Below are positions 1-64,000 of a stretch of 64,000 nt of DNA, one piece after another. Position numbers and translations under genes: made by a program. Below the pieces are notes generated by a model, which had not been told where the DNA came from, did no database searches, and worked only from the letters and a program-made list of their open reading frames with translations. Source of the stretch: Candidatus Cloacimonadales bacterium (GTDB taxonomy: Bacteria; Cloacimonadota; Cloacimonadia; Cloacimonadales; JAFGVF01); NCBI GenBank assembly GCA_963667035.1, contig OY762964.1, forward strand, positions 1,216,001 through 1,280,000. Reading direction: 5' to 3'. Positions within the stretch are counted from its first letter, which is position 1. Each line of letters begins with the position of its first letter.

Positions 1-276
1 TGAGAATCCATTAAAGAAGAAAGCACTGAAACCTCCAAATACTATTAACAGAATTCCACCCGTTAGTTCCCTACCCCAACTAATGAAGTTTATCAATAGT
101 AACACAATCCAAGGAAGCATATTAGGGGAATTCTTTAACAATCCCTTTATTCCTCCTCCAAATCCTTCAGCTCCAGAGAACAATGCAAATAGAACAAAAA
201 GTAAAGAATAAAGAAGCATTGTAGCTCTAACGATATTGGATACTAGCCTTACAGTTTTAGCTTTTTGTGTGTCCAT
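1..276 (-). CDS. Small membrane protein, partial (runs off window start)
   Basis: ATG at 276 (minus) with AGGAGG RBS upstream; translates MDTQKAKTVRLVSNIVRATMLLYSLLFVLFALFSG..., hydrophobic segments, open to position 1. Confidence 0.7.
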   Translation of the reverse strand, partial: MDTQKAKTVRLVSNIVRATMLLYSLLFVLFALFSGAEGFGGGIKGLLKNSPNMLPWIVLLLINFISWGRELTGGILLIVFGGFSAFFFNGFS

Positions 277-388
277 AATCCACCTCCTAACTAATAAATT
301 AATCAATGAATTATATCTTGTCAAAGGAGTTGTGTTTTTAAAGTTTCTTATGCTCTGTTACCGGAGATAACAATCATTCAATGATAGT

Positions 389-418
389 AAAAAAGTAGCC
401 CGATTGTTCCAATCGGGC
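389..418 (-). terminator. Intrinsic terminator after RDD gene
   Basis: GCCCGATTG-ttc-CAATCGGGC hairpin followed on minus strand by T-run. Confidence 0.75.
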
Positions 419-444
419 ATAATCAGATATATGTTAAAGTATTT

Positions 445-2289
445 CTATAGTTTTATTGATCTCACGGCTTTCTGAGATTCATGTGCTGGACCTTCAAAAT
501 AAACTGTTTTCGTGTCATTATTCCATTTGAATGGTTTTCTAATATATGGATTTTGTAATTCATCCGGAAGTTGAGAAAGAAACTCTTCAACATTTTTCGG
601 CTTCTTTTCTTTGATTAGCACTGCAACTTTCTGCAATCTTCTTTGAATAGCTGAATCTCTAAGCTTTATACAATACTTATTGTAACTCGGTACTGAGTTT
701 GATTGCACTTGAATAAGTATGAGCCCCATTAGATTATTAACATATTCAAGTTTAGAAAACTTAGGAATATATTCGGCTGTTGATTTATCAGGAAGCATGT
801 GGTAAGGTAACTCTGAATAATCCGCTAAGAATCTCGTAAGCTTATATTCATGATTGACAACAGCACTCATTTTATACTGAGCCGATGAATTTGCTTTTAT
901 CTCTTCAGGGGTAATGATATAGTCATCCCAAACATCTGCAGCATTTTGCATCATGAATAAGCTTGAAACCACTTTAAAGATAAACTCATTTTCATAAGCT
1001 TTTCTAAGGCTCAGCCTTTCTATGCTTGGCTCTTCAAGATTCTTTACAACTTCCACAAAACTTAGATCCAAAGGATTTTGATATCCAATAATAACATTGA
1101 TTGAATTACTATGGATAGAATACATTATCGATCCAATCAATTTCATGTTCAGAGTATCAGAGTTATATAAGATATTAGTTGTTGTTGCATAACCTTGCTT
1201 TAACAGTTGAATTCCTTTTTCTTTATTGCCATATAGAAACTCATTTGTTGCGTAGGCTGAAAACAATCTTTGGTATGAGACTAAGCTCATGGGATTTATA
1301 GATGAATAAAGGAAATGGGGGACAAGCTTCTTTCTGAAATCAGTGAATCTAGAAAGTTCAACATATCTATCATATAGATATTGATACTTATTAAACGCTT
1401 TTTCAATATTCAGCTTTTGTTCTCTCATAGAATCTACATAATTATCATCTTTCCCCACTATCAGTATATCATTAATCTCAGGTGGGAGACCATTATCTAT
1501 GAATTGATGACGTTTTACGATATCCATCTGTGAGTTTAAATCCACAAGTGACAGAGAATCAATCAATACGCTGTTAATTGATTTTACTATGTTTAGTCCC
1601 ATATCATGAGAATTCATTTCTGGTTCAACACCAAAAGCTATATACGAGTAATATCCATTATTATCAGGATTAGTGTCCGGTGAATGATCTCTTAGACAAT
1701 CCAATGCTTCAGGTAGTAATGTGTAGTCTTTATGAAAAGTATAGAATAAAGCAGATGTTATCAGCAATGATATTAACAGTATTATCTTCCCAAGCGTCCA
1801 TCTGCTAGTGTCACCGATAAAGCTTTGGAATGTACCCTGAGTCATCTCAACTTTAGATACAACACAAGTTTTGGAAGCTTTATCCGAGAGGGTTTGTTTC
1901 TGTTTGTCCCATAGCATCCATAGATGTCCGATAGCTACTGCAAAATATGAGACAAATGACAGTATAAATTTCCATAGAGACACATATAATCTCGGTTTCT
2001 TGCCCGACTTAACATCAATAACACGTATCTTTGTTGCTAACATACCCAATGTAGCTCCTGCAAAACTCCACATCAACACATTGTATATCAAAGGAAGAAT
2101 CAGGAAGGCAACATAAGTTGAGCCTATTGACTCACTCAGTGATTTTAATGCATCAGGATTATTCATCCGACTTACGAAATTTGGTAACGATATCAAGATG
2201 TATATAAGGTAGATTAAAGCTGAATCGATAATGAAGGCGATAAACCGTCTTATAGCCATATTAAAATTGTTACTATTTCCCTCTTTCAT
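445..2289 (-). CDS. RDD-family membrane protein with large C-terminal soluble domain
   Basis: N-terminal RRFIAFIID, GATLGM..KIRV, QTLSDK..KTCVV motifs of RDD; further TM helix near aa 165-185, then ~430 aa unrecognised domain. Confidence 0.8.
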   Translation of the reverse strand: MKEGNSNNFNMAIRRFIAFIIDSALIYLIYILISLPNFVSRMNNPDALKSLSESIGSTYVAFLILPLIYNVLMWSFAGATLGMLATKIRVIDVKSGKKPRLYVSLWKFILSFVSYFAVAIGHLWMLWDKQKQTLSDKASKTCVVSKVEMTQGTFQSFIGDTSRWTLGKIILLISLLITSALFYTFHKDYTLLPEALDCLRDHSPDTNPDNNGYYSYIAFGVEPEMNSHDMGLNIVKSINSVLIDSLSLVDLNSQMDIVKRHQFIDNGLPPEINDILIVGKDDNYVDSMREQKLNIEKAFNKYQYLYDRYVELSRFTDFRKKLVPHFLYSSINPMSLVSYQRLFSAYATNEFLYGNKEKGIQLLKQGYATTTNILYNSDTLNMKLIGSIMYSIHSNSINVIIGYQNPLDLSFVEVVKNLEEPSIERLSLRKAYENEFIFKVVSSLFMMQNAADVWDDYIITPEEIKANSSAQYKMSAVVNHEYKLTRFLADYSELPYHMLPDKSTAEYIPKFSKLEYVNNLMGLILIQVQSNSVPSYNKYCIKLRDSAIQRRLQKVAVLIKEKKPKNVEEFLSQLPDELQNPYIRKPFKWNNDTKTVYFEGPAHESQKAVRSIKL

Positions 2290-2424
2290 AGTTACTCCTT
2301 TTTCATAACTTCTCTCAAATACATTTCTAAAAACAATAAATTCAATGTAAAGTTTTTATTTCATTATTACGATTCTTAACAAAAAAGCGTAAAAACTCAT
2401 CTGAATTAATCTTTTTATGTTCCG

Positions 2425-2546
2425 ATTCAACACTCGGGATTCTCACGGGAATCACACGGGAATCTCTCGGGAATCACTCGGGACTTTGCCCGAGAAATTC
2501 CCGAGAATATCTCGAAAAAGTCATGAAAGAGTCCCGTGTATTGAAT
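2425..2546. repeat. Palindromic array of 11-bp units (5 direct + 5 inverted), CGGGA core
   Basis: CGGGA at 2435, 2446, 2457, 2468, 2479; inverted units at 2486, 2497, 2508, 2519, 2530; ends ATTCAACACTCGGGA / TCCCGTGTATTGAAT. Confidence 0.9.
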
Positions 2547-2980
2547 ATGGGCATAATAAATACCCGATAAAGAGAATGTAGATGTGCTATAAAACACTAT
2601 TGAAAAGTATTCATAACTTATAGGTTTGCAATAATTTAAAAACGAAAATAAAAACTACGGTTTACTATGGATTATTATTTAACAAATTCTACAGTAGTTA
2701 GTTACATAAATGGTTAATTTATTTGGAAATATTAATTACAAGTATGCTATGCCCTCTTATAATAAGCATCTACGTTAAAATAGAGATTAAAAAGACAACT
2801 TTTAGCGAATAAAAACATAGAAATTTCGAGAAAAATAGAGATGAGACGGGCTTTGGTATGGATAAATATAAAAAATCTAAAAATACGGCGTTTTTTGTTG
2901 ACAGCAATTTCGAATTCTGTAATTTGTAGCAGATGATTAACGAGTAAATTTATTATTTTATAACCTATATTTTAAAGTGA

Positions 2981-4885
<1,905 letters not shown>

Positions 4886-4897
4886 AGGGAGTAATAT

Positions 4898-7390
4898 ATG
4901 TCAGATAATTCAAGAATAATACCTGTACAGATAGAAGAACATTTGAAACAAGCTTACATGGAATACTCCATGAGCGTCATTGTCTCCAGAGCTTTACCTG
5001 ATGTCAGAGACGGTTTGAAACCCTCTCAAAGAAGAATTATTTATGCAATGCATGAATTGAATTTAAAACCGGGTGGACAATTCAGAAAATGTGCCAAAAT
5101 TGCCGGTGATACCTCGGGTAACTATCACCCTCATGGTGAACAAGTTGTTTACCCTACTTTGGTGAGACTTGCACAACCTTGGAATATGAGATATCCGTTG
5201 ATTAACGGACAAGGAAACTTCGGCTCTATCGATGGTGATCCACCGGCTGCTATGCGTTATACTGAGGCAAGGCTTCAGAAAATAACAATGGATATATTGG
5301 AAGATTTAGATAAAGATACTGTTGATTATCGTTCAAACTATGATGAAACAAGAAAAGAACCGACAATCTTCCCAACAAGAATTCCTAACCTTCTTGTAAA
5401 CGGAGCAACCGGTATTGCTGTTGGTATGGCTACCAATATGGCTCCTCATAATATCACTGAGATTTGTGATGCAGTTAATGCTTTAATTGATAACCCTGAA
5501 CTGGAACCAAGAGACCTTTTGGAATACGTAAAAGGTCCTGATTTCCCAACAGGTGGGTCAATAGTAGGTAAAAGTCCGATACTTGAGTATTTTGAAACAG
5601 GAAGAGGAAAATTAAAAGTTCGTGGTAAAGCTGATATAGAAACTAAGAAGAATGATGATGAATACATCGTTATTTCAGAGATACCGTATATGGTTAACAA
5701 GACCAATCTTATTGAGAAGATTGCTGAGCTAGTGAAAATCAAGAAGATTGAAGGAATCAGCGATATTAGAGATGAATCAGGAAGACAAGGTATGCGTCTT
5801 GTAATCAAAGTAAAACGTAATGCCGATGCTTCTATCGTTCTTAACAAACTATACAAGTATACTCAATTACAGAATACATTCAGTGTTATCAATCTCTGTC
5901 TTGTTGATGGAATTCCCAAGATTCTTGATATGAAGACAATGATAAATAAGTTTATCAAATTCAGACATGAGGTAGTTATAAGAAGAGCTCAATTTGAGCT
6001 TAGAAATGCAGAAGATAGACTACATTTACTTGAAGGTTTCAGAATTGCTCTTGATAATATTGATGAAGTGATTGCAACAATTAGAGCCTCTAAAACAACA
6101 CCTGAGGCCAGTGAAAACCTACAAGCTAAATTCGGATTCAGCGAAAGACAAGCTAAAGCTATTCTTGAAATGAGATTGCAAAGACTCACAGGAATGGAAA
6201 GAGACAAAATCGAAGCTGAATATAATGATATTGTTGAAAAGATTGCCGGACTTAATGAGCTTTTGGCAAGCAGAGAACTTCAGATGAACCTCATTAAAGA
6301 AGAAACCGACCAGATTAAAGAAAAATATAATGACAAGAGGATGACTCGTATCGTAGCCGATATGGGTGAATTATCAATAGAAGACTTAATCCCTGAAGAG
6401 GATGTTGTAGTAACGATTTCTCATAAGGGATATATTAAACGTCAAAGTGTTGATTCTTATAGAAGTCAGGGAAGAGGAGGAAGAGGTCTTAAGGGATCTA
6501 AGCTGAAAGAAGAAGACTTCATTGTAAGTATTTTCATGGCCTCTACTCATGATTACATACTTTTCTTTACTAACTTTGGTCAATGCTACTGGTTAAAAGT
6601 ATATGAAATTCCCGATGGAAGTCGTCAATCCAAGGGCAAAGCAATTATCAATTTATTGCCACTTAGAGAGAATGAAAAGATAGAAGCTTTTGTCTCTATT
6701 AAGGAACTGGATCAAGAAGACAAATACATCATAATGTCCACAAAGAACGGTCTCGTTAAGAAGACTGCTTTGAGTAAATTTGCTAATCCAAGATCTACAG
6801 GTATTATTGCGATAAAACTTATAGAGGGTGACGAGTTGATTGAAGCTCTTATCACTTCAGGAAGTGATGATGTTATCTTGGCAACAAGACATGGATATTG
6901 CAATAGGTTCAGCGAAGAACAGGTTAGAGCTGTTGGTAGAAATTCACAAGGTGTGAAAGGGATCTCTTTAAGAAATGACGATGAAGTTGTTTCAATGGTT
7001 GTAACTGATCCGGAAACTACTGATTCACTGCTTGCAATTAGTGAAAACGGTTTTGGTAAACGTACTGATTTGAGTTCTTACATAACAAAGAACAGAGGAA
7101 CTAAGGGTGTGATAACTCTAAAAACTTCTGCTCGAAATGGAGTTCTTGTTTCTCTTATGAAAGTAAACGACGAAGACGACCTGATGATTGTTACTAAGAA
7201 TGGAATGATTATCAGGCAGCATGTTTCAGAGATTAACTCTATCGGTAGGAATACTCAAGGAGTTACGTTGATTAATCTTAAAAATAAAGATAAAGTATTT
7301 GACATTACAGTTATTCCAACTAATAGTAATGAGGTTGATGATTCTGAAAGTGAAGAGATTGATGGAGATCCTAGTAACGAAAAGGAGTAG
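4898..7390 (+). CDS. gyrA: DNA gyrase subunit A
   Basis: [24 protein letters not shown] (catalytic Tyr), GyrA-box QGRGGRG, C-terminal pinwheel repeats, acidic tail. Confidence 0.98.
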
Positions 7391-7393
7391 AAG

Positions 7394-8278
7394 TTGTTAG
7401 TTCAAAAGTACTTTGATTCCAGACAGAAATTACTTGAAGAAAAGCTTGATAAATACTTGGAAAACCAGAAACAAGCTCATCCTAAATTGAAGAAAGCAGT
7501 AAGCAGTATTCTTTTTACGGATGGTTTGAGATGGTACCCACTTATGGTCTTCGCAGTACATGAAATGCTCAAAGGTAAGAAGAATATCAGTTCTTTGAAT
7601 CCTGTTATGCCTTGCGCTTGTGCTTTGGAAATGGTTCATAAAGCTATGATAATACATAGTGCCCTACCAAGTCTCAACGATGTTGATGAGTATAATAGCA
7701 CAATAAGCATTCATAAGGGAATGGATGCTGCTACAGCAATTCTTGCCGGAGATGCACTGATTACTATGGCCTATGAAGTTTTAACTGAAATATCTGATAA
7801 GCAGAAAGCATTAAAATGCATCAGAACAATTTCAAGAACTCTATCTTCTCATGGTTATATAGGTGGAGAAGCTGTTGATCAGATTTCGATACCAAAGAAT
7901 ATAAGAATAAACGTTCTTAAATACATTTATATGAAAAAAATGGGGTCACTTCTTCAAGCCGGTACTGAGATGGCATGTATTATCAACGATACTGAAGAAA
8001 ACCTAATGATAACATTAGGTAACTTTGCTATGAATATCGGGTTAGCATACTTTATTGTAAATGATATTCTTGAAGATATAGGAAGTTCAGATGAAGAAGA
8101 ACATGAGATAAAAATAAAGCGAAAGAATATGACTACTTATCCTTCACTACTAGGGTTGGAAAAAGCTAAAAAAACAGCAGAGAAGCTCATATCTGATTCT
8201 GAGAGAATGATAAAAAATATGCCTCATAATGAGATACTACTCGAATTTGTTACTTTGATAAAGGATAGATTACCTTGA
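7394..8278 (+). CDS. Polyprenyl synthetase (IspA-like) family protein with degenerate catalytic motifs
   Basis: ACALEMVH, AILAGDAL, IGLAYFIVND, TTYPSLLG.EKA match the IspA fold; DDxxD motifs altered; TTG start with AAGGAG RBS. Confidence 0.8.
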   Translation: MLVQKYFDSRQKLLEEKLDKYLENQKQAHPKLKKAVSSILFTDGLRWYPLMVFAVHEMLKGKKNISSLNPVMPCACALEMVHKAMIIHSALPSLNDVDEYNSTISIHKGMDAATAILAGDALITMAYEVLTEISDKQKALKCIRTISRTLSSHGYIGGEAVDQISIPKNIRINVLKYIYMKKMGSLLQAGTEMACIINDTEENLMITLGNFAMNIGLAYFIVNDILEDIGSSDEEEHEIKIKRKNMTTYPSLLGLEKAKKTAEKLISDSERMIKNMPHNEILLEFVTLIKDRLP

Positions 8279-9057
8279 TGATAGATATTCACTCACACAT
8301 ATTACCCGGATTAGATGACGGGGAAAATGATGAGAAAAAAGTCTTAAATATTATTAAACAGATGTCGCAAAACGGTGTTAAAACCGTTTTTGCGACTCCT
8401 CATTATCTTGACGGAATGTATAATAATAAACAAATAGATATATTTACTGCTACCGAAAAACTGAAAAAACTGATTCAACTTAACGGAATTGAGATTGATC
8501 TGAGACAAGGTTGCGAGATATATCTGGTTCCAGACTCATATAAGGATCTAGAAAAAGAAAATTATTGTTATAGTGAGACAAACTACTGCCTTGTTGAATG
8601 TAATATCAATTCATTGGAATCCGATGTGTATAGGAATATTTATCATATCTTGAGAAAGGGATACCGTCCCATATTAGCTCATCCTGAACGATATAGCTTT
8701 ATCATGAAGAGTATTCGTGCTGCAAGAGAATTAATCCAAAAAGATATCTTATTGCAAATTAATAGCGGAAGTCTACTTGGCGTATATGGTAAAACAGTTA
8801 AGAGCACTGCATGGAAACTACTGAATTATGGTTATGCTCATTTTGTTGCCTCAGATACGCATGCTAAAGAGATAAATTACAATTTATTGGATGCTTACAA
8901 TAAAGTAGTAGAGCATATTGATGAGAAGACAGCCGAATTACTGTTTAATGACTTTCCTACAAAGCTTTTACATAATGAAAGCATACCTAAGTTCTATGTT
9001 AATATATCACAGCCAAAGAGACATAAACATGGAATATTGAATTGGTTGAAAAAATGA
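8278..9057 (+). CDS. PHP-family protein tyrosine phosphatase (CpsB/YwqE-like)
   Basis: IDIHSHILPGLDDG, ATPH, ILAHPERY, QINSGSL, ASDTH. Confidence 0.92.
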   Translation: MIDIHSHILPGLDDGENDEKKVLNIIKQMSQNGVKTVFATPHYLDGMYNNKQIDIFTATEKLKKLIQLNGIEIDLRQGCEIYLVPDSYKDLEKENYCYSETNYCLVECNINSLESDVYRNIYHILRKGYRPILAHPERYSFIMKSIRAARELIQKDILLQINSGSLLGVYGKTVKSTAWKLLNYGYAHFVASDTHAKEINYNLLDAYNKVVEHIDEKTAELLFNDFPTKLLHNESIPKFYVNISQPKRHKHGILNWLKK

Positions 9058-10016
9058 AAATACTAATAACCGGAGCTACCGGATTCATAGGAAGACATGT
9101 AGCAAAGAAGATTGTCACAGGTAAAAATCAAGTTACAGCACTAATCCGTCCCGGTACTGATGATAAGCGTCTATCGCATCTTCGCGAAGCAAGTCTAATT
9201 GAATGCAATCTAACAGATTTAGATAAAATGAAACAAATTCTCAACGAGAACTCCTTTGATGCAGTCATCCATATAGGAGCTCTTCGTGGTGGAAGAAAAT
9301 ACAATCATAAAGTTTTCTATAAAGCAAATGTATTAGCTACTGAAATTCTAGCTGAAAATGCTTTAAGAAACAATAGCAAGTTTATCTTCTGTTCATCTGT
9401 TGGTGTGTTTGGAGCAATTCCATTAGAGTTACCTGCGAATAATCACACTGAACGTCAAGACGATACATTTTACCATAAAACGAAGGCTGGAGCTGAAAAG
9501 ATAATACAGAATTTAACAATGAAAGGTTTGAAGTCTGTTATAATAAGACCATCAATAACGTATGGACCAGGAGATTATGGTTTTCCATATACCCTAACAA
9601 AACTGGTGGATAAAAAACTGTTAGTGTTACCGAAACAGGAGTTCAAGATTCATCTGACCGATGTAGATTTGCTCTCAGATGCTTTTGTAAACTCATTAGA
9701 AATAGAATTAAAGCCCGGATCTGAGTTTATTATTGCTGATTACGATCCTATTTCAATACATGAACTAACAGAGTTTATTAGTCAGAAACTAACCCAAAAG
9801 AGCTATCCAGGAAACAGGTTTATTAGCTTAAATTTGTTTAGATTGGGAGAAACAATCTCGAATACAATTCATAGCGACCTATGGCAATCTCGCTTTCAGC
9901 TACTTTCCAATAGTTGGTATTATGAAGTAAAGGAGAGTATTGCTACTCTTAAACTTCCAATTATTAAAACAATTCCTAGTTTCAATAAAGTAATATACTG
10001 GTATCAGAATCAATAA
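9054..10016 (+). CDS. NAD-dependent epimerase/dehydratase (extended SDR)
   Basis: ILITGATGFIG, SSVGVFG, YHKTK (YxxxK), RPSITYGPGD; ATG overlaps upstream stop. Confidence 0.9.
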   Translation: MKILITGATGFIGRHVAKKIVTGKNQVTALIRPGTDDKRLSHLREASLIECNLTDLDKMKQILNENSFDAVIHIGALRGGRKYNHKVFYKANVLATEILAENALRNNSKFIFCSSVGVFGAIPLELPANNHTERQDDTFYHKTKAGAEKIIQNLTMKGLKSVIIRPSITYGPGDYGFPYTLTKLVDKKLLVLPKQEFKIHLTDVDLLSDAFVNSLEIELKPGSEFIIADYDPISIHELTEFISQKLTQKSYPGNRFISLNLFRLGETISNTIHSDLWQSRFQLLSNSWYYEVKESIATLKLPIIKTIPSFNKVIYWYQNQ

Positions 10017-10858
10017 TGGCTATTCCTATTTTACATTTCTGGGAAAACTATTTTACTAATCAGGATGAAGGATTGGGCTCTTCTTACGAGAGAATAGTTT
10101 TGAACAACAAACTGTTACAGATTATCAAGGATAACGAGATTCATTCGTTAATAGAGGTGCCATCATTCGGATTTACAGGTTTAAGCGGTATTAATTCCGT
10201 AGCGGCTTCAAAAGAAGGTTGTGATGTTCGCATTGTTGATAATGACAAAAGACGATGTTCTCTCATAGAGAATACTTGGGACAGAATTGGTGAAACAGTG
10301 ATTGTGGATTATAATCATGAGTTCAATCTGGAAAACTATCAGAAGAATCAGTTTGATATGAGTTGGAACTTCTCTGCTATGTGGTTTTTAAAAGATATTG
10401 AGAGTTTTGTTAAGCAATTAACTCATATAACTAAAAAAGTAATCATGATATGCGTTCCCAATACAAATGGAATTGGCTATATCAGTCAGAAGATGTCCGG
10501 TAAGGATGATTTGAAAAGATTGTTGAGAGAGGAGTTCATTGATAAAGAATATATTGTTGATCTTATGGAGAAGAACAACTGGAAAATAGTGGAGCATAAT
10601 TACATTGATTGTCCACCTTGGCCTGATATTGGTATGTCAAAAGAGAAATTTCTGAAGAAATTTGGATTAGGCATCTTAGTTAAAGAGAATAGCGATGCTA
10701 AAGAGCCTCTTACAATAATTGATTATTATACTAATACTAAGCCTGATTTTGCCGAAGATATGATGAAATATTACTGGTTAGAGAAATCTGCTCCAAGATT
10801 TTTAAAAAAGTATTGGGCACATCACTACTTCCTTATATTTAAACCAGCGAATGAATAA
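10016..10858 (+). CDS. Conserved hypothetical, possibly class I SAM-dependent methyltransferase fold
   Basis: Gly-rich EVPSFGFTG, IVDND, FDMSWNF..MW, ICVPN pattern; translationally coupled. Confidence 0.5.
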   Translation: MAIPILHFWENYFTNQDEGLGSSYERIVLNNKLLQIIKDNEIHSLIEVPSFGFTGLSGINSVAASKEGCDVRIVDNDKRRCSLIENTWDRIGETVIVDYNHEFNLENYQKNQFDMSWNFSAMWFLKDIESFVKQLTHITKKVIMICVPNTNGIGYISQKMSGKDDLKRLLREEFIDKEYIVDLMEKNNWKIVEHNYIDCPPWPDIGMSKEKFLKKFGLGILVKENSDAKEPLTIIDYYTNTKPDFAEDMMKYYWLEKSAPRFLKKYWAHHYFLIFKPANE

Positions 10859-11855
10859 ATCGATTATCTCTCTATTTGTAGGATTAATCCTAGGAATAAT
10901 ACTTATTGCCATTTGGTCTCAATTTGTTGATGTATCTATTGTAAGGGAACATATAGAAAGTGTTAACTGGAAGTTTGTTCTCTGGTCTGGGCTTTCCTAT
11001 ATTGCTGCATATTTTGTTAGATCAATCAGATGGAATTATCTTCTAAGCAATGAGAAAAAAATCTCTTACATGAAAACTTACTGTTATTCATTATCCGGGA
11101 ATCTAATCAATTATTTGATTCCTATTAGAGCCGGAGAATTAGCAAAACCATTCTTCTTACTCAAAAATGATGGGATTAATATAAGCAAATCGTTACCTAC
11201 GGTTATAATTGATAAGTTTTTTGATACCATAGGCATATTTCTTGTTCTATTATTGATACCAATATTACATATTAATATTTCTAAAGCTATGCTAATGTTA
11301 ATAATCTTATTGATTCTGATATTTATAATTGGCTTGCTTATATTAATCATTGCCGGTACAAAGCCTAAATTCCTCACTAAAATGATAGAGTTACTCTTTT
11401 TTTGGGCACCTGAGAAAATAAAGAGTAAGATTATGGATGGGATTAGCAGTTTTCTTTCAGGTATTTCTATTCTTAACACAAACAGAAGAATGATATTACC
11501 TTTGTCACTTCTTACCTTCTTGGGTGTTTTGCTTGATGCTATGTATTTTTATCTTGTCTTTATATCCTTTGGAGTAGAAATTAGTTTTGTCATAATCCTG
11601 TTTGGATATACTTTGATTAATTTATCCTATGCCTTACCTCAAACACCAGCTCAGATAGGGACAAATGAATGGATGATGGCAGTTATTTTTAGTGCAGGAT
11701 TTGGATTGGATAAAAATTTATCAGCAGCGATAATGGCTTTTGCCCATATATTTACTGCGATTATATTAATAGTTAGCGGTTTCATAGCGTTATCCTATAC
11801 AGGTAATAGCTTGATAGAGATTTTTATTAAGAGGAGTAATAGCAAGAATGAGTAA
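10851..11855 (+). CDS. Lysylphosphatidylglycerol synthase TM-domain (flippase-like) membrane protein
   Basis: RSIRW..LL, NYLIPIRAGE, DKFFD, LPQTPAQIGTNE; multi-TM. Confidence 0.85.
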   Translation: MNKSIISLFVGLILGIILIAIWSQFVDVSIVREHIESVNWKFVLWSGLSYIAAYFVRSIRWNYLLSNEKKISYMKTYCYSLSGNLINYLIPIRAGELAKPFFLLKNDGINISKSLPTVIIDKFFDTIGIFLVLLLIPILHINISKAMLMLIILLILIFIIGLLILIIAGTKPKFLTKMIELLFFWAPEKIKSKIMDGISSFLSGISILNTNRRMILPLSLLTFLGVLLDAMYFYLVFISFGVEISFVIILFGYTLINLSYALPQTPAQIGTNEWMMAVIFSAGFGLDKNLSAAIMAFAHIFTAIILIVSGFIALSYTGNSLIEIFIKRSNSKNE

Positions 11856-12828
11856 TATAGATTCTTTAAAAACATTGAGTTTAGCTGTATCAGACATTAA
11901 AAAAGAGTTAAAGAAAGTTATAATTGGTCAAGATCAGGTTGTAACAGAGATACTAATTGCTCTGTTTGCGGATGGGCATATCTTACTTGAAGGAGTTCCG
12001 GGACTTGCTAAAACACTCATGATATCGAGTTTGGCAAAAGTATTGAATCTGAAGTTTAGTAGAATTCAGTTCACGCCTGATTTGATGCCTTCCGATATTA
12101 CCGGGACAGATATTCTAGCTACTGATGATTCGGGCAAAAGAGCTTTCAATTATATCAAAGGTCCTGTCTTTGCTAATGTGATTTTAGCTGATGAAATCAA
12201 TAGAACACCTCCTAAAACACAGGCAGCTATGTTACAGGCTATGCAAGAGAAACAGGTAACTGCAGGTAATGATACTTTTAACCTTGAACCTCCGTTCCTT
12301 GTACTTGCTACTCAGAATCCTATTGAACAAGAGGGTACTTATCCTCTACCTGAAGCACAATTAGATAGATTCATGTTCAAGATAAGTATTGTTTATCCAA
12401 CACATGAAGAAGAGATTGATATTGTGAAATCAACAACTTTTGGCAACCAAGCAGTAATTAAACCTATTCTTAGTTCAGAAGAGATTATTAATATTCAAAA
12501 AAGTATCAGACAGATTCCCGTCAGTGACCATGTACTGGAGTTTGCAGTTAGCCTTGTCAGAGCAACTAGACCTTCAGAGGATACAATTCCGGAATCTATA
12601 AGAAAATGGATTTCATGGGGAGCAGGTCCAAGAGCATCACAATACCTTGTTCTTGCTGCAAAAACAAAAGCTGCTATGGAGGGAAGATTAACACCATCAG
12701 AAGAAGATGTTTGTTCCGTAGCATTGATTGTTCTAAGGCATAGAATTTTAGTCTCTTTTGCTGCTCAAGCCGAAGGGTTAACACCGGAAGAGGTAATTAA
12801 AAAGCTAATTGATGAGATAAGAAAATGA
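11848..12828 (+). CDS. moxR: MoxR-family AAA+ ATPase
   Basis: LEGVPGLAKT, RIQFTPDLMPSD, LADEINRTPPKTQ, ATQNPIEQEGTYPLPEAQLDRF. Confidence 0.95.
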   Translation: MSNIDSLKTLSLAVSDIKKELKKVIIGQDQVVTEILIALFADGHILLEGVPGLAKTLMISSLAKVLNLKFSRIQFTPDLMPSDITGTDILATDDSGKRAFNYIKGPVFANVILADEINRTPPKTQAAMLQAMQEKQVTAGNDTFNLEPPFLVLATQNPIEQEGTYPLPEAQLDRFMFKISIVYPTHEEEIDIVKSTTFGNQAVIKPILSSEEIINIQKSIRQIPVSDHVLEFAVSLVRATRPSEDTIPESIRKWISWGAGPRASQYLVLAAKTKAAMEGRLTPSEEDVCSVALIVLRHRILVSFAAQAEGLTPEEVIKKLIDEIRK

Positions 12829-13742
12829 GAAAAAGCATATTTACTCTACTCCTGATAATGTTTACTTTTAGCCTTTGTGCTCAAGATGTTAGATATTTAA
12901 GATTAGTTTCTTCTGTAAATCTTGATAATGCTAAGCAAATAGCTATAAGTGATGATAAACTCATCGTTCTGAATAATAATGAGATTTATCATTATGACAC
13001 TTTTTCACCTGTTTTCCCATACTTAAAAGAAGTTTATGATGTAAATGGAGAAATTGGTGATATGATGTTGATAGATCAGAAAGTATTGGTAGCATCTGAG
13101 AACATTAATATCAAGATTACTAGAAGGGATACAATCACTACAGCTATGAATAAGTTGAACTTTCAAATGTTTAATGGATCGTCATTAGTCCAAGAAGGAT
13201 CGAATGTTTATATCGGGCATTCGGAAACAGGACTTTATATTGAAGACATAAGACGAGGTTCAATAAGTCAATATCATGATACTCATGGGATATTATCATT
13301 AGCGGCAGAGTGGCCAAATGTTTACGCTGTTAACTCGATGGGATTAGAAACGGTAGATATTGATGATATTTACAATCCCAAAGAACTTGGGCGAAACAAC
13401 AACATCTTTCATCCAAGAGCTATTCAGGTCTCTGGTAGTAAATGTATTATTGGAACCACCAACCAATTAGTGTTTGTTGATGTTAAAGATCCTGCGGATC
13501 CAATTGTAACAAAAACTATAAGACTTAATCATGAAGTTGAAGATATTGAGATTAAGGATGAAGAAGCGTATATTGCTCTTGGCTTGGGTGGTTTAATTGT
13601 TTATAATATAACTGATGTAAAAAAACCTTTAAGATTGGACGATTATAGTACAAGAGGTTTTTGTAGCGACATTGAAATAATGGCTGATTACATCTATGTT
13701 GCCAATGGAAACGCAGGTGTAATCATTCTTAAATTTGATTAA
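12825..13742 (+). CDS. Secreted LVIVD-repeat beta-propeller protein
   Basis: Signal peptide; repeats GLETVDIDDIYNP, LVFVDVKDPADP, AYIALG.GGLIVYNI, YIYVANGNAGV. Confidence 0.8.
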   Translation: MRKSIFTLLLIMFTFSLCAQDVRYLRLVSSVNLDNAKQIAISDDKLIVLNNNEIYHYDTFSPVFPYLKEVYDVNGEIGDMMLIDQKVLVASENINIKITRRDTITTAMNKLNFQMFNGSSLVQEGSNVYIGHSETGLYIEDIRRGSISQYHDTHGILSLAAEWPNVYAVNSMGLETVDIDDIYNPKELGRNNNIFHPRAIQVSGSKCIIGTTNQLVFVDVKDPADPIVTKTIRLNHEVEDIEIKDEEAYIALGLGGLIVYNITDVKKPLRLDDYSTRGFCSDIEIMADYIYVANGNAGVIILKFD

Positions 13743-13752
13743 GGAGTGATTT

Positions 13753-14418
13753 ATGAAAAAGTTATTGTATATTCTAATCCCATTTATGTTTCTTATTGCA
13801 TGTGATGACCGAAAACCTGATTATGCAGACTTAAATTTTGATATAACAGAAGATGCTGTATATAATAGAAACAATTATAATGAATTCAATATAACAGTTC
13901 AACTTTCAGGAAAGAAAGATAAGATTGCCTACAAGTATGTGTATTTTGAATTCGATCATGATGTTGCTACATTTTTTGGAGGATCAACCTACTCAAATGT
14001 CCAAACAGATGAAAATGGATATGCCGAAGCTGAGCTATACATCATGGACTTTGATTACAGAGGTGAATTCCATATTCAAGCATCGTATGAAAATCAAAGT
14101 GTAACTCGTACAATCATGGTCGAAGATATCCCCAATATAGCAATTTTAACTGCAGATCCAGAAACTATACCTGCCGATGGAGCTTCCCAATCAAGAATAA
14201 GATTTGAGCTAACTAGTCCTTCAGACAACATTGTTAATCAAAGGATAAATTTTACTTCAAATTTAGGTAACCTAGTACCCAATACTATTCTTACGAACGA
14301 AGAAGGTAAAGGAGAGATTATATTTGTCTCAGGAGAGGAGGTCGGGGCTGCTACTATAGTTGCAGAATTAGCTATTTGTCCTGAAGAAAAAAGCTATGTA
14401 TATGTAGTATGTGAGTAA
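13753..14418 (+). CDS. Lipoprotein with invasin/Big_1-like Ig domains
   Basis: Lipobox LIAC; TDENGYA, ADPETIPADG, TNEEGKG..F motifs. Confidence 0.75.
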   Translation: MKKLLYILIPFMFLIACDDRKPDYADLNFDITEDAVYNRNNYNEFNITVQLSGKKDKIAYKYVYFEFDHDVATFFGGSTYSNVQTDENGYAEAELYIMDFDYRGEFHIQASYENQSVTRTIMVEDIPNIAILTADPETIPADGASQSRIRFELTSPSDNIVNQRINFTSNLGNLVPNTILTNEEGKGEIIFVSGEEVGAATIVAELAICPEEKSYVYVVCE

Positions 14419-14424
14419 CAATAG

Positions 14425-14871
14425 ATGAATCAACTGAAGTTAGGAGATAGTATTGCTTCAATTCATCAATTGGAGAAAGGTAAGAAGTTAAGCCGACCCC
14501 TAATTGGGAGTTTCATACAAGCCGGTTTCCCATCTCCTGCCACAGATTACATTGAGAAGTCTCTTGATCTTAATGAGTTTTTAATTGAACATCCGGCTGC
14601 TACTTATTTTATTAGAGTTGATGGATACTCAATGTTAAATGCAGGAATAAATCCGGATGACATATTGATAGTGGATAGAGCTATTGAAGCATCTAACAAC
14701 AAAATAGTGATAGCTGTATACGATGGAGAATTAACCGTTAAGAAACTCAAAATTAGAGAAGGTGTTTATTATCTTGTCCCTGAAAATTCTCAATACAATG
14801 AGATTCAGATTACCGGAGAGGTTGACTTCTCAATTTGGGGAGTAGTTACATTTATAATACATAAAGCTTGA
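14425..14871 (+). CDS. umuD: DNA polymerase V autoproteolytic subunit
   Basis: AGFPSPA cleavage site, GYSM Ser, VKKL Lys, WGVV. Confidence 0.95.
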   Translation: MNQLKLGDSIASIHQLEKGKKLSRPLIGSFIQAGFPSPATDYIEKSLDLNEFLIEHPAATYFIRVDGYSMLNAGINPDDILIVDRAIEASNNKIVIAVYDGELTVKKLKIREGVYYLVPENSQYNEIQITGEVDFSIWGVVTFIIHKA

Positions 14872-14872
14872 A

Positions 14873-16156
14873 ATGCCAATATCCCCCAACAGTAAGATTT
14901 ATGCTTTAGTTGATTGTAATAGCTTTTATGCTTCTTGTGAGAGAGTGTTTCGTCCTGATTTAAAAGGTAAACCCATTGCAGTGTTATCAAACAATGATGG
15001 TTGTATTGTAGCTCGATCTCCCGAACTAAAGAAGCTTAATGTCCCCATGGGGGCACCTGCTTTTAAATATGAAGAGAAGATCGTAAAAGCAGGAGGCGTA
15101 ATATTCTCGTCAAACTATGAGTTATATGCAGACTTATCTAATAGAGTTATGACAGTGTTAGAATTATTTACACCTGAATTGGAAATATACTCTATTGATG
15201 AAGCTTTTCTATTACTGACTGGATTTAAAGATAGAGATTTAACTGAGCTTGGTAATGAGATTAGGAATACTGTAAATAAATGGACAGGGATACCAGTATC
15301 TGTTGGTATAGGGGCGACTAAAACGCAAGCTAAAATTGCTAACCATATTGCAAAAAGATATGCTAAATTCAAGAACGTTTTTTCACTTTACAGACATCCA
15401 AATATTGATACGGTCTTAGACTATGTGGCAGTTGATGATATATGGGGGATAGGCAGACAATACTCAAGATTTCTCATTCAAAATGGTATTAAAACAGCAA
15501 AGCAGTTAAGGGATACCGATCTTCAATGGATAAAAAAATATATGACAGTTATGGGAGCTAGAACCGTTCTTGAATTAAAAGGTATAGATTGCCTCGAACT
15601 TGATATGGTGGAGTCACCAAAGAAAGGTATTGTTTCTTCCAGATCATTCGGGAAACCTGTTGAATCTTTAATCGATTTAGAAGAAGCTGTATCTACCTAC
15701 ATGACTAGAGCTTGTGAGAAACTGAGAAATCAGGGGTCAATTGCTTCTTATATCTCTGTATTCTTGGGAACAAATAGATTTAAACCGGAAGCTCAATATT
15801 CGAATTCTTTAACAACTCAGCTAAAAGAACCAACAGCCTATACTCCAACTATGATTGAAACAGCCGTTAAACTGCTTAAAGTTATTTACAGATCAAATTT
15901 TTACTATAAAAAAGCCGGAGTTATGCTGACTGGAATAGTAAATCAATATAATGTCCCACCGGATGCCTTTGAACCTGCATATGTAGATGATAGAACAAAA
16001 AAGGTTATGGATACTATAGACTCATTAAATAATGTCCTAGGTAGAGATACTTTGTATTATGCTAGTAATGGCTGTAAACAAGAATGGCATATGAGAAGGG
16101 AGAAACTTTCACCGAAATATTCTACAAACTGGAAAGATATTCCTACGGTAAAATAA
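14873..16156 (+). CDS. umuC: DNA polymerase V catalytic subunit (Y-family)
   Basis: ALVDCNSFYASCE, VLSNNDGC, YSIDEAF, SRSFG, C-terminal W.MRR..LSP.Y.T.W. Confidence 0.95.
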   Translation: MPISPNSKIYALVDCNSFYASCERVFRPDLKGKPIAVLSNNDGCIVARSPELKKLNVPMGAPAFKYEEKIVKAGGVIFSSNYELYADLSNRVMTVLELFTPELEIYSIDEAFLLLTGFKDRDLTELGNEIRNTVNKWTGIPVSVGIGATKTQAKIANHIAKRYAKFKNVFSLYRHPNIDTVLDYVAVDDIWGIGRQYSRFLIQNGIKTAKQLRDTDLQWIKKYMTVMGARTVLELKGIDCLELDMVESPKKGIVSSRSFGKPVESLIDLEEAVSTYMTRACEKLRNQGSIASYISVFLGTNRFKPEAQYSNSLTTQLKEPTAYTPTMIETAVKLLKVIYRSNFYYKKAGVMLTGIVNQYNVPPDAFEPAYVDDRTKKVMDTIDSLNNVLGRDTLYYASNGCKQEWHMRREKLSPKYSTNWKDIPTVK

Positions 16157-16263
16157 ATTGTAGCAATACTTGTATAGTGTGTATAAACATTTTTTTGTTG
16201 TTCAAATATTAAGCGATGATTATTTTGACCAGAATTATAGATTATTAACGATTTAGAGGAGAT

Positions 16264-19200
16264 ATGATGAGAAACCGCTTACTAATCGTTATACTTCTGT
16301 TGCTGGTTTTTAGTTTGTTCAGCACACAGGAATATAAAGTAAACTTCCCAAAGTTAGAATCAAAAACATTAGCAGATAGCAGATTACCAATGATTTACAA
16401 TCCGGGTAGTCCCAAACTTCCATATAAGACCGTGAAACTCCTTATCCCACAAGGAATGAAACTTGATAATATTTCAGTTATCGAAAGTAATACAACAATC
16501 AAGAATGGTATTGAAATTGATTTTGTAAGAGAACAAAAAACAATAAGCGATAAATCACCAGATTATACCAAAAAGAACTCTAGATTATATAGTAGTTATA
16601 CAGTTTATCCGACCGAATCATATAGAATTCTTTCAAGACAAACTATGAATGGATATTCAATTCAAACGATAGCTTTATTTCCATATAGATACAATCCTGT
16701 TGCAAAAAAGCTTTACCAAACTGAAAGTATGACAATTGTTCCAAGTTTCGTTGGCAATACAAAATACACTGGTTCAAAGATGCTAAGTATGGCTAAAGAC
16801 GTTAGAAACAAAATTGCCAGCATGGTACTAAATCCCGATACAATAAATAGTTATATAAAAGAGCCCGATACTTACAATAGAAATATACCGGATACTAATA
16901 ATCCTTATGACATGATAATCATTACCGGAGCAGAACAAAGTTCTTGGTTTGCAGATTATGTAACATGGAAAGAATCAAAAGGTATTTCAGCCACAGTAGT
17001 AACGACACAGGACATCTATGCCAACTATGCTGGTATAGATCATGCAGAAATGATAAGGAATTATATTATAGATGCATATCAAGCTTATAGTACTACAACA
17101 AATCCTTTGAAATATGTAATACTCGGTGGAGATGATGAGATTATCCCAATCAGAGGTGTTTATGGAGAAGTCGGAGATAATATAGATTACAATATGCCTT
17201 CAGACCTATATTTTGCATGTTTGGATGGTAATTGGGATAGTAATATGAATTTAGTATTTGGAGAACCAAGCGATGAAGTTGATTATTATCCAGAGATAAG
17301 TGTAGGTCGTATTCCTGCTGAAACTCAAATCGAGTTTGATAATTTCTTTCATAAGGTATATCACTATGTTGATAATACAAGCTATAGTACAAACAAAGCA
17401 GCAATGATAGGAGAGAATCTTAATATGAATCCCATGACATGGGGTGGGGATTATAAAGATGAGATATTAGTTAAGATGCCTGACACTTTTCATATTGAAA
17501 CTCATTATGAAAGAGATGGTACTTTTTCACGCTCTGAAGTAATGGATTGTATCAATAGTGGTGTAAATATAATTAATCATATGGGGCATGCAAACCAAAG
17601 CTTTTTAATGGGAATGGTTACATCTAGCGTATCAAGCTTAACCAATACAGACTATGGTTTCCTTTTCAGTCAAGGTTGCTATCCGGCAGCTTTTGATGAA
17701 GGAACAAGTCAAACCAGTGAGTCTATAGCAGAAAACTTTATCATCAGACCTGGTGGATTGATGGCCTTTATTGGAAATACACGATATGGATGGTATTATC
17801 CTGGTTCAACTGATGGTGCTTCTCAATTCTATGACCGTTCCTTTTTTGATGCTCTTTATGAAGAGAACATAAAGGAATTAGGGGCTGCTCATGAGTACTG
17901 TTTACTAGACAATGTTGATCAAATTGACATGAATCCTGTAATGAGATGGTGCCACATGGAGCTTATTTTGTTTGGTGATCCATCAATTGAACTTAGAGAT
18001 CCTGTTGACAATATGCCAAATCTTGAACTCGTGGATGTTGAGTACTCAGATGTAAATGGCGATAATGATGGAAACATGAATCCTGGAGAATCAATTATGA
18101 TTCATCCTGTTATTCATAATATTGAAGGATGGGATTCTGCAGAGCAAGTTACAATTGAACTAATAAATGCAGAAGAACCTATTGAGATAACACAGAGTAC
18201 TATAGCTCTTGGACAAATCCCTGCGAATGAAACTATAAATCCTTCAGATAGTTTTGAAGTAAGCTTACCTTATGAAATTGAGCTTAAAGACTATAATATT
18301 ACAATTAATATAAAAGCTTTCATTAGTGGAGAAGAGGTTTTTAATCGTAGCTTTGATAGCCAGTTCTCGGTAAACTTACTTAATAGCAATTTTCCTTGGA
18401 CAACGAATATCTCAAGTAAATCATCTCCGGTAGTTATTGACTACAATAATGATGGTGCTAATGAAATTCTATATGCAGATAATTTCGGATGTATTAGAAT
18501 ACTTGATGCTACTGGTAATCAAATTGATTCTTTGAATACGAATAGAATAGAGAATATTATGTCTAGCTTTGCTGTAGCTGATATCGATAATGATGAATAT
18601 CTTGATTATGTATTCTGTAGCAGAACAGGGGCTATATATGCACTTAATCACTTAGGAGAATATCTATTTGATTATACTGAAGGAGGTATTTTTATCAAGA
18701 ATCCTGTTATTGCGGATGTTAATAATGATGGCTTCCTTGAAGCAATAGCTATGGATCTTCAGTACAAATTTTACGTATTAGATAATGAAGGTACTCCTCT
18801 TACTGGTTTCCCTAAAACAGTGGATTATGGTGCAGCTTGCTCTCCGGCAATTGCTGATTTAGATAATGACGGATTTAAAGATATAATTGTTGGAGGGTCA
18901 ACAGGATTACTCTATGCATATAACTATTTAGGTAACGTTCTTGAGGGTTTCCCTGTTGACCTAGGTGAACCTATCTATAATAATCCAACAATAATTGATA
19001 ACAACTCTATAGTAGTTGCTACTTCAACACAATTGTTTACAGTTTCTGGTAACGGAGGCATAGAAGCATCGATAAACATATCCAGTCCAATAGCTAATAG
19101 TGTTATTGCTGCTGATTTCTTCCCTGCTGTTGAAGGTGCTGAAATAGCTTTTGTCACATCAAACGGTTCAATATATTTATTAGATAGAAATCTGAATACA

Positions 19201-19860
19201 ATGGATGGTTTTCCTGTTAACACAGGTCTATTATATGCATGGCCTCCATTAGCCGGAGATGTTGATGGTGATGGGAATGTGGACTTACTGGCAATTTCTC
19301 AATCAAATAACATTTATCTGTTACGTAGGGATGGAACTTCATTTGCAGGTTTCCCTTATGACTTACGTTTCAATGGTCATGTTGCATCTCAATTGATAGA
19401 CATTGATTCTGATAATGATTTGGATATTGTTTGTGGTGTTTCATTGGGCATCATGGTTGTTGATACTAAAAGACCTGTCTCAGGACATTTAAACTGGGTG
19501 ACATATAGAGGTGATTTACAGAGAACAGGCAATTACAATTATTTACCTTATGTAGAAAATGAAGAGAATGAGCAGATTACATATAAATCTTGTCTTATAG
19601 GTAATTATCCTAATCCCTTTAATCCGACAACAGCAATAGGCTTTGCTCTAAAACAATCTGAAACAGTATCATTAGTAATATACAATATTAAGGGTCAAAA
19701 AATAAAAACATTAACGAATGAGAAATATGGTTCAGGTGAGCATACAATTGTATGGGACGGAAAGGACTCTGATAATAATTATGTATCAAGCGGTATATAT
19801 TTATATAAATTAAATGCGGGAACTTATACAAAATCCAAGAAAATGATTCTAATGAAATAG
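16264..19860 (+). CDS. Secreted C25 (gingipain-like) cysteine peptidase with FG-GAP repeats and FlgD-Ig/T9SS-type C-terminal domain
   Basis: Signal peptide, propeptide, YVILGGD, VGRIP, NHMGH (His), SQGC (Cys), LFGDP; DxDxDG repeats; GNYPNPFNPTT...KKMILMK. Confidence 0.9.
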   Translation: MMRNRLLIVILLLLVFSLFSTQEYKVNFPKLESKTLADSRLPMIYNPGSPKLPYKTVKLLIPQGMKLDNISVIESNTTIKNGIEIDFVREQKTISDKSPDYTKKNSRLYSSYTVYPTESYRILSRQTMNGYSIQTIALFPYRYNPVAKKLYQTESMTIVPSFVGNTKYTGSKMLSMAKDVRNKIASMVLNPDTINSYIKEPDTYNRNIPDTNNPYDMIIITGAEQSSWFADYVTWKESKGISATVVTTQDIYANYAGIDHAEMIRNYIIDAYQAYSTTTNPLKYVILGGDDEIIPIRGVYGEVGDNIDYNMPSDLYFACLDGNWDSNMNLVFGEPSDEVDYYPEISVGRIPAETQIEFDNFFHKVYHYVDNTSYSTNKAAMIGENLNMNPMTWGGDYKDEILVKMPDTFHIETHYERDGTFSRSEVMDCINSGVNIINHMGHANQSFLMGMVTSSVSSLTNTDYGFLFSQGCYPAAFDEGTSQTSESIAENFIIRPGGLMAFIGNTRYGWYYPGSTDGASQFYDRSFFDALYEENIKELGAAHEYCLLDNVDQIDMNPVMRWCHMELILFGDPSIELRDPVDNMPNLELVDVEYSDVNGDNDGNMNPGESIMIHPVIHNIEGWDSAEQVTIELINAEEPIEITQSTIALGQIPANETINPSDSFEVSLPYEIELKDYNITINIKAFISGEEVFNRSFDSQFSVNLLNSNFPWTTNISSKSSPVVIDYNNDGANEILYADNFGCIRILDATGNQIDSLNTNRIENIMSSFAVADIDNDEYLDYVFCSRTGAIYALNHLGEYLFDYTEGGIFIKNPVIADVNNDGFLEAIAMDLQYKFYVLDNEGTPLTGFPKTVDYGAACSPAIADLDNDGFKDIIVGGSTGLLYAYNYLGNVLEGFPVDLGEPIYNNPTIIDNNSIVVATSTQLFTVSGNGGIEASINISSPIANSVIAADFFPAVEGAEIAFVTSNGSIYLLDRNLNTMDGFPVNTGLLYAWPPLAGDVDGDGNVDLLAISQSNNIYLLRRDGTSFAGFPYDLRFNGHVASQLIDIDSDNDLDIVCGVSLGIMVVDTKRPVSGHLNWVTYRGDLQRTGNYNYLPYVENEENEQITYKSCLIGNYPNPFNPTTAIGFALKQSETVSLVIYNIKGQKIKTLTNEKYGSGEHTIVWDGKDSDNNYVSSGIYLYKLNAGTYTKSKKMILMK

Positions 19861-19880
19861 ATTCCTAGGTTTCTTTTACA

Positions 19881-19902
19881 AGACCGGTCTTATGACCGGT
19901 CT
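19881..19902. repeat. Left target duplication of IS1182 copy 1 (host terminator hairpin)
   Basis: AGACCGGTCTTATGACCGGTCT identical to 21555-21576. Confidence 0.92.
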
Positions 19903-19911
19903 CAGACTGTT

Positions 19912-19952
19912 GACAAAGCTATGAGTAAGATTTCATAGCTTTGTCTTTTTTT
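19912..19952 (+). terminator. IS-internal terminator at IS1182 left end
   Basis: GACAAAGCTATGA-8nt-TCATAGCTTTGTC perfect 13-bp stem + T7. Confidence 0.8.
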
Positions 19953-20022
19953 AGCTTAAAATAAGAACATCAATCATTGACAGATTTCTCCAAATATTAT
20001 ACTTAAACCATCATAATTAGAG

Positions 20023-21490
20023 GTGGTTATGCTTAAAAAAGTTTCTGACACACAGTCCCAAATGGAGTTTGTAATAATAGATGATTTAGTACCGGTAGAT
20101 CACATACTAAGGAAAATCGATAGCGTAATAGATTTTTCATTCATTTTAGATAGAACAGCGCACTACTACCGGTCGTCCTCCAATTCATCCTATTACTCTT
20201 TTCAAAATGCTTTTTATTGGCTATCTATTCGGTATTCGCTCGGAAAGACAATTGGTCAAAGAGATTGAGGTCAATGTGGCTTATCGTTGGTTCTTAGGCT
20301 TTGGATTAACTGATAAAGTACCTCATCACTCAGTCTTCAGTCAAAATCGTAGAAGGCGATTTAATGATAGCAGCGTATTCGAAGAGATTTTTATAGATAT
20401 AGTGAAGTTAGGCATTAAACATGGATTAGTTGATGGAAAGATACTTTATAGCGACTCAACCCATCTAAAGGCAAATGCTAATAAAGGTAAATTCGAGGAT
20501 ATTGAAGTTGAGGTATCCTCCAAGAGTTACTTGGAAGATCTTAACACAAGCGTTGATGAAGATCGGAAGGCTCATGGTAAGAAACCTTTACCTCCTAAGG
20601 ATAACAATCTTAAAGGAGGAGCATCACCTAAAGTAAAAAATATCAAGTCCAGCACAACAGATCCCGATAGTGGCTTTATGACCCGTGATAGAAAGCCTCA
20701 AGGCTTCTTCTACTTAGATCATAGGACAGTCGACCATAAAACGAACTATATAACCGATGTTCACATTACTCCCGGTAATGTAAATGATAGCACCTGCTAT
20801 ATTGACAGGTTACAGTTCCAACAAAAGGTTTATGGTTTTAATGTTCAGGCAGTAGGGCTTGATTCAGGATATGATACAATTAACATTTGTAAGCAACTGG
20901 TAGATATGAATATTATGGGAGTCCTTGGCTACAAAAGACAGGGAGGTAAGAAAGGTCTATTTAAAAAGAACAAATTTACATATAATTCCCGGAAGGATGT
21001 TTACATATGTCCATGTAATAAAGAGTTAAATTATAGAACAACGAGCCGTGATGGCTATAAAGAATACAAGTCGAATCCTAGTGAATGCAAGAATTGTCCA
21101 ATGCTAAGTAAATGTACAGAAAGTAAGTCTTCTCAAAAAGTAATCACTCGTCATGTCTGGGAAGAGAGCAAAGAGATAATCCACAAGAATAGGTTAACAT
21201 TATGTGGGAAAGAGATATACAAGAGGAGAAAGGAAACCATTGAGAGAAGCTTTGCCAATGCAAAGCAACTTCATGGCTACCGATATGCAAAATATCGAGG
21301 AATAGAGCGAGTTCGAGAACAAGCTTATCTAACAGCTATCGTGCAAAATATCAAGAAACTCGTAAAATACCTTTTCAAAGGTAAATTAGGGAAATTAATA
21401 GCAAAATTTATCATCAATTACATGATTTTCAACTCCAATTTACACGAAAATAGAGCTAAATCTCGCATGTTTAGGTTTGGACTCAGTTAA
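20023..21490 (+). pseudogene. IS1182 transposase, frameshifted
   Basis: Versus copy 2, 11 bp (TTTGTATTGTT) are missing at ~20163, splitting the ORF into 20023-20268 and 20207-21490. Confidence 0.9.
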
Positions 21491-21554
21491 AGTGAAGAAA
21501 AATGACTTTCAACAATATATCCATGTAAATTAGAATGTTTTTGTCAACAATCTG

Positions 21555-21576
21555 AGACCGGTCTTATGACCGGTCT
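21555..21576. repeat. Right target duplication of IS1182 copy 1
   Basis: AGACCGGTCTTATGACCGGTCT followed by the original T-rich tail TTGTTTTT. Confidence 0.92.
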
Positions 21577-21714
21577 TTGTTTTTGCTATGAACGTAAGGT
21601 TGCGGACTTTTTTTTGTGTAAGAATATTGTAAACAGCATTTTCCTTAAATCAACAAAACTAGCTATCATTATTCATTTGACACTTGATGTAAATCAGCAA
21701 TTATAGGATTCAAT

Positions 21715-22533
21715 ATGAATACAAAAAGCAATCCAATTGGAATCTTTGATTCCGGTGTTGGCGGACTAACAGTTTTTAAAACAATCCGTCAAACATTTCC
21801 CGCCGAAGACATTGTTTATTTCGGTGATACTGCTCGTGTCCCTTATGGTCCCAAATCAAAGAACACTGTTATTGAGTATTCAATACAGAATGCTAGCTTT
21901 CTGATACAACAGAATGCTAAGATAATTATCGTTGCTTGTAATACTTCCTCTGCCGTAGCTTTACCTTACATTAGAAAGATTACAAAAATACCTGTAATAG
22001 GTGTTATCACTCCTGGTGCGATAGCTGCAGTGAATTCAACAAGGAACGGGAGAATTGGGATTATAGGTACAGAGGGAACTATAAGAAGTAATGCTTATCC
22101 TGAGGAGATTCTTGCTCTTAAAAAAGATGCTGAGACTCATTCAACACCCTGCCCGCTTTTTGTTTCTCTTGCAGAAGAAGGATGGGAGAATAGCCCCGAA
22201 GCAGAGAGTATTGCAGAAGTTTACTTACAGAAACTTATAGAGAAAGAAGTGGATACCATTGTTCTTGGGTGTACTCACTATCCAATTCTTAAAGATACAA
22301 TTCAAAGAGTCGTTGGTAAGAACATAAGATTAGTTGATAGTTCGGAAGCAATAATTGATAGCCTCAGAATGATATTGCCTGATCCGGTAACTGACAAGAT
22401 CGGTCATGATTACTTTTTCGTAAGCGATAATGAAGATAAGTTTTATTCAATAGCTTCAAGAATACTGGAAAGAGAGATATACTCCTTACAAAAAGTTAAA
22501 TTAAGAGAGACATGGTTTGTTGATAATAATTAA
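21715..22533 (+). CDS. murI: Glutamate racemase
   Basis: IGIFDSGVGGLTV, GDTARVPYG, VACNTSS, VLGCTHYP. Confidence 0.97.
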   Translation: MNTKSNPIGIFDSGVGGLTVFKTIRQTFPAEDIVYFGDTARVPYGPKSKNTVIEYSIQNASFLIQQNAKIIIVACNTSSAVALPYIRKITKIPVIGVITPGAIAAVNSTRNGRIGIIGTEGTIRSNAYPEEILALKKDAETHSTPCPLFVSLAEEGWENSPEAESIAEVYLQKLIEKEVDTIVLGCTHYPILKDTIQRVVGKNIRLVDSSEAIIDSLRMILPDPVTDKIGHDYFFVSDNEDKFYSIASRILEREIYSLQKVKLRETWFVDNN

Positions 22534-22547
22534 GATAATAAAGATAA

Positions 22548-24161
<1,614 letters not shown>

Positions 24162-24181
24162 ATAGTTAACTAATATAGATT

Positions 24182-24211
24182 AAGGGAGACAGAAAATGTC
24201 TCCCTTTTTTT
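24182..24211 (+). terminator. pyrG intrinsic terminator
   Basis: AAGGGAGACA-gaaaa-TGTCTCCCTT + T-run. Confidence 0.85.
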
Positions 24212-24326
24212 ATGTGTAACGAAATCCACCTGCTCTGCAGGTGGTTCCCCAAAGCTTTAGCTATGCACAAAAATTCCTCCATCGTAACTTTGTAGTGTCA
24301 GCTGCAAAATAAACAAAGGAGGAATA

Positions 24327-24497
24327 ATGGATAATAGTACATTATCACATACTACATGGAATTGTAAATACCACATAGTCTTTGCACCCAAGTATCGACG
24401 ACAGGTAATTTATCGCAAACTAAAAAAAGATATTGGTGAGATACTGCGAGTATTATGTGAACGGAAACAGATTGAAATCATTGAAGCAGAGGCTTGC
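24327..24497 (+). pseudogene. tnpA: IS200 TnpA (Y1 transposase) 5' fragment
   Basis: SHTTWNCKYHIVFAPKYRR...IIEAEAC, truncated just before the HUH motif. Confidence 0.88.
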
Positions 24498-24960
24498 AGT
24501 AATGCTTCCAGCAACCTAATAACTCAACAAACAGCAGTTTGATGAGTTTAAAAGAATTTATAACCAAGAAAGACCTCATGATGCACTAGATGGACTAACA
24601 CCCGACAACTTCTATGAAGCAAGTACAAAAAGATTTCCATCAAAAATACTTGGACCCAAGTACGACAAAAGTCAGGAAGTGAGATTAGTAAAGAAAAGTG
24701 GACAATTTAAATTTAAGGGCAAGGTCTATTATATAAGTGGTTTATTAATTAGAGAGAGAATTGCTTTAGAACAGATAGAGGAAGGAGTTTGGACAATATT
24801 CTTTTACCATATTCCAATTGCAAAACTTGACGAAAGAGCAAGTAAACTATTTCCAATATCAAAACATAAAAGCAGATATAACAAAAAAAGAAGGCCCTAA
24901 GTGAAGAAAGGTGTAACCTATGTTCCTGGTTTATTTTGTTACATTTCTCCCGTTCGTACA
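24498..24960 (+). mobile_element. IS481-family transposase 3' remnant with right end
   Basis: FDEFKRIYNQERPHDALDGLTP..Y integrase-core end continuing into ORF 24679-24900; frameshift near 24537; end ...TGTAACCTATGTTCCTGGTTTATTTTGTTACATTTCTCCCGTTCGTACA. Confidence 0.75.
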
Positions 24961-25293
24961 ATAGTTGTGCAGCTTACATTTTCTCAGAGGGCAAGAGCCT
25001 GGCCAGTATCAGCCCTTATAGGGCAAGTCCAAACCACCAGCTGAGCTTGGTGGTCATGATTTTAAAAGAACTGATTTATCCATATAACCAAGTAAGTGTC
25101 AATCATTCAAATACAAACTGATACCTAGGTTACATTTCTTCATTATCTATCTCAGCTAAGTTACATTTGATAAATATTCCCAAAAATGTAATCTTTGATT
25201 AAAGCTTGTATTATAACTAATGATGTCAAAATTGTTTGACAATAAGGGGGGAGTGAAAACTACTTGAAAATCAAATCTATATGAGGATAAGAT

Positions 25294-28200
25294 ATGCTAA
25301 ATAAATTACTGAGAAAATTGATGGGTGACAGACAAACTAGAGACTTAAAAGATTTCTATCCCATAAAAGATAAAATTAATGAAAAGTATCCCGAACTTCA
25401 AGCTCTGAACGATGATGCTATTAGAAATCGTGTTACAGAGATTAAAGATGAGATTAGAGAAGTCATATCACCATTAGAGCAAGAATATGAAGAAATGCTG
25501 GCAAAGTATCAAACCGAAGCTAATGATAAGGAGAAAGAGTCTTTAAGAAACAAACTAGATTCATTAAAAGCTAGCCTTAAGAAGACGACTCAAGATATAT
25601 TGGACTTCCACCTGGTTGAAGTTTTTGCCATTGTTAAAGACACATGTCGTAGACTTGTAGGACAATCTTTTTCGGTTAGAGGAAATGACCTTGTTTGGGA
25701 AATGGTACCTTTTGATGTTCAGTTGATAGGTGGTATTGCTCTTCATAAAGGTAACATTGCTGAGATGGCTACCGGTGAAGGTAAAACTTTAGTTGCAACA
25801 CTACCTCTGTTCCTAAATGCATTAACCGGTCGTGGTGCTCACTTGGTTACAGTTAATGACTATCTTGCCTCCCGTGACTCTGAATGGATGTCACCGATTT
25901 TCAATTTCTACGGTATGGAAGTAGGTTGTATTACTACAGGATTAAGCTTCGAAGCAAGACAAGAAGAATACGCAAAAGACGTTACATACGGAATGAACAG
26001 TGAATTCGGTTTCGATTACTTAAGAGATAACATGGCGACAAATCCCAGACAACTCGTTCAAAGAGAGTTTTATTATGCAATCGTCGACGAAGTCGATAGT
26101 ATTCTTATTGATGAAGCTAGAACACCTTTGATAATTAGCGGACAAGTTGAACATGATAAGAATTTCTATATAGAAATAAAACCCCATGTAGCTAAACTGG
26201 TGCATTTACAACAGCAGATGATTGCCGGGATACTATCTGAAATCAGACAAATGATTACTGAAGGTGATAAGGATTCTTTTGCTCTTGGAAAAGCACTTCT
26301 CAAGGTCTATCGTGGAGCACCTAAAAATAAAGCTCTTTTTAAGATTTTGAAAGATTCGGTTTATAAGAAATTACTTCAAGATTGTGAAGGTAGCTACATA
26401 AGAGATAAGAAGATGCATGAGCTTGACGCAGAGTTATTCTTTACGGTTGATGAACGCTCTCATGCTGTAGATATAAATGAAAAAGGTAGAGAACTACTTG
26501 ATAAATATGAAGACAATCTTTTCCTTCTTAAATCTCTAGATGAAGAGCTTTATGATCTTGATCAAAGAGAAGATATTTCCGTTGAAGAGAAAGAGAAACA
26601 AAGACAAGAAATTACTCGCTATTTCATGGATAAGAATGAGAAGTTACATAATATAACACAATTACTAAAAGCTTATATGCTGTTTGAACAAAATGTCGAT
26701 TATATTGTTCAAGATAATAAAATAGTCATTGTTGATGAGTTTACCGGTCGTGCAATGCCGGGAAGAAGATTTAGCGAAGGGTTGCACCAAGCTCTTGAAG
26801 CAAAAGAAAATCTTAAAATTGAAAAAGCAACTCAAACTCTAGCGACAATAACTCTTCAGAATTATTTCAGGAAATTTGAGAAGCTTGCAGGTATGACAGG
26901 TACTGCTATAACAGAAGAGAATGAGTTCTTCGAAATATACAAACTGAAATGTATACAGATACCTACAAATGTCCCAATTACTCGTATAGATCACGATGAT
27001 GTGATTTATATGACCAAGAATGAGAAATTTAAAGCTATTATTGATGAAATAGAGTATTGGCATAACTTAAATAAACCTGTACTTGTTGGTACCGTAAGTG
27101 TCGATGTGTCGGAAACATTGAGCCGTATGTTGAAGCGTAGAAAGATAGTACATAATGTACTCAATGCTAAGTACCATGAACGCGAAGCTGAAATTGTCGC
27201 TATGGCTGGTAAACCGGGATCGGTTGTCATTGCCACCAATATGGCAGGCCGTGGTACCGATATAAAGCTTGGTCAAGGAGTTATTGTGCAAGATAAAGAA
27301 AGCTATCGCAATATGAATGGAAAACCAACAAAAGATCAACCCTTTGGTGGACCATTAGACGGCCTACATGTTATTGGCAGTGCCAGACATGACTCCAGGC
27401 GTATAGATAGGCAGTTAAGAGGTCGTGCCGGTCGTCAAGGTGATCCAGGAACATCAAGATTTTATTTATCACTTGAAGATGACTTAATGAGATTATTCGG
27501 ATCAGATAGAATAGCCCCGATGATGCAGAAAATGGGAGTTAAAGAAGATGAACCTATTATGCATCCTTGGATGACAAAAGCTGTTGAAAGAGCACAATCT
27601 AAGGTTGAGGAACATAACTTTGAGATTCGTAAGCAATTGTTGAAATATGATGAAATTATGAATCAACAAAGAGAAGTTATCTATCAATACCGTAGAAATG
27701 TTCTGAAAGGCTTTAACTTAAAATCAGAAATCATAGAAATGATTAAGGATACTATCTGGAGAAAAGTCGAAGAGATAACCACAGTTGACCAGTATCCCGA
27801 GAACTGGGATTTAGGTAGATTGAGAGCATGGCTGAATTTAGAATATAACTTGAACTTAAATGAGAATTGTTTTGAAACGGAAAGGCTTACTGAAGATACT
27901 TTACATTCAATGACTGAAGAATTGATAATGGACGCTTACGCTAAAAGAGAAGAGCTTCAAGGTGATGAAAAAATGCGTGAGATTGAGCGACGCTCATTAC
28001 TGGAGGTTGTAGATTCTGAATGGCGCGACCATCTTCATGAGATGGATCATTTGAGAGAAGGTATAGGTTTAAGAGCGTATGCACAAAAAGATCCGCTGAT
28101 AGAATATAAAAAAGAAAGCTTTGAATTGTTCCAGAGTTTAATTGAGAGATTACAATCAAGAGTTGCTAAAAACGTATTCATTATGCAACTTTACACTCTT

Positions 28201-28425
28201 GAGGAATATAAGAATCTTATGGCTAACATCCAGATGGAGCACAAAGATGTCGATACATTTGCTAGTGAAGCCAATAATCCTCAACCTCAAAGCAAAGAAC
28301 CTGAAAGGCCTAAACTTCAACCTATTGTTAATGATGTGGAAATAGGACGTAATGAACCATGTCCTTGTGGTAGCGGAAAGAAATATAAGCAGTGCTGTGG
28401 TAAGCGGAGAGCTGATTTGGAATAA
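25294..28425 (+). CDS. secA: Preprotein translocase ATPase SecA (long form)
   Basis: [79 protein letters not shown]. Confidence 0.98.
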
Positions 28426-28835
28426 TGAAAATTGATAAAACTGATATGATTAAAGCTTTAGATAGTGATATTACAGATGAAATGCTAAATCTCTTAACTG
28501 ATGAAGAGAAGGATTTTCTATACAATCTGTTAACATTACAAGATAAAGATAAAAGTAGTTATAATAGAATACTTAGTAGTCAGGAGAACTATGCTCTGAC
28601 AACCGGAGCATACGGGTATTTGTTAACCCTAATGAATATTGAGTCTATTACAGCAATGGATTTAGAAAACATACTTAATGCCTGTGTCAGTATATACAAC
28701 GAGACTCATACAAAAGTTGACAGGGACAGGCTTGATAAAATCGTTACAATCTATATGTTTACAGGTGTCCAGAATGTCTCTTCACGGGGATATCTGGAAA
28801 TGATAACGGGACAAACAGAATTTAGTAAGAATTAG
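28425..28835 (+). CDS. Hypothetical protein, possibly Smg/DUF494-like
   Basis: RILSSQE..ALTTGAYGYLL.L.....I....LE.IL resembles DUF494; position directly before topA is typical of smg. Confidence 0.55.
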   Translation: MKIDKTDMIKALDSDITDEMLNLLTDEEKDFLYNLLTLQDKDKSSYNRILSSQENYALTTGAYGYLLTLMNIESITAMDLENILNACVSIYNETHTKVDRDRLDKIVTIYMFTGVQNVSSRGYLEMITGQTEFSKN

Positions 28836-28842
28836 GATAGAT

Positions 28843-31062
28843 ATGGCAAAAGATTTGATAATTGTGGAATCCGCAGCTAAAGCCAGCACTATAAGCAAAT
28901 TTCTTAAAGGTAAGTATAACATATTAGCTTCAATGGGACATGTTAGAGATTTACCTAAGAAAGAATTCGGTGTTGACCTTGAGAATAAATTTAAAGCTAA
29001 GTACGTTACTGACAGAACAAAATCCAAAGTGATTTCATCACTTAAAGATGCAGTTAAAGAAGCAAATACCATATACTTGGCAGCTGACCCTGATAGAGAA
29101 GGAGAAGCTATTGCTTGGCATCTCACTCAAGTACTTAAGAAAGAACTTAAAGGCAAGCAAATCAAGCGAATTGAGTTTAACGAAATAACACAAAAAGCTG
29201 TTCAGGAATCAATTACTAATCCAAGAGATATAGATGAGAATAGGGTAAATGCTCAGCAAGCTAGAAGAATTCTTGATAGAATCGTTGGTTATCAAGTTAG
29301 CCCTTTCTTATGGAAAGGTATATATAAGGGTTTAAGTGCTGGAAGAGTTCAATCCGTTGCCCTGAGACTTATCTGCGAGAGAGAAGAACAGATTAATGCT
29401 TTCAAACCGGAAGAATATTGGAGTATCTCGGCAGAATTTTATAAAGATGGTGCTGAATCATACAAGGGTGTTCTTGAAAAAATTGATGGTAAGAAAGTTA
29501 AAATGGCCAATAAAGAAGAAGCAGAAGCTGTGGTTGAAAAACTCAATAAGAATGAGATTAACATCAACAACATTGCTAAATCTCAACGCAAGCTTCATCC
29601 TCTACCTCCATTTATTACAAGTACTCTTCAACAAGAAGCTTCAAAGATCCTTAACTTCTCGGCTAAAAGAACAATGACAATTGCTCAAAAGCTTTATGAA
29701 GGTATTGACCTGGATGGAGAAAGAAAAGGTCTTATTTCATACATGCGTACTGACTCTGTGAGAATGTCAAATGAAGCTCTTGAAAGCTGTAGAAATTTGA
29801 TAGGGGAGAGATGGGGTAGTAAGTTACTTAATGAAAAAGTTAGACACTTTAGTAATAAGAACAAAGCTCAAGATGCTCATGAAGCCATTAGACCAACAAA
29901 TCCCTTTAACACACCTGAGATGCTATCGAAGTACTTAGATAAAGATGAACTAAGATTATACACCTTAATCTGGCAACGTTTCGTTGCAACTCAAATGGTA
30001 CCGGCCCTTGTTAATACAATTAAAATCGAGACTGTTTCCGGACCTGGTATGTTTAATACCAGTGGTTCAATTATTGAACACAATGGGTTTCTGGAAGCAT
30101 ATCCTCATGTTAAAGTTAACACTGGTGAGTTGATAGATTCTGCTTATGATATTGGTGATTCCGTGAAGACTGAGAATTATCAAACCAATCAGCATTTTAC
30201 CAAACCGCCAAGTCGCTTTAGTGAAGCTTCATTGATTAAAGAAATGGAATCTGATGGTATTGGTAGACCTTCTACCTATGCTACTATCATAAATACAATT
30301 TTACTCAGAAAATATGTTGAAATGGAAAAGAAGTATTTCTTCCCAACAGACTTAGGTATTCATGTTAACTCATTCCTAGTTCAAAGCTTTGAAGAATTCT
30401 TTAATGTCTCTTTCACTGCAGAAATGGAAAATGATTTGGACTCCATTGAATTTGGTAAAATTGACTATGTCGATTTACTGGCAAAATATTATGGTAGTCT
30501 AAAAGAACAAATGTCGGATGTTGATGTTAAAGCTCTTAAGAAAGACCTGCAAGAGACAACTGACATTGTTTGTGATAAATGCGGCGAAGGTCACATGATT
30601 GTTAAATGGGGTTCAAACGGGCAGTTCCTTTCATGTGATAATTTTCCTAAATGCAGGAATATCAAAAACTTCACTCGAGACGATGATGGTAGTATTAAGA
30701 TCAAGGAAGAGGAAAAGCTTGATAAAACATGTCCTGAATGCGGTAATCCCCTGACTGTTAAGTCCGGAAGATTTGGCAAGTTTATAGCTTGTTCAAACTA
30801 TCCTTCATGTAAGTATACTGAAGCAATTCATACCGGAATTAAATGCCCTGAATGTGGAGAAGGTTTTATCACAGAGAAGAAGAATAAAAGAGGTAAGCTC
30901 TTCTATTCATGTACTAACTACCCTAAATGTAAATTCATATCCAATGATAAACCTGTTGCAGAAGAGTGCCCAAATTGTAAGCATGCCTTCCTTTATCAAA
31001 AGCATTCAAAGAAAGAGGGTGATTACAAGATTTGTCCGGAATGCAAAACAATAGTGAAGTAG
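28843..31062 (+). CDS. topA: DNA topoisomerase I with C-terminal zinc ribbons
   Basis: LIIVES, DPDREGEAIAWH, SAGRVQS, ISYMRTDS, GIGRPSTY, CxxC zinc-ribbon repeats. Confidence 0.97.
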   Translation: MAKDLIIVESAAKASTISKFLKGKYNILASMGHVRDLPKKEFGVDLENKFKAKYVTDRTKSKVISSLKDAVKEANTIYLAADPDREGEAIAWHLTQVLKKELKGKQIKRIEFNEITQKAVQESITNPRDIDENRVNAQQARRILDRIVGYQVSPFLWKGIYKGLSAGRVQSVALRLICEREEQINAFKPEEYWSISAEFYKDGAESYKGVLEKIDGKKVKMANKEEAEAVVEKLNKNEININNIAKSQRKLHPLPPFITSTLQQEASKILNFSAKRTMTIAQKLYEGIDLDGERKGLISYMRTDSVRMSNEALESCRNLIGERWGSKLLNEKVRHFSNKNKAQDAHEAIRPTNPFNTPEMLSKYLDKDELRLYTLIWQRFVATQMVPALVNTIKIETVSGPGMFNTSGSIIEHNGFLEAYPHVKVNTGELIDSAYDIGDSVKTENYQTNQHFTKPPSRFSEASLIKEMESDGIGRPSTYATIINTILLRKYVEMEKKYFFPTDLGIHVNSFLVQSFEEFFNVSFTAEMENDLDSIEFGKIDYVDLLAKYYGSLKEQMSDVDVKALKKDLQETTDIVCDKCGEGHMIVKWGSNGQFLSCDNFPKCRNIKNFTRDDDGSIKIKEEEKLDKTCPECGNPLTVKSGRFGKFIACSNYPSCKYTEAIHTGIKCPECGEGFITEKKNKRGKLFYSCTNYPKCKFISNDKPVAEECPNCKHAFLYQKHSKKEGDYKICPECKTIVK

Positions 31063-31065
31063 AAA

Positions 31066-32328
31066 ATGCATTTACGAGATAGTTTTGGAAGTAGTGTTCA
31101 AACAATTCTTTCTCATAAACTGAGATCATTTCTAACCCTTATAGGTATTGTTATAGGAGTGATGGCAGTCGTTACCATGTTTTCTGCTATTAACGGAATG
31201 AAGAAATTTGTGACTGATAACATGGAGAGACTCGGGTGGGATAATTCCATTGTTATTACTCCATCTGAACAGCAGAACTATTGGTCAATGAGATGGCGTT
31301 ACGGTAGAAAACAAAGAAATGTAGAACCTCTCAATTTTGATGACTATAAGTTACTCACAGACAGTTTGAATGTGAAGATGAGTTACGGTATGATTGAAGA
31401 AAACAGTAACTATCGTCATCAGAATCAAAGAAAGTATGTAAAGATTAGAGCAACTAATACAGACTTTTTCTTAAACAAGACTTATGAGATTGGTAAAGGA
31501 AGATACTTCTCAAACTACGAAGAGAATAATAGTGTTAAAGTCTGCGTAATAGGCTATAATTTTGCTAAGAAGTACTTCGAGAACAAAACACCACTTAATA
31601 AAGTTATAAATCTAGGAAATCAAAACTATAGAGTAATTGGTATTTTAGCTGATGACCCGGTCCTTAAACAGAAGAATTTTAACTTTAACGGTTGGGAACG
31701 TCAAGAGGACTTAAAAGCTGTATATATCCCACTTTCAACAGGTGCTAAATATCTTAGAAACAATGGAGCGATTGATTACATATACTTACAATCACCTTCA
31801 TTGGAGGAATACAAAAGCTTAAAAAACAGAGCTAGACAATTGCTCCTCTCAACTCATAGTATGTATCCTAATTTCGGTTTCCAGAATGTAGGCTCTTTCT
31901 TGATGCAAATTACCGAGCAGACTAAGAAAACAATGGATAAATTCAATGTAACTCTATCGATTATTGCCTCGGTATCTTTAATTGTCGGTGGTATTGGTCT
32001 CTTCAGTACATTGTTGATATCCATTTCTGAAAGAATGACTGAGATAGGTATAAGAAAGAGTATTGGAGCAACTGAAGGAGATATATTCTTCTATTTTATT
32101 GCTGAAGCTTTGAGCCTGGCTCTATTAGGAGCATTTGTTGGAACAGGAGTTGCGATGCTACTTCTGAAGATATTCTCATTCTTTGTAGGAATGCCATTCA
32201 GTATACCTGTTGCAGGTATTCTATTAGGATTTGGATTCTCTCTCATTATTGGTTTTGTATCAGGATTGTATCCAGCGATCAAGGCCGCAAAGATTAATCC
32301 TATTCAAGCGATATTCTATTTTGAATAG
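31066..32328 (+). CDS. MacB/FtsX-type ABC transporter permease
   Basis: KLRSFLTLIGIVIGV, SLIVGGIG, ER..EIGIRKSIGA, GLYPA.KAA.INP. Confidence 0.92.
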   Translation: MHLRDSFGSSVQTILSHKLRSFLTLIGIVIGVMAVVTMFSAINGMKKFVTDNMERLGWDNSIVITPSEQQNYWSMRWRYGRKQRNVEPLNFDDYKLLTDSLNVKMSYGMIEENSNYRHQNQRKYVKIRATNTDFFLNKTYEIGKGRYFSNYEENNSVKVCVIGYNFAKKYFENKTPLNKVINLGNQNYRVIGILADDPVLKQKNFNFNGWERQEDLKAVYIPLSTGAKYLRNNGAIDYIYLQSPSLEEYKSLKNRARQLLLSTHSMYPNFGFQNVGSFLMQITEQTKKTMDKFNVTLSIIASVSLIVGGIGLFSTLLISISERMTEIGIRKSIGATEGDIFFYFIAEALSLALLGAFVGTGVAMLLLKIFSFFVGMPFSIPVAGILLGFGFSLIIGFVSGLYPAIKAAKINPIQAIFYFE

Positions 32329-32403
32329 ATTATACAGATAAAAATATTGACTTATTTTGATATTAAAGACTAAATATGAATATAGATAATTCAGGAGATA
32401 TTA

Positions 32404-33582
32404 ATGATTGAAGTTATCGTTGAGAAATGTGTAGGCTGTGGTAAATGTATCAAATCATGTGCTTATAATGCTATTACTATTACAAATAAAGTTGCTGAAA
32501 TCAATACAGATAATTGTGTTCTGTGTGGTGCATGTGTACAGGATTGTCCATTTGATGCAATTTTCATAAGAAAGAATTCCCGTTCAACCATTAATAAAGA
32601 AGATTATAAGGGTGTATGGGTATATGCAGAGCAAAGAGAAGGTGAACTGGCTCCCGTTGTTCTGGAATTACTTGGAAAGGGAAGAGAACTGGCTGACCAA
32701 ATTGAAGTACCTCTTTCTGCTGTGTTGTTAGGTTATAATGTTGATAATTTAACCGAAGATTTAATTGCTCATGGAGCTGATGAAGTTCTTTATGTGAATG
32801 AACCGGAACTGGAAACTTTTACTGATCATCTCTATACTCAAGCTTTGGTAAACCTAAGTGAGAAGCATAAACCGGAAATCGTTCTTGCCGGTGCGTCAGT
32901 AATTGGTCGTTCTTTCATCCCTCGTGTTGCAGTATCACTTCATACGGGATTAACTGCAGATTGCACCGGACTTGAAATTGATAAGGAATCCGGTGACTTA
33001 CTACAGACCAGACCAGCTTTTGGTGGCAATATCATGGCTACTATCGTTACTCCTGATCATAGACCGCAACTTGCAACTGTTCGTCATAAAGTTATGACTC
33101 CGCTTGAGAAAGATTCTTCCAGAGTAGGTAAAGTTATTATCGAAAAGATTGATCTTAACGGTAAAGGTGACGGCTCCAGATTGATTGAAAGTGTTAAGGA
33201 AGAAACCGGACTTATAAATGTTACTGAAGCTGATTTTATCATTTCAGGAGGTAGAGGTCTAAAGAATCCTGAGAACTTTAATCTATTGCATGAATTGGCT
33301 GAGAAACTTGATGGTGCTGTTGCTGCGTCAAGAGCAGCTGTTGATGCAGGCTGGATTTCCTACAACCATCAGATTGGTCAGACAGGTAAAACTGTTAAAC
33401 CAAGAATATATATTGCATCAGGTATTTCAGGTGCTATACAGCATCTTGCAGGTATGTCCTCATCCGACTATATTATTGCAATCAACAAAGACCCGGAAGC
33501 TCCTATTTTTAAAGTAGCTGACTTAGGTATTGTTGGAGACCTTTTCGAAATTCTACCTTTATTAAATAAAAAACTTGGATAA
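32404..33582 (+). CDS. etfA: Electron transfer flavoprotein alpha subunit with N-terminal 2x[4Fe-4S] ferredoxin domain
   Basis: CVGCGKCIKSC and CVLCGACVQDCP; GLTADCT, TRPAFGGN, QIGQTGKTV, GISGAIQH. Confidence 0.93.
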   Translation: MIEVIVEKCVGCGKCIKSCAYNAITITNKVAEINTDNCVLCGACVQDCPFDAIFIRKNSRSTINKEDYKGVWVYAEQREGELAPVVLELLGKGRELADQIEVPLSAVLLGYNVDNLTEDLIAHGADEVLYVNEPELETFTDHLYTQALVNLSEKHKPEIVLAGASVIGRSFIPRVAVSLHTGLTADCTGLEIDKESGDLLQTRPAFGGNIMATIVTPDHRPQLATVRHKVMTPLEKDSSRVGKVIIEKIDLNGKGDGSRLIESVKEETGLINVTEADFIISGGRGLKNPENFNLLHELAEKLDGAVAASRAAVDAGWISYNHQIGQTGKTVKPRIYIASGISGAIQHLAGMSSSDYIIAINKDPEAPIFKVADLGIVGDLFEILPLLNKKLG

Positions 33583-33583
33583 A

Positions 33584-34786
33584 ATGTATCTAACCCCAAC
33601 GCAAATAGTATTGGATTCCAACAAGGTTGTCAGTAAGCAAAGGTTGACTATTGATGCTGATACCAATCTGAGTGGACATCTGAAGTTGGAATCTAATACT
33701 GTGGCGTACATGCCTTTTATTAATGCTCACGATCACCTTGTGAGCAATTGGTTTCCACGTGCAGGTCATAATCGTCCTTATATAAATTCTCACCTTTGGG
33801 TAGAAGATATGAAAGATTCCGACTCCTATCTGGAAAGAAACAAGTTTTGGATTAATAAAGGTTTTCATGACCTCACTGCTGATAACGGTCACAAAGTAGC
33901 TATGTTAGGTGCATACAAGAATCTCTTTTCCGGATGTGCCGTAGTACAAGACCATATACCTCCACAACCAAGTAACTACTATGACAAGATGCCAATTGAA
34001 CTGGTTAGAGAATACACTCAATACCATTCAATAACTCTAGGTAACTGGTGGGGAGGAGGTTCGACTGAAGAAGAGTTTAGTGCCGCTAATGGTAGAATGC
34101 CATTTATAATGCACCTTGGAGAAGGTCTTGATGAAGAAACAAGAAGTGAATTCTCGAAAGCAATTGAACTGGGTATAATCGATAACAATACAATACTTAT
34201 CCACTGTATCTCTCTATCACATAAAGAGATTGATAAGATGGCTGAATTGGGTGCTACAATATGCTGGTGTCCATATTCCAATGACTTTCTTATTGGGCAG
34301 TCAGTTGATATAGATTATGCCTTGAAGGCAGGAGTAAACATAGTTATCGGAACAGACTCTTCAATGTCAAGTAGCATCAATATGTTAGAAGAGTTCAGTT
34401 TTATCAAACATAATTATCCTCAAATCCCTATGAAAACAATATATGAAATGGTTACTGTGAATAGTGCAAAAGCTCTTATGCTGGACAAAAAATGGACTCT
34501 TAAAGAGCAGACAGACTCTGTACTCATAACAGACATGGTTAAAGCCGATCCCTTCGAGAATCTGGCTTATCTTAAAACTGATAATATAAGACTACTAATT
34601 CATAAGGGTAAACCACTGTACGGGGATATGGAGATATTTACAAGTTTCAACTGTAATCCCGTTGATTATAGTTTTATCTCTACAAAAAGTGGAGATAAGT
34701 TTGTTATTGGCAATCCTGAAAGTTTAAACATGGAAGTCAATGATGCACTTGGATATCAAAAACACTTCCCATATCTGCCTTTCTAA
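33584..34786 (+). CDS. Metal-dependent amidohydrolase family protein
   Basis: FINAHDH (HxH), HLGEG, IHC, WCPYSN, IGTDS; ATG 33584 preferred to TTG 33575. Confidence 0.85.
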   Translation: MYLTPTQIVLDSNKVVSKQRLTIDADTNLSGHLKLESNTVAYMPFINAHDHLVSNWFPRAGHNRPYINSHLWVEDMKDSDSYLERNKFWINKGFHDLTADNGHKVAMLGAYKNLFSGCAVVQDHIPPQPSNYYDKMPIELVREYTQYHSITLGNWWGGGSTEEEFSAANGRMPFIMHLGEGLDEETRSEFSKAIELGIIDNNTILIHCISLSHKEIDKMAELGATICWCPYSNDFLIGQSVDIDYALKAGVNIVIGTDSSMSSSINMLEEFSFIKHNYPQIPMKTIYEMVTVNSAKALMLDKKWTLKEQTDSVLITDMVKADPFENLAYLKTDNIRLLIHKGKPLYGDMEIFTSFNCNPVDYSFISTKSGDKFVIGNPESLNMEVNDALGYQKHFPYLPF

Positions 34787-34789
34787 ATA

Positions 34790-35431
34790 ATGCTTACAAT
34801 TAATGAAATCTTCCTTAGTATTCAAGGAGAGTCGCTTGCTACAGGACTCCCATGTATCTTTGTTCGTTTAACCGGATGCAATCTTAGGTGTTCATATTGT
34901 GATACCACATACTCCTTCAATGAAGGGTCAGATATGAGCATTAAAGACATTATTTCAGTAATTAAGAGCTACAGTCCTGTTAAACTGGTTGAACTAACAG
35001 GGGGAGAGCCACTGTTACAGAAAGAGATAGTACAACTGGTAGAAGACTTGATTGCTGAAGATTACAGGATTCTAATAGAAACTAATGGAACTATCCCGGT
35101 TAAAGATATACCGGATGTTTGTACTCTCGTTATGGATGTTAAGACACCTTCAGCAAAAGTATCAAGTCCTTTCTTAGTTGAGAATCTTAAATACTTTAAC
35201 AAAGATACAGACCAATTAAAATTCGTTATAAGTGACAGTAATGATTACAATTGGTCAAAGCTATTTATCAAAGAGAATGGATTGGAATCTTATAATCTAC
35301 TGTTTTCACCAAACATAGATAAATTGAAACCTTCTACACTAGCCGAATGGATTATTAAAGATAGATTACAAGTGAGATTCCAACTACAAATTCATAAATT
35401 TGTCTGGAATCCCGAGCAAAGAGGAGTTTAA
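34790..35431 (+). CDS. queE: QueE-like radical SAM protein (7-carboxy-7-deazaguanine synthase family)
   Basis: EIFLSIQGE, FVRLTGCNLRCSYCDT, LTGGEPLLQ, IETNG, QLQIHK. Confidence 0.85.
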   Translation: MLTINEIFLSIQGESLATGLPCIFVRLTGCNLRCSYCDTTYSFNEGSDMSIKDIISVIKSYSPVKLVELTGGEPLLQKEIVQLVEDLIAEDYRILIETNGTIPVKDIPDVCTLVMDVKTPSAKVSSPFLVENLKYFNKDTDQLKFVISDSNDYNWSKLFIKENGLESYNLLFSPNIDKLKPSTLAEWIIKDRLQVRFQLQIHKFVWNPEQRGV

Positions 35432-35432
35432 T

Positions 35433-35729
35433 ATGTTTGCATCAACAATGCGTTACAAATTTAAAGAGGGTAAAGGAAGAGAAGGTTCTAAGATTTGGAA
35501 TGATATTGTGTTTCATACAGGAATGGAGCAGGAAGGTGTCATATCTCTGCAGATTCTATTGAATGAAGATGAAGCTTTGGCTATTGGTATCTGGGATGGG
35601 GAAGAGTATGCCCAGAGATTCATGAAAACCGGTATCTTTATAGATCTTATGAACAAACTTGAATCTATTCTTCTGAAGAAACCTCAGGCTGAACGTTGGG
35701 AAGCTGAAGCTTTCGGAACTGTCAGATAA
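35433..35729 (+). CDS. Small ABM-like (dimeric alpha-beta barrel) protein
   Basis: GAGGAG RBS, ATG 35433; ~98 aa, Q.G...L...L...A.AI..W...E.A..F pattern. Confidence 0.55.
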   Translation: MFASTMRYKFKEGKGREGSKIWNDIVFHTGMEQEGVISLQILLNEDEALAIGIWDGEEYAQRFMKTGIFIDLMNKLESILLKKPQAERWEAEAFGTVR

Positions 35730-35788
35730 TGATATCATAACAAAGAGCTACATTTACAGCTCTTTTTTCTTTTAGTACAATATCTACT

Positions 35789-35886
35789 AACGCACTGTGT
35801 TTGCACTGTGCACCCACTATGAAGGCACTGCCAATGCACTGTTTCACCGAGTTCACAGTGCGTTCACAGTGGAAAAACAGTGGGTT
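35789..35886. repeat. Palindromic array of 11-bp units (5 direct + 3 inverted), CACTG core
   Basis: CACTG/CACTA at 35793, 35804, 35815, 35826, 35837; CAGTG at 35856, 35867, 35878. Confidence 0.85.
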
Positions 35887-35977
35887 GATTACGTTTTGCC
35901 TGATATAGTAATCAACGTGCAAACTTAGCTTGTATTGCTGAATTTAGAAGATGTATTCTAAAGGAATGGTGAAAGTT

Positions 35978-37699
35978 ATGAAAAACAGATCTTACTTCTG
36001 GCGATATGTTGCCTCGACTAAGAGCTACTGGAATTATATGTTCGTTGCATTGTTGATGATGGTGATTATAATAGCAATTCAAACAATGCTTCCACGCTTT
36101 TTCCAGAGAATGCTGGATGTTTACATCCCTAATAATGATTTTCCCGGTCTCATTAGACAAACAATTATATTGGCTATTCTCTACCTTAGTTAGAATGGGG
36201 GCCTTTATACTGAGAAATAACCGCATGTTGAATTTCGGGTATCATTATATCTATGACTTAAGAGATAAACTCATGCATCATTTTCATCTTCTTTCGTTCA
36301 GGTTTTATGACCGTAATAAAACAGGGGATATCATGAATAACATGCTCGATGATGTTATGAATACGGAGATGATGACAACCAACTCCTTGATATATCTTTT
36401 GGAAGACCTAATAATGATTGTGGTAGTATCTATCATTCTCATACATATGAACTGGATGCTTGCACTCTCAGCTCTTCTTATTCTACCTCTATACACTATT
36501 ATTCATAAGCATTTTAGAGGGAGAATCGGCGAAATGAACCGTGATATAAGAGAGAACTACGCACACTCTCCAGTGAATTTCATGACTCAATCGCTGGAAT
36601 TCGTGTAGTGAGAGCTTTCAATCTTGAGGATGTACGTAAAAAACAATTCAATAAATATATAAGTGAAGACCGTCGTCTTAGAATTAAGACTTACACTTTC
36701 AATGCACTATTCTCTTCCATCACAGAATACTTAACTGTCCTTGGAATCCTTTTAGTTCTTGGTTTAGGAGGATATTTTGCCATAATAAAAGGAACTATGA
36801 CAGGAGGAGCTGTCGTTGCCTTTTATACTTTTCTAGGCTTCCTCTACAACCCGATAGTCAGATTGAGTAGTACAACTTCGATAATAGAATCAGGTTTAAG
36901 TTCAATTACAAGAATCTATAAGGTATTGGACACAGTTCCTACACCCCCTGAGAAAGAAAACCCTTTAGTTCCGGTAGATAGAGCTAAGGGTGAAATCAAT
37001 TTCAAAGATGTTACCTTCTTTTATGATGGAGCGGAAAAACCGGCGGTTCAGAACATAAATCTTACAATCAAAGCCGGGAGTACCCTTGCACTTGTAGGAA
37101 CGAGTGGGGGAGGTAAAAGTACAATAATAAGCTTGATTACCCGTTTCTATGATCCAACATCGGGAGAATTGTTTTTAGACGAAATTGACCTCAAAGAATA
37201 CGAATTACAATGGCTCAGAATGAATATCTCACTTGTTCTGCAAGAAGGTTTCCTATTCTGGGGTACGATAAGGGAAAACATCAGATATGGACGTTTAAGT
37301 GCAACAGATGCTGAGGTTGAGAAAGCTGCAGAATTGGCTTTTGCTAAAGAATTTATAGATGAACTTCCCAATGGATTTGATACTCCGTTAGGGGAGAGAG
37401 GAATTAGTCTTTCCGGTGGACAAAAACAGAGAATTGCAATTGCAAGAGCTATCCTTAAAAATGCTCCTATACTTATCCTTGATGAAGCAACTTCAGCTCT
37501 TGATAACGAATCAGAAGTTAAAATTCAAAAAGCAATGGAGCAATTGTCAACCGACAGAACAACCATTGTGATTGCTCATCGTTTATCAACAATTAGAAAA
37601 GCTGATAAGATTATAGTGATGAAAGATGGTCAAATAATTGAATGTGGAAGTCACAATGAACTAATAGAAAAAGCCGGTGAGTATTATAGATTGCATTAA
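35978..37699 (+). pseudogene. MsbA-like ABC exporter (TMD+NBD) broken by two frameshifts
   Basis: Three consecutive ORF pieces join into one exporter; +1 near 36184, -1 near 36565; Walker A GTSGGGKST, LSGGQKQR, ILDEATSALD intact. Confidence 0.8.
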
Positions 37700-37829
37700 T
37701 GCCCATGAATTAGGAGTGTGAAAAGCTTTAATACCTTCGGAATGGTCCTTTGACCTTGCGAATGGTGGAATAGCTTGCGTCCCATGTGAGTTTACGAACA
37801 AGACGCCAAGCGATAGTTGGCAAGTTTTC

Positions 37830-37865
37830 GCATGGAGTCGTACTCCCGTTGGTCGTATGGACTCG
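37830..37865. repeat. Short hairpin repeat, copy 1
   Basis: GCATGGAGTCGTACTCCCGTTGGTCGTATGGACTCG. Confidence 0.75.
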
Positions 37866-37988
37866 AGCTTCTGATTTACATCCATCATGTAATTAAAGGT
37901 TCTTGAAGTTGGAATAGTAATATTTCTTCTAACAGGTTGTGTAGTAAAAACAGAGAGCACATAGGATTCATAAGATCTTGGTATCGTC

Positions 37989-38180
37989 TTATGATAGCTT
38001 TGATTTTCTGATTGGATCGATGACTTGAAAACTTACACAACTCGTTATGGTAAAGATGTAATTGATAACGGATTTTTTCCAGTTGTAAGCAACTATGATG
38101 ATTTGACAAATTATTACAATAGCAGCTAATCTTAAAACCGCATTCACTAAAGCTGATATATTTATGGTCGGCTTTTTCAT
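37989..38180 (-). CDS. Small hypothetical membrane protein (possibly a fragment)
   Basis: 63-aa ORF MKKP... with one hydrophobic segment; no motif. Confidence 0.35.
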   Translation of the reverse strand: MKKPTINISALVNAVLRLAAIVIICQIIIVAYNWKKSVINYIFTITSCVSFQVIDPIRKSKLS

Positions 38181-38527
38181 AAACTAATATCGGGAAATTG
38201 ATTATTTAGTGCAAATCTGAATGAAAGAGCAAAATCAACTTATTTTTGCGTTCTAAATACAAAGTTATATCGGAAAGTATGATTGAAAGCAAAAAAGCTC
38301 TGGAATCGGCTTGAAAATCAAAGGTACATGGGAGAGAGGAAAGAGAATTAGTCTTCTCCCATTTACCTATATGGTGTTTATAAATAATATATGTTATGTA
38401 AACTTGAGAGAGTTTTGCTATGGTGAGTGTTGCCAGATATTTAGGTATGGCTATTGCTGATATTATATCCATGTAAATAATTGGTATAATCTACAAGAAT
38501 CAATTTACGAGTATTATTTGTGATGTT

Positions 38528-38585
38528 GCATGGAGTCGAACTCCCCACCGGTCGTTTGGACTCGTGTCCCTGTATCAAGCCTGAA
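38528..38585. repeat. Short hairpin repeat, copy 2
   Basis: GCATGGAGTCGAACTCCCCACCGGTCGTTTGGACTCG...AGCCTGAA. Confidence 0.7.
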
Positions 38586-38643
38586 TCTATTGGAGCTTGT
38601 GATTTCGCTTCCAAAAGAAAGACGGCTATTTTTAGTTATTTAA

Positions 38644-38700
38644 GCATATAGTAATACTCCCGTTTGTTCTATGGACTCTTGCTTTTGAATCTAGCCTGAA
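38644..38700. repeat. Short hairpin repeat, copy 3 (degenerate)
   Basis: GCATATAGTAATACTCCCGTTTGTTCTATGGACTC...AGCCTGAA. Confidence 0.65.
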
Positions 38701-38922
38701 GAATGCGAAGTAAAAACTCAGTTCTCCCCTATAAATCTAAAAATCAAGACTCTGAAATTTGCGTTTTTTGGTACTAAGCAATGATATATGTCTAGTTGAT
38801 GCGATAAAACGCAAATTTGAAGACATCGTTCACAGATGTTTTTGAACTAACTTAAATTTATCTTGCATAAATACCCTATTTCAATACAATGAATATAATT
38901 GATTATTCAGGAGATAAGATAT

Positions 38923-39804
38923 ATGAAAAGCATGACCGGCTTCGGTAAAAGCTCTTATACAAGCGATCAGTTCGACATTGAATTGCAGATTAGATCTGTT
39001 AATAATAGGTTTTTAGACCTTAAACTATATTTTCCCAATGAGTTAACATACGTTGACTTACAAATCAGAAAGATTATTCAGAGTAAAATTTCTCGTGGTA
39101 CAGTTGAAGTTAGGATAAACTATAAAGATAAAAGAATTCCACATGCTGAAGTTGATTATAATAAACTGGACATGTACTACAAACTCGGTTCTGACATAGC
39201 AAAGCATCTTAAGCAAGAGTACAAACCGGATATTAATGAATTACTTCAAAAGAATGATCTCATATTACTAGAAAACAATTCTTTAGATAATACTGAGTTT
39301 ACAGAGAAATTGTTGATGATTACTGAGGAAACGTTGAATAAACATCAAGAAATGGCATTAGATGAAGGAAAATCGATGAGAGTATTTTTCCTTGAATCAG
39401 TAGGGAAGATGCTAAAAGCAATTGATGAAGTAGAAGAGTACTTTCAGGAACATAAAAGTGAAATACATGATAAGCTTAAGTCTAGGGTTTTAGAGCTTCT
39501 AAATGATCATTTGACTGAAGAGAATGAGAAGAGAATTCTTTTGGAAACTGCAATTTATGTAGATAAGTCAGATATAAATGAAGAAATTACACGTCTTAGA
39601 AATCACATTCACAAACTGAAAGACACTATCGAAAAAGCTGACATCTCTCCTATCGGTAAAACGATGAACTTTATACTACAAGAAATGCATCGCGAAGCCA
39701 ATACTCTTGGTTCTAAATTTAGCACTACGAATTCTTTTGATAATGTATTAATCATTAAAGAGGAAGTTGATAAGTGTAAGGAGATGGTTTTAAATGTCGA
39801 ATAA
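38923..39804 (+). CDS. yicC: YicC/YloC family endoribonuclease
   Basis: MKSMTGFG, RSVNNRFLD, DI.EEI.RL..H, GK.MNFILQEMHREANTLGSK. Confidence 0.95.
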   Translation: MKSMTGFGKSSYTSDQFDIELQIRSVNNRFLDLKLYFPNELTYVDLQIRKIIQSKISRGTVEVRINYKDKRIPHAEVDYNKLDMYYKLGSDIAKHLKQEYKPDINELLQKNDLILLENNSLDNTEFTEKLLMITEETLNKHQEMALDEGKSMRVFFLESVGKMLKAIDEVEEYFQEHKSEIHDKLKSRVLELLNDHLTEENEKRILLETAIYVDKSDINEEITRLRNHIHKLKDTIEKADISPIGKTMNFILQEMHREANTLGSKFSTTNSFDNVLIIKEEVDKCKEMVLNVE

Positions 39805-40231
39805 AGAGATAGTCAGTTGGATATCCTGGCCATTTGTTGATCGTCCTAAAACATCTGTCATATTATCTATATTTCTGATAGGAATGGCTGTGTTGTTGTG
39901 GAATGTAGCAGTTGTTAATTGGGATATGCCTTTTTACTATATGCTCGGAATGCTCATATTATTACTGAGTCTTATCACCTACTTTATTCCTACTTACTAC
40001 ACGTTTTACGATACACATATTCAAGTAAAATATCTCTTAATAAACAACCGTCGCGAATATCAGGATTTCAAATGTTATTACATGGATAAAAGAGGAATCA
40101 TGCTTAGTACTTTCAGACACCCAAATCGACTTGATCCTTTTAGAGGTTTGAATTTGAGGTTCTCTAAAACAGGTGAAGAAAAAGAAACACTATTACAACT
40201 CCTTGAAACAAGGATAGGAAACAAACATTAA
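39794..40231 (+). CDS. Hypothetical membrane protein (2 TM + small soluble domain)
   Basis: Coupled ORF between yicC and rnr; two hydrophobic helices. Confidence 0.75.
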   Translation: MSNKEIVSWISWPFVDRPKTSVILSIFLIGMAVLLWNVAVVNWDMPFYYMLGMLILLLSLITYFIPTYYTFYDTHIQVKYLLINNRREYQDFKCYYMDKRGIMLSTFRHPNRLDPFRGLNLRFSKTGEEKETLLQLLETRIGNKH

Positions 40232-40233
40232 TT

Positions 40234-42531
40234 ATGTACGAACAAAGAAGTCTGGCTAAATCCATTTTAGATTTATTTTATAAGAATCCCGGAGTATCTT
40301 TATCGGAAGATGAGATAGCTCAAGCATTAGATATAGGTAAGCACCAACGTAAAGTTTTAAAATCAAATCTCTTCTCTTTAGTTAGAAAAGAAAGATTGAT
40401 TCAGGAAGGTAATTTATATTCACAAAAGGTTACTTCAAGAATAAAGAAAGCTCCCATTGTTTTAGAAGGTATTTTTGATGCCTCTTCCCTAGTTAAAAGC
40501 AATTCATACGCTTTTGTAAATACTAAGCAAGGAGATTACTATATCCCTGCAGATGATATTTCCAATGCTTTCCATGGAGATACAGTATTGATTGAAGAGC
40601 GTAAACGTGCAGGTAGAAAACTATTTGGTAGAGTCATTGAAGTAAAAAAGAGAAGATTTGATTCTTTAACAGGAGATATTGTAAATATTGGAGATAAAAG
40701 CTACTTTGTCCCTGACTCAGCAAAGATACACACTTATTTTGAAGTCGAAGGTGATAACATTATTCATGGACATAAAGTTCTTATAAAAGTCAAATCATGG
40801 GGTAGCAGAAAGTATAGTAGATTACCTTTAGGCGAAATCAAAGAAGATTTGGGAATCAGTGGTAATCCGGAAACAGATTTCTTGGCTGTTGTGAAGCAGT
40901 ATGGTCTCACCCTCTCCTTCCCGGCTCCCGTACTGAAAGAGATACATAACTTTAATCCACCTCTTCCCTACGCCGAGGATCGAAGAAAGGATTTTACTAA
41001 TATACTTACATTCACTATTGATCCTGTTACTGCAAAAGATTATGATGATGCAATCTCAATAATAAAGGATGATGATGGTTTTGAGTTATATGTACATATA
41101 GCAGACGTTGCTGAATATGTTACACCGGACACTGCCATTTTTAAAGAGGCTTCAAAACGAGGCAATAGCTTCTACTTTCCTAAGCAAGTTATACCTATGC
41201 TTCCGGAAATACTGTCTAATAAAACATGTAGTTTAAGACCTGAAGAACAAAAAAATGTTGTTTCTTGTTATTTTAAGCTTGATAATGAAGGAAATATTAT
41301 TAATCAGTTTATTACTGAAGCGGTTATAGAATCTAATTACAGATTTAACTATGCAGAAGTCGATGCTTTCCTTGAAAAAGAAGAACCAACATTCGGTATA
41401 GAATTGGATAATGCTTTGTTATATTTTAAAGAGTTATCATTAATACTACAAGCAAAGCGTGAAAAACAAGGTTATCTTAGACTTGATCTTCCAGAAGTAG
41501 AATTCAACTTCGATGATGATGGTAACATTACCAGTATATATGAAGACAGAGAAACTATCTCACATCAAATGATTGAGAATGCAATGCTACTAGCTAATGA
41601 GCTTGTTGCTAAAAGATTAAAGAAAAATACTAAATCATCAATCTATCGTGTACATGACATGCCTGATGAAGAAAGAATAGAGAAGTTAAAAACCGTTTTT
41701 AAAGCTTACAATATCAAAATGAAACCTAACTCTAAGTTAAGTATTTCCTTGCAAGATGCTCTTAATCAAGTTGAAGGTTTAGGAATGCACGATGTATTTG
41801 ATATGATGGTGCTCAGAAGTATGAAGAGAGCAATGTATATAACGGAATGTAAACCGCATTTCGGATTGGCAATATCAACTTATACGCACTTTACTTCACC
41901 TATCAGAAGATTCTCAGATTTAATTGTTCATACTCAACTTAAACAGATTTTAAATTCTGACAAGTCTGAGAAGTTCTCCCCTGCTCAGTTATCCTTCTAT
42001 GCAAAGATATGTACTGATCAGGAGAATCTTGCCGATGAAACCGAAAGAGAGATTACTAATAGATTGGTTCGCTCTTATATGAAAAAATATATAGGACATA
42101 CACTCAAAGGAAAAGTTATTGAGTTAAATAAGAATAAGATAATTGTGAAACTGTTTGATGAACCTGTGAAGGCTGTGATTGAAGAGCAAAATCTTAAAGC
42201 AGGACCTTTTGAGTTTGATCCAGGGTATTATTGCTTAAGACAAAAGCGTGGTTCCAAAATGATCAAACTTGGTGACACAATCGAAGCAATTATCGATAGA
42301 ATTACTGATGATATCTACCTTACTCAAAGACATACTAGTCAGGATAATGCTCAAACGGATTTCAATCCAAATGATCCACGTAATCCGTATGAACCACCAA
42401 AACCTGTAATCCGCGAGAGAAGAAGTCATAAAGGTAATAGGGATAGGAGCTCACATTCGGGTGCACATTCTAGTTCACGACCTAGTTTCCGCTCAAAAGA
42501 TCAAAGGAAAGGCAGACATCATAAATACTAA
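40234..42531 (+). CDS. rnr: Ribonuclease R (RNB family)
   Basis: FTIDP.TAKDYDDA, VHIADV, IENAMLLAN, YTHFTSPIRRFSDL, basic C-terminal tail. Confidence 0.93.
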   Translation: MYEQRSLAKSILDLFYKNPGVSLSEDEIAQALDIGKHQRKVLKSNLFSLVRKERLIQEGNLYSQKVTSRIKKAPIVLEGIFDASSLVKSNSYAFVNTKQGDYYIPADDISNAFHGDTVLIEERKRAGRKLFGRVIEVKKRRFDSLTGDIVNIGDKSYFVPDSAKIHTYFEVEGDNIIHGHKVLIKVKSWGSRKYSRLPLGEIKEDLGISGNPETDFLAVVKQYGLTLSFPAPVLKEIHNFNPPLPYAEDRRKDFTNILTFTIDPVTAKDYDDAISIIKDDDGFELYVHIADVAEYVTPDTAIFKEASKRGNSFYFPKQVIPMLPEILSNKTCSLRPEEQKNVVSCYFKLDNEGNIINQFITEAVIESNYRFNYAEVDAFLEKEEPTFGIELDNALLYFKELSLILQAKREKQGYLRLDLPEVEFNFDDDGNITSIYEDRETISHQMIENAMLLANELVAKRLKKNTKSSIYRVHDMPDEERIEKLKTVFKAYNIKMKPNSKLSISLQDALNQVEGLGMHDVFDMMVLRSMKRAMYITECKPHFGLAISTYTHFTSPIRRFSDLIVHTQLKQILNSDKSEKFSPAQLSFYAKICTDQENLADETEREITNRLVRSYMKKYIGHTLKGKVIELNKNKIIVKLFDEPVKAVIEEQNLKAGPFEFDPGYYCLRQKRGSKMIKLGDTIEAIIDRITDDIYLTQRHTSQDNAQTDFNPNDPRNPYEPPKPVIRERRSHKGNRDRSSHSGAHSSSRPSFRSKDQRKGRHHKY

Positions 42532-42584
42532 AAAAATATGTATTATTGAGATTTTATAAATAGAAAACAATCAGTGAGGTAATC

Positions 42585-44045
42585 ATGGCTGAAATTATAT
42601 TATCAGGAGAATCAAAAACCAAAGATATATTAGATATCTTTGAATCCATAAATCAGATTCCAAGAAAATCAAAGCATGAAGATGCTATTAGTGAATGGCT
42701 TTTTAATTGGGCGAAAGGGCATGGGTTTGATGTAGTTAAAGATGAAGTTAACAACATCATTGTTAGTATTCCTGCTACAGAAGGAATGGAAGATAAACCG
42801 GGAGTGATTCTTCAAGGACACATGGATATGGTATGTGTAAAAACTCCCGATTCGAAGCATGATTTCATGAAAGATCCGATTAAGCATATAATAGAAGGTG
42901 ACTGGCTTAGAGCAGATAAAACCACACTTGGGGCCGATAATGGTATTGCTTTGGCAATAGCAATGAAAATAGCAACGGATAAAGAAATTGCTCATCCTGC
43001 TTTAGAACTATTGTTTACAGTTGATGAAGAAACCGGATTAACCGGTGCTACTGAACTCAAGGAAGGCATACTTAAAGGTTCATACCTTATTAATATTGAT
43101 TCAGAAGAAGAGGGTATATTTACAATTGGTTGTGCCGGTGGTGGAGAAACGAGACTTTATCTTGACGCTGATTTTGAAGAAGTACCGGAAGTTATGGTAC
43201 CTTATAAACTCACTGTTGGAGGTCTTGTTGGTGGTCATTCAGGAATAACAATCAATAAGCAAACAGCTAATGCTATTAAACTATTAATTAGAGCGATATT
43301 GTTCCTTGATAAGAATGTATCTGTCCGACTAGTAAGTGTAGAGGGTGGAACAGCTCATAATGCTATACCATCGACAGCAGAAGCAATATTTTACGCACTA
43401 CCAACAAATTCTTCTTTTATTGAAGGGCTGGTGGAATACTTTAAAACTATTGTTGAAAGAGAGTACGGAAGTACTGATCCAGATTTATTCATTAAATCCG
43501 AAAGAATTGAATATAGTAACAGGATGGGATTTACAACAGAAACAATGGCTCCAATGGTTTATCTTATCTCAGCGTTCCCTCATGGAGTTTACAGGATGAG
43601 TCCTGAAGTAGAGGGATTAGTAGAGACTTCCAATAATTTAGCTATATTGAGAACACTCGAAGATCAAGTGGAAATTGTATCAAGTCAGAGAAGCTCAATA
43701 ATGTCTTCATTAGATGATATTACTGAGAAAATTCAAGCACTTGCTTATTTATCTAAAGCCAGAATGGAACAAAGAGCTCCATACGATGCTTGGGAACCTG
43801 TGTGGGAATCAAAACTCCTTGATAAAGCTAAAGCAACTTACAGAAAACTCTATAATAAAGATGCTACTATAGAAGTTATACATGCAGGACTTGAATGTGG
43901 CGTTATTGGTAGTAAGTATCCAAATCTAGAGATGCTATCTATTGGACCTAATTTAAAGGATGTTCATACTCCTGAAGAGAGACTTAGAATTAGCGATGTT
44001 TCAAAGATCTATGACTTGATAGTTAATCTGATACAAGACTTGTAA
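42585..44045 (+). CDS. pepD: Aminoacyl-histidine dipeptidase (M20)
   Basis: LQGHMDMV, TTLGADNG, TVDEETG, NIDSEE, GGHSG, IHAGLECG, HTPEE. Confidence 0.95.
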   Translation: MAEIILSGESKTKDILDIFESINQIPRKSKHEDAISEWLFNWAKGHGFDVVKDEVNNIIVSIPATEGMEDKPGVILQGHMDMVCVKTPDSKHDFMKDPIKHIIEGDWLRADKTTLGADNGIALAIAMKIATDKEIAHPALELLFTVDEETGLTGATELKEGILKGSYLINIDSEEEGIFTIGCAGGGETRLYLDADFEEVPEVMVPYKLTVGGLVGGHSGITINKQTANAIKLLIRAILFLDKNVSVRLVSVEGGTAHNAIPSTAEAIFYALPTNSSFIEGLVEYFKTIVEREYGSTDPDLFIKSERIEYSNRMGFTTETMAPMVYLISAFPHGVYRMSPEVEGLVETSNNLAILRTLEDQVEIVSSQRSSIMSSLDDITEKIQALAYLSKARMEQRAPYDAWEPVWESKLLDKAKATYRKLYNKDATIEVIHAGLECGVIGSKYPNLEMLSIGPNLKDVHTPEERLRISDVSKIYDLIVNLIQDL

Positions 44046-44060
44046 ATAGTTATATTTTAT

Positions 44061-44093
44061 AGGGAGACATGAATCTTCTATGTCTCCCCTTTT
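44061..44093 (+). terminator. pepD intrinsic terminator
   Basis: GGGAGACAT-9nt-ATGTCTCCC + CTTTT. Confidence 0.7.
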
Positions 44094-44115
44094 CTATTTA
44101 TATATAAAGGTAATA

Positions 44116-45771
44116 ATGAAAATTCTTTTTCTTGGTATAAATGCTCGTTACACTCACAGTAATCTTGCCTTATATTATCTTCGTAGCATGATTCTCGAGA
44201 CAGAGCATGAATGGATTATTCAAGAGACATCAATTAATACAGGAATACTTGATACACTAACCACGGTTATACAATCAGATTGTGATGTAGTATGCTTATC
44301 TGCTTATATTTGGAACTCAGAGTATATAACAAAGCTTATACCTCTAATAAAAACTGTAAAATCAGAGTGTATCATAGTAATAGGTGGACCGGAAGTTACT
44401 TACCCTAACTTGGAAATGAATAGAGTAATTAATGAAGTGGATTTTTGCATTGTTGGTCAAGGAGAATCTGCTTTTCTGAGCTTAGCTAGAAATAATTTTA
44501 CTTACGATAAAAATGTAATCATAGGAGACAGAATCAGCATTAAGAATCTTCCTTTCCCTTATCTAGAGTGCGACAAGGAAAATCTTAACGGTAAATATGT
44601 CTATTATGAGGCAAGTAGAGGATGCCCTTATAGATGTAGTTTTTGTTTGTCATCACGAGATGATATAGAGTTTGAATATAAAGACCTAGAAGTAGTTAAA
44701 ACAGAGTTGAGATTATTAATAAGTTTTAATCCAAGAGTTGTAAAGCTAGTGGATAGATCTTTCAATGCCAATAGAGAGTTTGCCAGAGAAATCTGGAAGT
44801 ATTTAGCCGAGTTAAATTCGGGAGTGACATTCCATTTTGAGATAAAACCTGATTTAATAACAGATACAGACCTAAAGTTACTATCCTCTCTTCCCAAAGA
44901 CCTTGTTCAATTTGAAGTTGGATTGCAATCAACAAATCCAGCTACCTTGAATGCAATATCGAGAAAAAGTAAGTTTGATACGATTAGAGCAATATTGAAT
45001 AATGTTAATGAGTTAGAGAATATTCATGTGCATCTAGATTTGATAGCCGGTCTTCCTTATGAAGATATTGATAGTTTCGCAAATTCGTTCAATCAAGCAA
45101 TCAGTACTAATCCCCAGAAGTTACAGTTAGGATTTCTTAAAGTACTTCCCGGTACTGAGATGGCTGAACTGGTTGAAGAATTTGGTATGCACTTTATGAG
45201 AACTCCTCCATATCAAGTACTTAGCAATAAATGGATAAGTTATAATGAATTAGCAACTCTTGATACAATTACTCATTTCTTTGATGTTTATTACAACAGT
45301 GAAAGACTACGAGAGACAATGGCATATATTACTAGTAATGTAGATAACCCATTTTCATTTTTTGTCTCCTTAACTAAATATTGTCTAAAGCATAATTTTG
45401 AACCTAAAAAGGATTATAATAAAGCTTTCTCTTTGCTTTATAAATTCATTGAAGAATATTATCCAGATTTAATATGCTACTGCAGAGATGCAATGTTGTA
45501 TGATTGGTGTATCAATATACATAATCCTAATATCCCTCACGAACTTGTAAATACTGAAATGCCTATATTAAAGAATAAAGTTTATAGTATTTTGAGGAAT
45601 ACTGACGAAGAATTACCAAATGCGTTGACCTTATCAAAACCATTTATAAAGAAAGCGTTATTCGCAGTTTTCGAGAATAAAAAATTCATTAAGAGTAAGC
45701 TTTGCAATCACAATCTAATGATTGTATATAAAACAGATGAAGTAAAACATATAGCTTTTAGTTTAGAATAA
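44116..45771 (+). CDS. B12-binding-domain radical SAM protein
   Basis: INARYTHSNLAL.YL, SAYIWN, GGPEV, YEASRGCPYRCSFC, DLIAGLP, LQLGFLK. Confidence 0.9.
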   Translation: MKILFLGINARYTHSNLALYYLRSMILETEHEWIIQETSINTGILDTLTTVIQSDCDVVCLSAYIWNSEYITKLIPLIKTVKSECIIVIGGPEVTYPNLEMNRVINEVDFCIVGQGESAFLSLARNNFTYDKNVIIGDRISIKNLPFPYLECDKENLNGKYVYYEASRGCPYRCSFCLSSRDDIEFEYKDLEVVKTELRLLISFNPRVVKLVDRSFNANREFAREIWKYLAELNSGVTFHFEIKPDLITDTDLKLLSSLPKDLVQFEVGLQSTNPATLNAISRKSKFDTIRAILNNVNELENIHVHLDLIAGLPYEDIDSFANSFNQAISTNPQKLQLGFLKVLPGTEMAELVEEFGMHFMRTPPYQVLSNKWISYNELATLDTITHFFDVYYNSERLRETMAYITSNVDNPFSFFVSLTKYCLKHNFEPKKDYNKAFSLLYKFIEEYYPDLICYCRDAMLYDWCINIHNPNIPHELVNTEMPILKNKVYSILRNTDEELPNALTLSKPFIKKALFAVFENKKFIKSKLCNHNLMIVYKTDEVKHIAFSLE

Positions 45772-45775
45772 GCAT

Positions 45776-46334
45776 AATCATGACCACCAGCTCAGCTGGT
45801 GGTTTGGACTCGCCCTATAAGGGCGGACACTGACCAGTATCTCGCCCTCTGAGAAAATGTCAGCTGCACAACTATTTCCGGCTACCCCTAAAGGGGTTAT
45901 TTTAATGCCTTAGTTTTCTTGCTTACCCGTAAACGGGTCAATAAACTCTTTGATTGTCATCTGATCAGAGAGTACATCTTCTTGGAGTTTTGACCTGACA
46001 TAATTTGCTATTCGCTGTTCATTTTTGCCAACATGTGAATGTGATCGGGGCAAGCCTATGCTTCAATGATTTCAATCTGTTTCCGTTCACATAATACTCG
46101 CAGTATCTCACCAATATCTTTTTTTAGTTTGCGATAAATTACCTGTCGTCGATACTTGGGTGCAAAGACTATGTGGTATTTACAATTCCATGTAGTATGT
46201 GATAATGTACTATTATCCATTATTCCTCCTTTGGTTATTTTGCAGCTGACACTACAAAGTTACGATGGAGGAATTTTTGTGTATAGCTAAAGCTTTTTGG
46301 AACCACCTGCAGAGCAGGTGGATTACGTTACACA
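45776..46334 (-). mobile_element. Internally deleted IS200/IS605-family element (copy B)
   Basis: Both terminal hairpins present (CCACCTGC..GCAGGTGG; ACCACCAGCTCAGCTGGTGGT); homologous to copy A. Confidence 0.88.
45910..46220 (-). pseudogene. tnpA: IS200 TnpA pseudogene
   Basis: MDNSTLSH...IIEA*(GAG>TAG)ACPDHIHML, then jumps to KNEQRIANYV...DQMTIKEFIDPFTG; central part deleted. Confidence 0.88.
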
Positions 46335-46340
46335 ACAAAA

Positions 46341-46366
46341 AAGCGGAAGTTGAATAACTTCCGCTT
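46341..46366. repeat. Target duplication of IS1182 copy 2 (degP terminator hairpin)
   Basis: AAGCGGAAGTTGAATAACTTCCGCTT identical to 48030-48055. Confidence 0.92.
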
Positions 46367-48029
46367 CAGATTGTTGACAAAAACATTCTAATTTACATGG
46401 ATATATTGTTGAAAGTCATTTTTCTTCATTTTAACTGAGTCCAAACCTAAACATGCGAGATTTAGCTCTATTTTCGTGTAAATTGGAGTTGAAAATCATG
46501 TAATTGATGATAAATTTTGCTATTAATTTCCCTAATTTACCTTTGAAAAGGTATTTTACGAGTTTCTTGATATTTTGCACGATAGCTGTTAGATAAGCTT
46601 GTTCTCGAACTCGCTCTATTCCTCGATATTTTGCATATCGGTAGCCATGAAGTTGCTTTGCATTGGCAAAGCTTCTCTCAATGGTTTCTTTTCTCCTCTT
46701 GTATATCTCTTTCCCACATAATGTTAACCTATTCTTGTGGATTATCTCTTTGCTCTCTTCCCAGACATGACGAGTGATTACTTTTTGAGAAGACTTACTT
46801 TCTGTACATTTACTTAGCATTGGACAATTCTTGCATTCACTAGGATTCGACTTGTATTCTTTATAGCCATCACGGCTCGTTGTTCTATAATTTAACTCTT
46901 TATTACATGGACAAATGTAAACATCCTTCCGGGAATTATATGTAAATTTGTTCTTTTTAAATAGACCTTTCTTACCTCCCTGTCTTTTGTAGCCAAGGAC
47001 TCCCATAATATTCATATCTACCAGTTGCTTACAAATGTTAATTGTATCATATCCTGAATCAAGCCCTACTGCCTGAACATTAAAACCATAAACCTTTTGT
47101 TGGAACTGTAACCTGTCAATATAGCAGGTGCTATCATTTACATTGCCGGGAGTAATGTGAACATCGGTTATATAGTTCGTTTTATGGTCGACTGTCCTAT
47201 GATCTAAGTAGAAGAAGCCTTGAGGCTTTCTATCACGGGTCATAAAACCACTATCGGGATCTGTTGTGCTAGACTTGATATTTTTTACTTTAGGTGATGC
47301 TCCTCCTTTAAGATTGTTATCCTTAGGAGGTAAAGGTTTCTTACCATGAGCCTTCCGATCTTCATCAACGCTTGTGTTAAGATCTTCCAAGTAACTCTTG
47401 GAGGATACCTCAACTTCAATATCCTCGAATTTACCTTTATTAGCATTTGCCTTTAGATGGGTTGAGTCGCTATAAAGTATCTTTCCATCAACTAATCCAT
47501 GTTTAATGCCTAACTTCACTATATCTATAAAAATCTCTTCGAATACGCTGCTATCATTAAATCGCCTTCTACGATTTTGACTGAAGACTGAGTGATGAGG
47601 TACTTTATCAGTTAATCCAAAGCCTAAGAACCAACGATAAGCCACATTGACCTCAATCTCTTTGACCAATTGTCTTTCCGAGCGAATACCGAATAGATAG
47701 CCAATAAAAAGCATTTTGAAAAGAGTAATAGGATGAATTGGAGGACGACCGGTAGTAGAACAATACAAATGCGCTGTTCTATCTAAAATGAATGAAAAAT
47801 CTATTACGCTATCGATTTTCCTTAGTATGTGATCTACCGGTACTAAATCATCTATTATTACAAACTCCATTTGGGACTGTGTGTCAGAAACTTTTTTAAG
47901 CATAACCACCTCTAATTATGATGGTTTAAGTATAATATTTGGAGAAATCTGTCAATGATTGATGTTCTTATTTTAAGCTAAAAAAAGACAAAGCTATGAA
48001 ATCTTACTCATAGCTTTGTCAACAGTCTG
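46367..48029 (-). mobile_element. IS1182-family element, copy 2 (1663 bp, intact)
   Basis: Same terminal IRs as copy 1; full-length transposase. Confidence 0.93.
46431..47909 (-). CDS. IS1182-family DDE transposase
   Basis: GRPPIHP..LFKML..GY..GIRSER.L, DSTHLKANA, STTDPD, DSGY, CxxC, YKRRKETIERSFA..K. Confidence 0.93.
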   Translation of the reverse strand: MVMLKKVSDTQSQMEFVIIDDLVPVDHILRKIDSVIDFSFILDRTAHLYCSTTGRPPIHPITLFKMLFIGYLFGIRSERQLVKEIEVNVAYRWFLGFGLTDKVPHHSVFSQNRRRRFNDSSVFEEIFIDIVKLGIKHGLVDGKILYSDSTHLKANANKGKFEDIEVEVSSKSYLEDLNTSVDEDRKAHGKKPLPPKDNNLKGGASPKVKNIKSSTTDPDSGFMTRDRKPQGFFYLDHRTVDHKTNYITDVHITPGNVNDSTCYIDRLQFQQKVYGFNVQAVGLDSGYDTINICKQLVDMNIMGVLGYKRQGGKKGLFKKNKFTYNSRKDVYICPCNKELNYRTTSRDGYKEYKSNPSECKNCPMLSKCTESKSSQKVITRHVWEESKEIIHKNRLTLCGKEIYKRRKETIERSFANAKQLHGYRYAKYRGIERVREQAYLTAIVQNIKKLVKYLFKGKLGKLIAKFIINYMIFNSNLHENRAKSRMFRFGLS

Positions 48030-48055
48030 AAGCGGAAGTTGAATAACTTCCGCTT
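48030..48055. repeat. Second copy of IS1182 copy 2 target duplication
   Basis: AAGCGGAAGTTGAATAACTTCCGCTT, 22 bp past the degP stop codon. Confidence 0.92.
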
Positions 48056-48077
48056 GCACTGGAGTGGTAACATTCAT

Positions 48078-49532
48078 TTAGTCTAGTTCAACGGCAACAA
48101 AGCGTTTGTTTCCTTGCTTACCTGCTACATATAACAAAACGACTCTGTTATCGCTGTCTTTGTTACTCTTAAGAATGCTTTTCATTTTATTATCGTACTC
48201 TTTTACCGAGCTTACTTTCTCTTCATTCACTTCTAAGATTACAAGACCAACCTTAAGTCCTGCTTTATCAGCAGGAGAACCATCTTTAATAGATTTGATG
48301 ATAACGCCTTCCATCTTATCTAATTTAAGCTTTTCTCCAATTTCACTATCGGTATCAACAACTTCGATACCTACTTCTTCAGTTTTAGCTTCTGTTTTAG
48401 ATATAAGTCCGTTTTCATCATCCTCCGGATATTTAGTCAGAGTTGCCTTAAGATATTTAATCTTATTTTTACGAGTTATCTTTAATGTAACAGGTACACC
48501 TATTGGACGATGTGCTATTGCAATTCTGAATAAAGCTACATTTGGTACTTTCATATCATCAATTTCAAGAATTACATCACCTTTTTGAAGCCCTGCTTTA
48601 TCTGCAGGAGTATCTTCAACTACTTGCGAGACAAGAACACCTGCAATCTCTTTTAACTCAAAAGTATCTTTTAATGTATCATCAATTTCCTGAGGGGCAA
48701 TACCTAAATAAGCTCTTTGTACTGAGCCGTCATTAATAATGTCAGTCACAACTTTCTGAGCAATACCGGAAGGGATTGCAAAACCGATGCCGATGTTTCC
48801 ACCATTAGGGCTTGTAATAGCTGCATTTACACCCACAACTTTACCAGAGATACCAATAAGAGGTCCACCACTGTTACCAGGGTTTATAGAAGCATCAGTC
48901 TGAATATAGTCCTGATATACCGGAGATCCTTGACCGAAATTTAAACCTGAACGACCTTTAGCTGAAACAACACCGACAGTTACCGTTCTGTCCAATCCTA
49001 CGTCACCGAAAGGATTTCCAATAGCAATAACCCAATCTCCAATATTAAGAGCAGTTGAGCTACCCCAATCTAATGATGTAATCTTTTCATCCTTATCGAC
49101 AGTAATCTTGATAACAGCTAAGTCTGTTTTGTCATCAAGTCCAATTATCTCTGCTTCATATTTACGTTTATCTGCAAGAGTAACTGTAATAGTTCCTTTA
49201 TCACCTTTTTCAACAACATGATTATTGGTTACTATCCATGCTTCTCTACTTCTTTCATCATACTTAATAATAAATCCACTACCCATGGATTTGAATGGCC
49301 TTGACTGAGGCATTCTTTGGTAAGGAAAGTAAAATGGGAATACTTCAGCAGAAAGATCTCTTGAGTTCTCAAGTTCTCCTTCAACTTTAATCTGAACAAC
49401 TGCATTTCCGCTATTCTTAACTACATTTACAAACGGACTCTGTCCATTCTCATTAACAGGATACTGAGCCCATATTCCTTGCACTAACATTACCAACGCT
49501 ATCAGGATTGTAACATTTCTTACGCTTTTCAT
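48078..49532 (-). CDS. degP: HtrA/DegP-family serine protease with two PDZ domains
   Basis: Signal peptide, GSGFII, TNNHVV, DLAVIK, QTDASINPGNSGGPL, two P.A.KAGL..G PDZ motifs. Confidence 0.93.
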   Translation of the reverse strand: MKSVRNVTILIALVMLVQGIWAQYPVNENGQSPFVNVVKNSGNAVVQIKVEGELENSRDLSAEVFPFYFPYQRMPQSRPFKSMGSGFIIKYDERSREAWIVTNNHVVEKGDKGTITVTLADKRKYEAEIIGLDDKTDLAVIKITVDKDEKITSLDWGSSTALNIGDWVIAIGNPFGDVGLDRTVTVGVVSAKGRSGLNFGQGSPVYQDYIQTDASINPGNSGGPLIGISGKVVGVNAAITSPNGGNIGIGFAIPSGIAQKVVTDIINDGSVQRAYLGIAPQEIDDTLKDTFELKEIAGVLVSQVVEDTPADKAGLQKGDVILEIDDMKVPNVALFRIAIAHRPIGVPVTLKITRKNKIKYLKATLTKYPEDDENGLISKTEAKTEEVGIEVVDTDSEIGEKLKLDKMEGVIIKSIKDGSPADKAGLKVGLVILEVNEEKVSSVKEYDNKMKSILKSNKDSDNRVVLLYVAGKQGNKRFVAVELD

Positions 49533-49805
49533 AAGTTCTCCTCATAACTTTTATTTTCACAAACATAAAACAGAGTAAGCTCTAATGGTTACAAAAACTA
49601 TAGAAAAAAAATGTGAATAAAAGTTACAGTTATATAAAATTGATAATGTTTCCTAAAAGCTCTAAATAATAAATATAGCTTGCCTAAGAAGTATCATTAT
49701 TCAGAACTGACAGTAGACCATATAATTATGATATATACCTTTTTACGGAATCAAAATTGCATAATGATAAATATGAAAACAAAATAAAAACAGGATGGAG
49801 ATGTT

Positions 49806-52800
49806 ATGAAGAAGATTAATTCTGTTGTTATTCTTACATTATTGCTGAATCTACTAAGTGCAGCAACAATAAGAATGAGTTATAGTTTCAATGAACCTGA
49901 AATTGGAACTAATGGTAGTTATGATACTGTTAAACTGGAAGGAGGAATGAATATTGGCACTCCCGGAGAGCCATCACTTCCTTGGGTTGGTTCAAAACTA
50001 TATTTGGGTTCAGGAGTTGAGACTAATGAAATTAAAGTAGTAAAAAGATTACCTGTTAAACTGGAAGGGAATTATAACATAGAACCAATACAAGAGTTTT
50101 ATCCTCTTAGTCATGGTATAAATCCTGTTTTTACTGAACAGAATAATGATATATATAATGATAGTCGTCTATTCCCTTATGATGATTACAGAAATCTATC
50201 GACTCAATTCTTTGCAGGTCATTCCATTGGTTATGCCTCCTTCTCTCCTTTTGAGTATAATCCTGTTTCAGGAGAGCTTACTTATTATAGAAGCGTTACA
50301 GTAACAATGGAGACAACTTCATCAATTAGTGCTAGTAATTCATTAGCACTTTACAAAGATGATATTATTACATTAAGAAGACTCAAAAACTTGGTTGATA
50401 ATCCTTCAGATATACCTAATCCTCAGCTTGTAGCAGTTCCTAATGGATATGAGTATCTCATGATTATTGATGAGAATAAAGTAAATCAATGGCAACCTCT
50501 TATAAGTTTTTATGAGTCTAAAGCTGCTAGAATTGAATATATTACAGTTCAGGATGTTAACAGCAATACAGCCGGATCAGACCTCCAAGAAAAGATTAGA
50601 AATGCTATAATTAATGAATACACAACAAATAATATCTCTTATGTTTTACTTTGTGGTGACACAGATGTGATTCCTCATAGAGGTTTCTATGTTGATATGC
50701 AGGATGATAGTTACACAGATGCTGATATACCTGCTGATATATATTATGGTGCTTTGGATGGTAACTGGAATACTGACGGAGATAATTATTTTGGTGAAAA
50801 TCAAGAAGTTGACCTTGTTCAGGAAGTAGCTGTTGGACGTATCTGTTATAATAATGACATAGAGATTCAGAATGCAATTAACAAGATTCTGATGCATCAA
50901 ACAATCCCTGTAGAAGATGAAGTTGAAACTAATCTTATGGTTGGTGAATATTTATGGGATGCACCAACTTACGGTGGTGACTACATGGATGAAATGATTG
51001 GTGGATCTTCTATGACAGGATACACTACTATCGGTATTCCTACATCATGGGCAATTGATACAATCTACGACAGAGACCTTGGAGGAGACGGAAGCTGGGG
51101 CTCTAATACTATTATCAATGCCATTAATAACGGTTACAATTATATTAACCATTTAGGTCATTCTTCCACTACTTATACAATGAGACTAAGTAATAACCAT
51201 ATTAACGAATCAAACATAACTAATGATGGGACCAATCATAACTTTAGTACATTGTTTACCCAAGGTTGTTATGGTGGTGCTTTCGATAACAGAGAAACAA
51301 GTTCTGGCTATTATACGGATGATTGTATAACCGAAAGGTTTCAAGCTATAAGTACCGGTGTTGTTGCAATGCTATCTAACTCAAGATATGGATGGGGAAG
51401 CAATGGAAGCACTAATGGACCTTCTCAATATTATCATAGAGAGTTTATTGATGCTCTTTTCGGAGAAGGAATCAATGAGGTCGGCTGGGCTATAGCTGAT
51501 GCAAAAGCTGATGTTATACCATTTATTAATTCTGCAACTATGTATTGGTGTTTCTATGAAGTGAATCTTTTTGGTGACCCGGGAATGAGAGAATGGACAT
51601 CAACTCCTCAAACATTAAACATTCAACAAGTAGGAGACATTACCGGTGGTTCATTTATTGCTAACTTTGACATAGAAGTACCTAATTCCTCTGTTAGAAT
51701 ATTGGACGAAGGCGAGTTAATATACTTCGGGAACTCTGATGATTTTGGAATGGTACACGCTATAACCGATCAGCCTTTCTTACCGGGACAGTATCAGCTT
51801 ATAGTTGAAGCTGATAATTATTATGTTTCACATTACAATTTTAATGTGATTCCTTCTAATGAAGCTTATGTTACATGTACATCAATTGATTTTCATGATG
51901 AAGATGGTATCTTTACTTATGGTGATGTAATATCTATAAATATAGTAGTTGAGAATATTGGTACACAAACAACAAATTCAGATGGAGTAGTAACACTAAC
52001 CTCTCCTTCCAACCTTATAGAGATTGCTAATAATACTCTTGTAATTGATAATCTGACAGATGCACAATCTGTCACTATTGAGAATGCTTTCCAAGTAACT
52101 GTTGTTGGTTCATTCTCTGATTTAACAGACGTAGAACTTAACTTTACTACAAGTTTTAACAATAATATTGCTAACCATTCCAGTCATTTAACTCTTAATG
52201 CAGCTCATTTAAGATTAAGTAACTTAAACTTAGTAAGTGAAAACTATTTCATAGCACCAGGAGACGATGTAGAAGCATTCTTCACTTTTGAAAACAGTGG
52301 TTCTGCTCCGGCTAATAATGTTATGATTTTCTTAATGAATTCATCTCCTTATCTATCTTTCAGTACTACTGACTTAATTATAGATAACATTCCTATTGAC
52401 GGTACAAATTCGAACACTGTCCCCATTAACATTCATGTTGATGAAAGTTGTCCGATAGACACACAAATTGATGTTAACTACTTTGCAGGAGCTAATGGAG
52501 CAAATTCAATTGAAGATGTTATCAGTATCTATGTTAACTCCGGAATTTTCACTTTTGAACCAAGTGAACAAAACTTTATGAGCTACATAGTTACTCCTGA
52601 ATTTACTAATCAATGGCACCGTTCATCGGAAAGAAATTATACAAACAATGGTAGCTATAGTATGAAATACGGAGCAGATGGAGCAGGAGAATATGCTAAT
52701 AGTTCGCATGCTGCATTAGAGACTATGGAGATCGAGATTTTACCGGAGAGCCAGCTCAAGTTCTGGCACTGGATGCAAGCGGAAGATGATGCTAACTTAA

Positions 52801-53381
52801 TGGCATGGGATGGTGGTTTAGTCCAAATGTCAGTAGAAGGTGGAGCATGGCAAACTATTAATCCGGTCGGCAATTATCCATATATGATTACTGACAATCC
52901 GGCTTCTCCTTTCGATGCATATCAGGAATGCTTCTCAGGAACATTTGATTGGCAGGAAGCTGTCTTTAATCTTGGTAATACTGAGGGATTGGTTAAATTC
53001 AGATTTGTTTTTGGCAGTGATGGATATGTCGGTGGTGAGGGTTGGTACCTTGATGATATCACTATCTTTAACAGGACTCTTGGAAATGAAGAAGATGTGC
53101 AATTCTCTACATCAGTAAACAAACTATATGGTAACTATCCAAGTCCTTTTAATCCTACAACAACTATCTCTTTTTCTCTGAACGAAAGTGTTAAAGATGC
53201 TCAAATCGAGGTCTTCAATATTCGTGGACAAAAAAAACAAACTATTCCATTAAACCAAAACGCAATTAAAGCAAGAAGAGTAGTTTGGGAACCTAAAGAA
53301 CTTAGCTCAGGTGTCTACTTCTATCGTTTACAAGCAGATGGCAAAACCATCTCAACCAGAAAGACTATATTAATGAAATAA
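49806..53381 (+). CDS. Secreted C25 (gingipain-like) cysteine peptidase with Ig-like and jelly-roll domains and FlgD-Ig/T9SS-type CTD
   Basis: YVLLCGD, VGRI, NHLGH, TQGC, SRYGW, LFGDP; WDGG..., FRFVFGSDG....GWYLDDI; GNYPSPFNPTT...RKTILMK. Confidence 0.9.
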   Translation: MKKINSVVILTLLLNLLSAATIRMSYSFNEPEIGTNGSYDTVKLEGGMNIGTPGEPSLPWVGSKLYLGSGVETNEIKVVKRLPVKLEGNYNIEPIQEFYPLSHGINPVFTEQNNDIYNDSRLFPYDDYRNLSTQFFAGHSIGYASFSPFEYNPVSGELTYYRSVTVTMETTSSISASNSLALYKDDIITLRRLKNLVDNPSDIPNPQLVAVPNGYEYLMIIDENKVNQWQPLISFYESKAARIEYITVQDVNSNTAGSDLQEKIRNAIINEYTTNNISYVLLCGDTDVIPHRGFYVDMQDDSYTDADIPADIYYGALDGNWNTDGDNYFGENQEVDLVQEVAVGRICYNNDIEIQNAINKILMHQTIPVEDEVETNLMVGEYLWDAPTYGGDYMDEMIGGSSMTGYTTIGIPTSWAIDTIYDRDLGGDGSWGSNTIINAINNGYNYINHLGHSSTTYTMRLSNNHINESNITNDGTNHNFSTLFTQGCYGGAFDNRETSSGYYTDDCITERFQAISTGVVAMLSNSRYGWGSNGSTNGPSQYYHREFIDALFGEGINEVGWAIADAKADVIPFINSATMYWCFYEVNLFGDPGMREWTSTPQTLNIQQVGDITGGSFIANFDIEVPNSSVRILDEGELIYFGNSDDFGMVHAITDQPFLPGQYQLIVEADNYYVSHYNFNVIPSNEAYVTCTSIDFHDEDGIFTYGDVISINIVVENIGTQTTNSDGVVTLTSPSNLIEIANNTLVIDNLTDAQSVTIENAFQVTVVGSFSDLTDVELNFTTSFNNNIANHSSHLTLNAAHLRLSNLNLVSENYFIAPGDDVEAFFTFENSGSAPANNVMIFLMNSSPYLSFSTTDLIIDNIPIDGTNSNTVPINIHVDESCPIDTQIDVNYFAGANGANSIEDVISIYVNSGIFTFEPSEQNFMSYIVTPEFTNQWHRSSERNYTNNGSYSMKYGADGAGEYANSSHAALETMEIEILPESQLKFWHWMQAEDDANLMAWDGGLVQMSVEGGAWQTINPVGNYPYMITDNPASPFDAYQECFSGTFDWQEAVFNLGNTEGLVKFRFVFGSDGYVGGEGWYLDDITIFNRTLGNEEDVQFSTSVNKLYGNYPSPFNPTTTISFSLNESVKDAQIEVFNIRGQKKQTIPLNQNAIKARRVVWEPKELSSGVYFYRLQADGKTISTRKTILMK

Positions 53382-53398
53382 CTTATTTGCTTATATCC

Positions 53399-53431
53399 AA
53401 AAAGGCTGCTGACATTGTTAGCAGCCTTTTT
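53399..53431. terminator. Bidirectional-type intrinsic terminator
   Basis: AAAAAGGCTGCTGACA-t-TGTTAGCAGCCTTTTT. Confidence 0.85.
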
Positions 53432-53484
53432 AATTGACAATAGTATTATCAATTCTTTCTTCAATCAGAGGTGTTTATAATATA

Positions 53485-54477
53485 ATGAATAAAAGATTCC
53501 ATATACTTTTAATTATTTCTTTACTAATAATTGCATGTGCTCCTAAAGTTGTTTCGGGAGATTTGTTTTTATTCTCAGAGATTGTCAATTTTGTAGATAG
53601 CTTTAAAATAGTTGGTTATAATTTATCTGAAAATCCTCCTGAAACTTATCTCATTAAAACTGATAATCAAGGAAAAGTTATTGATAAAAGACTGATAGGT
53701 AAATCACTATTTCTAAAAGACTCACATGCACTTGAGTTAAATACGGCATTGTTGTTTAACTCTTCTGATGGATATTCGGTTGTTGAACTTGTTAACAGTG
53801 ACGGGATAAAAGTGCAATCCAAGAGACTTGATTTCACGGCAGAAAAGCTTCTCCTCCATCCAAACGGAGGCTATGTTATACCGGGACATAAAAATGATGG
53901 GAAACCGATAGTAGTTACACTTGATGCTTTTTTTTATCCTTCAAAGATTATTGACTTGAATGGCGATTATCTAATGGATGCAGTTATGGTAAATAACCAA
54001 TTAGCTTATATAACAATGAACAAAAATACTAGAAAGTGTAGTATCTATAAAGGAAGCTCTGAATCCATTTACGAGTTTACTAATAATAGTGGCTACAATT
54101 GTGCTTTAACCACTATTGGAAACTTGATACAATTACATACTCAACAAAGTAAAAAAGAGATAAATATTACTAAATTCAATGTTCTTGATCGAATGATTAA
54201 TAATCAATCATATATAATAAAGAAATGTGATTTTTTTCAAGTATTCGTCTCTTCAGAATCTAAAATCTATTATTTAACTCAGTACTCTGATAAAAAAGGG
54301 AATTCTACTACAAATTTCTACACACTTTATGGAGATGATTTCTCGGAAGTCAAGTTCAAACAAGCCAAAAATGATATATACTCTTACCCTTTTGAAGTTA
54401 ACGGTACTGTATTCTCTACAGGTTATCATGTTGATATTAATGGAGCAAACCACAATGAAATTGTTGTCTTACCTTAG
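53485..54477 (+). CDS. Hypothetical lipoprotein (beta-rich), paralogue 1
   Basis: MNKRF...IIAC lipobox; aligns with next ORF. Confidence 0.75.
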   Translation: MNKRFHILLIISLLIIACAPKVVSGDLFLFSEIVNFVDSFKIVGYNLSENPPETYLIKTDNQGKVIDKRLIGKSLFLKDSHALELNTALLFNSSDGYSVVELVNSDGIKVQSKRLDFTAEKLLLHPNGGYVIPGHKNDGKPIVVTLDAFFYPSKIIDLNGDYLMDAVMVNNQLAYITMNKNTRKCSIYKGSSESIYEFTNNSGYNCALTTIGNLIQLHTQQSKKEINITKFNVLDRMINNQSYIIKKCDFFQVFVSSESKIYYLTQYSDKKGNSTTNFYTLYGDDFSEVKFKQAKNDIYSYPFEVNGTVFSTGYHVDINGANHNEIVVLP

Positions 54478-55441
54478 CTTTTTATTTATACTCTTATCCC
54501 TTTTTGCTTGTACAAAAACTGTTGTGCCAAATGAAATATTGATGTACCAGAATATAGTGATGACTAGTGATGAAAGTGTTGCTATAGTTGCTTACGATAT
54601 ATCTAAGAAACCTTTTGAAACTCATTTGTTAATCACCGATTGGAATAACAATGTTAAGTATCAGAAGAATCTTGGAGACTCGCTTATATTTGTCGGTAGT
54701 TTTGAAAGTGATATTAATTTCAATATTGTATTATCATCTAAAAATGACTATAAAACATATATTATGCAGTTTGATGGTTTCGGAGTTATAAAAAACATCT
54801 CTACCCTATCTTTAAAAGCCGTTACAGTTAAGACTTCTAACAATAAAATCTTGCTTTGTGGACAATCAGCTTATAATGAACCGAGTTTGATTGTTCTGGA
54901 TAGAAAAAAGAATATTGTTGAAAATAGTGTAATTATAGGGTCAAGCATAAGAGATTGTGCAAGCCTAAATGATTCATACTTTGCCTTAGTTTATGATTCA
55001 GAAGCATCAAAAGCAACAGTTTATAATAAGAGAGAACTTTTGTATTCTTTTGAATGTAACGAGAATGAAGTTACGAAACTTACTCCTTATCATAATAACT
55101 TAAGGTTACATTACCTGACAGATTCAGGAATGTTAAAAATAATTGATATCTCTCCTCTTGGTAATGTGATTAGTTCAGTGGAATTAGAATTGAGCTTGGC
55201 AACTAATTTTACAGTTGTTAATAACAATAGCGTTAATTACTATTCGGTAATTCATAAATCAGATTCAGGTCCTTCATACACCAAAGTATATAAACTTGAT
55301 AAAGAAAACCTAATTGACATTACTTTTAATCTAGGTAATCCAACTTTAGCACGATTATACACCAAGAACAACCATGTTATAAGCTGTACTTTCAAATTAA
55401 CCGAAAGTGAACCTCTCAACGGATTCTCATTAATCCGGTAA
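54455..55441 (+). CDS. Hypothetical lipoprotein (beta-rich), paralogue 2
   Basis: MKLLSY...LFAC lipobox at ATG 54455. Confidence 0.75.
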   Translation: MKLLSYLSFLFILLSLFACTKTVVPNEILMYQNIVMTSDESVAIVAYDISKKPFETHLLITDWNNNVKYQKNLGDSLIFVGSFESDINFNIVLSSKNDYKTYIMQFDGFGVIKNISTLSLKAVTVKTSNNKILLCGQSAYNEPSLIVLDRKKNIVENSVIIGSSIRDCASLNDSYFALVYDSEASKATVYNKRELLYSFECNENEVTKLTPYHNNLRLHYLTDSGMLKIIDISPLGNVISSVELELSLATNFTVVNNNSVNYYSVIHKSDSGPSYTKVYKLDKENLIDITFNLGNPTLARLYTKNNHVISCTFKLTESEPLNGFSLIR

Positions 55442-55650
55442 AAGAATAACAGAAGCTACTCCTTTCATTAATTGTTTGGGATATATTAACTTTTTAGTAA
55501 TCTATGCAACTAAATAATGCCAAAGTTCACATTACTTGGTATGCTGAAAGTTAATAATGATATAGAAAGTTATTAAGATTACACTGTTTTATTCTTGACA
55601 GATTGTCATTTTCCCAAAGAATTCATCTAAATTCAGGAAAGAAGGGTTTC

Positions 55651-55995
55651 ATGGGAAATTACAGTAATATTAGAGTGTTAGAGCCTGAAGATTTATCTGG
55701 AGTTAGCGAGAACTTTAAGGTAAAGATGGAACAAATGGGTATGGTTCCCTACGAAAAAGATGGCAGAGTGAAATGGGGGAATAAATCTCAAGTAACATAT
55801 TTAAAGAGTTTAGATACAAATACAGGACGTAAGATTGTTAAAATGATTGATAACAATCAACTTCCTCCATCGTTAAGGAGGAACAAAGGGAAGTTTGCGA
55901 AAGCTCTATCTAAGATTTCAGTACAGTACTATGTATTGATTGTTCTTAGTATTCTCTTAGGATTTTTGTACTTGTATTTAAATTATTTAGCTTAA
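55651..55995 (+). CDS. Hypothetical protein with C-terminal membrane anchor
   Basis: ATG 55651 after purine-rich tract; C-terminal hydrophobic helix. Confidence 0.65.
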   Translation: MGNYSNIRVLEPEDLSGVSENFKVKMEQMGMVPYEKDGRVKWGNKSQVTYLKSLDTNTGRKIVKMIDNNQLPPSLRRNKGKFAKALSKISVQYYVLIVLSILLGFLYLYLNYLA

Positions 55996-56003
55996 GGATA
56001 TTA

Positions 56004-57299
56004 ATGAAAATACTTTTAACTAATGATGATGGAATCAATGCACCCGGAATTGTAATACTTGGGGAGCATTTAGTTAATGCAGGACACGATGTGTCTTATG
56101 TAGCACCTTCTGAACAGAAGAGTGCTTCTTCACATTCTATAACACTTTTTAAAGATATTGTTCTTACTAAGATTGAAGATAAGAAGTGGTCAGTATCAGG
56201 GACACCTGCAGACTGCATGGTTGTTGCAGCACAATATGTTTTGGACAGCAGTTTTGACTTAGTAATTTCGGGTATAAACGGTGGGCAAAATATGGGAGAA
56301 GATATATTCTATTCCGGTACTGTTGCCGCAGCTGCCGAAGCTTCATTTCAAGGTTATAAATCTGTTGCTATATCTATTGATACTTATCAAAACCAGAAGT
56401 ATGAGACTGCCGCAAAAATAATGGTTGATTTATTGGACAATGGTATTCGCGACATGATTAGTGATAATCACGTCTTAAACGTAAATGTTCCTAATATTGA
56501 TTATTCAGAAATCCGAGGTATTAAAGTCACTAGAAGCGGTAATAGATCTTATACTAATTTCTTGCGAGTTCAATCTCAGACAGAAACAGAGATGATTTAT
56601 CAAGTTGGTGGAGACTATCCTGATTGGTGTCTTCAACCTGGAACTGACTCCTTAGCTATTAAAAACAATTATATTTCAATCACTCCGCTTAAATTTGACT
56701 TGAACGAACTAAGCTTTCATCATGAGTTAAAAGACTGGAAATATAGATTTAATGATAAGTATACTGATAAGAAACCTATTCTGGAACCGGGCAAGAAACT
56801 GGATGTAAAGCGAACTGCTCAGAATATAACTGAGAAGGTTAAATCTATTGCAGTAGAATCCCCTGAAGAAAAAAAACTCAGAAAGATTCCTTTCTTTTCA
56901 AAGCTTACAACTATCCAATTGAAAAAACTATATACTTACTGTCATGTTAGACATTACAAAGCTGGTGAGATTATTTTTAAAGATAATCATCCCATCGTAG
57001 CTCTCTATATTATTCAAGAGGGAGAAGTCGCTATATATAAAGCTGAGGATATGGAGAACGCCGAGAAGATTTATACTAAAAATCAAACTCTTGGTGTTGT
57101 TGAAATGTTCAGTGGAGTAAAAAGGATGAATACTGCTGTTGCGAGTACAAACTGTACTCTCCTATCAATATCAAAGAGTGATTTCAATGAATTCCTTAAC
57201 AGAGACCCTAGAGCTGGTGCAAAAATACTGTTCGGTATAAGTAAATCATTCAGCCAATTCATTGTTAACAATAATTTCTTCTTTTTAAGAGAGGACTAA
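56004..57299 (+). CDS. surE: 5'/3'-nucleotidase SurE fused to a C-terminal cyclic-nucleotide-binding domain
   Basis: ILLTNDDGI.APG, GTPADC, SGINGG.N.G, YSGTVAAA; then LRKIPFFS.L....L, Y..GEIIF, LYIIQEGEV, G.VEMF....R..TAVA. Confidence 0.9.
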   Translation: MKILLTNDDGINAPGIVILGEHLVNAGHDVSYVAPSEQKSASSHSITLFKDIVLTKIEDKKWSVSGTPADCMVVAAQYVLDSSFDLVISGINGGQNMGEDIFYSGTVAAAAEASFQGYKSVAISIDTYQNQKYETAAKIMVDLLDNGIRDMISDNHVLNVNVPNIDYSEIRGIKVTRSGNRSYTNFLRVQSQTETEMIYQVGGDYPDWCLQPGTDSLAIKNNYISITPLKFDLNELSFHHELKDWKYRFNDKYTDKKPILEPGKKLDVKRTAQNITEKVKSIAVESPEEKKLRKIPFFSKLTTIQLKKLYTYCHVRHYKAGEIIFKDNHPIVALYIIQEGEVAIYKAEDMENAEKIYTKNQTLGVVEMFSGVKRMNTAVASTNCTLLSISKSDFNEFLNRDPRAGAKILFGISKSFSQFIVNNNFFFLRED

Positions 57300-58360
57300 T
57301 GAAAATAGCCAGGATAATCTTCTATATCCTGCTTGCACTTTTAATAGTAGCCGGATTATTCTTTTATCAGACTGTGATCAGATATGTTGTAGCAGCAACA
57401 ATCTTTGCATATATTTTAAATCCGGTTGTTCTCTTTCTTGAAGGAAGAGGATTGAGTAGAGTAAAGTCAATTGTATGCGTTTACATTGCCTTAGGTATGA
57501 TTATCGGGTGGAGTATTTATTTCCTTATACCGGTTCTTATAGATCAAGCGATAAGCGTTGTTGACGCTATAAAAGGAACTGCAGAAACAGGGGCTTTTGA
57601 TTTTAACAAGATACCAATTGTTGTTAGATTCGAAGAGAATGTAAAGAATCTTCAAGAGATGATTCCTATGCTTGATATTGACCCTTACTTAGAACAGATA
57701 GGTAATTTACTCAAGAAGTTTTTACTCAACGCTCCTCAACTTCTGATTGATTACTCAGCTAGTGTAATTAAAGCTTTCTCCTTTATTGCTACAATGCCAA
57801 TTATGGGATTTTTCCTACTCAAGGATTGGCATAAGTTTAAGAAATCTATTTTTACTATTATACCTAATAGATATATGGAACTAACAATGCACTTGTTTAC
57901 AAAGACTGATCAGATTGTCGGTAGATATCTGAGAGCATTATTAGTAGAAATTGCAATTATAGCAACTTTAGCTTCAATTGTACTTACAATAATTGGCGTG
58001 AAATACTCGGTACTAATTGGTACTCTCGCTGGTATTGCAAATGTTATTCCCTATCTTGGACCCTGGATGGGGATTATTTTTGCAGTACTGTCAGTTGTTA
58101 TTACAGGTAAAGAAGCAATATTTATTTTACTGACTGTTTTGGGTATGTGGTTTGTACAAATTATAGATAATAATTTTGTCTATCCTATTGTTATAGGAAA
58201 GAATACGGAGATGCACCCTCTAATCATATTATTGACGGTTATGGCAGGTGGTTGGGCTTTTGGCTTGACAGGAATGCTGTTCTCCGTTCCCGTTGTTTAT
58301 TTAATTTACGGTATTGTCAGAGAACTTTACAAACAATTAAAGGAATTTGAAATTATATAA
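57299..58360 (+). CDS. AI-2E (PerM/UPF0118) family transporter
   Basis: AYILNPVV.FLE, FFLLKD, NVIPYLGP, Q.IDNN...P...G....HP, G..GML.SVP. Confidence 0.92.
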   Translation: MKIARIIFYILLALLIVAGLFFYQTVIRYVVAATIFAYILNPVVLFLEGRGLSRVKSIVCVYIALGMIIGWSIYFLIPVLIDQAISVVDAIKGTAETGAFDFNKIPIVVRFEENVKNLQEMIPMLDIDPYLEQIGNLLKKFLLNAPQLLIDYSASVIKAFSFIATMPIMGFFLLKDWHKFKKSIFTIIPNRYMELTMHLFTKTDQIVGRYLRALLVEIAIIATLASIVLTIIGVKYSVLIGTLAGIANVIPYLGPWMGIIFAVLSVVITGKEAIFILLTVLGMWFVQIIDNNFVYPIVIGKNTEMHPLIILLTVMAGGWAFGLTGMLFSVPVVYLIYGIVRELYKQLKEFEII

Positions 58361-58372
58361 AGGTTGTAATTT

Positions 58373-59551
58373 ATGGCGTTATTTGACAAGTGCAATCAAT
58401 TTACTGCTGCTAAAGATTTAATTTCAGCAGGATTTTATCCATATTTCAGAGAAATATCCTCAGAGCAGGACACTGAAGTAATCTGTAATGGGCAAAAGAT
58501 GCTAATGCTTGGTTCTAATAGCTATTTAGGACTGACAAATCATCCTAAAGTTAAAGAAGCATCTATTGAAGCTGTGAAGAAATATGGTACAGGTTGTGCC
58601 GGTTCAAGGTTCTTAAACGGAACACTTGATATTCATCTCGAATTGGAAGAAGAACTGGCTAAATACGTTGGAAAGGAAGCAGCTCTTGCTTATCCGACAG
58701 GTTATCAATCAAATGTTGGTTGCATTTCAGCACTTGTTGGTAAAGGCGATTTCGTTATAACCGACAAATATGATCATGCTTCCATTATTGACGGCTGTCG
58801 CTTATCATTCGGTAAAATGGAAAGATTCACTCATAATGATATGAAGAGTCTTGAACTAATTCTAAAAAAGATTGAAGGTAAGAACTCTCTTATTGTTGTT
58901 GATGGCATTTTCTCAATGGAAGGTGATATAGCCAATATCGAGGAAATCGTCAAGCTAGCTAAAGCTAATAATGCTGAAGTTATGGTTGATGAAGCTCACT
59001 CTTTAGGAGTATTAGGTCACTTAGGGGCAGGAGCAGCTGATGCTAGTGGTGTTAAGGATGATGTTGCGATTCTTATGGGAACATTCAGTAAGTCTTTAGC
59101 CTCTATCGGTGGTTTTATTGCCGCAGATAATGAGACTATTCATTATCTTAAACATCATTCCAGAGCTTTAATATTTAGTGCCTCTCTCCCACCTGCATCC
59201 GCAGCTAGTGTTCTGGCAGCTTTAAAGATCATTCAAAGTGAGCCGGAAAGAATCGACAGACTCTGGGAGAATACTCGTCACATGTTGAATAGCTTTAAAA
59301 GTATGGGATATAACACAGGCGATTCTTGTACTCCGGTTATTCCTCTCCACATTGGTGATTCCATGAAAACAATGCAAATGTGGAAATACCTCGCAGAAGA
59401 AGGTGTATTCATCAATCCTGTATTACCTCCTGCAGTACCTCCATCACAATGTATTATAAGAACAAGCTTCATGGCAACACATACAATTGAGCAACTGGAT
59501 TTTGCTCTTGATAAGTTTGAGAAAGTTGGGAAAAAGCTAAATATAATATAA
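58373..59551 (+). CDS. spt: PLP-dependent alpha-oxoamine synthase, probable serine palmitoyltransferase
   Basis: G.YPYFREI, GSNSYLGLT, GCAGSRFLNGTLD.H, DHASIIDG, DEAH, GTFSKSLAS. Confidence 0.75.
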   Translation: MALFDKCNQFTAAKDLISAGFYPYFREISSEQDTEVICNGQKMLMLGSNSYLGLTNHPKVKEASIEAVKKYGTGCAGSRFLNGTLDIHLELEEELAKYVGKEAALAYPTGYQSNVGCISALVGKGDFVITDKYDHASIIDGCRLSFGKMERFTHNDMKSLELILKKIEGKNSLIVVDGIFSMEGDIANIEEIVKLAKANNAEVMVDEAHSLGVLGHLGAGAADASGVKDDVAILMGTFSKSLASIGGFIAADNETIHYLKHHSRALIFSASLPPASAASVLAALKIIQSEPERIDRLWENTRHMLNSFKSMGYNTGDSCTPVIPLHIGDSMKTMQMWKYLAEEGVFINPVLPPAVPPSQCIIRTSFMATHTIEQLDFALDKFEKVGKKLNII

Positions 59552-59570
59552 AATCTTAATTGAATCATAG

Positions 59571-59598
59571 AAAAGTCCGCATTTTGCGGACTTTTTTT
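59571..59598 (+). terminator. Intrinsic terminator after spt
   Basis: AAAAGTCCGCA-tt-TTGCGGACTTTT region followed by T-run. Confidence 0.85.
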
Positions 59599-59646
59599 AT
59601 TATAAATTTGGTTCACAATTGCTTTATATCACCTTTTGAATATGTT

Positions 59647-59710
59647 GTTACTCAAAGCTAACAATTCTGTTGACAGGATATATAGCCTAAACATGTTAGC
59701 AAAAACTAAC
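59647..59710 (+). promoter_or_regulatory. Putative promoter with two GTTA-N8-TAAC operator palindromes (DtxR/MntR-type)
   Basis: GTTACTCAAAGCTAAC (59647-59662) and GTTAGCAAAAACTAAC (59695-59710) flank TTGACA (59670-59675). Confidence 0.65.
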
Positions 59711-59722
59711 TTAGGAGTTTTA

Positions 59723-60430
59723 ATGAGAGCGAACCTGAATGTATTAGGTGAAAGCTTAGAAGACTATCTTGAAACAATAATGCTCGCTCATAAAGAGCTG
59801 AAAAGAGTTAGAGTTACTGATGTTGCAGAAAGATTAAATGTAAAGAAGTCTTCTGTGAATTCAGCAATTAAGAAACTAGTTAATGCCGGATACATTGACC
59901 ATGAACGATATGGGGATATCCATCTTACAGAATCCGGTTTTAAGCTTGCCGAACAGATATACCAGAGACATAAATCTCTTACGGAGTTCTTAACCGTAAT
60001 ACTAGGTGTTAATGAAAAGACAGCTTCTCTAAACGCCTGTGCAATTGAACACCATTTAAATGAAGAAACATACTTAAGATTTATGTACCTTTATGAGTTT
60101 CTTTTAGAAGGTGAAAAGAATAACAATCTACTTACTGAACTACATGAATATATTAATACGAAACGCCATATATTAATGGCATCTAGAGAGATTACAACCA
60201 TTAAAGACCTAAGAATAGGTGAAACAGCTATAATAAAGAACTATTCGGAATCAACTGATAATGAATACAAAGCTAAGCTGTTAAGAATGGGGCTAATCAA
60301 GAATACTAAACTCAAAGTTGTTAGAGTTGCTCCTCTTGGAGATCCAATTGAGATATCGATTAATAACTATCATATCATGTTAAGAAAAGAGGAAGCTAAG
60401 TGTGTTGAAGTTGAGGTTATAGATGAATAA
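59723..60430 (+). CDS. DtxR/MntR-family metal-dependent repressor with C-terminal FeoA domain
   Basis: AGGAG RBS, ATG 59723; EDYLETI, HTH, RH..L..FL...LG, ACAIEHH; FeoA L..MGL.....V.RVAPLGDPI. Confidence 0.9.
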   Translation: MRANLNVLGESLEDYLETIMLAHKELKRVRVTDVAERLNVKKSSVNSAIKKLVNAGYIDHERYGDIHLTESGFKLAEQIYQRHKSLTEFLTVILGVNEKTASLNACAIEHHLNEETYLRFMYLYEFLLEGEKNNNLLTELHEYINTKRHILMASREITTIKDLRIGETAIIKNYSESTDNEYKAKLLRMGLIKNTKLKVVRVAPLGDPIEISINNYHIMLRKEEAKCVEVEVIDE

Positions 60431-62837
60431 CAAAGAGATAAAAATAGCCCTAGCCGGTAATCCTAATTGCGGTAAAACAACTATTTTCAATGCTCTTACA
60501 GGGGCACAACAAACTGTTGGTAATTGGCCTGGAGTAACAGTAGAGCATAAAGAGGGTTATTTTGAATATAAAGGAAATAAGATAACTGTTATAGACTTAC
60601 CGGGGACATATTCTTTCTCGGCACTTTCTGAAGATGAACAAATAGCAAATAGCTTTGTTCAAAGCGGTCAAGCTGACTTAATCGTTAATGTGGTTGATGC
60701 TTCCAATCTTGAAAGGCATTTGTATCTGACTACTCAACTAATCGAAATGAAAGTACCGATGCTAGTTGTCCTAAACATGATGGATGTTGCAAAGACAAAC
60801 AGTATTAAGATTGATATTATGCATCTTTCCAAGCATTTGGATTGTCCTGTTGTAACAACAATTGCCAATCGTAGAAGTGATGGACTGGCATCACTAAAAG
60901 AAGCAATAATCAACATTGAACCCAACAAAGTATCATCTACAATAATAAGATATGATGATTTTTTTGAATCACATTTATCTGAAATTACAGAGTTACTTAT
61001 TAAGAAGGATTTACCTGAGAATGTAGATCCACGTTGGCTAGCACTGAAGATGTTTGAAGACAATTATCAGTATTGTAATAGACAGAGAGGTTCCGGCAAT
61101 GGTCATGGACACGGGCATCGAGGAAGACATGGTATACAGGAAGCACCTGATGGTATTAACGAGCATTCGTTTATGCGTCATCGTAAGTTTAGAAATCGTA
61201 TTCGTAGAACTATCGAGAACGAATCTTTAAAGTTTTATCTGGATGACGAGTTCTCAAGTAAACTCAATGAGATTAATGAAAGAGTTAGAAGGCATACAAG
61301 AGATGAGATAGATGTTGTAATTGCTGACGGACGTTACGGTTTTATTAGAGGACTGGCAAAAGATGTTATCCATAGAAGTACTCTCAGGCGTAATGTAACG
61401 GAACTTATAGATAATGTTGTGCTAAACAGATTCATGGGAATACCAAGTTTCTTTATAGTGCTTTTCTTAGTGTTCTATTTAACAATTAATGTAGGAACTC
61501 CTTTTATAGATTTCTTTGATTCACTAATGGGTGCAATATTCGTTGATGGATTCGCCAATCTACTTATGGCTCTTCATTCTCCCAACTGGTTAATTAATAT
61601 CCTAGCCTATAGTATCGGTGGAGGTATTCAGACTGTTTCAACCTTTATCCCACCGATTTTCTTCATATTCGTGTCATTGGCAATACTTGAAGATTCGGGA
61701 TATATGTCCAGGGCAGCATTTGTGATGGATCGTTTTCTTAGGTTCATCGGATTACCGGGTAAAGCTTTTATTCCTTTAATGGTAGGATTCGGATGTACTG
61801 TTCCTGCAATTCTGGCTACCAGAACATTAGAGAATAAGCGAGAAAGATTAATAGCCATCATGATGACTCCATTTATGTCATGTGGAGCCAGGTTCCCGGT
61901 TTATGCACTATTTATATCACTATTCTTTGCTAAATCCGGAAGTTATGTACTCTTTGGAATATATTTACTTGGTATCATATTGGCAATACTTACAGGGCTT
62001 CTTTTTAAGAAGACTATTTTTCAAGGTGAAACCTCAACTTTTGTTATGGAGCTTCCCCCCTATCATATACCAACTCTAAGAGGAATAATGACTCATACAT
62101 GGTTTAGGTTGAAAGCTTTCATTCAAAAGGCCGGAGCAATGATTCTTGTACTCGTTATTATCTTAAATATTTTCGGGAATATAGGGCTTGATGGTAAGTT
62201 TGGAGAAAAGAGTGAAAGTGACTCTATTCTAACCGGATTTGGTAAACTTATTACTCCTATATTCAAACCTATGGGAATAGATTCTGACAACTGGGAAGCA
62301 TCTGTTGGTCTTGTAACGGGATTGTTTGCTAAAGAAGCCGTTATTGGTACTTTGAGTGTTCTTTATAAAGATGAGATAGCTGAAGATAGTAATGTTGAGG
62401 CAAATAACGAGGAGTTTAAACTTCTGCCGGCAATAGGCTCATCATTTGTTGTGTTGTGGGATGGATTCTTTGGAAGTGAAGATGATAGTGAGAATACTGA
62501 TGAGGATAATTCCCTCAGACCTATCATGCAAAAGAAATTTAAATCCAAAGCTAATGTTTTAGCATATCTGATATTTATATTGATATATGCTCCTTGTATA
62601 GCAGCTGTTGGTACTATTTTTAATGAAACTAACGGCAAGTGGACATGGATAATTGTTGCATATCTAACAGGTTTGGCATGGATTATTTCTATGCTGTTCT
62701 ATCAATCAGCAACTTTCTTCGCACACCCGGGTAGCTCATCATTGTGGATTGTTGCAGGATTAGCGGTTATAGCTTCATTTTATTTGTTCTTAAGACATAG
62801 AGGTAAGCAACTTCAAGGTAGAATTAATTATTGGTAA
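60423..62837 (+). CDS. feoB: Ferrous iron transporter B
   Basis: GNPNCGKTT, VGNWPGVTV, DLPGTYS, NMMD, EDSGYMSRAAF, GFGC.VPAI, MELPPY, YAPC. Confidence 0.97.
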   Translation: MNNKEIKIALAGNPNCGKTTIFNALTGAQQTVGNWPGVTVEHKEGYFEYKGNKITVIDLPGTYSFSALSEDEQIANSFVQSGQADLIVNVVDASNLERHLYLTTQLIEMKVPMLVVLNMMDVAKTNSIKIDIMHLSKHLDCPVVTTIANRRSDGLASLKEAIINIEPNKVSSTIIRYDDFFESHLSEITELLIKKDLPENVDPRWLALKMFEDNYQYCNRQRGSGNGHGHGHRGRHGIQEAPDGINEHSFMRHRKFRNRIRRTIENESLKFYLDDEFSSKLNEINERVRRHTRDEIDVVIADGRYGFIRGLAKDVIHRSTLRRNVTELIDNVVLNRFMGIPSFFIVLFLVFYLTINVGTPFIDFFDSLMGAIFVDGFANLLMALHSPNWLINILAYSIGGGIQTVSTFIPPIFFIFVSLAILEDSGYMSRAAFVMDRFLRFIGLPGKAFIPLMVGFGCTVPAILATRTLENKRERLIAIMMTPFMSCGARFPVYALFISLFFAKSGSYVLFGIYLLGIILAILTGLLFKKTIFQGETSTFVMELPPYHIPTLRGIMTHTWFRLKAFIQKAGAMILVLVIILNIFGNIGLDGKFGEKSESDSILTGFGKLITPIFKPMGIDSDNWEASVGLVTGLFAKEAVIGTLSVLYKDEIAEDSNVEANNEEFKLLPAIGSSFVVLWDGFFGSEDDSENTDEDNSLRPIMQKKFKSKANVLAYLIFILIYAPCIAAVGTIFNETNGKWTWIIVAYLTGLAWIISMLFYQSATFFAHPGSSSLWIVAGLAVIASFYLFLRHRGKQLQGRINYW

Positions 62838-62846
62838 CTAAATATC

Positions 62847-62878
62847 CCACCCCCGATTCCTCTTGTAATCGGGGGTGG
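62847..62878. terminator. GC-rich hairpin after feoB (likely terminator or mRNA stabiliser)
   Basis: CCACCCCCGATT-8nt-AATCGGGGGTGG perfect 12-bp stem; no good U-tract. Confidence 0.65.
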
Positions 62879-63060
62879 ACAATATACTTCTTCTGAAAAA
62901 CAGCTTACATTGTATCAATCCATTTACTATTAAAGAGACCTGTCACTGCTTTTCAATTGCTATAATAAGACTTTCTCATCAATCTCCGTAAATTTTCAGA
63001 ATATTATCATTTAATTTATATCTTAATCCACTAATCTTCGCTTTATCTTCTCTTGGCTAA

Positions 63061-63099
63061 CTCTCGGGTTACCCTTGGATAGCAAGGGTAACCCGAGAG
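63061..63099. repeat. Perfect 17-bp inverted repeat built of 11-bp-phased units
   Basis: CTCTCGGGTTACCCTTG-gatag-CAAGGGTAACCCGAGAG. Confidence 0.85.
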
Positions 63100-63156
63100 A
63101 GATGATTGGGATGATAATTATTTCTATCTTGATTTTGTTTACTCTTTATGGTCTTC

Positions 63157-63253
63157 TTCAACACTCGCGAATCTGAAGGGAGTTACTCAGGATTTTGGCG
63201 GGAATTTCTCGGGTAAAGTCCCGAGAGAGTCCCGTGTAAGTCCCGAGTATTGA
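63157..63253. repeat. Palindromic array of 11-bp units (5 direct + 3 inverted), same family as 2425-2546
   Basis: Starts TTCAACACTCG, ends GTCCCGAGTATTGA; direct units at 63162-63216, AGTCCCGWGWR at 63217, 63228, 63239. Confidence 0.85.
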
Positions 63254-63379
63254 GATAGAGTATAGAGACAGCAAATTGATTTAGCAATGAGAGCATATTT
63301 AATTGAATAGAAACTATTTCTCGCCGACACTTATTATAATCAGATAGGATAAAGAATGGGATTTAGAGGTATAAAAGCA

Positions 63380-63847
63380 CTAAAGAAGCAAAAGCTCTTT
63401 GTTCTCCCCCACCCAGGAGTACTTTACCTCACCTACATAAATAGTGTGGTCCCCACTCCTAACTTGAGAAACAAGTTCACACTCAAAGTTGGCAACAGCA
63501 TTCTTGAGAATAGGTATTTTCCTATATCGTCCGTGAAACCACGGTTCATCAATGACTTCAAGTTTATCAGTATCTCTGCCTGATTGAGTTCCGCATATCT
63601 TCATAGCCTCCTGCATCTCTTTGGAAAGAAAACAAAGGTTGAAGCTATCAGACGTTTGAAGACATTCATAGCTATATCTGGTATGCCCTATTGAAATAGC
63701 AAACATGGGTGGTTTGATTGAAGTTCTCATGAACCATTCGAGTGTTATTAGGTTATATTTATCATCGGGAGTAGGCATAATTGCAATTGTAACCTTATTC
63801 ATAAGCTTTGTTTGCTTCCATACATCAATAAAATCTCTTCTATTCAT
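63380..63847 (-). CDS. Flavin reductase-like FMN-binding protein
   Basis: N.ITL.W....S..PP...ISI, CGT.SGRD.DK, A...FEC.L......GDH.IYVGEV. Confidence 0.88.
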   Translation of the reverse strand: MNRRDFIDVWKQTKLMNKVTIAIMPTPDDKYNLITLEWFMRTSIKPPMFAISIGHTRYSYECLQTSDSFNLCFLSKEMQEAMKICGTQSGRDTDKLEVIDEPWFHGRYRKIPILKNAVANFECELVSQVRSGDHTIYVGEVKYSWVGENKELLLL

Positions 63848-64000
63848 TATTACTCCCGTGATTATGCTATGGATGTCTATCTTCCGTTAAGACATCTCTT
63901 ATCTCGTAAATTTCTAATTTCCCATCTATAGATAAGTGATTTAAACATGCAATTGGTATCTATTTCAGGTCTTCTGGAAAGGTATATCATAAACCAAACG

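Follow-up and report, generated by a model that had tools for sequence, protein, structure and literature searches.

The array of 11-bp units that lies between the divergent RDD-family and gyrB genes of this Candidatus Cloacimonadales genome is one copy of a dispersed repeat and not a device specific to gyrB. It appears somewhat probable, at roughly 0.55, that the array is a lineage-specific, non-coding and non-autonomous foldback repeat of MITE- or REP-like kind, which sits in the RDD-gyrB spacer as a passenger. Dispersal, intergenic location, turnover between species, restriction to one genus and the recent amplification of a sister family are all documented for these elements. The unit length that they share, the constraint on one arm and their enrichment in divergent spacers are, we infer, best explained by iterated protein binding.

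The array upstream of gyrB

The window is the whole stretch of DNA that was analysed, 64,000 nucleotides long, and positions refer to it unless genome coordinates are given; the genome itself (G000) is a single contig of 3.10 Mb with 35.6% GC, of which the window covers 1,216,001-1,280,000. The element encloses no gene and is flanked by the divergent RDD-family gene (445-2289, minus strand) and gyrB (2984-4885, plus strand), followed by gyrA. Its parts are as follows.

2415..2556, plus strand: whole foldback element, copy 1 of family A (genome 1218415-1218556), as delimited by hairpin prediction and alignment with the other copies
2417..2430, plus strand: left side of the outer stem and start of the terminal inverted repeat, pairing with 2541-2556
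2431..2485, plus strand: G-rich arm, a row of five 11-bp direct repeats (core CGGGA) with a super-period of 22 bp
2477..2494, plus strand: central hairpin with a 6-bp stem and a 6-nt loop, the best conserved part of family A
2489..2546, plus strand: inverted arm with degenerate cores, which holds the 11-nt register over five units, the innermost and outermost being best preserved

The earlier note had reported five direct 11-mers followed in register by five inverted ones, and both rows are present, the direct units at 2431-2485 with spacings of 11, 11, 11 and 11, and the inverted units at 2489-2546 with degenerate cores (in order CCCG, CCCG, CTCG, CATG and CCCG) and an 11-nt register that, as had been stated, is not broken. 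The imperfect palindrome of about 122 bp is likewise real, but its extent is larger, since the hairpin takes in 2415-2556. A repeat search recovered five in-register copies over 2431-2496 (start-to-start distances 11, 11, 11, 11) and the inverted pairs 2457-2471/2489-2503 (93% complementary) and 2434-2460/2489-2515 (74%). Tandem Repeats Finder (TRF) assigned the array a period of 11 with 4.8 copies, 83% matches and a score of 71, and a period of 22 scored 85; the nhmmer self-hit of the copy runs from 1218416 to 1218555 in genome coordinates. As the earlier note held, the element is a GC-richer island between the divergent gene starts (0.43-0.45 versus 0.21-0.31 alongside), and it is not a CRISPR, its units abutting without spacers. 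A scan for promoters and terminators returned two promoter-like sites, compared with 3.9 expected, and no terminator.

Three sequencing runs, all of a single sample, are the only ones listed that contain the stretch, and no RNA run is among them. Their contigs end within the repeat, are consistent with the assembly on either side of it and overlap at its centre, and none of them spans the whole element; they contain no joint, indel or differing letter pointing to misassembly. As the element is multi-copy, contig ends inside the repeat are expected.

Copies and taxonomic distribution of family A

A single-sequence nhmmer search of the genome returned 21 loci, one of which (E-value 0.43) was discounted, and the remaining 20 credible loci constitute family A. 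These elements are about 100-150 bp long and non-coding, and by a crude ORF call all 20 loci are intergenic; read from the flanking strands, five spacers are divergent, four convergent and 11 co-directional. One further copy lies in the window.

63147..63249, minus strand: second family-A copy (genome 1279147-1279249), with only three G-arm units

The G-rich arm is on the plus strand in 16 of the 20 copies, yet there is no flip at the terminus predicted from skew, and a replication-linked orientation was rejected.

When the spacer was compared by BLAST with 12 genomes of the taxonomic family, the element was matched solely in the four genomes of the genus, with 28 matches in G000 (including the query's own locus and its gyrB part), 25 in G113, 39 in G112 and three in G111; in the eight genomes of two sister genera the spacer matched gyrB alone. 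The exact pattern of the element's centre occurs at six loci in one other species. In G113 the homology upstream of gyrB starts only at window position 2803, which is 181 nt ahead of the ATG and leaves a gap of about 250 nt to the element; the gyrB spacer carries a different foldback, of family E, and the RDD gene is about 190 kb away. A link between the element and gyrB is therefore not supported.

Beyond the genus, a scan for four CGGGA cores at 11-nt spacing matched 13 of 232 Cloacimonadota genomes, with none for the reversed control. All four genomes of the genus are among them; the nine genomes of other genera have CGGGA core arrays with a different 6-nt fill, several of which are hairpins with a degenerate pyrimidine arm. 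The exact pattern of the family-A arm had no match in metagenome and viral contigs, and the element had no BLAST match among plasmids and phages. For a loose pattern of four CGGGA-N6 units, homogeneous tandem arrays accounted for 93 of the 121 viral loci and 99 of the 120 loci from metagenomes among the matches listed, and across these 241 listed loci a crude test found a phased inverted partner in only six, all copies of one locus, so that they carry little information on foldbacks.

A genome-wide class of elements with 11-nt units

Family A is not alone. At least seven families with unrelated units are present in the genome, each of them a long, imperfect palindrome with arms made up of successive 11-nt units, and in all seven one arm is better kept than the other. 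Their unit cores are listed below, with the family-E copy of the window.

Family A: CGGGAAT
Family B: CAACGGGAGAC
Family C: CTTGCATAA
Family D: TTGAGTAAG
Family E: CACTGTG
Family F: CTTGGG
Family G: CCAAGGAGG
35789..35887, no strand assigned: family-E foldback in the window (palindrome at genome 1251789-1251887, arm 45, best period 11; TRF row 35851-35871)

The genome-wide 11-bp autocorrelation and central inversion for which the earlier note proposed to look are both evident. Exact 5-mers in intergenic DNA recur at 6.48 per thousand at a distance of 11 nt, 4.23 at 22 and 3.08 at 33, versus about 2.0 elsewhere, and coding DNA has no 11-nt peak, just a 3-nt pattern. TRF run over the genome gave 397 rows, of which 121 have period 11 and 34 period 22, compared with nine of period 10 and 48 of period 12. 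If an array is called strict when 25 or more of 33 positions recur at the given distance, there are 54 such arrays for a distance of 11, of which 53 are intergenic, and 0, 1, 0, 4, 0 and 2 for distances of 8, 9, 10, 12, 13 and 14, respectively. The intergenic ones are far more frequent than in shuffled sequence, where spacers yielded a mean of 0.05 strict 11-nt arrays and a maximum of one in 20 shuffles. A gapless scan detected 47 long palindromes, every one intergenic, compared with one for the mirror-repeat control, and the strongest internal period was 11 in 43 of the 47.

All features of the class pooled together make up 120 loci and 8.7 kb. A positional bias, which the earlier note had suggested looking for, is apparent: by crude gene calls, 53 of the 107 spacer loci are in divergent spacers, a class that accounts for 27% of the spacers 150 nt or longer and for 29% of total spacer length. 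The G-rich strand is sense to neighbouring genes in 17 cases and antisense in 23.

The signal is confined to the genus in a comparison of equal 400-kb samples from four genomes, as follows.

G000 sample (this genome): ratio at 11 nt 3.2; 9 strict arrays per 400 kb
G113 (same genus): ratio at 11 nt 3.6; 18 strict arrays per 400 kb
G103 (sister genus): ratio at 11 nt 1.2; 0 strict arrays per 400 kb
G106 (sister genus): ratio at 11 nt 1.1; 0 strict arrays per 400 kb

The family-E pattern, with at most one mismatch, is distributed similarly, being matched 46 times in G000, 250 times in G113 (many of these matches being identical to one another), 33 times in G112 and once in G111; it was absent from eight sister-genus genomes, and the reversed control gave no match.

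Turnover between species and signs of mobility

Twenty family-A copies of G113 were placed in G000 together with their 2.5-kb flanks, and three of them were uninformative. Among the other 17, the flanks of 16 correspond to different places in G000, and the remaining one is colinear with a G000 locus that lacks the element. None of the 17 informative family-A loci is therefore orthologous between the two genomes, in line with the lack of shared sites that a mobile element would show. On an informal reading, elements stand at synteny junctions far more often than gene junctions generally do. Repeat hot spots at the G000 counterparts of the G113 junctions were considered and rejected (3 of 24 within 1 kb, versus 7.7% for the control, p 0.28). 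Inside the same flanks, about three further breaks of colinearity were seen in roughly 78 kb.

Thirteen family-E copies of G113, chosen from the pattern list, are near-identical over about 190 columns, with similarity dropping sharply beyond, which is the signature of a recent amplification. Compared over their full length, family-A copies are as similar between genomes as within them (0.72, 0.68 and 0.70), which argues against a recent burst of that family, and species-specific clustering of its copies is absent. The terminal inverted repeat is kept, columns 40-41/163-164 (of 22 copies) and 46-50/154-158 (of 19) being paired in 15-21 copies. In the flanks of families A and E no target-site duplication was seen, by eye only. 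Element ends often carry TA, in a genome that is AT-rich. Insertion sequences are found in or beside the palindromes: in G113 an IS21-family element (IstA and IstB) sits precisely in the middle of a family-E copy, with a duplication of 7 bp, and IS3-family elements adjoin families B and E.

Anatomy, pairing and constraint

Twenty-two family-A copies (15 from G000, seven from G113) were aligned, and an in-register hairpin of 68 pairs was counted. The two arms are unequally conserved, mean column identity being 0.94 in the G-arm and 0.79 in the mirror arm. Identity is 0.88 within G000 and 0.82 between species for the G-arm, and 0.70 and 0.68, respectively, for the mirror arm. Exact cores per copy range from one to seven in the G-arm (CGGGR, mode 5) and from one to four in the mirror arm (YCCCG); unit number varies in the G-arm, and the length of the mirror arm is constant. 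The pairs of the central hairpin (columns 99-104/111-116) are intact in 20-22 of the 22 copies. In every unit a core of about 7 bp is reliably paired, and the linker positions are mismatched alike in most copies, with columns 97/118 unpaired in 21 of 22. As these mismatches are shared among copies, the imperfection of the arms is systematic and not random.

The element folds strongly, at -65.5 kcal/mol for RNA of the plus strand (z -9.1), -59.8 kcal/mol for RNA of the minus strand (z -6.9) and -31.3 kcal/mol for DNA (z -5.8), each against 200 shuffles. A strand-specific RNA hairpin with G-U pairs, suggested by C-to-T changes in the mirror arm, was rejected, as no family has a consistent difference in folding energy between its two strands. 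In register, 67.3% of cells are paired, compared with 26-47% when the partner is slid by one to three columns. When partners were shuffled among copies, 66.9% were still paired and the observed value was reached by 126 of 500 shuffles; since shuffled partners pair about as often, pairing is mostly explained by column conservation. Cells changed on both sides number 68, versus 57.6 in shuffles (reached by 27 of 500), and the covariation score is 0.116 versus 0.106 (reached by 36 of 500). Covariation is thus marginal, with some two-sided changes in the outer stem only, where pairs differ among copies and partly on both sides (columns 35/169 are AU in six copies, CG in six and UA in two, with 8 of 22 unpaired).

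Search for a partner gene

No mobilising gene and no autonomous partner were found in G000 and about 500 kb of G113, which speaks against a mobile reading. An IS607-type serine transposase or TnpB partner was rejected because neither a resolvase nor a TnpB-type zinc ribbon is encoded in the genome, and the elements were rejected as a CsrA sponge because there is no CsrA gene. No gene in G000 is enclosed by inverted 11-nt arrays, and the sole apparent case of a gene-carrying pair in the roughly 500 kb of G113 is the IS21 insertion into family E.

Two protein families received closer attention. The Y1 transposase (PF01797) has 13 matches at 11 loci in G000, representing an IS200-like element with short hairpins of its own and RAYT-like genes beside other short palindromes. 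No Y1 locus of the 11 has a family-A array within 2.5 kb. Just two of the matches have an 11-nt array (family C, on a single side) within 2.5 kb, and directly beside them stand other short hairpins. A RAYT partner was rejected, as Y1 genes are equally common in sister genera without arrays and the examined loci (two in G000, one in G113) are not flanked by these elements. IVS-protein genes (PF05635) are bracketed by inverted arrays of 7-8-nt units in G113, G103, G106 and G109, and G000 has just a truncated PF05635 match and a 217-aa four-helix-bundle protein with a suffix domain. This partner was rejected too, because gene presence does not follow the 11-nt signal and sister genera with intact genes are without 11-nt arrays.

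Interpretation and alternative explanations

The suggestion in the earlier note of a non-autonomous mobile or cruciform element is supported by about 20 dispersed intergenic copies, sister families, the lack of positional conservation between species and the recent burst of a sister family in a congener. On this reading the array belongs to a superfamily of at least seven sequence families in the genus, all long imperfect palindromes of 11-nt units. Each 11-bp unit, with a conserved core of 7-8 bp and 3-4 variable linker bases, may be one of a row of iterated protein-binding sites, and the putative bound protein would move or maintain the elements. Selection would act on the central hairpin and on the arm of G-rich direct repeats, the mirror arm probably mattering chiefly during mobilisation, as a hairpin or cruciform or as paired ends, and IS3- and IS21-family elements would tend to land in these palindromes. 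In a purely selfish element equal decay of both arms is expected, and the unequal decay found here counts against it; the enrichment in divergent, promoter-bearing spacers could reflect a role at the level of the host. A bolder proposal, which we regard as rather unlikely, is a system of the genus in which a protein that reads nucleic acid in 11-nt steps spreads or maintains the seven or more foldback families, apart from the 7-nt IVS-protein cassettes, with the G-arm as its binding row and the roughly 250 near-identical family-E matches in G113 as a sign that it is active today.

The other suggestion of the earlier note, a cooperative protein-binding platform, may also hold, and the far better conservation of the direct-repeat arm than of its mirror is in its favour. 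The constraint could be that of a host DNA platform: a cooperatively acting DNA-binding protein would use the 11-bp units much as operators or iterons are used (in a nucleoid organiser, an insulator of divergent promoters or, as in BIMEs, a site of gyrase or IHF type), and the palindrome would be only a trace of the array's arrival. Conservation of the G-arm across loci and species (0.94 versus 0.79, and 0.82 between species), the 22-bp super-period and the 53 of 107 loci in divergent spacers are consistent with such a platform, as are the recurrence of CGGGA at 11-nt spacing in Cloacimonadota genera outside this one, where the 6-nt fill differs (13 of 232 genomes in that scan, control 0), and the lack of strand bias relative to genes (17 sense, 23 antisense), which is expected of a double-stranded site. 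However, among the 17 informative loci no copy is kept at an orthologous site, G113 has a different family in its gyrB spacer, a separate reader would be needed for each of seven unrelated unit sequences, no candidate protein was found and sister genera are without arrays, so that a platform is an improbable account of the class. A transcribed long hairpin, for instance an RNase III substrate as in rRNA intervening sequences or a REP-like stabiliser of mRNA ends, is less likely again. Although its strong folding (z -9.1), in-register pairing (67.3% versus 26-47% when slid) and two-sided changes (68 versus 57.6, reached by 27 of 500 shuffles) would suit an RNA, both strands fold about equally in all families, covariation is marginal with the paired share reached by 126 of 500 shuffles, linker mismatches are conserved and not compensated, and the G-rich strand is not preferentially sense to its neighbours. 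Moreover, CsrA, the candidate reader of GGA motifs, is absent, and a search of the whole window against Rfam 15 gave no match at gathering score to a described RNA family, only weak chance-level microRNA hits over the element with E-values of at least 1.

The remaining alternatives carry far less weight. By analogy with what is proposed for GGGNATC heptamers in the available text of PMC4692102, the five GGG tracts of the G-arm might fold into a G-quadruplex on one strand; the family-A unit does contain that heptamer and most copies have at least four GGG tracts (mode 5), but a quadruplex here would need loops of 8 nt, the same build occurs without G tracts in families C, D and E, and the location bias is opposite to the one described there, which makes a quadruplex very unlikely. 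That the array is a chance similarity or an assembly artefact is hardly credible: the lack of a contig spanning the whole element in the three runs is outweighed by 53 real arrays versus 0.05 in shuffles, by the presence of the family in three other assemblies of the genus and by contigs that follow the assembly on either side and overlap at the element's centre. A lineage-specific foldback repeat is thus the reading that we prefer.

Comparison with known systems

Bacterial MITEs such as Correia, RUP and ERIC are small and non-coding, have terminal inverted repeats and arise in lineage-specific bursts, and the arms of eukaryotic foldback elements (Galileo/FB) are inverted repeats made of tandem units. 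The elements described here resemble MITEs in being small, non-coding and multi-copy, with conserved terminal inverted repeats and a lineage-specific burst; they differ from MITEs and foldback elements in that no autonomous partner was found here and one arm is far better conserved. The parC site of plasmid R1 has two blocks of five 11-bp iterons, to which ParR binds cooperatively on one helix face, and all ten units are direct in a single-copy site beside the par genes. To our knowledge, parC is the nearest known case of five plus five units of 11 bp. In contrast to it, the blocks here are inverted, there are about 20 dispersed copies, and the neighbours of the present copy are RDD and gyrB. 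REP-type elements, finally, are preferred targets of the IS3 family (IS1397).

As far as the accessible parts of PMC3116915 describe them, REP, REPIN and BIME sequences are likewise extragenic multicopy palindromes, with hairpin-forming doublets and a mosaic of modules. The present elements depart from REP in having arms of 50-70 nt with an internal 11-nt period in place of a single palindrome of 20-40 nt, in that the examined Y1 (RAYT-like) genes are not flanked by them and in being enriched in divergent spacers and not in 3' spacers.

The closest designs are built from shorter units. According to the available portion of PMC2700814, Geobacter metallireducens has paired 'predicted global regulator binding sites' of classes 1-3, for which the authors guessed IHF/HU binding. 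Like the present elements, these sites are dispersed, intergenic and multicopy; they consist of 3-5 tandem short units, mostly in opposite-strand pairs, with insertion sequences at a fixed distance. Their units, however, are of 7, 8 or 9 nt and the distance within pairs is variable, whereas the units here are strictly of 11 nt, the arms adjoin a conserved central hairpin and the lineage is Cloacimonadota. A similar likeness holds for the intervening sequences of 23S rRNA and the IVS-protein (PF05635, S23p) cassettes, whose hairpin-forming inverted arms contain short tandem repeats in strain-variable number, the Coxiella IVS having the same design within the 7-9-nt unit range, in the sections of PMC4990558 that treat them. 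IVS-protein cassettes differ in carrying a gene and having 7-8-nt units, the 11-nt elements being gene-free. The helix-face phasing put forward in the earlier note is plausible for 11 bp, but the argument is weakened by the 7-8-nt units around IVS-protein genes in the same genomes and the 7-9-nt units of G. metallireducens, where the same design occurs. The GGGNATC heptamers of Xanthomonas and Nostoc, as reported in the part of PMC4692102 at hand, share with family A a G-rich heptamer in the unit and, with the elements at large, a genome-wide non-coding distribution and a variable unit number; in the elements here the period is 11 and not 7, there is a palindromic partner arm, the location bias is opposite and the other families are not G-rich.

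Foldbacks with arms of tandem units have thus been noted in several groups, namely Geobacter, cyanobacteria, Xanthomonas and rRNA intervening sequences. That a strict 11-nt unit is common to unrelated families argues for a common reader or 'ruler' and not for ancestry of sequence, and the genus offers handles on it in the strict unit, the one constrained arm and the recently amplified-looking family in G113. A mobilising or binding factor should be findable by comparing genomes of the genus with those of sister genera without the signal. For annotation, such arrays are not to be read as regulators of the adjoining gene, here gyrB. The available portions of the literature on Cloacimonadota and on bacterial tandem-unit foldbacks contained no description of a strict 11-nt, multi-family form, so that the 'undescribed system' of the earlier note stands for the 11-nt variant and its families but not for the design itself, which has already been seen. 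Of this still unexplained design fragments are known, and the Cloacimonadota form, multi-family and with a strict 11-nt unit, is a variant of it.

Modular organization of the foldback families

The dispersed intergenic foldback repeats, whose arms are rows of 11-nt units, are partly combined with one another. At several loci a fixed C+E composite was identified, in which a family-C hairpin is followed by a linker of ~30 nt and then by a family-E hairpin (core CACTGTG).

C-E composites (genome coordinates)
400476-400722
1092047-1092380
1487150-1487500
1509880-1510200
2767460-2767810

As these composites exist and B-like units are present in the outer arms of family C, the families are modular, like mosaic elements. 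In the congener G113, the family-E foldback is preceded by a conserved non-palindromic head of ~80 nt, and directly upstream of the element another repeat family is often found, including upstream of G113 gyrB.

Family-E head in G113
alignment columns ~165-245, loci L405-L418 (G113 family-E copies)

For family G, the 9-mer TTATCCACA, which we take to be the DnaA-box consensus, lies within a short palindrome in all seven copies (genome positions 664014, 759624, 1044885, 1706632, 1757694, 1785860 and 1815336). These copies may be dispersed DnaA-titrating sites, or the match of the 9-mer may be coincidental.

Strand bias and arrays in viral contigs

Throughout the genome, the contig's plus strand carries the G-rich arm for 16 of 20 copies of family A (CGGGA core) and 10 of 15 of family B, and a pattern scan for arrays returned 25 forward versus 3 reverse. 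No orientation switch of families A and B at the skew-predicted terminus (~1.39 Mb) was found across the whole genome. Tandem arrays with the CGGGA core and 11-nt spacing were also identified at the extreme ends of several viral contigs (loci L167, L194/L196, L198, L223 and L225, among other viral-contig loci), one contig carrying such an array at both ends. These arrays could represent packaging sites or repeats of the contig termini.

Insertion sequences

An IS21-family element (IstA, 510 aa; IstB, 243 aa) was inserted exactly at the apical centre of a G113 family-E foldback, with a 7-bp duplication, and another family-E copy (alignment row C1_470k) is abutted by a second IS21 end.

IS21 insertion in family-E foldback
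L133 (G113:C4:1300001-1320000), 4870-7330

The window itself holds two copies of an IS1182/IS5-like element, with the right boundary of the copies as set being ~85 nt too short.

IS1182/IS5-like copies in the window
~19902-21468 (genome 1235902-1237468)
46453-48031 (genome 1262453-1264031)

With 24 further full copies, the full-length DNA copies number 26 and form two subfamilies that are 77% alike; the transposase (501 aa) is represented by 27 ORF copies in the genome. In nearly all cases the insertion site is a terminator-like GC hairpin directly 3' of a gene end, and the entire hairpin (~20-28 bp) is present on each side of the element.

PF05635 and RAYT-like genes

Inverted arrays of 7-nt units, or of 8-nt units in the sister-genus genome G106, enclose PF05635 genes, which encode the 23S rRNA intervening-sequence protein (IVS-protein). 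The G113 cassette comprises two such genes in tandem and is directly adjoined by a family-F 11-nt foldback.

PF05635 cassette with inverted arrays
L143 (G113:C4:486859-490173), 1333-2320; likewise L142, L138, L137 and L108

Protein of 217 aa (four-helix bundle, weak match; suffix domain TIGR04258)
L404 (source genome, G000:C1:85500-89000), 1314-1967, minus strand

Among the 12 genomes searched, weak PF05635 matches of similar kind, in frames of 211-254 aa, were confined to genomes of the genus, one G113 frame lying ~1 kb from a family-A copy.

On either side of the RAYT-like Y1-transposase genes lie clusters of short GC hairpins that form a type of their own.

RAYT-like Y1-transposase loci
genome 1485101-1487970
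genome 1508374-1510460
L050, 1300-2500

These loci represent the classical REP/RAYT arrangement, co-occurring with the 11-nt foldbacks.
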